From: Ascidiella aspersa
Lineage: Eukaryota
Reading direction: 5' to 3'
Length of the DNA: 64,000 nucleotides
Assembly: GCA_963924565.1 (NCBI GenBank)
Contig: OZ004614.1
Coordinates: 17,422,001 to 17,486,000, forward strand
Shown here piece by piece: positions 1 to 64,000 of the stretch (positions within the stretch are counted from its first letter, which is position 1; each line of letters begins with the position of its first letter). The translations under genes were made by a program, and so were the position numbers. The notes beneath the pieces are model-generated. The model did not search any database and had not been told where the DNA came from. It saw only the letters and a program-made list of their open reading frames with translations.

Positions 1-657
1 GTCGCGTAGTTTGTTGCTCTAGGTTTTATGATTATTTTCCCATTATTTTTAAATTCTACCACCTGGTTTACGTGTTAACATTATTTTGTATTTGTTTTTT
101 TAGAGACTGATGATGCCGTGATTGGCAAAATATATTTCTCTTTTATAAACTAGAACCTATAGTGACTGATTTTGACTGAGACAAGAAAGTCTATACTGTT
201 TTCCTGTAAAATACTGTGCTTTGTTTGATGCATTCGTTTGAGCCCCATTTTCGCATAAATTTCGACAGTTGTTTAAGCAAATATTAAGCATTATTTTTTA
301 CTTTGTACGAAAAGTTTACAGCTACTTGGTTTTTGTTAAAACAAAACCTGTTGAACCAATAAGGGGCATTTGCTTAAAATAATTTTAAGACCAGCATTTC
401 ATACCATGTAGAAAAGTTGTGCTTCCTGTATTACGATTTGTCTTTACTACTATTATTTAATAAAAAGTGACCAGACTTCCGCTTATCAAAAATAGCATTA
501 AATCGGTCAGTCTATAAAGTTTAGTATGTTTACAAGTTGCACTCAGGGTACACAGTAACACCACTTTAAATTGGTACACAATAAACTCACAGAGTGCTTA
601 ACGTGTTTTTTATGTACATTTCTTTTTCTTAGTAAAGTTTTGATAAATTGATCACAG

Positions 658-3600
658 ATGAACTTACACGTGACTATGCTCTGCATGAGAAGGACTCAGT
701 TATTAGAAAATGCCGATTGCTGCCATGGAAAGCTTTTGACCTTACAGACCTTCCATATGAGACTAAACCGTATCCGGACAAGTTTTATGAGGTTTTGTGA
801 TTTTAGTATAAATTGCTATGGTTTAGTTAATTATATATTTGCAATAGAAACATTTTTAAGTACTCTGTGTTGCAAAGCATACAACTGATATATAATCTGT
901 ATTGCAACCAGCAAAAGAATATTTTTCCAATTGTCACACTCTTTGCAGGCTGGATTAATTTGAACTTGGAGATAATGAAAAGTATTTTACCAGTTACAAC
1001 TAAACTGGTAACTAATCTATTTAACCTGGACCTAATACTTTTCTAAAATATAAAAAATGCCTTATTTTTTATTTGGTTACTTAGGAAGCTGTTATTTTAA
1101 TATAGGAATAGTAAAACCTCCAAAAATAATTATTGAATGCAAAAGGACACCGATGAATGAAATTGACTATTCCAGGGGTCAACAAAATTTTCTAATGAAC
1201 AACTGGTTGTCTTAAAGCACTTGGGTTGGCGGCCGGGTCTAATGACTGTAGAATGTAGATCGCATGCTGTCAGAGAATTCACATGTTTATAACTGTACCC
1301 GACAATCATTTCCGTAAATAAACTATATATTAAACATTCAAACAAAACGTATTAAAATATACCAGTCAAATAAGGTGACACCTTTATGCTTTTTATTCAG
1401 GATGCATACAAGTACTCCCAAGCAACTCTTCCTAATTTATCTAATTGTCGAAAACCAATCAAGGATAAATTGAAAATTCACATGAATGTTCTGGGTCATC
1501 TTATCACCGACACTAAAAGATTTCAACATGTTGATTCAGCGACTGAAGCTGATATATTGTTTTGCTCTGACATGAAAGACTTTCGGTAAGAACGAAAGCA
1601 ATTTCACTAATCACTGTGTTTTAGTGCGCTGAAAATTTATATCGTTTAGTAAAATATTTTTTTGCAGTTTAGGAATATTTTTCAAGTTCAAAAAATATCT
1701 TTAAAGACCACCAAATAATTAAAGATATAGTTGACCCACTTAACCTACTTCACATCTAAGGGGATCTACAGTAGTATATTACTCAATGAAAGATGAATGC
1801 ACGTTTAAAGTTGGTTGCATGTAGCCTGTGTACTGTTAATCATAAAGCAAGAAGCCATTAAGCATAAAAGTCTTGACAACATTAAATGTCATTTTTACCA
1901 AGTCGGTGAACTTCGTTAAGTTTTTTAATCGGTCGGTCGGAGGCTATAGCAAATTTGAACGGACAAGTTACAACGTAATCTACAATAGTGACGAACCGTA
2001 TGAAGTTTCGCCAAGATTGTTGGCGAGCGCTACTAATATTATGCTAGAGTAAATATTTTTTCAGCGTGGCAGTTATCGGCCACTATCCTATACGTAAATT
2101 TAACAACAATGCATCAACAGAAAAGATACAGTTTTTGGCAGGAAGATTTGCGAATGTTTAAGGGGCGGGGTTTAGCAACCCACTGTTTCTGCTAAATACC
2201 CCAAACTCGGCTTCCTTGGAGCAACTAGAAAATCGTTATTAATGAATTCAACAGAAATAAATTTAGTGCTTATATATTTTCAGAGGTTACTGCTTATGAT
2301 ACATCCGCATATATTTTATTTGTGTTGTACAGAACTTTAAGTGAGACACATCCAGAGCAGATGGTCAGCTTATTTCCATGCCAAAACATTTTAACGTGTA
2401 AGGACTTCTTCTCGGACGTTGGAAGGAGGGCTGGACAAGATGGGGAGGGTAATGCTTGTAACAAATTACAATATAAATTTCTGTAAGTTTGCTCGTTAAT
2501 ATAAAACTATCGTATGTGCTATTTAAGGCAATTTATTTTCGAACTTTTTTTTGACGCCACCCAAAATACTCTTTCACTAGTTGTTAGAGGCCCACTAAAA
2601 ATATCCTGAACAACAGGGGCAGAACCTGTTTTTTTGTTGCATGGCATTGTTGATAATGACATCACCATATACATATCGTGACGTCACAAAACAGTTAGCC
2701 TTAGAAATAGCTATTGTCTGACATTGAACTGGCAAATATGCAGTTAAATCCAGTCTAAACACGCAAAAAATGCGTTTGTTAATTATAAATAAAAAAGCTG
2801 TAATTAAAAGAATACGGGGTAAAATAGATCTACAATTTGCTCAAAATAACGGCATTTATAGTCCAATTTAACAGAAGTTGCACTTCGTAAGAGACAGCAC
2901 CACAGCCATGGTATGGCGCGTTTGGATTGAATATATTTAATTAAAACGGACGAATGATATTATTGTATTTCCGTAGTTATATTCGGCTAAAAGTGTAGTT
3001 TGGAGGAGGGACATGGCCTATTGTTCTTGTAATACAACAAAGAGACAAACAAAAAACTGTTAGCCACACCAACTTTTAAACTACAGCACAATGAATGCAC
3101 GTCTATCACGCGGCCCACAACCGCATGATATAACCTAACTAATGAAAACACCTCAGGCCATCTAAAATTTTCTTAGGGGCGCACACTTTTCCGACCACTG
3201 ATTTAAGGTAATACGGGTTTTACGCCATTTAACGTTGGTTGCATGTGTGGTAATACTCTTTAAATAGAACGATCTGTGTGTAGTTATTTGTGGAATAATT
3301 TTGGTTTATTTTCACATCTCCCTGTCCTTTGTTTTAAGATCGTTTATGAATGGCAGTAGTTTACGCTGATTTAACGTTGTAAATTTTCTTGCAGTGCCCA
3401 ACTGGATTCCCCTCACCTTTAACCTACTTCGGGAGCTTCCCGAATTCGTATCCTGCTTTAAACGACGAGCGAAAACGGCGAAAGATCACAATGTGTGGAT
3501 CGCCAAGCCTTGGAACCTTTCCAGGGGCGTCGGAATACACGTCACCGATGACCTTAATGCTCTCATACGACTTCGCGAGGAAAAAGTCCCGAGGGTAAGT

Positions 3601-6600
3601 TTTATCCCCATATGGGTTACGATAAAGTTATCCTGTACTGTTATTATAGTTCGATAATCCTTCTTTTTAAAGTAATTAATCAAGTTTAATCACTAAAATC
3701 ACATTTGAAATTTATCTCAAAATTAAAAAATTGCCCCCTCAAAGAAATTCCTGGACACCCCTGGGATGCTTATATGAGCAATTTCTCATTCACAACCAAA
3801 GTGCTTGTCCTAACTGCAATTAAAAATAAATTCGTTTATAAAAGTAAAGTGTAATATTAGGTCGTCTGCAAATACGTTGAGAACCCGGTGCTGTTCAAAC
3901 GCTCCGACATCAACGCCTCGGTGAAGTTCGATTTCTCTTCAACCGTTGTACTTACAAGCATCAAACCACTCAAGTTGTTTGTCTGTAGAAATTTCTTTCT
4001 TCGATTTTCCAACAAGTAGGTTTATACAAATTTAATGCATTGCAAGGTTTTTGGTATACTACTTGTAAATATTCCTTTATGTGCGCAAAACTAAAGGTTC
4101 ACCTCTGTCGTTAAACTCCCTTATGCAAAAAGGTCTACGACAATTAGGGCATAAGGGCCGAAAATTGTGACTTTTAAACCTTGAGGTCGTGGCATTAGTT
4201 GGTAACTCTCGACATAAAATAAAAATATCTGCTGAAAATTCACATTGGCTAAATAGAAATATTAATACTTGATCCAACCGAACCCAGACGCTAAATCGCA
4301 CCCTAACCCAAATAATGTGCGTTGATTTAATAATTGTTTGAACGCTGGGTAAAAAAGCCTAAACTCGGGTGGATATAAGGTATTTTTCTTAAGGCGTAGA
4401 CCTTTTTGCTTAACTGCACTAATTTCTGACGGATTGAGTGAAAACGTTCTATTTCATCATTTTATATATTTAGTAGTTTTTAAATTTACTATAGTCGTTA
4501 ATAAAAAACATATTTTTTATTTAAGATATATCAATAATATTGCAGGAAGTGTTTCCTCCTTTTGTAAAAAAATTCTGGTTAATTTCAGGGCATTTTCATT
4601 GGACGATTTTGATGACTATCAAAAACACTTTACAGTAATGAATTACTTCGGAGAAGGAAAAAACCTAAAAGACTTGAAATGTGCAGATTTTAAGCCTATG
4701 TTTGATGAACAATATCCAGAACATCCATGGCAAACAGTCGAAGTACGTTTTTCCAGTCTTCCCAACTAATTGTTTCTGGTTTATTATGTTTTAACCTTCA
4801 ATTTAAAATCATAAACACACTGTTTTAAACTGATCTAAATTGACTATTCACAAGACAAAAACAGAAAGCCTGACTAACAGGCAGTTTTATCGCATCAGGA
4901 TTTTTTCTGGTGGTACTCCCAGATTGAAGTTTGGAACCTGTAAATATCCTAACTAAGGCTGATATTGACAAAGTTTATTATTTTAACCTTTTTAAATTTT
5001 AAGCATTTGGGAGAAACTATGTTTTACTATTATATAAACAAAGTTCTAAAACCGAATTTACGCGCAGAACGACGTACACAAGTGTTTTGCCGAGCTATTC
5101 CGTTCTGCTACTTCTCGGGCGCCACCTTATGGTTTAGGCGAGTATTCAAACTCTCGGGCGATTTTCAGCATTGACGCGATTTTGGCTTGGAAAGACGACG
5201 AGAGTGTTGCGGGTAAGAACTAAACCATATCGACTAACGCTGTGTATAGATAGTATCAAGGATAACAACCAATAAGAGATTTTACCACGCCTATTGTATT
5301 ACTTCTTTACGACGACAAGGCGTACGAGGTTTACATGGAATTCATATTTTGTGCAAACTTTATGTTAAAATGAACCATATAATATACATGTTTGGTGATT
5401 TGTCTATGGGTTCATTGTCGCTCTGTTCGTTGAAAGAGAAAGGGCGAATGAGGCTTAAGCAAGCACAATTTATCAAGCCATGAGTTAAAAGAAAACAAAC
5501 TTCAGACACGCGAATAATAGAAGGTAGTTATACGTTTGTCGGCACGCTTTAGTGCAGTCACAACGGCACTCGATAGAAATTCTAAATAGTTCGCGGCACC
5601 CTTACTGGTATTTCGCTTAGTGGTGTCCTGTACTGTAACGTCACATAAAGCGAAATTGAAAGAGCATACATTAAAGAGTATATTTTTTTTCGCTATCTGA
5701 GCGATCGCAATTAACTACAGCGGTGTAAAAACTGTGCCCGACACAAGACTATTGAAACGGCTTTTTACGGTTTGTTTAATCATGCCACAACTTTAATGGT
5801 TCTCTCATTCGGCCACACATTTTTAAATATCGAGGTTGTTGACTACTCAATGGGAGGACTACTCAATGGGAGATCGTTTCCATAACTTAATTTAACAAAC
5901 AACCGATCTGTCGTTTGTTTTTTGTTTGTAAGTAGTATTGGTTTAGGCAACTCATTCTTTCTCAGCTCATTATTTTCTACATATTATTGTGATTGTTGCA
6001 ACGCTATTATTTCGTTTCGCCGGGACAACGCCAATAGTCCAAGTTGAATTGTGTCGGACCCATATATGCTAATACGATACCTAGAGAGTTCGAGTTGATG
6101 TCACAACCTCACTACAAAAAAAATACTGTTTCCCACTTCGTTGTATGGTCGACAATGAAGCTTTAAGGCAAGATAATACTATGTTTTTAAAAAGCTTCTC
6201 AAAATTCTCGCTAAAAGAACCGATGATGTAACCCTATACTTTTTTGCTCAACATTAGTCTGCCCTCTTTATATGCCATTAACGAACAGACAGACGGGCAG
6301 AAAATCTTTTACAGCGCACTTTGATTTTTTGATTTGGTAACAAGAAATTTTGATTAAATATTTTGTGCTTTTCTGGTGTACTTATATTTATTGACGAACT
6401 ATAGATAAAATAACTAACGTACAAATGGCCAACTTTTTTGATTGATTTACTACGAATAACAGGTTTACATCCAGTAAGGCTATTATAAACCTCTTAATAT
6501 ATAATTATAATTAACAAAGTTGTTTTGATTTTTTTACGATTGCGTATAGTTTGCAAAGTTTCGAAAGCAGTATTAAAAAGTGGATTACGATTTAAAAAAT

Positions 6601-9600
6601 CCTAACTGGAAAATAGGGAAATAATGCCCCCGATTTTCCTCTTGGAATTGCATCTGATATTGCAAAGCAGCAACATATTTTATCCTCACTTTCATATCGA
6701 TCTTCTCATAAAGTCAACGTTGGTCCACCACAGTAAAACAAATAAATGAGCAAACAGAACGTCAGTATCGATCTTACTAAATGTTGACAGATGATTTTTA
6801 ACGTTGTATCTTCATCATTGCATGGATATAACAGTGTTTCGGTGTAAAATAAAAAATGCTTTCTTTTTTCTTTGGTCAACCGACTTTTGTAAGTACGTAG
6901 TTGCTAGGCGACCTTAACACTTCCTCACTTCGTGTGACGTCACCCGTGCGAAAATCTAGCTTGAGTTCACTGCGATGACGTAATTGAAATTCGTCCTCAT
7001 GGTTCCCAACAAAAATCGCGTTCCAAGTGAAGCCGTCGCCACTGGTTTGTGTGTGTTTGCTTTCCGTTAAACGCGGCGGCGTCTTGACCGGTGAAATATC
7101 CTGAACGAAAGTGTCCAAATGACCTTCTTTTTCGCCTCCTTCACGTCCAGACAACACAGACTTTGTGTCATTTTTGCGGTTCCACCACAAGAGAAAAATA
7201 ATTATTCCGCTTCCGACCAAAATTGTTTGTAAGGTCGTCGCGACGCAGTCGTTATTTCCTTGTGATCCAGAGTCAGCCATTGCTTAGTTTTATTTATATT
7301 TGAATTTCCCCTACGTCGTTACCTGTTTAAAAGGTATATTCAGCAAACTTTCAGGTATCCCACGTAATAAGTTTGTGAAGCCTTGCCATATAAACTTTCC
7401 AATTGAAGAGCAAAAACAAATAATTGAAGTTGAACAAAATCTATATTTACCGCTTAACCGCACAAACAGTATGCTAAAGCTTTACGCTTATAATCGTCAG
7501 ACGTCAGTAATATATTCAATCTGATGATACAGGCTTCCTGCCTCTTGACTGGTAATTTACGTTTGCGCGTTTGTTTCCCCGCATCAACCGACTACAACGA
7601 AACTCCATTTACCTACCGTTATACGCTAATATAGTAACTCATGTGCTCATTATTATAATCCTTGCTTGTAAAGTTTACAAATTTAACAAGTAGCATAGCT
7701 TGTCACAGTGGATCAACATTCTTGTCATGCAGTACAGTTTTTTAAACGATTTTGCTTGTTATAAACAAATAAATAAATTTATTTCCGCTACCTTAATTGA
7801 ATTAGTTTAAGAAAGAACATTTAATGCGTTGTAAAACGAATGTCTACTACATATTTGACGTATATTATGCGAAACCTCTTTATATGAAGTAACAAGTTTA
7901 CATTTTGAGTCAAACTGGTTAGTGATTGCCAATCATCGTTAACGCCATCACTGATCGCACGCAGCGCCTTAGACCACTTACGCCAATTACTCACCTTATT
8001 TTGATATAATATTTGCACTAAGTAATATAGTTAGCTCATGTACCAAATGAACGTATTAATAGTTATCGGTGTAACAGCTCACTACCTATAATTTAAATGC
8101 CTGTTTTCAGTATTTGCATAACCTGTATTGCAGCAATTTGTTGTGCCCTTCCGACCCTTTTTTTCTTTCGCCATTCATATGAAATTGCCAAGCTTTCTGC
8201 CTTGTGCGATGTTACTACAGACGAAGTATATAAGTTGTTTCTCTTTATGCTAACGCAGCGTTTAGCAATGTTTTAAAAGCTAATACGACACTTAACTAAA
8301 AATGGCTGTAACAACGAGTTTTTTTAATTTCTTATTCTAACCATTTAGACAAGCTGTGGTTTCATCCAACTGGCCTTTGGTTTTAACAGCTGCTATGGAT
8401 ACAGTTTACTTTTTAACTCCCCTTTCAACTCTGGTAAATATCATAATTATTTGGGACACTATTTTTTACTTTCTTAGGAGTAGTGAGTGTACTCCTTTTC
8501 TGCTGCTGTTTCTCTCTTCAATGTTACATGTGAATGCCGACCGAGCGTAAAATGCGTAGGCGGTTTTCAGCCTCTGAAAGCGTTGTACCGGTATATAAAA
8601 GCTGTCAAATAAAAAAATCCATTTGTGAAAAACGTAAGGTTTCTCTCTTGCGTGACGCCACGAGAACAAAGTTCTGTTGCGTATCGTTGAACACATTCTT
8701 CCAATTTTGCTATCGTAGACGACTATTTTAATATTTATGTTTCACAGTCTTGCGAATGGTATAACCGGCGGTTTGTAACCACAAGAGCGGGACCAACCAC
8801 TGTCTCACAGGTCGCCTCTGATTTAAATAATTTCTAGTGCAAACGATAACTCACCAACAAGCAGACCGATCACAACTCTAATTTTTCAACCAAGTATTAT
8901 AAATCAAATTTGCGTTTTAGCTCACTGGTGCGAAAAAAACTGCACGTTGCCGCATCGGATTTCGGTTCTTGCCAAGCCATAAAGTCGCCGCACTAGTTTG
9001 CCTTCGTAAAACGATTTACAAAACCCAGGCCGGCGTGAATTTTCTGGCCCTGGGCTATTGTAAAAACTGTCACGCAACAGCAACTAAGCGAGATCGCTAT
9101 TGTTTGCTCTCAGTCTGTGGTGGTGTACCGCTCATAATAGTTTCGTTTTAAACTTCTTCTAGTTTCTGAACTGGTCACAGTGTAAGGTCCTTAGGTTATT
9201 GTTTATGCAATTGATTAGGCATGCATGTGTATGCTTATTGCCTATTCTTTCTTTTATTCTATACATCATGTCTTGCTGACGAATTGGTTTCATTCTTAGC
9301 AGCACAATTTGACATTTCCCTGATGTGTTGCAGCTGTGTGGCACCCACGTCCACTCGCGCTTGTAATCCAACAATATAATCGCAGAATTTATGGAAACGT
9401 CAATCAACGTCAACATTCATAAGTGCAAAACAGTCGATTTGCTATAGCGATTAAACTCTCAAGGTCTGCGTTAGTTTGGCCTCTGTTTACTGATGTAACT
9501 TCTTATTAACTGTAAACTAAAAGTACGCAGGACGTTCACTCTTTGTCATTGCTGCAGCCTGTGGCAGGAAACAATGACGTGACAATGCCTTGGGCTCTGG

Positions 9601-11614
9601 TTCATACACAAAGCGTTTGGCAACAACCACTATAATCCGTGCCATTCTCGGCCTTTGATTCGCCAACGAATTTCGGTTTGCCCTGATGTTAATTGTGCGC
9701 GTCATGAGTGATGTTTCTTGTATTTTTTAAGCGGATTTTACCTCCTGTTTAAAGTGTGATAAAAAACACATGAGTTGATCATTGTATACAACATGCGAAC
9801 AGTTTAGCTCACAAATAAAATTATGTCATAAACGTGGGTATATTTGCTCATTTTAGTTGGCGCGTGACACACTCTGAACCTAAGCAGGTGTTATGACAAA
9901 ATGTTTTTTTTACTGAATTAAACGCATTACGGCAACAATCATCGATAAAAGTATTAAGATGAAGCATAGTTTATGGGCCACGGCTATATTTTATGTCAGA
10001 TTTATTATTTAGTTGTGGGTCGCGTGTTAGCCGTACCTTTATTGTCAGTATTTTTAAAGTTGGGTGTTAGTAACAGTTTATATCTTGGCTCATTGTTGCC
10101 CCACAACAGGTCATGTCGCCTCCTAAACTACACTTAAATTACCAAATTTAACTATGTAAATACAATTTTCGCGCTTCACGCGCATGCTGCATGTCATGTT
10201 GTTTCGTGTGTCCCATAAACTCTACGAAAAAAAGCTATTTGTGTTGAATTATAATATAAATTCCGTTATTTAACAATATTCGAAATACCAGTTCGCTCTA
10301 GAGCAGTGGTTTTCAACCTTTTTCATACCGCGACCCATTTTAACAACCCAATGTAACAAATGACCCCCTCGAAAAAAATATTCCTGCATATATAAAACAT
10401 TTGTGTATGCGCAGTAGAACAAAAAAATAGTATTAAAAATAACAAAAATTATGGTACCACTCTGTTCAAAAAAATACTCATTTATAAATTCATGCATGAG
10501 GCAGCATCAGTGAGATGGCTAGTCTTCCATCTTGGCTACAAGCTTGTCTATGCGTGCCAGCGTGGCGCTGTTGTTGCCAGAGCACACCTGAGATCTGGCT
10601 CTACTTGTCATACCCAAATATTTTTCGCGATAAAATGGTTATTGTGATGTAATAACTAGTTATTGTCATAACGCCGTTGTTGCGACAATGGATAGCAGTT
10701 TTTTGCAGTACAGTAAACACTTGTTTAGCTTCTGATTTCTGTCTTATTGAATTTAAACATAGCGCAATATAAGTAATTGCAACTTGGATTACAGGTTAAG
10801 AGTTTTTACTTGGTTGTTGCACCAATTGGGCTGGTGTGTGTACAAGTTCTTCAGTAAACGCAAAAGTGTGTACTGTTCCAGAAAAGGTTGAAAAGCACTG
10901 CCGTAGGCTACCTATGAGGCTATGATTGATACCGGGAACTCAATAGTAAGCCCACACTGTTAAAATAATAGTCTCGAAACTTTCTTCCTGGCTGCTGATG
11001 TTTAAACATTCACTGTCAACAACATTCACAAATATCTACAGATATTTTTTATGGCAATTAATTGACATTCTTGTAATGGTGATTGTTATTTAACCGTCGT
11101 CTTCGCGACCCCCAGAGAAAAGGCAAACGACCCACCCGGGGGTCGCGGCCCCCAGGTTGAAAAACTGCTCTAGAGTCTAGAAAATGTTTTTACGAAGAAT
11201 TGTTTTATGACGTCACGTGAAAGGTAACTGTGTGACGCCATTCTAAAAAAATGTCCCAACAGTGCCAAACTTGTAGCATTTTTTGGCTGACTGTTGTTTC
11301 AAACAATCTTCGTGGTACCAACCCGAAATTAGTACCAAAGGTTTTCAAACACAGGTTATGAGTTATGACTAACCAACGTACGGAGCCGCAGGAACACTTT
11401 TGTAGCCACAAAGTTATGTAAGTTTCACTATAAAAACTTATAATCTTATGTCGCTTCAGGTGGCAAGTCCATGCAGCCCACCTTGCTGGAATGTAACTTG
11501 ATGCCCGACTTCACACGAGCCTGCAAGTACTACCCAGACTTCCTAAACAATGCCTTCAAGCTGATGTTCTTCGACGAACCGCAGGAAGATTTTATTGACA
11601 TATCCGACTTGTAA
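658..11614 (+). CDS. TTLL12: Tubulin-tyrosine ligase-like protein 12, 3' part (gene begins upstream of the window)
   Basis: GT-AG exons 658-791, 1401-1585, 2333-2448, 3395-3594, 3861-4015, 4589-4742, 5068-5212 and 11460-11614 splice in frame. Peptides ELTRDY..IRKCRLLPW, FPCQNILTCKD, WIPLTFNL.RELPEFVS, WIAKPWNLSRG, KYVENPVLF, DDYQKHFTVMNY and MQPTLLECNLMPDFTRACKYYP are colinear with vertebrate TTLL12. Stop TAA at 11612-11614. Confidence 0.93.
4125..4409. mobile_element. Degenerate copy of the foldback family (TTLL12 intron)
   Basis: Inverted GCAAAAAGGTCTACG / CGTAGACCTTTTTGC ends. Internal CGCACCCTAACCCAAATAATGTG is shared with the copies at 22766, 50842 and 51501. Confidence 0.55.
6876..7280 (-). 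CDS. Nested antisense orphan gene: 134-aa predicted single-pass membrane protein
   Basis: ATG in good context (GCAATGG) with an in-frame TAA 6 nt upstream and an acceptor-like TTTAAACAG about 42 nt upstream. Hydrophobic segment TILVGSGIIIFLLWW is followed by NRK. Higher GC than the surrounding intron. No family recognised. Confidence 0.6.
   Translation of the reverse strand: MADSGSQGNNDCVATTLQTILVGSGIIIFLLWWNRKNDTKSVLSGREGGEKEGHLDTFVQDISPVKTPPRLTESKHTQTSGDGFTWNAIFVGNHEDEFQLRHRSELKLDFRTGDVTRSEEVLRSPSNYVLTKVG
10304..11167. mobile_element. Non-autonomous hAT (Charlie/Buster-like) element
   Basis: TIRs CAGTGGTTTTCAACC / GGTTGAAAAACTG; perfect 8-bp TSD CTCTAGAG (10296-10303 and 11168-11175). Confidence 0.85.
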
Positions 11615-11659
11615 ACGATATCGTGACTTTTGTTCAGAGTGAACGATGTGCTACATCAT

Positions 11660-12481
11660 TAGGGATGTTCAAAGTAGAATCCCAAGGTATTATCGAGTAA
11701 CGAATCCAAAATATCGCCCCAAAGTATATTTTAATTAGTTATTCAACTTCTATTTTTCGGGGGAATGGATTACAACACACCTTTTTAGTGACAAAACACG
11801 CAAAGAATACGAAGATACTTTTTTGTCAGTACTACATTACTATTTTAAATATGCTGTGGCATTAACTATTAAATATTGGCCTTTCGTAAACTCGCAGCGT
11901 ATGGTATTTGCAGCCACCGTGGTTTACGATGGAATGCTACTTTTGCAATAACGCATTTGAGGTGGCATTACACATTAGCCGCTCACAAAATAACTTTTGA
12001 TAAACACCTAATAATTATTAGGTGAAGGTTTTGACAAGCAATTAATAGACATAAAAAACGCCCACGCTTCTTTACATGCCCACATTTAACCCAACAAGCG
12101 ACGGGCAATAATTAAAACTTGTCCCTCCTGTATAGCCAATTAGGCCCGACCTTTCCATAGCGGTAAAATAACAAAAATGATAAACTGGTTCCAACTTACC
12201 ACTGCCTTCCCGCAGATCTTTGGCGTGAAATGCTTGCCAAAAATCACGCGAGTGACATCATTTGGCGTGGTGAATCGCCGGCCTAGTGAATTTACCAAAA
12301 AAAAATTATTTTTGGCGTATATATCGTCCTATTGTGGCGTAAGATGTTAGCCGAAATTAAATTTGGCATGAATCTTTGACGGCCACAAATTATGGAAAGC
12401 AGTCCGGTTAATTATTTGATATAAGTGGCAGAATAGGGATTCGAATATGAAGGATTCAATGTTCTACTTTGAACATCGCTA
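11660..12481. mobile_element. TIR element in the TTLL12 3' UTR region
   Basis: TAGGGATGTTCAAAGTAGAA / TTCTACTTTGAACATCGCTA inverted termini (19/20 match); no clear TSD. Confidence 0.6.
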
Positions 12482-13929
12482 GCTCGTAATGTTAGATCAT
12501 TGTAATTGCACGCAGCTTTCTGTTTAAAATAAACCTTTGGACAAATCGGCTGACAAAGTTGAACAACCTAAGTCTACCACCAGTTGAATCTTAATTAGAC
12601 CTACGGGAAGTTATAAATAAAATGAGTTCAAGAAATGCGCCGCAGCGGAATTGTAAACAAAGGTGAAAGTTTAGTCGTACTGAAAAAATATCCGCCACTG
12701 TACGCCTTTATTTTATAGTTCATCTCGACACCAAAAGAACAAGATCCTGATAATGAAATATTAGCAAAGTTAAAAATGTACGACCGCAAAAAATGTGCCT
12801 AAAAACTCTACAGCATGGTATGGTATGTCAGTCCGTTTTCTAAAATATTGTTGTGTTTTAGTTCTACTTAGCTACAATCGTGATCAACTAATTAGGCAGT
12901 GAAACATATGCTGCAAAGAATACGAAATAACTTTTTTGTCAGTAATACATTACTATTTTAAATATGCTGTGGCGTTAACTAGTAAATATTGGACTTTCGT
13001 GAACCCGCAGCGTATTGTATTCGCAGCTAGCGTGGTATAATAATATACATAATAAGGTAACTTTGGGTAAATTTATATATAGCCTATTTAGCAGATAAAT
13101 TACATACAAAATAATTTTAAATTGAATTACTTTATAATAGCAGCTTTAAAAGTGTTGGATCTCTCGTTACAATGAGGATCGTTGATTGATAAACACCTAA
13201 TAATTATTGGGCGAAGGTATCGGCAAGCAATTATTAGGTCACAAAAAACGCTCACGCTTTATTACATGCCTACATTTAACCCAACAAGCAGCGGGCGATA
13301 ATTAAAACTTGCCCCTCGTGTATAGCCAATTAGGCCCGCAGTCTTCCCATAGCGGTAAAATAACAAAAATAATAAATTATACCGGTTCCAACTACCCTGA
13401 TTGCATTCGACTGCCTACCCGCAGATCTTTGGCTTGAAATGCTTGCCAAAAATCACGTCAGTGTCATCATTTGGCGTGGTATATCGTCCTATTGTGGCGT
13501 AGGATTTCAGCCAAAAAAATTTTGGCATGAATCTTTGACGGCCACAAATTATGGAAAGCAGTCCGGTTAACTATTTGATATAAGTGGCAGAATAGGGATT
13601 CGAATATGAAGGATTCAATGTTCTACTTTGAACATCGCTAGCTCGTAATGTTAGATCATTGTAATTGCACGCAGCTTTCTTGTTAAAATAAACTGGTGCC
13701 TTTACAAAGTTGAAAGACCTAAGTCTACCACCAGTTGAATCTTAATTATACCTACGGGAAGTTATAAATAAAATGAGTTCAAGAAATGCGCCGCAGCGGA
13801 ATTGTAAACAAAGGTGAAAGTTTAGTCGTACTGAAAAAATATCCGACCTTTAAATCAAATATTAGCAAAGTTAAAAATGTACGACCGCAAATAATGTCCT
13901 CAAATACTCAACAGCATGGTATGGTATGT
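11801..13929. repeat. Tandem duplication of about 1 kb (11801-12828 vs 12914-13929) between the convergent TTLL12 and RNF8 genes
   Basis: Long colinear near-identical blocks, e.g. CAAAGAATACGAA, TTTGGCATGAATCTTTGACGGCCACAAATTATGG and AAATGCGCCGCAGCGGAATTGTAAACAAAGG, with several indels. Confidence 0.92.
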
Positions 13930-14034
13930 AAAATGTATTTAATTTCGAAACTACATGTAAAAAATGCAAAAAAGAATCCAAATTTAGCAAAGATCGAAGA
14001 CAACGATAACGAAACACAACATTTTGGTGAATTT

Positions 14035-17000
14035 TCACCTTGCACGTTTTCTTCTCTTCTTTGGATTGACTTTGACATCTACATACAACAGAACGCATTA
14101 ATAATAAAGGAAGCATTGGTAAAGGAAAAATTGGTTGCGAGTGCCGGTTTGCTTGAACCCTATAAATCTTCGGTAATAGCCCTATTTATTAGGTTTACGG
14201 TTAGACGATGTTTGGTATTAGCAAACTTGAAATAAACCTTTAATGGTCGTCAAATCAAAAAAATTATGTAATCGCTGTGAAAATGTTGGTAGCATATATG
14301 TTTGACATTAGCGGAGAAAAATACAAGTTACTGTAACAACTTTTGAGATACCTTTTGCCATAAAAAAGTTTATTACGACGTATTTTACGGAAAACTATCA
14401 CCTGAATCGTCTCTTTCTTTGATTATTTGCAAGCGACGTTCTTTTGCATTGGACGGCATTTCAGCTACAGCATTTTCAATACAGTTATCTAGTACCAAGG
14501 ACCGGTTTCTGGACTTCACCGCACAACGACAAATAGGACATATGTTTTCTTTTTTTAACCAGCCTTCAATACAAAACTGTGAAACAAAGTGTACAAATAT
14601 TTTTAGGTAAAATATTTCGCGGCTAAAACGAATAGTATGAAGTCTGTGCTTTACCACATGTTAACTTGTTTTACTTTTGTTTTATAAAGGACTCCATAAG
14701 TAGATTTCAACACCGTACAATACCTTACAAAATGTGTGGCCACAGTTGAGGGTAGTTGACTTTACAAATAGTTCACTGCATATTATGCACTGTAATTCTT
14801 CTTCAAGTTTCCCTACTACATCTTGCTTAGCCCTCTCTTCCGCTTCTTTTTCCGCCACGGCCACAGCCTCCTGAAAATTAAATGAATTTGCTAAAGTCAA
14901 GATTCGCTGATTGATAATTTCTTGCTTTTGAATTTACAGCATACACTATGCAAATTACAAATAACTGTTTGCTAACTTCTAAAATATAGAATTGGTTAAA
15001 TTTTAATGGTAAAAGAACATTCAAAGTATCCCCTTTTCATCAGACATTGTGCAGTGTTGTAAGCAAGCAATTTTACTATGACTTTAAGGGGGCTACCATA
15101 TTTTCAGCACCCTTAGGGCTACCATATTTTTAGCACCCAAAAAGAGGACATTTTTTTTTTCAAGTAAAACGAAAGTAGAATTGTTACGTTTAAGTTTATT
15201 GATGTTTTATGTTGATTTATGGATGTTTGGTTGTTTGGGGATTCTCTGATTAATTTTTGATAGGAAATTTATGTTGCTGGCCGACTCGAGCGCGATAGAT
15301 TTTGCTGTTGGCGGCTACGGAAAGAGTTATAAGTGACGATTTAAAATCCTACGTTTTGTGAATAATTACACTCCTTTGCTTTATTAATGGGCTGTTTTAC
15401 ATGAGAGGTTCGGTTGCAATTTTTCTGACGCAATTTTGCAATAACAATCAAGGAGGTAAGGCTGGTAGGGCAAATTGTTGGAAAACCTTTTTGTAACCAG
15501 CAATTGTGCATGTTTCATGGCTACAGTATTTTTGGAAATAAATACAACGTCTCGTCCAAAAGTCTTACTGAAAGTATAAGCAACTTACTCAAAATGCGAA
15601 AAAATAGGATATTTGGGCATTTTTGAGCGTCCTCAGAGGAACATTCAATTTTCTTGAAAAAAGAGGACAAATCCTCCTAAAAGAGGACATATGGTAGGCC
15701 TAAGCTAGTTAAGTCATTTGAACAAAAACAAAAAAGCATATACATAAAAATAACACGTCTCAATTTTTTTGTACCCTTGGCCCCTTTTTCATACTGTAAA
15801 ATAGTCGCGGACCCCTTACATTTTTCTGGTGTAATATCTGCGTTTAGTTCTTTTTAATAATTCAGTATATCTGCCTAGTGCAACTTATGTTGAGTAAAGT
15901 AACAGACAACACCAAATTACTTTATGGCACGTTTATTTTATTGTGATTTCTGCTTCTGCATCTCCGAAGCAAGTCTTGAAATGCGTGGTTGTGTTTTTGA
16001 CAATGCTAGGCGCATGTCGTCTTTTTGAACGACAGCATAAACCAAAATCCAGTACATGTAATGCTGCCTTCCATTTTACAATGTCTTTGTGTTACATCAC
16101 AATGGGACTGTTTTGTCACACTCAATGGAATTTACATCATGTTACAATGTGATTTTATCACTTACCAAGATTGCGATAAGCATGTGTCCCAATGGAAATT
16201 AATTTAATAAAGGTATATATCAAGTTTTTGGGGACCCCCTGAAATTGTTTTGCGGACCCCTAGGGTTCCGTGGACCCCCGGTTGAGAACCACTGCTTTAA
16301 GCTATTAAAATCAGTCAACTAGTTCTTTTATGACAAATAACTAAATAGCAATCAAATAATTTCAAGTCACTTAACTCAAAAAAACATCTCGAAACTTAAA
16401 CTTAGAATTTAGTTGTACATCCGTCCACTACATTGAACATTAATCTGTGTTACGTTAGGTTACTTGCTTATGACACCACGTTATACTGTACCTTTGTGAC
16501 ACGTTATGTTTTTCAAGATAAAAAAATTCATTAATTGGGAAGCAAAACTATTCTACTTTCACCCCTGGTAAAACAATGAAGAAAAATTTAACTAAACCTA
16601 CTTCAGCTTTTGCAATCGCAAACTCCTGTGCTTTGAGCAATTCCTCATGCAGCTGCTCTTCTCTCTTTTTCATGAACTCCTCCTTCTTTCTTGATATTTC
16701 TTTTTCAATCTAATAATTTTGAATTTAGTTGATGAAACCCTAGGAAAGCAATATAATAAAAAAATACCATTTCTTTTCTTTTCATATCTTCAAGGCATTG
16801 TTTTAACATTGCTTCTTTTTGGGCAAAATCTTGAATTTCCTGTAAGTACAAAATACAAATTTGGTGCATCCCATGCTACCTAGTTCCCAGATTGGAAAGT
16901 AAGGCCTGGGATTTTTGGATTTATCCCCCGCGCAGTTTCCCACTCAGCCGTGGTCATAGCTGCGCATTTTGTGTAAAATCAACGTTACATGCGGTCAGCT

Positions 17001-18391
17001 GCAAAAAATCGCTCAAACACACAAAACTTTCGTTGTGTTAACAATTTTCAGTATAGTACTCCATAGTCCATATTCAGTCATGCACATTTTACAAATAACG
17101 TTATTAGAGCCGCGCAATTTCAAGCTGCAAAACTGTCTCCCCCGCGCAAAATCCGAAGTTCCCAATCTAGCCTAGTTAACAAAAACAAGCAGCTTTTGTC
17201 ACACCACAAATCCCAATTTTATATATCAATGGAACACTTAAAAATTGCAAACCTGCTTGTTTGTTCTTTCGCTTTTCAAGATCTCTGTATGTTCACGCTT
17301 CACACCAACTTTATTCTTCTCTTGTAATTTTTTATACGAGTAAACGCTTTTATGGACTTTAGGTGGAGGCAAATATTTATCCAACTTTTGTGAGTTTTCT
17401 TCCTAAAACAGTGTAAAATAGGCAACATGCAAAAGAGGATATATATATTGACAGTTTTTATCATTATGATATTATATATAAACATTTATGTTCTACTACT
17501 ACAACACTAAAATGACCAATATATATACTAGGCAAACATTAAGGAATGCAACAGAATTGCAGAGATTTATTTGGCAAATTAATACTACCTTCACAGTGTA
17601 AACAAAGCGATCACAGTGTTGCAAATTATTCCAATGATACTCATTGTCTGGAGGTTTTCCTATTTCAACTTTATCTCCAACATTGAGTGAATATTCTTTG
17701 TTTGGCAAAATTCTTGTTTCATTAATATGAACTCCATTTGTCGACTACAAAACATTATTATTATTAACTTAATAAATAGTAAAAAATGTTAATGTACATA
17801 TGTTTAACATAAGTATACTTTTAAATCTGTGATTGAGATCCCAGTCGTTGAGTGGTTTATTTTGCAATGCCAGCGAGACACAAATTCTGAGTACAGCAAA
17901 ACATCACTTGTGGCATGTCTTCCAAAAGCAACCTATTAACGGAAAGCCAAGTTGTTATGACAAAATTTTACATCTTCTGTAACACCACAGAGGTGTAACA
18001 CAAAAATCTACAGTCATATAAACATTTAGTTAACAAAGGTGATCGTCGTGATGATGGCATTAGAAATTGCCGAAACGTTTGAAAATAAAGCATGTTGCTT
18101 TTAACGTCTATTTGGGCCGTTATTTTCACCATAAAACTTATGAACAGATCCGTATATAGGGTTCCATATATAAACTGTGTTTGTAAGAATTACAATAAGT
18201 GTAAAAAATTGTATCTACCTCTCCAATTTCGTAAAATGTAACCAATTAAATATATAACTTAAAACGGAGGTTTTATAAGAACCAAACGAGATAAGCATTT
18301 TTAGTAAAAACTGAAACTGCCTTACTGTTGTATTTTTTGCAAGACGAACCCAATCATCTGTCACACCAATTCTTACAAGGTATGGTTCCAT
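14035..18391 (-). CDS. RNF8: RNF8-like E3 ubiquitin ligase (FHA, coiled coil, C-terminal C3HC4 RING)
   Basis: Minus-strand exons 18391-18326, 17932-17819, 17744-17589, 17402-17253, 16839-16768, 16709-16602, 14870-14724, 14576-14402 and 14078-14035 splice in frame. FHA motifs FGR, VSRWHC and STNGVHIN. RING EELQCIICSELF..TLNCGHTFCKFCI..W....CPICR..SLVLDNCI matches RNF8. The last exon (DVKVNPKKRRKRAR*) is less certain; read-through would stop at 14385. Confidence 0.85.
15114..15702. mobile_element. TIR MITE in RNF8 intron
   Basis: TAGGGCTACCATA / TATGGTAGGCCTA termini; subterminal AAAAGAGGACA repeats; left end locally duplicated. Confidence 0.6.
15760..16294. mobile_element. hAT-type MITE, same family as 45126-45588 (left end degraded)
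   Basis: Right TIR GGTTGAGAACCACTG; GGACCCC subterminal repeats; internal CCGAAGCAAGTCTT.AAATGCGTGGTTGTGTTTTTGACAATGCTAG shared with the 45.1-kb copy. Confidence 0.75.
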
Positions 18392-18475
18392 CTGTTGGTT
18401 ATCTTGCAAAACTGGCACACTTACGACACTAAAACAAGAGTAGAAAAACAAGCAAATGGTAAATTGGTAATATTG

Positions 18476-18694
18476 GGCGCTGGTCCAGAATCCTACCACA
18501 ACGCACATTATTAATATAGGTTGCGGTTAGCGTGTTGTTTTTAGTGGGTTAAGCCAATACCTACACAATACATATAAGCCTTGGTTAAGCATTATTATTA
18601 ACTAGTAAATAATATAACCCACACGCTAACCGTAAAGTGTTTTTATTTAATAATTGTTTAAATGCTGCTGGTGGTAGCATCGTATACCAGCGCC
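18476..18694. mobile_element. Foldback-family copy just upstream of the first RNF8 coding exon
   Basis: GGCGCTGGT / ACCAGCGCC ends; GCGGTTAGCGTG and CACGCTAACCG arms as in the 22766 copy. Confidence 0.6.
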
Positions 18695-18899
18695 ATAATT
18701 TTTACAGGGAATGTAAACAATATTACGACATGTGACTGTGGAAAGATACAATTGCTTAGGCATAAAGTTTCTGCAAAGCAACTGGGCTGTAGTTTTAGAT
18801 CTGGTATGTCTTTCAAAGTATGACATCAAATCAATGACACTTGACAACGATCTGGTGGCACCCACTGATCAGTGGTGGCACCCTGTCACCAATTAATTG

Positions 18900-19260
18900 A
18901 CACCCTGTCAACGATTTGGTTTTTATATATCAACGGGGGAACATATCCACCGTACTGTATAACTCAAATTAAATCGAAACTGAAACTGCCTCAGGATTTT
19001 CAAGTGCATTTTGTCAGGTCTCTAAATGTATTGTACATTTAAAATTTCCAGCAAACCACGCTTTTAAACGACTACGCTTTGAATGAATATAGCTCACAGC
19101 GCATCAAAATATGTCGTAAAGTATTGCAATACATCAGTAGTCTTTTGAACTCAGCGGCATGATAGCACGAATAGACTGCGTTGAGGATTGGCTGGTCTGT
19201 TGTCGACTTCGACATCATGAGTCCATGACGCTTACAGGCAGGGGAAATAGGTAAGAACAA
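18900..19260. promoter_or_regulatory. Putative bidirectional promoter for RNF8 (-) and ATP7 (+), with a probable non-coding first ATP7 exon ending at 19250
   Basis: Lies between the divergent genes; locally CpG-containing; ATTGG (CCAAT) at about 19186; GAAACTGAAACT at 18976-18987; consensus donor AG|GTAAGA at 19250/19251. Confidence 0.4.
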
Positions 19261-19866
19261 TTTTGAACAGGGTTTCTCTGAACACGCTCAACAAACACGT
19301 TAAATCAAAATACAGATGATCGCTCGCTTTATCAGCTGTATTTCCTCTGGAACACAAAAAAGTTCCGAGAAGTTTGTTAGCGACGTTCTTTTTTTAAATC
19401 CTCCCAGGATCGGATCGAAAGTCGACCAGCTACCGCAGAACGTCGGACATTTGTACAATATGCAAACAGCACGTGTTGGGCTTTATTATGCGGGGGTAAT
19501 TCGTGTAGCTGGTTGTGCGGCACGATGCATCGTCTGAAACACTTTAGTCTATAATTCAGGAAATGATCGTCCCCAAAATTATAGTCTATAATGCAGAAAA
19601 TGATCGTCCCCAAATTCAATTCGGCTTCAAATCGCAAAACTGAAGTTATGGTTGCGTAGAATCCTTTATTGCTCCAAAATATGCCAATTGAGGCGGAGAA
19701 GGTGCTATCTCAGCAAATCGAAAACTAATTATCCTACATCGCCTACAGTAGTCGACATTAGATTTGTTTCCTAAATATAAGAGACATATTAACCAAAAGG
19801 CTAATATAGAAAATTCTTTTCTGCATGCTAAACCTTTACGTGTGATCTATCTTACCCCACCAGAAA

Positions 19867-20877
19867 CAGGGGTGGACCTGCTAACGTGAATTATTTGGCC
19901 CGCCGTATCTACATTTTTGCTACATTACCAAAAAAACATTTTTCCGAGCTTTGCGCTAAAAGCTTGACTTTTTGGGTATTGTGCGGAAATCTTCTAAGCT
20001 GATATGAGCGCCACGCATACAAAGGTCTCAACAATTGAACGTTTGGCAAACGAAATCTAGATAAAAATTGGCCTCACATTATTTATATGCATTATTGCCC
20101 TTTTCGCCAACCCCTCGCCTTCGTTTTCTTAAATATAACTATAAGAATATTTTCATATGTTTTAAATCCTGGATTCTCCCTGATTTGAGAGTGATAGCCT
20201 ATATTAGGGATGACGAACCTGTTCATCGCGCGGGTCACAAATACGACCTTAATCCTTACAAAATACTCAAGTGGGTCATTTATTTAACTATTTGGTAACT
20301 TTATGCGAAACTCTGCTGTTGCATCGTTTAAAGTGTTATTGTCTGGGTTGGTAATTTTTGTATGATTTCGGAGTCCCACAAATATTAAGAAGATAAATAG
20401 TTGAAAAATGCTGCAGCATTTTTTTATGGGATTACAGGAGTTCAGCAGAAAGCTTTCATCATGGTTTGTTGGTTTAACCAGAGTTTATAAATATTTTTGT
20501 CTGCGAACTCTTAATGTTAAGAATCGCCACTCTTTACGTTTCACAGCGAAAAACAAAATTCTTTCAGTTGTCTGCTTTTCTGCACGCATTGGTTGAGGTG
20601 CAGTTAATGTAGGCCTAATCGTCACTCGTCACCCCTAAAACACTTTTGCACGACCCACAGATGGGCAGCCCTGATTTAAAGAGTATAATGCTATCTAACG
20701 AAGAACTGATTTTTTACATTTATCCTTTCATGAAAATGATTGATAACATTTCGGTATTTTTCGGTAATAAGCCTAACGCGTTAACAACAAAAATATTGGT
20801 GAAAGATTAGTACGGCCCGCCGAGACCTTGTTGATTTTGGTTTTGACCCGTGGCTAGAAAAAGGTTACCCACCCCTG
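19867..20877. mobile_element. Degenerate hAT-type non-autonomous element
   Basis: CAGGGGTGG / CCACCCCTG termini, GGCCCGC subterminal motifs, imperfect 8-bp TSD ACCAGAAA/AGCTGAAA. Confidence 0.5.
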
Positions 20878-22264
20878 AGCTGAAAGGTAAAGAGGCATCA
20901 ATGCCAGCAGAAACCCTCCAATGTCTTTGCAGTAAACAATTAGGCTACATCGGTTTTTCAAAAATATGAAAGCAATTATTTTTCTCTCGAACGGTTTTCT
21001 ATTGCTTCTTTGAGTAGTAAAGATCCCTGATGAGATCGCTTAAAATTACCGCCTTCTGTTTAAATGTCTCTACAAAAGCCACTTTTAAATTCATTCCACC
21101 CGGCTCACTTTCAGAGCAATTACTAACTCTTTTTCAGTCGACCAGTGTAATATTGCATTTTGTCACTTTTCTCAAATCTATATAACGTTTTTGCAGTACG
21201 CTTGTTGCATATTGGACAACACATTTCCAATCAAGATAAAAGCAATCTCTTTGATTTGACTCAATAGCTACAAAAAACACTTTAAAAAGTTCGTGCCATG
21301 AAGAGAAAACATCATTATAAATTGAGTGTATCTTGTTTCGAATGACGTTACTTACAATATACCGTAGCCATTATGCAAAAACATTATAAATATTTTTTTT
21401 TTCGATAAAGTAAAAAAAAATCCACTAGCATTTTTTGGTTGCAAAAAACTTATTGTTTGTTGAGAGCCATGGCCTGGTGTCCAACCCCTATATGCACAAC
21501 TTATATACCAAATCGGTCGTAAAAGTAGCAATATATTTTAAAAGGGTCTAGTAACCAAGAACTGTTAAAAAATAGTGGCTCATCAACTTGCAAATCGCAA
21601 AATTACCACCGTATTTCACAGATACTAAACTACACATGTGCGTAATTTCAACGCAAATAGAGGATAACACCTAGCGTAACATGTAGGCCTAATCATCAAA
21701 ATTGCTACACAATAAGTTAAATATTGTAACAGTACTCGCGCCCCTGAGGATTTGCTGGCGCCCCCCTAGGGCTAAGAATCACCGTTTTTTTAGCTTCAAG
21801 CACTCTGGCATGCATAGCCGTTTTTGCCTCTAGTGGTTAGGGAAAATTTAAAAAGTAACCACGAAGTGTGTCAAAGCTCCACAGAACATTTTTAGTTGTT
21901 ATATGACTATAAAAAAATGTGACGTTTGATGTGATGAGTAAGCAAAAAAATCCGTACAAGAGCAAGTAAAGAAAGCTTGTTGAACAATAAAGTAACATTT
22001 TAGAAATCAAATTTGACTGAACGATTACAAATAGTCTTAGGCCTTCTATAAATCTTAGTCTTAATGTAAGCTTGAATTACATAAACAGTAGTCTCAGCAA
22101 GAATTATATGCAGTAATTACCCAAATTATGAACATTTTGATTTACACAATAAGGTGTATTTGACAGTCATTTTATTTGTTAAAGAAATGGTTTATTAAAT
22201 AAAATGTGTTTCAGACAAATAAATGTGTGAAATGTGATTTGTTGATGTGTTCATTCAAATCATA

Positions 22265-25200
22265 ATGGCTTTGAATAAAACTGTAACGTTTTCTGTTCTT
22301 GGAATGACCTGTCAATCTTGTGTTAATACTATTGAAACTCAACTTAAGAAGCAAGATGGAGTGCTTAGTGTAAAGGTTTGTTCTGCCATACTTTTAAACA
22401 ATATTTTTTATTAGTTTTATTCTATTGATTTCCATTTACTGCGTGTGCATATATAAAAATAAAGAAATATAATGTTGCATGTTTATGGATTAGTTGTGTA
22501 TGGGTTAAATTGTGAAAATACAGTGGTGCAGCATTTTATTTACTATCCTCCTAGTGCTAAGCTAAACATTGAGTCTAAGCCCCCCAAAATGTGTGTTCTT
22601 TAAAAAAATGGATTACACAAACAACCACAAAAATCTGTGCTGTGTACTTTGAGTAAATAATAAATCAAGATTAATACTGTTGGTAATAACTGAATAATGT
22701 AATAAACTGTGATGTTCATGGTTTTTACTATCGCAGGTTTGCCCACTAAAATACAAACATTTATTGGCGCTCTTTCACTATTGTACGTGAAAAGTTATGC
22801 AAAAAAACATAATAATATTACCGCATACCACAACACATATTGTTTGGGTTAGGGTGCGGGTTAGCGTTTGGGTAAGGGTGGGTCAAGTAATATTTTGTTT
22901 ATTATTAATAATAACTTGACCCACCCTCAACCAAACGCTAACCCGCACCCTAACCAAAACAATATGTGTTGTGGTAGGCGGCATTTGAAGAAAATTTTTT
23001 TTTTTATTAATTTTTACGTACAATAGTGAAAGAGCGCCCATCTATTTCACATTGTTTGTTATTTAAAAAAGAAACCTGAAGTTAACTTACGTAGATACAA
23101 AAATGTCGATAGTAAAGGTGTGATACCATTATTTGTGCTTGTTAAGGTTAAATATATTTAATGGAGTTAGCTGTTCTGTTTTGGTTCGGTTATTCTAGGT
23201 TTAGTTTTATTTTGAGTTAAGTCTGATTCAACGTTACATCTAACTACATCGCTGGTTTAAATCCACTACTGTCTTAATTCAATTCAGGTTTCCTTGACAA
23301 ATGAAAAAGCTGAAGTAGTGTTTGACCCGCAAGTCCTGTCTGTTGACAAAATAGAAGAGAACATTGATGATATGGGTTTTGATGTTTCAAAGAAAGGTCA
23401 TAAAACACACCAGTTACTAATAACCAGGCTGACAGAATCTTGCCAAGAGAACATTGATGATATGGGTTTTGATGTTTCAAAGAAAGGTCAGAAAACACAT
23501 CAGTTAGTAATAACCAGGCTGGCAGAATCTTGCCAACCTTCTGGTGACGAACATTTTTGGCGTAAATTCTTCGGTTTTTTGGTCGTGCCCCAAAACTTAA
23601 ATGATGTGTTCGTTAAAGGCATGTATCAACCTTGCCATGTTTAGGTGATAAACAAGATTGTTAAGAAGTAAATAAGTTGGCGAACAGTTGCGCCGAAGGC
23701 GCAAAATTTTTTGTGGAATAAAGAAATACATACGGGGTATGCTGAAGTACAGCGGGGACTGGGGGTGCACATGTCTGCTTTTCTTACTCTAACACTGTTA
23801 CATAGATAAGTTGTTTTTGGGCGAACTCATGTGCACACATGCAGCTTAAAATCAGATTGTAAAGCAAGAAAAAAATTCTTAAAATTGGAAGACAAAAATT
23901 ATTTTTGAACTGGGAGAAATTAAAATAATAACGGTGTATTATAATCAGGGCTGGGGAGCCACCGTAAAATAGCATTAGCTTCGGCTCCAGCTCCGGAGTA
24001 GTAAAACTCATATCCGTTGGCTCCGGCTCCAGCTCCAGAGCCATTAAACACACACCCAATGACTCCGGCTCCAGCTCCGGTGCCACCAGTCACTTATTCA
24101 ATGGCACGTTTTAAAAATTGCTTTTGGCTAACCAACATTGGAGATGGAACAAAATATAATTTCTTAGCTTTAGCACCACAAATTGAAAAATGTCTCCAGC
24201 TCCACAAAAATAATAAAAAGGGCTCCGGCTCCAGCTCCACAAAAGACCCACCTCAGCCACCTCAGAACTGCATTCATACTGTTTATTTTGATTTACTTAA
24301 AAATCTGAAAATATATGGTTTGAGGCAGTTTATTAAAAAGTGTTAATGTGTCATTTACATAGTTAGATTGATTTTGAACTTACATTGTTACATTGATTAA
24401 TTCAGAGTCTGAGAAAGAAGTTGTTATTAATATTGACGGAATGACTTGTGATGCCTGTGTGAATTCCATTGAAACAAGAATAAGCCAAGTGGAAGGTGTC
24501 AATAAAATTAAGGTTTGTTTGCAATTTTAGTCTGTGTTAAAGATGAACCTGTCCTGAATAAGTTATATTACAAAATATTAAGTATTTATTAGAGATCGAC
24601 CAATATCCCTTTTTTGACCGATACCCTATTTTTTGCAATTTTTGTTGCCCGATACCGATACCGAAAATCCAAATAACGTTCTAGTTTATATTCCTTTATG
24701 ACTAAACTATTAGTTTGCATATTAACTGTGCGTAATGCTAAAATCAAAATTTTTTTGTTCCAAAAATGGATAAGTTGTTTGTTGTGCATGAAAAATTATA
24801 TTAAATTCTTGTACAAAAACATCGGCTTAAGTATCAGCCGATATTATCGGTAAAACAATATATCTGTCTATCTCTATTCTCTAGTATTTATATTCATTAA
24901 TTGCTAATCTTCTCTAAAATGATTTTATAAACTGCATTACAAATTTTGTCATGCTTAGCGTGAGATAGGCTTAGCAAGTGTATCTTGGCTTAAAGTTTTT
25001 TTAATATTAGGTGTCCCTACAAAACAAGCAGGGTCTAATTCACTTTCTGCCCACCATAACAAATGTCCAATCATTAATTGATGAAATTGAAGACATGGGA
25101 TTTGATGCTTCTGTTAGTGAAGGTGGGATTTTGAAGAGGACCCTCACAGGCAGGATATCTATTGAAGGCATGACATGTAATTCTTGTGTAAAAACAATTG

Positions 25201-28200
25201 AGCAGCAAGTCGGAAGTTATACTGGAATTCACAGGATCAAGGTACAAGGAAAATCTGATTAGTATATTCTTAAACTCAATATTGGTAAACGCTATAACAG
25301 TTTTGGTAAATTTAATGCCAAAACTGATTTTTATGTTTTTGTTAACCGATACCTATCACCAAATACTTTTTTATGTACCTAGGTAATAGATATAACAGTA
25401 TCTTTAATAATTTAAATATGTAATGCATTTACCTTATGTTTATCTCTCTTTATTTATTTAACTAAATTAATGCTAGCCAACAAAAACCTAACTATGTGTG
25501 AAATCAGTCAGCTATTGGTTACTCAGTTTTTCAAGCTGGGGCAAATTGATGTTTAATTTGCTTATATCACTTACAATAATTCAAGAAGTTATCAACAATA
25601 ACTCAACAACAAATTGTTTGAATGCCTACAATTGGCAGACACTTGCTAACAAGCAAACAAACTAACAAAAAGGGTTATGATTATAAATAATACGTATTAC
25701 TGTTCGTGCAAAATTATATTTTTGTCTTTTTGATATTATGTTTTGGTCATCTCTATTATATACATATATATTTTATTCTGTGTTATAAAGTTAAAGTGTC
25801 AGTTGACCTCATCAGGGTAAATAATTAAATCAAGAATATGTTAACCAGCTTATATACAAAAATATTGTAAATATAAAAATACTATTGAATTATAAATCAA
25901 TTCTCTGCAACCTTTATAAACTGTGGTACACTAACAAAGCTAAAAACTTGACTAAGGCAAGAATAATGGATCATTTAACGAGCAAAAATACGACGTATTA
26001 CTTTTCCTTATCTCCTAATTTGCGGTTTTATGGTTTCCCTGAAATATTTAAGTGGTTGTAAGTCCTTGAAATTGTACCCCTTTAAAATATATAATTAATT
26101 GATCAAATATCACATGGAGCATATAGTTTTGCTTAATTTTTTTACAGAAAACTATTCAATAAATTAGTTTATACAATGGCGATGGTCAAAGAACAAGAAT
26201 GTCAATATTTTTAAAATGATATTTTGTAGGTTTCAAGTGTGTGAATAGTCTTCCTTTCAGCTTTAGTTAAAAAATTAAATAAAAAATATTATTGTGCAGT
26301 TTAGAGTCTAGAGCAGCGTTTCTCAACCAGTGCGCCGCGGTGCACTGGTGCGCCATGGAAGGCTGCCAGGTGTGCCGCGAGCGAGGAAAAAGTATGTCGA
26401 AATAAGTCCTAGATTAATCGAAATAAGATTTTAATGGACAAAATAACGTTTTAGTCTCAAAGGCTGGGAGTAATGATAGGCAACTATAAAACCCATATAT
26501 ACTAAAAAAATGCAGCCAATTTAAGAGAAATATCGGTACATCTTAAAATTGCGCGCTCGCTTCCCTCCCCAAGGTGCGCCGCCACGTTTTCATACGTCTC
26601 AAGGTGCGCCCCCAATTAAAAAAGGTTAAGAAACACTGGTCTAGAGGCACTGCTATCCTTGAAGTTAAGTTAAAACAAATATTTTAAAATAAGACCTTTG
26701 GCGATTAAAAGTAACCTAGATTTAGGAAAACACTTACGAAAATGTTACCACTGTATTATTGTATGTCTGCCTGCCTTGGTGTACATTATTCATATTAATT
26801 TTACTTGTTTACTTGACTTATTACACGGTAAATTAAAACTAAGCAAGCAAAAAAACCTCTAGAAACACTGCAGCACACCTGACATTGCCACAGCACACTG
26901 GTTCTGGATCACTGCTATGTAATTAAACGATGAAGCTAAATGTTGCTGAAGTATACAATAAACTGTGGCATCATCTATTTACTTCTACCAGATTTTTATT
27001 CAAGTATATAATTCTGCAAATTATGGTTAAGATTTGTTGTCTAAATCCCAGATCAGAATTTTAAATTACATAATTTTGTTTAACATTTAGGAAATGGTTG
27101 TAAACAGCTCAAGCGTTTTTTGTTCAAGCTTTGACGGAAAACACTAAACACTACTTTCTTACTATATGTAAACATTTTTTTGACATATTTGTTTGGGAAA
27201 AGAAAAAAAATGAAAAACATGTATCTTTTTGTTAGGTAATCAGAAGTTTCTTTTGAATATTTATTATATACCAACCAGACAAACTGATTTTCGGTTTACT
27301 AAGTTCTGTACTTAATTTAATTTTTTGATTAGGTAGGTTGATGAATGATGTTCCAAAAATTGATTTTATAGAATTTGTGTTTAGTAGGTGGTATTTATTT
27401 AAAAAATGTTTATTCACCATCATTTACCATTTGTTAAGATATTCAAACAGTAGTTTTTATTCACACAGTAACTAAGTGAGGCGTGCTTTTATTTCAGCAA
27501 CTTACACTGACATAAAAAATCCCATGACTAGTAGCCTGAAAAGCCCCATGTATTTAATAGCTAAAGGTTTCTTTGTAAAAACTGATGCCTATTTTTTATG
27601 TAATTAACAACCAATAATCTATACCGATAATGAATTTATAAAGTATTTGCTTAGTATTGGTAATACCTTTAATCAAATAAACATATAAAAACATTACATT
27701 TAGTTTATTTACCTGTTTATACAACTTTTATTAACTATGCATTATGCTAAACGCAGTAAACCAAACACTAAGTTCAGTCAGTCAGCCCTTGAAAATGGCA
27801 AATGACAAATACAGGATTTCACAAAACACAAATTAATTTATTTACGGGGAAATCTACATAATATCATTTTTTATAGGCATCAACTCACTATCTGAAGCGT
27901 CAGTGTTTTTAAATGTCATTAGGTCAAGTGTATTATGCTAATGTGAAACCAAGCCAAAATCAAACGAAAAACATGTATCTTTTTGTTAGGTAATCAGAAG
28001 TTTCTTTGAATATTTATTATATACCATCCAGACAAACTGATTTTCGGTTTACTAAGTTTTGTACTTAATTTAATTTTTTGATTAGGTAGGTTGATGAATG
28101 ATGTTCAAAAAATTGATTTTATAGAATTTGTGTTTAGTAGGTGGTATTTATTTAAAAAATGTTTATTCACCATCATTTACCATTTGTTAAGATATTCAAA

Positions 28201-31200
28201 CAGTAGTTATTATTCACAAATTTTAATTTTTTAAATTGCTACAGGTATCTTTGGAGCAAAAAGAAGCAGTTGTGGAATACAATTCAGAACTGATACAGCT
28301 GGATGAAGTAAAAGATGCAATAGAGGATATGGGTTTTGATGCAGCTGTTGTGCTAGGTATTCTGGAGAAAAAACCCTCTTTCAGTGAGAATGCTGATTTA
28401 ATACAATTCTGTGATAATAAGACATCTTCTGTGATGAACATTGATGAAATTGCCTCATTAGCCAATTCTCCTGACCATCCAGAAGAAGGTTGCCAGCTGA
28501 TTGTTATTAGTGTGGAAGGAATGCATTGCAAGTCCTGTGTAAGAAAAATTGAGGAAAACCTCAGCACAGTGAAGGGAGTTTACACAGTTAAAGTGCTGTT
28601 AAGTGATGGTATTGCCAAAATTAACTTTAACTCAAGTCAAATTACAGAAGTTCAATTGGCCGAGAAAATCAAAGACCTAAATTTTAAAGCTATTCTTCCC
28701 AATGGCAAGGAGTTTGTGCCAAATTCAAGTAGCAAAACTGATAATGACTCTACCATTGTTAAAATCCCACCACCACCCACTGAAAATGGTTCTTCAAAAC
28801 TCTCTGTTGCAGTTTTGCCTACCAATCCTTCCACTGTTTCAGTTGGCTCTCGAAAATCCAAATCTAGCAGGAACTCTGGTGGGACGAAAGTATCAAATGG
28901 TACAGGCAATGTCAGACACAATGCTAAGAAACACATTTTAGCTAAACAAGAAACAAGAAAAATGAAGGAAAAGGTCCCAGAAATTGCTATTCCAATTGAG
29001 GTTGACGTTGAAAGATGCTTTATAAACATCACTGGCATGACATGTGCTTCTTGTGTCAACAACATTGAACGAAATATTGGTAGTGTATTTGTTTTATTTG
29101 ATTTTGAGTAATACAATAATATAAATGTCCTAATATATTTAATTGTGTACATAATTATGTTAAAGTTTAACATAGGGACCATTATTGGCACTAAGCAAAA
29201 TTAGCCCAATTTATTTTTTTCCTGTAGAAAGAGTTTTCAATGGCGATGAAACATTTTGTTCTTAGTATGATGTGTACATTATTATGTTAACAATTAACAA
29301 TGTTAACAAGAATTGTTTTAAAACTATGTAAACCTACCACACACAAACAACGCTTCTTCACACATTAATTATTTTACACAATTATTATTATTTCAGGCCG
29401 CGAAGAAGGAGTTGTGTCAATAGTTGTGGGTTTGATGTCAGGGAAAGCTGAGGTGAAGTTTCACCCAAATATTGTTACTTCTGAGCATGTTGCTGAGTTG
29501 ATAACTGACCTTGGGTTCGGAGCCACAATACATGATGGAGACAGAAAAGCAGGACAAGTAGAACTTAATGTAAGTTGTAAACTGGGTGTTTAGAGAAATA
29601 TGGTGGAAAATTATTGTTTTTGGGATAGTTTTTATTGTTTTATGTATTTTTGTTACTTTTTATTCATTGTTTTTGCTGTTACGCTATATTTACCGTAATA
29701 ATTTTACAAAAACTTTAAATTTAAACAATTATTTTACTTTCTAGAAATGTTAAACACTGTTTATACTTCTTTCAGTTGATGTATGTTGATATACATAATA
29801 TATGTAAGTCACAGTAACTAAGTGAGGCGTGCTTTTATTTCAGCAACTTACACTGACATAAAAAATCCCATGACTAGTAGCCTGAAAAACCCCATGTATT
29901 TAATAGCTAAAGGTTTCTTTGTAAAAACTGATGCCTATTTTTTATGTAATTAACAACCAATAATCTATACCGATAATGAATTTATAAAGTATTTGCTTAG
30001 TATTGGTAATACCTTTAATCAAATAAACATATAAAAACATTACATTTAGTTTATTTACCTGTTTATACAACTTTTATTAACTATGCATTATGCTAAACGC
30101 AGTAAACCAAACACTAAGTTCAGTCAGTCAGCCCTTGAAAATGGCAAATGACAAATACAGGATTTCACAAAACACAAATTAATTTATTTACGGGGAAATC
30201 TACATAATATCATTTTTCATAGGCATCAACTCACTATCTGAAGCGTCAGTGTTTTTAAATGTCATTAGGTCAAGTGTATTATGCTAATGTGAAACCAAGC
30301 CAAAATCAAACGCAAATTGCTGTTTTTCATCTCTTGTTTGCTGACCTTAGACGCAGGACATGTTTCTCACTCAAGTGCGTTTTCGTTCAGGATGGCTGAT
30401 CAGCAAGTGCACACGACCCTTCAGCATTTAAAATAGTTTATTCCGTTCACAAAAGGTTTTTGCAATGAACAGGAGTTCATATTGTAATACCACGGGATTT
30501 ATGCACATGACGTAATTATTTTACCCTTAACAACAGATTAGATATTAGCTGACATGGCACACAGCTGCGGAGCAGATTTTAATAACAACCGGAAAATATA
30601 CTTGTTTCATATTGGAGGTGGCGAAAGGCGTGCTCGTAATTTAGCATAGTTTCATACATGAAATTTAGTAACGATGCGACAGTAGAATTATTGATGTACT
30701 AAATCTCACACGTTTTTTGGTTTCGGTTTTCATCTAATTCTAAAGTAAACGATTGCACACTTGTCGGTTTCGCAGCTAGCGCCTAATAGGAGTGTCGACG
30801 ATTCCGTGTTTTTTCTACATGTTCGATTTCGCTGGACGTTAGTTGGCTATTTCTAGAACAATTTTTTCTGATTTATGATGTCATTTAATCGCACTATTTT
30901 ATGACATCACTTGTCATTGAAATCGTACGGGGAAATGGGGAATTTCCAAAGTTAGAAAATCGGAAAGGTTTTTTTTTCGATTTTTTAACTATATATGATG
31001 TTCTTTTTATTTTCAGATCACCGGTATGACATGTTCATCATGTGTTCACACCATTGAGTCTCGACTGAACTCTATTAAGGGAATCACTTATGCTTCGGTC
31101 GCCTTGGCAACCAGCTCTGCTGTTGTAAAATTTGACAGTGATGAGATTGGGATTCGTGACATAATTGAAATTATTGAGGTTCGTTGTGTTTTATGTGTAC

Positions 31201-34200
31201 TACATAATAATAATATTTATTGGAATATGTTGGATTGTGGCATTGAGCACTCCTTTTTTTGTTGTTGCTTAATGAACATAGTGCACACGGTACATAGGCA
31301 CCAAACGTGGGTGTTCAGAGCGTTTTTAGACGCCCTGGAATTATGCCAGGGCGTCAAAAGCTCTGGAATTCGACCAAGTCGTGCTTGTAAATAATATGCA
31401 ATTTAAACTTAAAAATTATAATGACGATACGCCATGCTAGTTGCACAGTTTAGGTTTACCAAAATAATGTGCGAAACTTATAAGTGGGACAGTTTTCGTT
31501 CGCACATACAAAATGCTTAACTTGCAAAATATTACGACCCGCCAATGCAAAACACCCAGCCTGCAACCGTTTTACAAACTGATCACGAGGCCATTCCCCG
31601 TATATATTTTTTATTAATGCATCTGTGTAGCCTGAAACTACAACCACTAAAGTTTCAACAACTTTGAATATCTTAATGTATTCAATCTTATTTTAATTAG
31701 AACCATTTTAAATTGTCAGTTAAAAGGCCGCCGAGACATTTTAGGTTTAGCATTGAAACAAGTCTAGAAAAATGTTGCCAAACTCCATTTTACACACTGC
31801 TTCGTGTGACGTAACAATTCCTAAATCACGGTATGACGCTCGGTCGCTCAATACCAAAGCATAAGCTTCCAATCGCAACCAACATAAAACAAATTTGTCG
31901 TTCAGTACTTTAAAGATACCGCAACGATGAAGCCTATGTAAAAAAAATTGCAGGCACTTAAACAATAATACGGGTAAGTATAACTTAAACGCTTTACCAT
32001 TCATTATTACGTATTATATTGTTCACTGACAGAGATCAGCGTTTGGATCACTTTGTTGTGAAATGAGTAGTTCGCCACTATATGTTGCCTTTCATCGTTT
32101 TAGAGCGCGCATTTTCTATTTGTAAAGAAGAAAATTACGAGAGACACAACGCGTTATTTCAATAATAAAAGACAGAAGCGCTATATCGGTTTCCCAAATA
32201 CTATTACGTTTTAGTGGTTATTCGTGACAGTAAGCATTTTGTACCGATTTACAAAAAAACGCCTTGGATTTTTGAACGTTCGACGCCCACGATTGTGTAT
32301 ATTTATTTTCTACTCATTGGATGTTCAACATTTTATAAGTTTGTATGAACAATTAAACAAAATACACCACGCATTTTCAGGATTCAGGATTTAGTGCGAC
32401 CATGCGTAGCCAGGAAAACAAACTGTCCGGACTCGATCATCAGCGTGAAATCCTTCAATGGCGTCGTTCTTTTTTCACTTCGCTTATTTTCGGTGTTCCT
32501 GTGATGATAATCATGATATACTACATGGCGTCTGGTGCACACAACCACCCACTTATGCTCATTCCGGGATTAAGCCTTCAAAACCTGCTCATGTTTTTGC
32601 TCTCTACTCCAGTTCAGGTATTTTCACATAATCAAGTTTCATAATTAGAAAAATATGATGTAAGAAAATGTTTTGATCAAAATTTGTTTTTTGTCTGTTT
32701 TTGCTGCGTAGATAATTTGAATTGTACTTTTCCAAGTTGTATAGACAAAACACGGTAGATGACTTGAACTAGTTTCATTCTGGTCACTAGTTTCGTTTTA
32801 TTTTTTTACCATTATGCAATGACATACCCAGCTTACTGGCCTAAGCATAGCAGGATATTGGCGTCAAGTGGACCATAAAAGTGTGTTTCATTTGCTTTCA
32901 ATTCAAACTGTGCGATGTAATAATATTGAAGATATTAAACAGTGTGTGTAAACGGGCGACTGTACTTCCTGGTAGTCCAGCCTGCCAATTTCCACATATT
33001 TTTCACTGTACTTCCAAAATATAGTTTGTCATTGAATAAAAGCAGAAAATTTACTCTAGCTTTATTTTGTCTCATTTACTGTGTGGCTCTATATGCACCT
33101 CGCTTTATTTATAAAAAAAAATATATATTGCCCTTAACATTTATACCAACTTACAGTTGTACTTATTTATATATTACAACCAGTATTATATTAGCTTTGG
33201 CATTTATGCCTAAAACCCTTACAATAACATATTTTTTATTCTTCAAATAGGATTGTAATTCCCGATGTTGGGGATTTTAAATACTATATTAAAGGCAATC
33301 GATATTTATGTCGTTAATTGGTGAATTCACATTTTATAAATATAAGGCGATATGTTAACACTTTTTCAGAGTTTAAAATTGTAGAAACTGATTTATGCAA
33401 CTTAAAGTCCAACGCCATTATGCCCCTGTTTTTCAGATCTATGGCGGAAGGTACTTTTACGTTCAGGCTTGGGCGGCTGTTAAACATCGCACGGCCAACA
33501 TGGACGTGTTAATCGTCATGACGACCGTGATCGCGTACACATACTCCGTGGTACTCGTGATCATCGCCATGATCCAGCAATCGAAATCGACGCCGAAAAC
33601 CTTCTTCGAAACGCCGCCCATGCTTTTTGTCTTTATCGCGTTGGGGAGGTGGCTTGAACACATCGCTAAGGTAAAAAGTTCTTCGTGCTTCCGTTTAGCT
33701 CATTTAACTGCTGGACCAAACTACGTCAAAGTGTGACGCACCGCTTGCAACCGCGTTTCGCCATTATTCAGACATTACGTAACGCACATTCGAGGTATTT
33801 GCGGACTATGGACGTGCTGTCGATCACACTGAGGTTAATCATTGAAACCATCAAGCCAGCCTACTAACTTTTGTTTTAGTTAAACTCATTGTAAAAGTTG
33901 TTCGTTTGTAAATTGTACAATTAGCCACATACTGACCGTCAGTTTATTTTAGATATGTTTTATTGTTGTATTATTTTATATAGCAATTTGTAGAATTTAC
34001 AATTGCGTCGGAGGCACTGTTTTTTTTAATAACGCGCGACGCTTTTTATTTTGGTACTTAACAGTCATATCATACAGTAAGCAACTACCGAAACATAACC
34101 ATTTAAGGCGAAGCGGTAAACACCAATTAATACGCTTTTGGCGTCCTTTGGAGTCTCATTTCCTTCCAACACAGTTCCTTCTTACACATCGCTTAATAAT

Positions 34201-37200
34201 TTTCCCAGAACGCCTGCGTTCCTGTTAAATTCGTTTTAAAAGCGCTCCACAACAAGTGTGAAATCCGATATTGCCTTAAAAACGTGATCCTGTACAGGGC
34301 AAAACATCGGAGGCCCTCGCCAAGCTGATGCAGCTGCAGGCCACAGAAGCTATCCTGGTGAAATTCGACGACGACAAGACGACGATCATCAGCGAGAGCA
34401 GCATTTCGGTCGAGTTGGTGCAACGGGGCGACATACTGAGAGTTCAGCCTGGTACCAAAATACCCACAGACGGCAAAGTGGTCGAGGGTTCGTCCATGGC
34501 TGACGAGTCGCTGATAACAGGTAAAATATTGTTTGGGGTTATTTATGTATTTGTAGCTGGCTTGTGCTACGTACATGGAGAGAATTGCTTGGTGCCAACC
34601 GAATTTTTGTGTAACGTTTGGCTGAATATCGATTTTTGACGAAATGGGTCCGCTCAAATTGTGCTTGCTTTTTTTCATATGTGTGTTTAGATTCGTATGT
34701 ATTCTTAATTTTCACCAAGATATGCCATTTTTGTTGTCGTTTTAGGCGATGTGTTAATTAGTTCCTTAACATCATTGTATTGTACAAACATCAATTGTCA
34801 ACATGTGTATCCGGTTTTTAAATCGAATTCAGTTCTGAATCGAAAACACGGTTTCAATAGGTTGTGTTGCAAGTTCCAGTGAAACAATATTTACCCAAAC
34901 CTATTTAGACAAGTTGTTGTGACGAACTCATGCACCCAGTTTACTTAAAAGGTAAACTGAGGTAAAAAGCGATATAAAAAATCATTATGTATATCAATAT
35001 CATCATGTCAATTAAACCGAGCGGAGCCGCCCAAGTTTTACACACTGTCGGTGAGCTGCCCAAGTTTACACACTGTCGATTTATCTGCAGTCTTCTTGCA
35101 AGTACTATTGTCATACTCATAAAACAGCATTCAAACAAACTTGAGAAGTGAAAAAGTAATGGTTCATTAAAAGTACCCTTTCACTTGTATACATTTTCGT
35201 ACTAGTGCACCCCGTGCATATTTTTGTGCTCCCTAGTGTGCACCGTGCACATCGGTTTAAGACCACTGGTGTATCTTACATAACGGAAGCCTGTCCGATT
35301 CGCACGAAAAACATTACCCCAAAAAACCATCAGCAACGTGACCTTCCGCTTTCAGGAGAATCGATGCCGGTCACGAAGAAGCCAGGCGCATCTGTGATCG
35401 GAGGATCCATCAACCTCAACGGCTCGCTTCTCATGGAGGCGACCCACGTCGGAGCCGACTCGGCGCTCTCCCAAATCGTCCGCTTGGTGGAGGAAGCGCA
35501 GACCTCAAAAGCTCCGATACAACAGGTCACACAAACAGGAACACACAATAAGGCCTAAAATGCAACAATACCAAGCAGAAAAATCAATAAAACCTAAGAC
35601 ATAAACCTGTCGGAAAAAGTCATAAATTTCATCGCCTAATCGGCCAAAATGAGGCCTGCAACTGTAGGGAGAGTGTATGGACGATCGGGGGGCATGGGTC
35701 TGGCATCGGCCGTTTTTGTGTCGACGTTTGGATGCCCTAGTTTGACTGGCGCTGTTAGGGCGCCGCTGTTTTGGCACCGGATTTTTGGTCCTGTTTGGGG
35801 TTATTGGTGGGTAATGGGAGGAAAGAAAATGGGTTAGGGTTGAAATTATTAGGGAATTAGTGATGTACTTAGGGTGGGTTTGGGGTTACATAAAATGTTT
35901 TATAGACCTGATTCTGGATTCCGACGGGTTTAAGACTTATTCCGAATTAGACGGGGGACTATTACTATACTATTAGATATTATACTTATTTCGGTCTTTT
36001 TTCAAACTGTGTTTTATTACGATCTTGATGTTTTCTTATTTCGGTCTTATGGCTGGGGTCCCACACATATACTTGCACTTTGCCAAGATTTTAATTTTTA
36101 ATGTGTTAGCCATTGGAAGCCGTTTTACACATCCAAAACCAGCTTATATTTTATGGAGAGCCTACTGCAACCCTGGTCGTAAAATTGCGTCAACGTTTTA
36201 AAACCATATTTGAGAGAACGCGTTGCATCATATTACATGTTGGTAAGGCAATTACCATCGATCGTTATTTCGCAAGTTTAAACGAATATGAAGAAAACCG
36301 ATGTTTATTAAGTTATACTAATCTATGGCTTAATAATATTACATCCAGCAAATGCCAATCTGCTTTCTTAGTGATTTTGTGCGGTTTTCCAACATAATAA
36401 ATAACGATTCTGTTTCAGTCAATATTTGTAATATTTGTTTTACTATAATGGTAACCTGATATGCTGACATGCAATATACATTCAATGCAGCTTTAACTGC
36501 TTTTACTGCAGTCAATGTATTAAGGCCAACCATGTAAAAATATCCAAACTTTTGGTTATTAACGCCCAGTGTTGTTATTTAGGTTGCCGATAAGATTGCT
36601 GGTTACTTCGTGCCGGGGGTGATTATCTTGTCCTCCTTAACATGGATAATTTGGGTGATTGTCGGATTTAGTAACCCATCAATTCTCGACGACTTTGCAA
36701 AGAAGCACATGTGAGTTACGTTTGGCAAATAAATATTAACCGTTCTATATGTTGGATAACTTGCACAAGTGTGTAGAACTTTTATTAAGGAGATTTGTTT
36801 ATTGTATGGTTTTAAATTGAACGATAAAATTTTCTGACTGCACAGATCTAAATTGTTGAATAAAGCAGTTAAGTGCAAAGAGGCGTTTATATCTTATGCT
36901 GCAAATCTCTAAATATAACGTTTCTATGATTGTTTATGTTTTACCACATAGTTACACTAAAGGCATTTAAGGCCATGCACGTTCTCCTATAATTAAACTT
37001 ACTGTCGGCGCACTGCCCGAAAATAATAATAGCCAACGCGATCTTAATGAACACAACAAAATGTCTGCATAATTAGGTTTCATTCAAATTTAACAACCCT
37101 TTTATTTTGCAGTTACCTTTCCAGTCACGAGATGGTGATAAGGTTTGCCTTCCAAACCTCCATAACAGTGCTGGCGATCGCTTGTCCCTGTGCCCTGGGG

Positions 37201-40200
37201 CTGGCCACACCGACCGCTGTCATGGTTGGAACCGGGGTCGGCGCCCAAAATGGGATTCTTATCAAAGGAGGAGAACCTCTCGAAACCTCACACAAGGTTT
37301 GTATTTATCTTCCCGTGTGAGCTTATGCTAGCGCAGATAACGGCGCCCTTAAAAGCTTGGTTGCCTATCCTAGTAATTACGTTTAAACTAACCAGTGTTG
37401 TAATGACTTAAGTTAATGACTTGACTCAGTGTACTTAAGTCCCATTTGTCAAATGAATTCACTTGACTTAAGTCTTTTAGACAAATGACTTGACTTGGAC
37501 TGAAGTTATTGAGTCAACTGACTTGGTTTGAAATCAAGGGTTTTCGTTTACCATTTTATTTTCTTTATTAATTTCAAAACTTGCTTACAACATTAAAACT
37601 AACTAACCTTATTTTTTATTACAAAAGTTAATTTTACCTAACGTTTTACAACCATTTTTAAATCGAGGCAAGGCAATCAACATGCGTCCAAAAATATTTT
37701 TGTTTCGAACCAGGTCAAAACGGTGGTGTTCGACAAAACTGGAACGATAACTTACGGCGAACCGAGGGTGATGCAGGAGCGCATTTGCACCCCCGATGAA
37801 GGGGGTACTGGCATGTCTCTTCGACACTTGATGGCGATCGTGGCCACGGCTGAAAATGCTAGTGAACACCCCCTGGCTGTCGCTGTTGTAAAACGAGCCA
37901 AAGAGGTACAAATCAAAACTGGCTGTTATGCTACTTTGTGTTATGTTTTTATATTAACAAAGTCAGTTTTAATTAAAATAATAAAGCCATTGTATTCGAT
38001 AAAATTGACATTTCGCTGTGTATGTGTTATCGTATTTATCTTCACTTGTATTTTTACATACAAGTGAAGGTGATGGCATGAGGTATTGCTGAAACGTTTG
38101 TAAACACCGAAATGGCGATTTTATCGAATATAATGGCTTTAGTATTTTTATTAAAATTAGTAAAAAAAACGTATAATGTGTTTCAAAGTCAGTTTTGATT
38201 TTATTATTCAGTTGTGCTTAAATTAAACTTTTTTTTTGTCTTTTGCCAGTTTGTTAGATAAGACGCCCTTGTAAATTTTGATCTTTGAAAAATTTTAACA
38301 GCACTACAATATTTGTCTGGTTCCTAAGGCAAGACGTTGTGCGTTACTTTTCAAATCCACTGTTAAAAATTATAACCTTTTAAACTGAAACAAAGCTAAA
38401 GTTTGGACATATTACGTTTTTCATCAGCTTTTGCAAGTCGATGCACTAGGCAACTCTTCCGACTTCAAGGGCGTCGCTGGTTGTGGAATCCAATGCACGG
38501 TTACTGGAATCGAAACAGTCCTGAGAAATAGCAACAACGTTATCAACAATGAGGCCGTGAGCATCTTTTACGATAATCCTTGCTTAACGTTTGTGACACT
38601 TTACTACTTGTTGTATTTAAAACATATAATTTTAATATTTTGGGGATCGATCCTACTTTGCTATTGAGTGTTTAAAGATAGCTTCTCATATCGTTGATAA
38701 ACTACCCCTTCTAAGTTGTCAAACTACCCCTTTTAGGGTAAAAATACCTACAGGTTCAGATTAATTGCTATTTCACATTAACACCAGGCGCGAAGCAAGA
38801 CATCTTTTCGTTATTGATAAATCATTGAGTTCAAACAAATGCGTTTTTTCGTCGTGTTTTTTTATGTTCGGTGACCTCAGTATCATTTTTACTTTCCAGG
38901 ATAACGAAGCGCTGACTCTGACACTGCAGGAAACCAATTCCCTCGCAAGCTTCGACGCCGCATCATCCAAGAAGTACCAAGTCCTCATCGGCAACCGGGA
39001 GTGGATGCAGAGGAACGGGATCGTGCTTCCCAACTCGATTGAAAATGCAATGTCAGGTGAGGTTTAAAATATGTCGAAACTGCAACTTACTGTTTGTTTC
39101 ACCAAAATAAGGCTATTTCGTAATTTTTTCATAAAGCCTTTTTCTTTTTTTATTAAGAGGTATTATCAAATAAGGACGGGCAATTTTCGACAGGATATAA
39201 AATCTTCCCAACTTTTATTGACTTGTTTGATGTTTTTAAATGAAGGAAACGCAAATAATTAAAAAAGTTGTTTTAAGCTTTTTAAAACTGTCGTTTAGTT
39301 AAAAATGTTACTAAGTATCTAACTGAAGGAAAGGGGCGGCCAGTTGGACACATATTTTTACTTTCGTTAAGTAATCTTTAGGTTTTGATGTATGGGCTTC
39401 AGGAGACACGATTGGCGTCGAAATCATAAAAAAAAATCACAAACGGCCCAAATATATGCGCACTGCGAAAAAATGCGCTTGTCGAGAAGTGTCCACGACA
39501 TTAAAACCGGTTGAGAACGCTGTATTATTTAAAACAAATTCAGACCTTCTCCGCGGTAAAGTCATTCTTTGTATATTTCGTTTGTGTCAGCTTTTAAAAA
39601 ATTCAGCACATTGTCCTCGCATAGATCTAGGTTGTTTACATGAGATTGCTCAACGAAAGTTACTTTACTCACTTTATAACAATGGGATATAGGTGAATAA
39701 GAAACAAAAAATGGACGTATTTTAAAAAGCTTAATAATCGGAGAATCTTTTGCTGGTTTGTCATAATGAACGCAATTACCGCTGTGCTTGTATACATTTG
39801 ATTTGGGCACTTCCCCATCTTGTATGTTGTTTTCGAACGACGCCCATGGGAAAACTAATAAGCTCTAATATTAATTCTGGTCTAATTACAAATAGTGAAC
39901 AAATTCTAGTTAATCAAGTCTGTGGCTGCAAAGTAGCCTGATAACGAGACAAACGTATGTTCCAGAACAAGAAGAGTCTGGTTATACAGCGATCCTAACA
40001 GCAATCGATGGGCATCTTGAGTCAATGTTCGCCATCGCTGACACGGTCAAGTCCGAAGCGGCACTGGCGGTGTTTACACTCCGAAACATGGGAATTAACG
40101 TGATTCTGCTCACCGGCGACAACAAGAAGACGGCAAAGGCGATCGCCAGACAGGTTAAGTATTTTTTTATACTATTAAACCGTTGCCGCTAGTTCTTGGG

Positions 40201-43200
40201 TTTGCTGGGACATCAAAGGATATTCACCGGGCTCTTTGGTTTTTGATTACAAATAAAATGTTGTAGCTTTCAGTTTGCCATTTAATTTTATGATTTAGCT
40301 CAGGGTGGTCCAAACCCAGGCCCGCGGGCCGCATGTGATCACATTACTTTTTGACGATGCTTTTTGTCGTCATGTTTAAACATTTCATGCCCCGACCTTA
40401 CGAAAATCGTTGATCGCTCCTAGCACGCATGTCGCATATATAGCCTACTTTATGTGGCGCGCCAAGTATATCAAAGAAATATTGTGGCCCGCGATGCTGT
40501 CAACCTTGGACCACCCTGTTTAGCTCATCAAACTAAATAACGCGGTCACACAGAGGCAAGACTGCCACTCGTGTTTTTTGACATCTGTATAAGATGTTTT
40601 AATTTTAAAAAATTATTTGATCTTTTTGGACAAACTATAAAAAAATATAATATATCATTAAAGTTTCACTTAAACTGTATATATCAGTTATTAGTCGAAA
40701 ATAAAACAACACAGTTTGTTGCGCCAATACGCAAATTGAGATGGGAAGTCGTAAATGGACCTGGAATAAAATATATTCAGCACTAAAAAAAAACGTTTAA
40801 AGTAAACCTATATCGTGACTACGCGGATAATGTTTTCACCTCATCCAATCTGACCAAACTTTTTACAATCGACAGGCCGGCATTAGGCAAGTGTACGCTG
40901 AAGTCCTTCCCTCGCACAAAGTTGGCAAGATACGGCAGCTGCAGGAGAGTGGGGGTAAGGTGGCGATGGTGGGTGACGGGGTGAACGACTCCCCTGCCCT
41001 CGCCCAGGCAGACGTCGGCATCGCTATTGGCACCGGAACTGACGTGGCAGTCGAGGCGGCTGATGTTGTGCTCATTCGGGTAAGCTTTCACTGAGTTGGA
41101 TTTGGGATTTTTTTCATTTGGTCCGTTTGGACGAATATTTAAATTGTTTACTAGGCGAATTCACTTTATGATCATTAAATCAGAAAAAAATGATGTTTAC
41201 TAAAATAATTAGTGTCGTTCACTCGAATGTTTTTAGTGATTTGATATATAATATCGGTCTAAAGTAGGTCGGCACAACTTGAAACAATACAATGCCGCGA
41301 CCAGCAAAGATCTTTCGCGGGTCGTATAATTACGTTGTATGACAAATCTCAAGGATGACGTTGTGTATAGTTACGGCATTATTACGATATTTATCTAAAA
41401 AACATCTGTGTACATATATGCACCGCAAACAATCTAATCGCGCGAAATTTCCCTAGCGCTTTGTTTGTTTTTTTAGAAATTCCCCTAGCGCTTGTTTGTG
41501 TTGGGGATCTTGGGCTGTTGACCTTTTTCCTCGGGATCTTCCCTGTTTGTGTTTATGCCTTTTCGTTTTTTCGTGGCCGCACAACAGACCCACGTATTCT
41601 GGCGTGGCAAAAATTATCTATACGTTAATCTGCTCTACGCGAGTCTTTTTAAACTTCTAATTTGAAATACGACTCTAGTTACAAACTTTGCTAACCCCTG
41701 GAAGGTCCATCCCTAAACTATTATACACAGCCCGACAGTCACAACATTATACGAAAAACTAAGCTATGCCAATTGTTATTTTCGACGAACTGTAAAGCAA
41801 TTGTGTATGATTATACTATACACAAGCCAGTCGGCATTGATTTAAAAAGAAAGTCGTAAACGTGTTATTACATCGTGGGAGCACATGGGCCGCATTGAAA
41901 TGCTACCACATGGTTTACAGGTCTGGTATAAAGGATAGGGATTCGTACAATTCCTCCCCCTGTGGGGTGGATTAACATAGGGCAGTGATTCTCAACCGCG
42001 GCTCTCAGAGCCGCATGCGGCTCTCAACTGAACATTTTGCGGCTCTCTAACCGAGTGAAAAATTAGTTAGAAGTAGCAGAATTGCAACAAAGTAAGTAAG
42101 AGAAATCAAGAATTAATGAATTGTATCAGCAAGGATCCCGAGTACGAAGTACTGATGTGACCTGGTTCTTCCATCCGGCTCTTAAAAATAATTTTGTGGT
42201 CTGTTATATCACAATATATTTAGTCCTGATCGACAAGCTATGGCAAACACTGTTAATTAGTTAGCCTAGGCTAGCGTAATGTATATTTGTTGTTTTCTAG
42301 TTGCTTTCTCAATGTTTTTTAATTATATGCCTACTGTTGTTTTTTATGCGGCTCCTTGCAAACCTTAGGTTTGAAATGCGGCTCTTGCTGTAAAAAAGGT
42401 TGAGAATCACTGACATAGGGTGTAAGCAGTATTATCCGACCTTTTTACAGTTTACAGTGTATATCTCGAACCGATGTATTTAAAAGACCAACCAAGGTAC
42501 TCAATTTCAACCTTTCTCTCGTAACGCTAAATGATTTCACTTCAAAACTGTACCAACTTAGAACGACCTCATGGACGTGGTGGCAGCCATCGACCTTTCG
42601 AAGCTGGTCATACGAAGAATTCGCATAAACTTCGTCTTTGCTTGCTTCTACAATCTCATCGGGATTCCTCTGGCAGCCGGTGCCTTTTACACGTTGGGCG
42701 CCGTCTTGGAACCGTGGATGGGATCTGCAGCAATGGCGGCCAGCTCTGTGTCCGTTGTCACTTCTTCACTTTTCCTGAAAATGTAAGTAGCAGCAATGGC
42801 TCTATTTTTACATACATTTTGGTATATGAAAGCGTGCTTACAGTCCCCATGACAAATTTTATATTCTGTAATGTAAAATAAATTTAGGTTGAAATTTTAC
42901 CCGCTTAAAACGCAGCTTTCAAAGAAGGTTGATAACGGAGAGCAACATTTCGCTCTCTCATTCTTTCACAAGCGCCATCATGATTTACCCACAAACTGAC
43001 CCCCTGGCGCCCACTAGTAATCAGCAAGACTTGGAAGACGCCCTTTGTCGCCCCTCAGTGGCGTTTCTGGTCAAATCTGAAACATTTCCTTTTATGGATG
43101 ATGATGGTTTGCCTTGTTTCCGTCACGGAAACATCGTGATGTAACCTGGGGTAATTAACTTCGGGGCATTGGTGGTGGAGTAGTGTGTCGTAGTGGACAC

Positions 43201-45863
43201 ATAGAAACGTTACCTTAGATTAGAGGTGTTTTGGTATTTTGTGTTGAAAACAATCCTCCTTTATTATCACGAGGTTTAAACGCATTGATATCTTACAGCT
43301 TTATATTTTTTTAAAGGTATAAATTTTGAATGCTTATTTTAAAGGTTTTTTGGTTTTTTCCTAGAAATTGAGAATAGATTGACAAACAAATTATACCCGG
43401 GTAAAGCAAATTGAAAAAAAGTTTGATTTCAAGAGTTCACCCCAATTAAGCGTAATTCACGCACGCAGGTACCGCAAGCCATCCCACGACCACTTTCCTC
43501 TGCCTCGTTACGTCAATAGCACTGACGTCATCGAAGACAGTGAAGTCCATGCAATCTCGGGAGTCGAAGGAGCGATTAAGCCGAAGTCCAGTGAGCTTGG
43601 TCGCCAGCTGTCCGCCATTAAAACCAAAGTGCTGGAGTCAATACATTCCATATCGATTGGTGGCGATAATGATGGACAGGTGAGATTCGCTTATTAGACT
43701 GTTTTTGGGGAGATTTGTGTTTGTATCGCAGATTCCGCAGCAGATCTCTTTCTTTGCAGTGCTACAGCGCGTTATGATATTCACCTCAGTGGTTCTAAAA
43801 TTGTTTTTTCATATTCCTCCCTTACAAGCCCAAACAGTGTCAATTCCTCCCCACAAAATTAAAAAAAAAATAGGTAAAACTGCAATACACATCTGCGCAA
43901 TAGACAGGACTTTGTTACAAATTCGCTAATCGCCTTAAGCAGACCTGGGCCAACATATGGCCCGCGGGCCCGCCAGATGATGCGAAGACAAGGGCGAGTT
44001 TCGACATGTTTGGTTGTTTCGTAAATACTATTTCCAGGGACGGATCCAAACTCTATTTTAAGCCTGTTTTAAAGATTGAAATGATTTTTTTTCATGGTTG
44101 GTTAAATCGCTTCGCGCCAATTTCTTATCTTTTTCTTGTTCCACGCAGGTTTAGGCACCTTTACAGACGAAAGCGTCCTTTGCACTGTGGCACTCTTTCC
44201 AACGAAACTTGACCAAACTTAGCCTAATATTAAATTAATTTTTTGCTCCCTTTGTCGAATGTGTTTTATCTTTAAAATATGAACAAAATACCAGCGGTTT
44301 TCTAAACTCTTAAGTCTAAAACATACCGATTCACACTCTGTAAACCTAATTTAGTGAATACCATGTTGTGTGTTTTTCCCGATTAATGCCGTCTTCGAAA
44401 TATGGCCATTGTACTCCCAATTAACATATTCGGCACGCGGTTTAAAATAATTGCCCATCCCTGGTCTAAAGGTTTAGTTTGTTTGAACACATGACGTAGG
44501 TATTAATTTTATACTTGCAGTATGTAAAAATGTCCTGCATTGATGTATTTTCCTAAATAGCTGTAACTGTGAAGAAACAATAGACTTGATTATGGGCCTA
44601 GTAAACTCTTTGCAATATCAATCATCAGTTCATCACAGTTAATATTCTTTTTATTGAATTTAACCGATTAAATAACTTCTTTTTTAATCCATTTTTCTCC
44701 CCAATTCCTACCTGGAACAAATTTCCTCCCTAAGGGAGACAAGTGGCTCCATCGCCGTTACCCGATTTGTTGGGAAACCTTAAATACAGCAACTTCTTCA
44801 TTGAACTGAACCTATAATGCAAATTTTGTTCAGTTTTTCCGCCTATTTATCTATACAACCCATATTAACTTTACATGATGCTAAAGACAATTAACCAAAC
44901 ACTATATGTTGCATCAGCCAAGAAAAGAAACACAAATGTCAAATTTACAGGTTATAAAATTGAAAAATTTGTTGTTTTCGAAAAAAACATTTTGTAACAT
45001 TAATAGTAAAATATCGGCTCAAATTTAGTGATATCGGAATACGTAACATATCGGCCGATGTTATCGTCAAAGCGATGATGGTCTATTTCAAAGCCTTACT
45101 TTGGATTTCATGCATAGCTTTAGATCAGTGGTTCTTAACCTTTTTGTACCGGTGACCCCCTTTTTTGATGCTTTCAAATGGTCGCGGACCCCTAACATAT
45201 TTCGTGTGTGATATCTGCCAATTTACTTAATGACACGTTTAAGTGATTTGTGCTGCTGCATCGCCGAAGCAAGTCTTAAAATGCGTGGTTGTGTTTTTGA
45301 CAATGCTAGACGCATGTCATCTTTGAGAATGGTAACATAAACCAAAATCCAGTACATTTAAACTGTTGGAATTCCTCTGCCTTCCATTTTACAATCCATT
45401 GTGTTACATCACAATGGAAGTGTTCTGTCACACTCGATGTAATTTACAACATGTTACAACCAAGATTGTGATTAAGCATGCTACCAAGCGTTAGTTATTT
45501 CGTAGCGGTAATTAAATTAATAATGGTATATTTTAAGTTTTGTGGACCCCCTGAAAACGTCTTGCGGACCCCCGGTTGAGTACCAATGCTTTAGAATTTA
45601 GATAAATGAACTAACTACTTCACAAGTAATGTCATACGAAGCCTTAACCCCAAATGAAGTACCACTGTTTTGACTAGTACGTATCGCGCAAGTTTCGTGT
45701 TTCGGGTCAAATCCCAGTTTTCATGTTTATTTTTTACTTGGTTCAGGACGGCGGCTCGACCAAGAGAAGTTACACCAATTTATCCGCGACTAAGCAGTCG
45801 ACTAAAAGCGAGCAGCAGCGATCTCTTCTTGAGGACGATGGCATTCATGAAGAAATGCTGTAA
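22265..45863 (+). CDS. ATP7A: Copper-transporting P1B-type ATPase (ATP7A/ATP7B co-orthologue) with six metal-binding domains
   Basis: Exons 22265-22375, 23288-23396, 24406-24512, 25011-25241, 28245-29079, 29397-29569, 31017-31178, 32381-32617, 33437-33670, 34298-34520, 35356-35525, 36583-36710, 37113-37296, 37714-37905, 38428-38556, 38900-39056, 39966-40153, 40876-41079, 42562-42782, 43469-43679 and 45747-45863 splice in frame. Motifs: six GMxCxxC, TGE, CPC, DKTGT, SEHPL, TGDN, GDGVND, YN, MAASS and a C-terminal RSLL dileucine. Confidence 0.95.
22766..23038. mobile_element. Palindromic (foldback) non-autonomous DNA transposon with 8-bp TSD and TTAGGG-like arms
   Basis: Perfect 23-bp TIR GGCGCTCTTTCACTATTGTACGT; near-perfect internal palindrome; TSD CATTTATT/CATCTATT (7/8). 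Confidence 0.85.
23356..23536 (+). repeat. 90-bp tandem duplication spanning the ATP7 exon 2 / intron 2 junction
   Basis: AAGAGAACATTGATGATATGGGTTTTGATGTTTCAAAGAAAGGTCA...CAGAATCTTGCCAA occurs twice with period 90 and about 4 substitutions. Confidence 0.95.
23946..24260. mobile_element. MITE-like element with GGCTCC(G/A) subterminal repeats
   Basis: Starts CAGGGCTGGGGAGCC; arrays of GGCTCCGGCTCCAGCTCC; degraded right end CCTCAGCC. Confidence 0.6.
24590..24875. mobile_element. MITE with CCGATA repeats
   Basis: TAGAGATCGAC / GTCTATCTCTA termini; CCGATACCGATACCG and TATCGG subterminal motifs; related remnant near 45010-45085. Confidence 0.6.
26314..26638. mobile_element. hAT (Charlie-like) MITE
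   Basis: CAGCGTTTCTCAACC / GGTTAAGAAACACTG TIRs; perfect TSD GTCTAGAG; GTGCGCCGC subterminal repeats. Confidence 0.85.
27212..30312. repeat. Intragenic direct repeats A (27212-27465 = 27966-28218) and B (27464-27966 = 29810-30312)
   Basis: Blocks of about 250 bp and 500 bp are near-identical on direct reading. Confidence 0.95.
35545..36062. mobile_element. Degenerate inverted-repeat element with GGGTTAGGGTT core
   Basis: TAAACCTGTCGGAA / TTCCGACGGGTTTA inverted pair; CTTATTTCGGTC repeats at the right end; boundaries approximate. Confidence 0.4.
37393..37593. mobile_element. MITE with GACTT repeats
   Basis: GTGTTGTAA / TTACAACAT inverted ends; many TGACTT/AAGTC motifs. Confidence 0.55.
40301..40518. 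mobile_element. hAT-type MITE
   Basis: Perfect 13-bp TIR CAGGGTGGTCCAA; flanking direct repeat TTTAGCT; GGCCCGCG subterminal motifs. Confidence 0.8.
41983..42412. mobile_element. hAT-type MITE
   Basis: Perfect 15-bp TIR CAGTGATTCTCAACC; perfect 8-bp TSD ACATAGGG; GCGGCTC subterminal repeats. Confidence 0.9.
43940..44463. mobile_element. Degenerate hAT-type MITE in the last ATP7 intron
   Basis: CAGACCTGGGC / TTGCCCATCCCTG ends, GGCCCGCGGGCC motif, imperfect TSD GCCTTAAG/GTCTAAAG. Confidence 0.55.
45126..45588. mobile_element. hAT-type MITE
   Basis: CAGTGGTTCTTAACC / GGTTGAGTACCAATG TIRs; TSD CTTTAGAT/CTTTAGAA; homologous to 15760-16294. Confidence 0.8.
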
Positions 45864-47558
45864 GGCGATGCTTTTGCCGGCCTGCAAATATCGGGGGATT
45901 GCATGTTGTACTTGAACCTGTCCTTCGTTTCCCCGTTTTTTACAACTTTTTTAATCCTAGTTTGTGTGGCGTGTTCATTGTTTGCCATACAAAACAGTGA
46001 CAGTGCTATTCCAGTTTAGGGATTGCCGAAACCTAGTTGGCGAAAACCTTGAACTTTCACACTTTTACACATCAACAGATTCGTCAATTGGCATTTGCTT
46101 TTCGTCCTTTATGTTGCAAACGTAACGTTAAATTTTTTCAATTTAAATTTTTTACGTTGCTGAGAAATGCGCAAAGTTGTCGAATAGCACTGTGCGATCA
46201 GTTACCCACAGCAGCATGGTCTAAAAGATTTTTCGTTGCAGTTGAAATAATACGTGGAAAAAATATTGTTTTTTTCCAGCTTCAAATCACCAGTGAGACT
46301 TTTTAAGATTGCATTTGTTTAACTGCTTCAAGAGGAATTCCGTTTGTTGTTAACGTTTTGTGTCTTGTGTGAAATTCTTAAACTTTTTATAACGTTTTAC
46401 CGAGAAAATACGTTAATTATTGATATCGCGTTCTAGAATTAGTAATCATCCAAACTTGGTATTTTCGCACAATCATGAATGCAACCCAAAATTAGTAAAC
46501 TTGAAAAATTGTTTACAAATATGCAAAAGCATCACTAATTCTAAAAAAGGAGTCTTTTGAAACGGCCTATAACTTAAATATTTTACGGAAAATAGAAAAC
46601 TATTTTTTTTAAAACGTACAATAGTTGATATATAGAACAATAAGTTATTTTGTGCAATAGCAAAACGACCAGTGAGTTTATGCATTATTACACGCATTCT
46701 AGCTATTTCTATGGAGATCCAATGTAACGAAAAAATGCCGTTTTTTTTAAGAGATTGAAGTACAGCTTTGAAAGCCTTCCATTATGCACTTTTCTTCTTT
46801 GCATAACCTGTTTAATATTTTGCTTTAGTTAATCGTCACATTAAACTTTTTGTAGCATCGTCGTCCTGTCTTTTGCGAGACAGAATTTTGAATTTTCAGA
46901 TAAAAAAAAATGTTTTGTTTTTCGATAGGCAAAAAACAAACATACCTCGTCATTTTTAATAATATATGTCAACTAATTATTACTGCCAATTTGTCATACA
47001 TTTTGTCTGCGATGTGTGCTTTGTTGCAGTGCAAAGCATGTTGCATCACACAATTAATATGATTTATTGAATTATGCTCGTTCAGTGATTCTTCATGGTA
47101 AGCGATAAAATAGAATAATTTTATTGACTAGATGAAGTAGGAATATAAAAACCCATGTAACATTTTAAACTTTTTTGTTTCGAATATATCTATTCATTTT
47201 CAAAATCTTACCGTAAAGCGTACATTTTCAGAGACCGCAGGCAAACTACTGCTCTCGGTGGATTCCGTGCGTAAATGTGCAACTGAAATATTAGGCTAAA
47301 CACATCCAAAGAGGTGACCACGAAACATTTGCGCAAAGCGTAATTTGTTTGGAAATTTAAGAAGGGAAAGATTCCCCTTGAGTTGACAAAAGCAGCACAA
47401 CACATAGCTTTGCGCTTTCTAGACATTTTACATTTGTACTAAATAAATAGGCAGATAAATAACTGTGGGACATGGCCCCTGAAAGTCAACATATTTCCGC
47501 TGTTGCTGCAAAAAGCTATCTATCCCAAACGTCATTCAAACACTAAGTATTCTTAGCG

Positions 47559-48262
47559 CAGTGTTTCCCAACCTTTTCAGTAAAACATTTTTTAATTAAA
47601 CATAAGAAATCGCTGAACTTTGACGGCTATCAAAATAGCTTCACGAATATCAATGTCCGAACGATTATACTGTGTTTGGTTTAATGGTAGCAAGATTCGA
47701 AAAATAGTAGTTTCAACCAGGTTCGTAGCTACGACTGGTTCATCCGATGCACTGCGCTGGGCCCCAGGATGAGGGGACCCCGCATTGATATATTTTATTG
47801 TAAAATGAGATGTAAACCTCTTAATATTTTATGTATAATGTAGGCTTAAGCCCCTGAATGCTCCATAGTAGAGTTTGCACCAGGGCCCCAATCGGCGAAG
47901 TTACTGCCCTAAGTTCAACACTTGTTTTGCCAGAGATTGGTAGGATTGGTGTTAAGAACCAATAAAGAAGGTCTTCGTGAAAAGGACGTTGGTGAACAAA
48001 GTTGTTCAAGCAAATGAGAAAAGGATTTTTAAATGATACACCACCCTTCAAGATACCGGTACCCGAATACTTTTCATGGAAAGCGTCCCTTTAGTTTTTT
48101 GACATCATGCTGTAATTAGTCAGAACTTTTGCACAGTGGTTGAAGAAGTAATCTCAATATCAACGAAATTGACAACCTATAGGCCTATAACCAAATAATT
48201 AGACCACGCCAAATACAATTTGAAAATTTTAAGTGCCCTCACGGTTGGGTAGGCTACCACTG
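47559..48262. mobile_element. Degenerate hAT-type element with a small nested GGGCCCC MITE (about 47718-47912)
   Basis: CAGTGTTTCCCAACC / GGTTGGGT..CCACTG ends; TSD TCTTAGCG/TTTTAGCG. Confidence 0.55.
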
Positions 48263-49826
48263 TTTTAGCGGTTTACCGTTCTTGACCGTTCTGGCTCACT
48301 TTCACCACTGGGTGAAGAACCCAGTGTTGTAGCTGTTTCCAGAATCGCTCTTGAAAATACAAACATATTTACTCTAAATAGAACGTAGCCTACTTTAAGT
48401 TTTTGTCAAATTTAAAAAAATTAAAGGCCGGAACTGTTGGTTTCATAAAGTCGCTTTGGTACCATATGATTGTATAATAGGAACATTCTTTTAAAAATAC
48501 CCAAAATATCGATTGACGATATAAAAACGCGCATTTGTTACAAACATAAAACGAAACCCGAAAGGATTTTAACATCTAGAAGACCAGACAAGCCATATAT
48601 GACTGTAGATTTAAATAAACTTTGGCAATTAATTGCGAGATCAAACGTAGACTTGCCTCGATTAACACTGAATATCATTTCTTAATAGGCAACCGGATTT
48701 AGGCCAAACAAGTGACGAAAAGAGTCTGCTTCTACGCAAATGAGGTGAACGCAATTCAAACTGAAGCTCGCTGTTGCAATTTGTTTCATATAACAAATGT
48801 TTTTTTATGTGCAAACCAGCATATATCTTTCATGTGGTGCGTTTCTTTCATATTTGTATTTTAATTCTATGCATCAAACAATGCTATAAAGTTAATAGAT
48901 ACGTAATATGTATTTAACTCTAATACGATGGTGTGTTGATTGCTGTTATAGAGCTTATCGTCGTGAGAAAGTTTACCAAACACCTTAAAATTATATGGTT
49001 TCTAAACTTTTGACGGCTGCGGACCAGTAAAATTGCGAAAAAATGTTTCGCTGACCTGTCACCCTTTCGAAGGCACGTTTCTTTACTGAGACACCAATGT
49101 CAAGCTAATATAATAAACAAGACTTTCAAGGAGTATAATAATAATGTACAGAGTTACTTATTATTCTAATAATGTTAGTTTGAAATTCAGAAATTTTAGG
49201 ACAAATAATAATCCTTTTAGTCAAATCCTAGTAGGCCTACAAGGCACCACAATTAACTTCCATGTGGGCTGTAAAATTACCATACAAATTTGCTAAATTT
49301 TAAAGATTAATATTTTACAGTCATGTATTATTTTAGCTTGCTGCCAATTTTCTCGTGCAGTTTTTAAAAACAGACAAAACACTAGAATTAGATTTGCTAA
49401 AAAACAGCGCTACGGAGTCGGAGTAACACTAAATAAAACTACCCGAGTCCTTAGTCCGACATGCGCACCCGCATTATAAAATTTCGAAACTGATAAGGCA
49501 AGAAACTTGTAATGGGGAATTTTTCAGAGGCCTACGTCACAAAGTTACGTGTTGTTTTGACCTAAGAGAACCTATTAATTCAAAAAGTTTGTTCCGATTA
49601 AAAGACAAAAAATACTGTCGGACAAAGTATAGTGTTTTAGGTAAAACCAGAATTAGATCTTGTTATAGCACAGAATCCAGAAATTAGAACTTGTTATAGC
49701 ACAGAATCCATTTACAATTTTGTTAAGAATTAAAATTTTTTACTAGTTATTTAGAATTATCTAGTTGTCCAAGTCAACCTGTCGATAACGCGATAACTTA
49801 TCGTTTGCATAGGCTATAGTCTAAGC

Positions 49827-50466
49827 CACGGCCGTCACCAAACTGTGGCCCGCGGGCCAGCCCCGGCCAGCCAGTTTAATATTTTTTTGGCCCGTGGCAT
49901 ATTTCCTGAATGGTCCTCAATTGCGGTTGTAGCCTATGCCCTAGTGGGTACGGGTGATGACTTATGTTTAGGGGGACTTTTATTAAGACCCCAAGACTCC
50001 TTATTTCTAATTCCTATCAGAGGTGGATAACATCAATCCAGCACCACTTAATTTACCAGTCCGGTTTAATAGCACTCAAAAGGGCCGCACCTTGTAGCTA
50101 GGCCCGACGTCTGGCCAACAGGTTAAGCAGAAGGCACGGGGCGCTGAATACCTAGGTGAAGGAAGGGTAAAAGGCACAACGGCGGGATACAGCGACCACA
50201 ATCATATTTAATATTAAGCAAAATGTTTATCCATGTTGGGGGATGCAAAACTATATACTAAATTTTGTATAAGTCTTAGTACAAATTTTGGTAATATTTT
50301 TGTTATGTTTCCTTCGTGTTATAACATTTAAGATAAATATTGTAATTTCATAGTCCGTTTGGCTCGCCAGCTTGAACTGTCTGTCAGTCACGCGAACACC
50401 AGTCCTTACTTATAGTTGTCAGGCAGAATTTATTCTGCCTGTTCTAAAAAAGTTGGGTGATCCTTG
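49827..50466. mobile_element. Degenerate hAT-type MITE carrying a GC-rich insert of about 270 bp (49928-50200)
   Basis: GGCCCGCGGGCC subterminal motif, AAAAGTTGGGTGATCCTTG right end, TSD GTCTAAGC/GTCTAACT. Confidence 0.55.
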
Positions 50467-50841
50467 GTCTAACTAAAGCTAGTAAAAATTATGATTTGAA
50501 TTGGGCCTTTAAAGCGTGAAATGCATTTTTACGGCATCTATGGTCTGAAAAAAAAAAATTAAAAATAGAACAAAACTTAAATAGGCAAAATTGGATTTTT
50601 TTTATACCAGTGGTCCCCACCTATATACACATTGTGCGTATAATGTGCCCTAGTGATATGCGCAGTACCGGTAGTACAATTTGGAAAAAGCTATTTTTCC
50701 AGCAACCGGTTACCGAACTTCGAAGTACTGAACCGGTCCATTTTTCATATATGTAACAATGAGCCGGTCCCTGAAAGTTCGGTAAGAATTAGTTTGAAAC
50801 TAAGAAGTACATTCTTGTACTACGCCTTCTCACAGCGGTGA

Positions 50842-51029
50842 AAAACTTATGCAACGCACAATATTTGGGTTAGGGTGCAGGTTAGCGTTTGTGCGAGGGG
50901 GGTCAAGTATTATTATATTTATTATTAAATATTATTGCCTAACCTACACAAACGCTAACACGCACCCTAACCCAAATAATGTCCGTTGTGGTAGGATTCT
51001 AGACTAGACTACCTGCGGCACATAAAGTT
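50842..51029. mobile_element. Foldback-family copy in the MCM3 promoter region
   Basis: TTTGGGTTAGGGTGCAGGTTAGCGTTTG / CAAACGCTAACACGCACCCTAACCCAAA arms around an AT-rich centre. Confidence 0.7.
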
Positions 51030-51234
51030 CAAATGCACATCCTGTGTACATTTTACATTCCGTGCGTATAAATTGCACGTTTGCAAATTTGGCTCACATT
51101 TCGATAATGCACACACAATGTGCACAATTTTTTAATTTTTTTTCGCCTTCCACCTGGACTCACCCCTGATCATCAGAAAAAACTAACCCATATAAAAGAA
51201 TTATTTCATGGTCCAGTAGTTTACAATATTGAAT

Positions 51235-51262
51235 GGCGGGAAATCGTACAACTCGCGGGAAA
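51235..51262 (-). promoter_or_regulatory. Two E2F-type sites (TTTCCCGCC, TTTCCCGCG) in the MCM3 promoter
   Basis: GGCGGGAAA at 51235-51243 and CGCGGGAAA at 51254-51262, about 100 bp upstream of the ATG. MCM genes are classical E2F targets. Confidence 0.75.
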
Positions 51263-51356
51263 CGAGGATCGCTGTCAAAGATAAGCATTTGTTTGCCAGA
51301 GAAGTTTAAGTTTTTCTTTATAAATTGTAATAGTGTATTAAAATTTATTTCTCAAT

Positions 51357-60767
<9,411 letters not shown>

Positions 60768-61336
60768 AACCCTAAATTTGCTTTCGCAAGATTTAAAATG
60801 AAAATATTAAATTAATAAAGAATGAACTTAAGTGTAAACTGTATAGTTTTGCTTTCAATACTTTGTATATAGTCATCATGTTGTTTCTGCCCTTTTTTTT
60901 TTAAATAAATACTGTTGTAAAATGTAGTGTTTTTAAGCAGGCAGATTCTGGTTAAAACTCATATACATGACCAAAACATAATGTGAATAAACATGAAAAA
61001 CATTTACTGTAGGAACAAAGTTGCACATTTTAGCATGAAACAAACACACAGTAATCAAATCAACAGTTTGGAGTACTTTTTACAAGTGTAAGGTTTAAGT
61101 AGTACAATGCGTTACAAAAGTTTGAACAGGCAGGAATGTGTTTTACATAAAAATAAATAGACTTGAACGATTTTTTAATATTGATTCCAAATTAATAAAT
61201 AAAACAGAATGTCTGCACTTACAATAGTACCTCTGTCACAAACCCCACAATAACTGCATTTTTAAGCAAATAAAATAATTTTTCTGTTTAAAATGATCAG
61301 CATTATTAGAGCACAACAACAGTTTAATTTCTCTTC

Positions 61337-63324
61337 CTATGTCGAAGGCATGCAAAGACTTGGGTGGACTGAGGAATTTGCATTAAACATAAGTTTAATC
61401 ATTGAAACAACACAGGATGGCAAAGGGACATGCATGTCTTCAGTCAAATATCCCCAACACCAACGCACAAATTGACAGTATGCAATATACCGGTAGCGTC
61501 TGAAAGCAAAAATATTAAAATAGCCAATAAAACTCAGAAAAATTTAGCTACAAATGTTATATCGTAGACATGTAGAACTACTTACTCATAATCTTTTGTC
61601 ACAGATAACTCTCCCATTTCCTGGCGATGCTGATAGTAAGCAACCTGTAGAACCCAGTGGTTAAGACACACAGCTCTAAAACCTGGATGATCAGTGATGC
61701 ATTTTAATGGCGGGTTGATTTCTTTAATTCTGTGCTGAATCGCTTTGACATCTGAACAGCAAACGCACTTCTGTGGATCTTGCATTGCTTGGCACTTCGT
61801 GCAGCTGCACCTAAATTTTATATTCAAAGCATTTTGTTAGAACTGACAAAAACAAGGTCAGGGAAAATCTTTTATAGTTGTATTAACTAATCCAGAGGTA
61901 GGCACGTCTATGGTCTGTGAGACCTGTTTAAAAACTGGACACAACAGCATACACCATGCTTTTGTCTATTTTAACTATGTCTTGTGTGAATTTCTCAGCC
62001 CAAAAATGTCTATTTGAGTATAGGTAGACTTTAATTTTTTTACATAATCCTTCATCTGTCCCTGATTTAGAAAAATAAACCTACACATATTGACAATTAA
62101 TTGTTAGTGGAAATTTACTAGAAGGTAACCACTTTTTTAGCTATGAAAGAGAGTCAAATTTGAAATTACATAGTTAAATATGGAAGAATAAATACTTGAC
62201 CCACCCAAATGTTACTAACTAAACACCTTAACCCAAAGAATGTTAGCAATAAAAAACCCTGGACAATAATGTGGCAGGATTCTAAACCACCACTGAAATT
62301 TGTTATGGCCCACCAAGACCTTAGGCTAAGGAAAGGTTGCCAACCCTGATCTATTGCATGCCTAAAATAGGTGAGATAATAAAGCGTCCTTAAAATATAA
62401 AGATCGCTACAAGTTAAAAAAACAAATTATCAAAATGGTAACCATGTAAGGTTTTCTGAGTGATGTTCCAAGGCTGGAACAACAGGTGATTTTGGAGAGA
62501 TTGGATTCTTGCGAGGTCTTCCTCGGCCTCTCTTGGGGGTAGTAACTGGTGATACATGTTTCTTTTCTTTTTTAACTGGTACAGTTTCAGTTATTTTGTT
62601 TTCAGAAGTCACTGTTTCAATGCCCTCCTCATTTTCTCTCCTGAGAGTGTCCTCCAGCCATGGTTGCATAGCAGCTAAATGTCTGCTGCTGTTGTTATGT
62701 CTCTGCAGACGGTCATGGGCTTTGCCCCACTTTGAAAAACCAGTTGATGCATAAATTGTCAGTTTTTTAGGATCTTCAGTTCCGAAGTGGCGACAGGCAA
62801 AGCAAAAGGCTTTGTCCAATGAAATTGAATATTCAAGCCAAGGAAAGCGGTCATACCAATTGGCGCAAAAAGACCGTGCTGTACGACAGGTGCCAAACAC
62901 AGTTTTGGGGTAAACAGTCATTCGAGGTTGAACTGGGCCATCATCAATTGTTCTTGAAATGTCATCTGGGCATTTTCCGTCACTTTCTTCAATCTACAAA
63001 ATAATAGATATTAGTGTTTACTATTGCAGAATATTTTCAATCTGAATTATAAATTCATCTCAATTAAACGATACCCTTTCACATTGAGATTACCACTGAG
63101 ACTTTTTGGCTATTGTATTCAGATGGTTTACAATCTTTGTCAAAAAATGTAACAAATAAAAACCACAATTACTTGTAAATAAATCTCACATGTGATTCAT
63201 CTTGGCTTTCATTTTGCTCTAAAATGTTGTTTATATCTGAAGTATTTGCATCGTTCTCAGTTAAAATCTCCAACTGTTCTGTTCCGTTTTGAGTTTCATC
63301 AATTTCAGAACAATCCACCTCCAT
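61337..63324 (-). CDS. Chimeric protein: acidic N-terminus, ZnF_TTF zinc finger, AT-hook, P2X7-ballast/Nanor-like Cys-rich domain
   Basis: Minus-strand exons 63324-63190, 62993-62443, 61810-61586 and 61499-61337 splice in frame (about 357 aa). ZnF_TTF: RSFCANWYDRFPWLEYSISLDKAFCFACRHF..GFSKW....H..S..H. AT-hook: KRGRGRPRK. Ballast-like: WCSCTKCQAM....CVCC, CITDHPGFRAVCLN, RYIAYCQFVRWCWGYL......LPSCVV..I. Confidence 0.82.
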
Positions 63325-64000
63325 ATTACAAAATATAACACAGCACGGTAATATAAATAATCTAGATGCAAGCAAAACAAATATATATTTTCCCTTCATA
63401 TACCAACACATCTCGTGCTAAGCCATATTATTAGTAAAATTGTAATCAAATCGATGCAACTCTGCACTCTTCCACCAAATGTGAATTCGGCGATTTTTTT
63501 TTAATTTGGAAAACTTTAGATTAACGTTTACCATAATTGTGTTTATTTTTATTTTGCTTTTGCATAAATCAACGAAATAAACTGTTTATAAAACAAAAAA
63601 ATGCTGGAATGCATTTTTAAACAACATCTAACAAAAAATTAACTTATTTATAGAAGAATAATCTCTGTAATAAAATAATAATTTTGCGATTTAAAGTTTT
63701 AAACAAAGAAAAAAAAAAAAAAAAACTGTAACTGTAACTGTATAATTATATTGGCCGAAAATTTATTTTCGGGACACATCTTGTTTTTGCTCGAATTCTT
63801 TTATGTTTTTTTTGGTTTATTTCAGACCGTTTTACTTTTTTGTCCAGAGGTTCACAGGAAAACTATAATTTGGAGAGACTTCAAATGTCCATTCAAGATG
63901 GATGCGTATATGTAGATGATCCTTTAAGGCTTTAGAAGTCTATTTACCTAGGGGCCTTCAGCTGGGGGTAGAAATTGGAAACAAAATATGACGTCATCGT

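What the first reader, a model, noticed from the sequence alone, without database searches (positions are those of the whole stretch)
61337..63324. Intact chimeric gene fusing a hAT-type ZnF_TTF finger, an AT-hook and a channel-less P2X7-ballast domain
Seen: four in-frame GT-AG exons with all expected Cys/His/Trp positions, no stops, no transposase catalytic core, no transmembrane segment and no enclosing TIRs. Known: ZnF_TTF is the N-terminal finger of hAT transposases and ZMYM-like domesticated genes; GRP AT-hooks bind AT-rich minor grooves; the WCxCxxC..CC..CIT.H..F...C..R..AY..F..W.......LPSC domain is the Zn/GDP-binding P2X7 ballast. From memory, it also occurs in Nanor and in Kolobok-type transposon accessory proteins. 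Inference: a domesticated nuclear DNA-binding protein assembled from two transposon superfamilies. It might bind the many hAT MITE ends in this genome or couple nucleotide/Zn sensing to chromatin. I do not recognise this architecture.
Basis: partly seen in the sequence, partly recalled or inferred. Interest (0 to 1): 0.8.

Follow-up and report, generated by a model that had tools for sequence, protein, structure and literature searches.

The report
Transposon-finger plus ballast-domain host gene
This is a real, single-copy, spliced and expressed animal gene that joins a DNA-binding zinc finger of the kind hAT transposons carry to the zinc-rich "ballast" domain otherwise known from the P2X7 receptor tail and Kolobok transposons; the combination appears undescribed and hints that the ballast domain originally worked on DNA.

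Summary
Four GT-AG exons on the minus strand (63324-63190, 62993-62443, 61810-61586, 61499-61337) give 357 codons. RNA data confirm all three introns. Every exon is single copy in the 308.6 Mb genome; no transposase or terminal repeats flank the gene.

- **Exon 2** encodes a CCHH finger. Its long relatives are hAT transposases (DUF4371 + hAT dimeriser), so it is the hAT TTF type. A disordered basic linker follows, carrying a canonical KRGRGRPRK AT-hook.
- **Exons 3-4** carry all three cysteine clusters of the P2X7 ballast (ZCD) domain. Both match Pfam P2RX7_C colinearly but below cut-off, because the domain is split.
- **GDP contacts:** only one of the five GDP-contacting residues is identical.
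- **Relatives:** exon 2 (60% identity, saturated synonymous sites, pN 0.15 in the finger) and exon 3 (about 70%) occur in other assemblies with the same intron positions. The AT-hook is not conserved there.

None of the 150 nearest finger proteins has a ballast domain, and the literature searched reports only THAP or TolA plus ballast in a tick. I read it as a domesticated fusion of two transposon-derived modules, probably a nuclear DNA-binding protein. It is a new variant of a known kind.

I did not search or fold the joined protein, so the ballast fold is untested. The scan had not noted this elsewhere in the genome.

The parts
63190..63324 (-). Exon 1: start codon at 63324 in a strong context (A at -3, G at +4). 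It encodes 45 acidic, Asn/Gln-rich residues and has no Pfam match.
   Evidence: It is covered by RNA reads, and the X3 contig joins it to exon 2. The relative L008 also has an acidic first exon.
62443..62993 (-). Exon 2: hAT-type (TTF-like) CCHH zinc-finger domain at residues ~10-125 of the exon translation. A disordered K/R-rich linker follows, holding the KRGRGRPRK AT-hook motif. The last two bases (TG) begin the Trp codon of the WCxCxxC cluster.
   Evidence: Pfam zf-C17orf113 at E 2e-5 (24.8 bits, cut-off 29.5) and AT_hook at E 0.37. The full library search gave 3003 relatives at E<=1e-3. C64, C67, H99 and H105 are near-invariant. In the AlphaFold2 model, pLDDT is mostly above 90 for residues 11-120 and 50-65 from about residue 130.
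62503..62535 (-). AT-hook / basic patch (KRGRGRPRKNP) inside exon 2.
   Evidence: Read from the sequence. Pfam AT_hook scores 11.2 bits against a cut-off of 17.4. The region is predicted disordered. At the same place the relatives have TRPMKRRKQS (L008) and KRKRSRPTKK (P0004).
61586..61810 (-). Exon 3: first half of the ballast (ZCD, P2RX7_C) domain. It holds the (W)CSCTKC, CVCC and CITDH cysteine clusters.
   Evidence: Pfam P2RX7_C profile positions 82-127, E 0.53. P0152/P0153 match at 69-71% identity with the same acceptor and donor positions. The Atlas look-alike cluster of P0153 carries PF20478.
61337..61499 (-). Exon 4: second half of the ballast domain (R-Y-I-A-Y..F..W..G, then LPSC, IK, F), followed by a short tail and the TAG stop.
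   Evidence: Pfam P2RX7_C profile positions 145-184, E 9.5e-5, 22.8 bits against a cut-off of 23.5. Single copy in the genome. The motifs match the consensus given in PMC7016195.
60984..61336 (-). 3' UTR. The transcript contig ends near 60984. One allele has a 42-nt insertion at about 61165.
   Evidence: X3 record 17, read depth, and the joint at 1365/1366.
62119..62326 (.). Dispersed ~205-bp repeat inside intron 2. It is not part of the coding sequence and is the only piece of the locus that is repeated in the genome.

Best explanation
This is a bona fide single-copy host gene of an animal; earlier notes of this scan call the genome an ascidian, which I did not check. Its protein of about 357 residues has four parts:
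1. an acidic N-terminal segment;
2. a CCHH zinc-finger domain of the type that sits at the N-terminus of hAT (DUF4371-type) transposases;
3. a disordered basic linker, which in this species is a canonical AT-hook and probably also a nuclear localisation signal;
4. a C-terminal zinc-coordinating cysteine (ballast) domain of the KolX/Nanor/P2X7-tail family.

Shown here: the exon structure, splicing, expression, single-copy status, the absence of any transposase or TIRs, the homology of the finger to hAT fingers, the presence of all ballast cysteine clusters, and purifying selection on the finger. Exon 2 and exon 3 are also conserved in other assemblies with identical intron positions.

Inferred: the protein is nuclear. 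The finger, helped by the basic linker, tethers it to DNA. The ballast domain acts there as a zinc-stabilised interaction or regulatory module, keeping whatever role KolX plays for Kolobok transposons, rather than as a GDP sensor.

The gene most likely arose by domestication: either two transposon-derived exon sets fused, or one transposon accessory gene that already had both parts was captured.
For: - Exons and frames.
- RNA joints at all three introns, and strand.
- Single copy.
- No other P2RX7_C match in the genome.
- No TIRs. No long ORF in the 10 kb upstream. An MCM gene lies convergent downstream.
- Finger: 3003 relatives, and 9 of 10 long ones carry DUF4371, 7 of them also Dimer_Tnp_hAT. 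The CCHH columns are near-invariant. The fold is confidently predicted for residues 11-120 with a disordered tail.
- Ballast: exon 4 hits P2RX7_C at E 9.5e-5. Exon 3 hits the preceding part of the same profile at E 0.53 against 24,736 models, which is about 2e-5 for that one model. All three cysteine clusters defined in PMC7016195 are present. The Atlas look-alike of the exon-3 orthologue is a PF20478 cluster at score 0.95.
- Conservation: the exon 2 of L008 has the same acceptor and ends ..TSW|gt in the same phase. Finger-core pN is 0.148 against pS 0.84, which is saturated. P0004 also ends ..PSW. P0153 has the same acceptor (agG TGC) and donor (GA|GTAA) as exon 3.
- Within-species differences: 3 synonymous changes in the folded domains, 2 replacements in disordered parts.
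- KolX/Nanor link: PMC9587614.
Against: - No localisation, DNA-binding or nucleotide-binding data exist.
- The ballast assignment rests on two sub-threshold Pfam hits plus motifs.
- phmmer of the exon pieces against PDB chains found no P2X7, and the exon-3 orthologue alone does not hit P2RX7_C.
- The ballast fold was not modelled, because the joined protein was not to be used.
- In the relatives, exon 2 and exon 3 lie on different contigs, so I could not show that they belong to one gene there.
- The finger model has no significant match to any solved structure (Foldseek E >= 1.6, VIA Z <= 4.0), so DNA binding is argued only from its place in transposases.
- The AT-hook is not conserved.
- An in-frame upstream ATG could add a hydrophobic N-terminus.
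Confidence: 0.6

Rival explanations
1. The two parts were never fused in the host. A hAT (or other) transposon lineage already carried an accessory gene with a TTF-type finger and a KolX-like ballast domain, and this gene is a single domesticated copy of that accessory gene.
For: Ballast-like accessory proteins occur in more than one transposon superfamily: Kolobok Kol0 and a few piggyBac families (PMC9587614). A tick protein joins THAP, another transposase-type finger, to the same domain (PMC7016195). That shows finger-plus-ballast combinations arise repeatedly, possibly inside transposons.
Against: None of the 150 nearest finger proteins contains a ballast domain. Transposase-linked relatives of the finger have DUF4371 directly after it. 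The nearest sister clade (P0003, P0006, P0010) has the finger without a ballast. No such transposon is present in this genome.
Confidence: 0.2
2. It is a transcribed but functionless relic: an immobilised transposon fragment or a young chimeric transcript that has simply not yet decayed.
For: The whole architecture is seen in one genome only. No function is known for KolX or for stand-alone ballast proteins. The AT-hook and the C-terminal tail motif (FP..Y(S/T)G) are not kept.
Against: All four exons are intact and the introns are precisely spliced. Exon 2 and exon 3 homologues are 60-70% identical with identical intron positions, although synonymous sites are saturated (pS 0.84 against pN 0.15 in the finger). 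All zinc ligands are kept. Within-species changes in the folded domains are all synonymous.
Confidence: 0.07
3. Translation starts at the in-frame upstream ATG (63399 or 63411). This would give a hydrophobic N-terminal signal or anchor, so the protein is membrane-tethered or secreted rather than nuclear.
For: The ORF is open from 63411. The extra residues include a 19-residue window of KD 2.52. The X3 transcript contig reaches at least 63408.
Against: The 63324 ATG has the stronger context (A at -3, G at +4) against T at -3 for 63399. RNA depth falls from 8 to 0.6 just upstream of exon 1's coding part. A 22-nt indel allele puts the 63411 ATG out of frame. The relative L008 has no such extension. 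Cysteine- and zinc-rich finger and ballast domains are cytoplasmic or nuclear modules in every known context.
Confidence: 0.08

Closest known systems
Stand-alone ballast (ZCD) proteins: zebrafish Nanor and Nanor-like proteins, Panther PTHR36981 (Rump et al. 2020, PMC7016195)
   Same: The three cysteine clusters lie at the C-terminus of a soluble protein with no P2X channel part. Of the GDP contacts only R546 and R578 tend to be kept, as reported there for invertebrate members. The genes occur in low copy number.
   Different: Those proteins are described as short, with N-terminal parts 'without obvious homologs'. Here the N-terminal part is a well-folded hAT-type zinc-finger domain plus a basic linker. 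The spacer between CC and CIT is longer, and the terminal FP..Y(S/T)G motif is missing.
KolX, the second protein of Kol0-lineage Kolobok DNA transposons (Kojima and Bao 2022, PMC9587614)
   Same: It has the same ballast-type domain, and that paper proposes it as the source of the P2X7 tail and of Nanor. A transposon origin for this gene's C-terminal half is therefore plausible.
   Different: KolX is encoded inside a mobile element next to a DDD/E transposase. This gene is single copy, has introns conserved across species, has no transposase or TIRs nearby, and carries a finger typical of another superfamily (hAT).
Ixodes scapularis THAP + ZCD protein (XP_029850348, cited in PMC7016195)
   Same: [quoted passage not shown]
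   Different: The finger family differs: THAP (C2CH, of P-element and Kolobok transposases) against the TTF-like CCHH finger of hAT transposases. It comes from a different phylum, and nothing is known about its expression or conservation.
P2X7 receptor cytoplasmic ballast (McCarthy et al. 2019, as cited in PMC7016195)
   Same: The zinc-coordinating cysteine pattern and the R..AY..F..W..G...LPSC core are shared.
   Different: This gene has no P2X ectodomain, no transmembrane helices and no C-cys anchor. The P2X7 ballast is encoded by a single exon, whereas here it is split by two introns. Four of the five GDP-contacting residues differ: H547 is Y, R574 is V, K583 is A and R578 is K.
Domesticated hAT-derived genes that keep the N-terminal finger (ZMYM1/C17orf113-type; Pfam PF25431, DUF4371)
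   Same: The finger domain is homologous. It hits zf-C17orf113 at E 2e-5, and DUF4371-bearing proteins (mostly also with the hAT dimeriser) are its relatives.
   Different: Those genes keep the transposase body (DUF4371 and the hAT dimerisation domain). Here only the finger is kept and it is joined to an unrelated domain.

Membership tests
Ballast / ZCD domain (Pfam P2RX7_C PF20478) | Cysteine cluster 1: (P)xWCxCxxC | tested here: met
   The sequence reads ..LT-W-CSCTKC. The Trp codon is split TG|G by intron 2, whose joint is confirmed by RNA. P is replaced by L. Consensus taken from PMC7016195.
Ballast / ZCD domain (Pfam P2RX7_C PF20478) | Cysteine cluster 2: CC followed by CIT(T/x) | tested here: met
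   The sequence reads CVCC..(17 residues)..CITDH. The spacer is longer than in P2X7. The cluster is conserved in P0153.
Ballast / ZCD domain (Pfam P2RX7_C PF20478) | Cysteine cluster 3: (L/I/V)PSC(C/S)x3IRx2(F/Y)Px5Y(S/T)G | tested here: inconclusive
   LPSC, I-K (in place of IR) and F are present. The P and the Y(S/T)G tail are absent.
Ballast / ZCD domain (Pfam P2RX7_C PF20478) | Profile score at or above Pfam's gathering score (23.5 bits) | tested here: inconclusive
Exon 4 alone scores 22.8 bits (E 9.5e-5, profile positions 145-184). Exon 3 alone scores 10.6 bits (E 0.53, positions 82-127). The two hits are colinear.
Ballast / ZCD domain (Pfam P2RX7_C PF20478) | Ballast fold with a dinuclear zinc site | not tested
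   The domain is split over two exons, and the joined model was not to be folded or searched. phmmer of the pieces against PDB sequences found nothing.
Ballast / ZCD domain (Pfam P2RX7_C PF20478) | Guanine-nucleotide contacts of rat P2X7 (R546, H547, R574, R578, K583) | tested here: not met
   I counted from the AY and PSC anchors without gaps. The equivalents are R, Y, V, K and A (residue list from PMC7016195). This feature is also not kept in other invertebrate ZCD proteins, so it does not define the domain family.
hAT-type N-terminal (TTF-like) zinc finger | CxxC ... Hx5H ligands at the conserved columns, with the surrounding PWLEYS / CFxCRxF / GFxxW motifs | tested here: met
   C64, C67, H99, H105, E54, Y55, S56, R68, F70, G85 and W89 are at least 90% conserved among 110 sequences, and all are present here.
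hAT-type N-terminal (TTF-like) zinc finger | Homology to the finger that precedes the transposase body in hAT elements | tested here: met
   The search gave 522 relatives at E<=1e-10. Nine of ten long ones have DUF4371 directly after the finger, 7 of them also Dimer_Tnp_hAT.
Pfam zf-C17orf113 (PF25431) | Score at or above the gathering score (29.5 bits) | tested here: not met
   It scores 24.8 bits, E 2e-5. This is a related finger family, not membership. SMART ZnF_TTF itself is not in the libraries at hand.
hAT transposon / transposase | RNase-H-like transposase body (DUF4371) and the hAT dimerisation domain | tested here: not met
   Neither is found in any exon. The ORF ends after the ballast domain.
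hAT or Kolobok transposon | Terminal inverted repeats, a transposase ORF nearby, and multiple copies | tested here: not met
   Only AT-rich 15-21 nt imperfect inverted repeats were found. No ORF of 111 aa or more lies in the 10 kb upstream, and an MCM gene lies downstream. All exons are single copy.
AT-hook | An R-G-R-P core flanked by K/R in a disordered segment | tested here: inconclusive
   KRGRGRPRKNP is present and predicted disordered. Pfam AT_hook scores 11.2 bits against a cut-off of 17.4. The core is absent from L008 and degenerate (RSRP) in P0004.
P2X7 receptor | P2X channel domain with two transmembrane helices | tested here: not met
   There is no P2X_receptor match and no hydrophobic 19-mer above KD 1.16 in exons 1-4.

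The most novel reading that the evidence does not exclude
The gene is a lineage-specific chromatin or transposon-control factor in which a KolX-type ballast domain is tethered directly to DNA by a transposase finger. Together with the tick THAP-ballast protein, it acts as a 'Rosetta stone' showing that the ancestral, channel-independent job of the P2X7 ballast fold is carried out on DNA or chromatin, for example in transpososome assembly or its inhibition. That would make the long-unexplained ballast domain testable in a simple soluble protein.
Probability: 0.25. Interest if true: 0.7.

Novelty: new variant of a known kind. Interest (0 to 1): 0.5.

Why it matters
The function of the P2X7 ballast domain, and of its transposon (KolX) and stand-alone (Nanor-like) relatives, is unknown. 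The published survey describes stand-alone members as lacking any other recognisable domain, apart from two tick proteins. Here the domain is fused to a transposase-type DNA-binding finger in a gene that is conserved, expressed and single copy. That fusion is circumstantial evidence that the domain acts at DNA. It also offers a small soluble protein in which zinc, nucleotide and DNA binding could be tested without a membrane channel. Finally, it adds a clean case of a host gene built from parts typical of two DNA-transposon superfamilies.

Tried and rejected
- I left out the joined-protein step. There was no Pfam scan, homology search or structure prediction of the spliced protein, so the ballast fold was not modelled.
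I could not fetch the contigs of P0004 (371 kb) or P0152/P0153 (11-14 kb) to show that finger and ballast exons are linked in the relatives.
- The single metagenome scan returned two contigs that end 1.2 kb into intron 2, before any ballast exon.
Only the stored homologue P0153 could be queried.

**Searches that gave little**
- The word-index searches were insensitive: 1, 1 and 4 hits. Their blanks mean little.
- phmmer of exon 3 and exon 4 against PDB sequences found no P2X7.
- Pfam on P0152/P0153 gave no P2RX7_C hit.
- Structure searches with the finger model gave nothing significant: Foldseek E >= 1.6, and VIA-align Z <= 4.0 with only weak resemblance to U1/matrin-type CCHH fingers.
- Rfam found nothing in the locus.
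- The literature search for 'P2RX7_C' found only unrelated P2RX7 papers.
- The careful tree did not finish in time, so only the quick tree is reported.

**Readings rejected**
- Ordinary transposon ORF: rejected by single copy, no TIRs and no transposase.
- P2X7 paralogue: rejected because there is no channel part.
- Binding to hAT MITEs of this genome: untestable here and without support. The other TTF/C17orf113-like loci of the genome (L003-L005) are not close relatives.
Full report
**What is there**

On the minus strand of the window, four exons with GT..AG introns can be read directly from the sequence:
- E1: 63324-63190
- E2: 62993-62443
- E3: 61810-61586
- E4: 61499-61337

Their lengths (135, 551, 225, 163) add to 1074 nt. 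That is 357 codons plus a TAG stop, and no in-frame piece contains a stop. Intron 2 splits a Trp codon (TG|G). Intron 3 splits a Glu codon (GA|A).

**Is it expressed and spliced as read?**

Yes. I laid one RNA-seq run of the same species label (X4, raw reads) and three runs held as contigs (X1-X3) on a 5.9 kb locus (L006; window position = L006 position + 59800).
- Joint 61499|61586 is shown by 6 reads with 6 different starts, plus a spliced X3 contig.
- Joint 61810|62443 is shown by 5 reads plus the X3 contig.
- Joint 62993|63190 is shown by the X3 contig, which carries a SNP at the last base of exon 1.

X3 is of unrecorded kind. Its contigs skip exactly these introns, so I take it to be RNA-derived. 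X4 depth is 6-12 over exons and 1-1.6 in intron 2. Read orientation fits a minus-strand transcript. The transcript runs from about 60984 to at least 63408.

**Is it a transposon copy?**

No.
- In the 308.6 Mb assembly each coding exon matches only itself.
- A DNA search with the whole transcribed region found other copies only for a ~205-bp stretch inside intron 2. That stretch has at least 45 copies, one of them in the neighbouring MCM gene's intron.
- The Pfam P2RX7_C profile found nothing else in the genome. This is a lower bound, because the search works exon by exon.
- Inverted repeats around the gene are short, AT-rich and imperfect.
- The 10 kb upstream holds no ORF longer than 110 codons.

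**The finger**

Exon 2 (183 residues) hits Pfam zf-C17orf113 at E 2e-5, below the curated cut-off.

A full HMMER search of 1.84 billion representative proteins gave 3003 relatives at E<=1e-3 and 522 at E<=1e-10. I scanned ten long relatives. Nine have DUF4371 directly after the finger, and seven of those also have the hAT dimerisation domain. The finger is therefore of the type carried by hAT transposases.

In an alignment of 110 sequences, C64, C67, H99 and H105 and the flanking EYS, R68, F70, G85 and W89 are at least 90% conserved. All are present here.

AlphaFold2 with that alignment folds residues 11-120 confidently (pLDDT mostly above 90). It leaves the stretch from about residue 130 to 183 disordered.

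The model has no significant match among solved structures: Foldseek E >= 1.6 and VIA-align Z <= 4.0. The weak top rows are U1/matrin-type CCHH fingers. DNA binding is thus argued from the finger's place in transposases, not from structure.

**The AT-hook**

KRGRGRPRKNP lies in the disordered linker and looks canonical. Pfam's short model gives only 11.2 bits against a cut-off of 17.4.

At the same place the two relatives have TRPMKRRKQS and KRKRSRPTKK. What is conserved is a basic patch, which could serve as a nuclear localisation signal. The AT-hook itself is not conserved.

**The ballast domain**

- Exon 4 hits P2RX7_C at E 9.5e-5 (22.8 bits, cut-off 23.5), on profile positions 145-184.
- Exon 3 hits the same profile at positions 82-127 with E 0.53.

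The two hits are colinear. An E of 0.53 over 24,736 models corresponds to about 2e-5 for that one model. I therefore regard the assignment as statistically sound, although neither half passes the curated cut-off alone.

The three cysteine clusters that Rump et al. 2020 use to define the domain are present (PMC7016195):
- WCxCxxC is W-CSCTKC.
- CC..CIT is CVCC..CITDH, with a longer spacer than in P2X7.
- (L/I/V)PSC..IR..(F/Y)P is LPSC..IK..FN.

The terminal Y(S/T)G is missing.

I counted without gaps from the AY and PSC anchors. The five rat GDP contacts (R546, H547, R574, R578, K583) correspond to R, Y, V, K and A. This matches the paper's remark that only R546 and R578 tend to be kept outside vertebrates. 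It argues against a conserved GDP site.

Weaker results:
- phmmer of the exon pieces against PDB sequences found no P2X7.
- The exon-3 orthologue alone does not reach P2RX7_C in Pfam.
- The ESM Atlas look-alikes of that orthologue include a cluster carrying PF20478 at score 0.95. This is a lead only.

**Relatives**

*Exon 2.* The only relative below E 1e-30 is P0001, a 170-residue ORF call. Its DNA lies on two JGI metagenome contigs (L007, L008). It shows an acidic first exon, then an exon that starts at the equivalent acceptor and ends ..TSW|gtatgt. That is the same phase-2 split of a Trp codon as here.

Over the finger core, Nei-Gojobori counts give pN 0.148 and pS 0.84. Synonymous sites are saturated, so selection on the protein has been strongly purifying. 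The linker is poorly conserved, with pN 0.44.

P0004 is a second relative, from a 371 kb ENA contig. It shares the PWL(A/E)DTL(V/R)RE motif and also ends ..PSW.

*Exon 3.* P0152 and P0153 are 69-71% identical. They begin at the same acceptor (agG TGC) and end at the same donor (GA|GTAA).

I could not show that the finger and ballast exons are linked in those organisms.

*Tree.* A quick maximum-likelihood tree of the finger places the window sequence with P0001 (SH-aLRT 91) and P0004 (87). This group is sister to three short finger proteins without a ballast domain (P0003, P0006, P0010). It lies apart from the transposase-linked fingers. The careful search did not finish.

*Within species.* The runs differ from the reference at five coding sites. 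Three changes are synonymous and lie in the folded domains. Two are replacements in disordered parts, T151A of exon 2 and H45Q of exon 1.

**Is the architecture known?**

- None of the 150 nearest finger proteins contains anything like exon 3 or exon 4, or the cysteine motif.
- Rump et al. state that ballast-domain proteins outside vertebrates are short and have no other conserved domain. The exceptions are two tick proteins with TolA or THAP at the N-terminus.
- Kojima and Bao 2022 identify the domain as KolX of Kol0 Kolobok transposons. They regard Nanor and the P2X7 tail as domesticated KolX (PMC9587614).

I found no paper that describes a TTF-type finger joined to a ballast domain. The search from the ballast side could not be done with the tools and rules in force, so examples in other phyla are not excluded.

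**How it most likely works**

Shown: this is a conserved, expressed, single-copy gene for a soluble protein with an acidic head, a transposase-type zinc finger, a basic disordered linker and a ballast-type zinc domain.

Inferred: the protein is nuclear and is tethered to DNA by the finger and linker. The ballast domain acts there as a zinc-stabilised interaction or regulatory module, inherited from the transposon protein KolX.

GDP sensing is unlikely given the substitutions. Binding to hAT MITE ends is unsupported, because the genome has no close relative of this finger. Its other C17orf113-like loci are different elements.

**Open point**

In-frame ATGs at 63411 and 63399 could add a hydrophobic 25-29 residue N-terminus (KD 2.52). 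Four observations argue against it:
- The context at 63399 is weaker than at 63324.
- RNA depth drops sharply just upstream of the coding part of exon 1.
- A 22-nt indel allele frameshifts the 63411 ATG.
- The extension is absent from the relative L008.

The start codon still needs experimental mapping.

**Other remarks**

Earlier notes of this scan call the genome a tunicate or ascidian. I did not verify that.

**Verdict**

The gene is a new variant of a known kind: a domesticated transposon-derived gene and a member of the ballast-domain family with a new partner domain. Interest is moderate, mainly as a handle on the unknown ancestral function of the ballast fold.

Noticed in passing
window 63397-63411 (minus strand): Two in-frame ATGs lie upstream of the modelled start. 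They would add a hydrophobic, signal- or anchor-like 25-29 residues. A 22-nt insertion allele between 63407 and 63408 is seen in the DNA runs and puts the first ATG out of frame.
   Followed up: partly
window 62119-62326 and 59093-59296: A ~205-bp dispersed repeat sits in intron 2 of the gene. A 95% identical copy lies in an intron of the neighbouring MCM gene, and at least 45 further copies at 70-83% identity are spread over the genome. I saw no clear terminal inverted repeats in the two-copy alignment.
   Followed up: partly
window 63741-64000, continuing to about 64922 (L006 3941-5122): Just upstream of the gene lies a mosaic of very high-copy repeats. DNA word depth is 1,000-5,000 times that of the single-copy flank, and the repeats are also covered by RNA reads on both strands. 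No Rfam family matches.
   Followed up: no
window 53300-60900 (+ strand): A multi-exon MCM-family helicase gene lies convergent with the gene studied. Its last exons are seen in the RNA contig at 59977-60129 and 60640-60891.
   Followed up: no
window 61165 (3' UTR): A 42-nt insertion allele in the 3' UTR is seen in RNA reads and in contigs of two runs.
   Followed up: no
proteins P0003, P0006, P0010 (ENA contigs): These form a sister clade of short proteins with the same finger type. They have acidic or low-complexity tails and neither a transposase body nor a ballast domain. They may be another set of domesticated fingers.
   Followed up: no
proteins P0009, P0025, P0005: Other recruitments of the same finger: one with a C2H2 zinc-finger array (P0009), one with an OTU protease in front of a hAT transposase (P0025), and a 2783-residue protein with 12 matched stretches (P0005).
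   Followed up: no
L003, L004, L005 (own genome, contigs C8, C5, C3): Three other C17orf113-type finger loci occur in this genome. Two sit beside hAT-like ORF fragments. None is closely related to the gene studied.
   Followed up: partly
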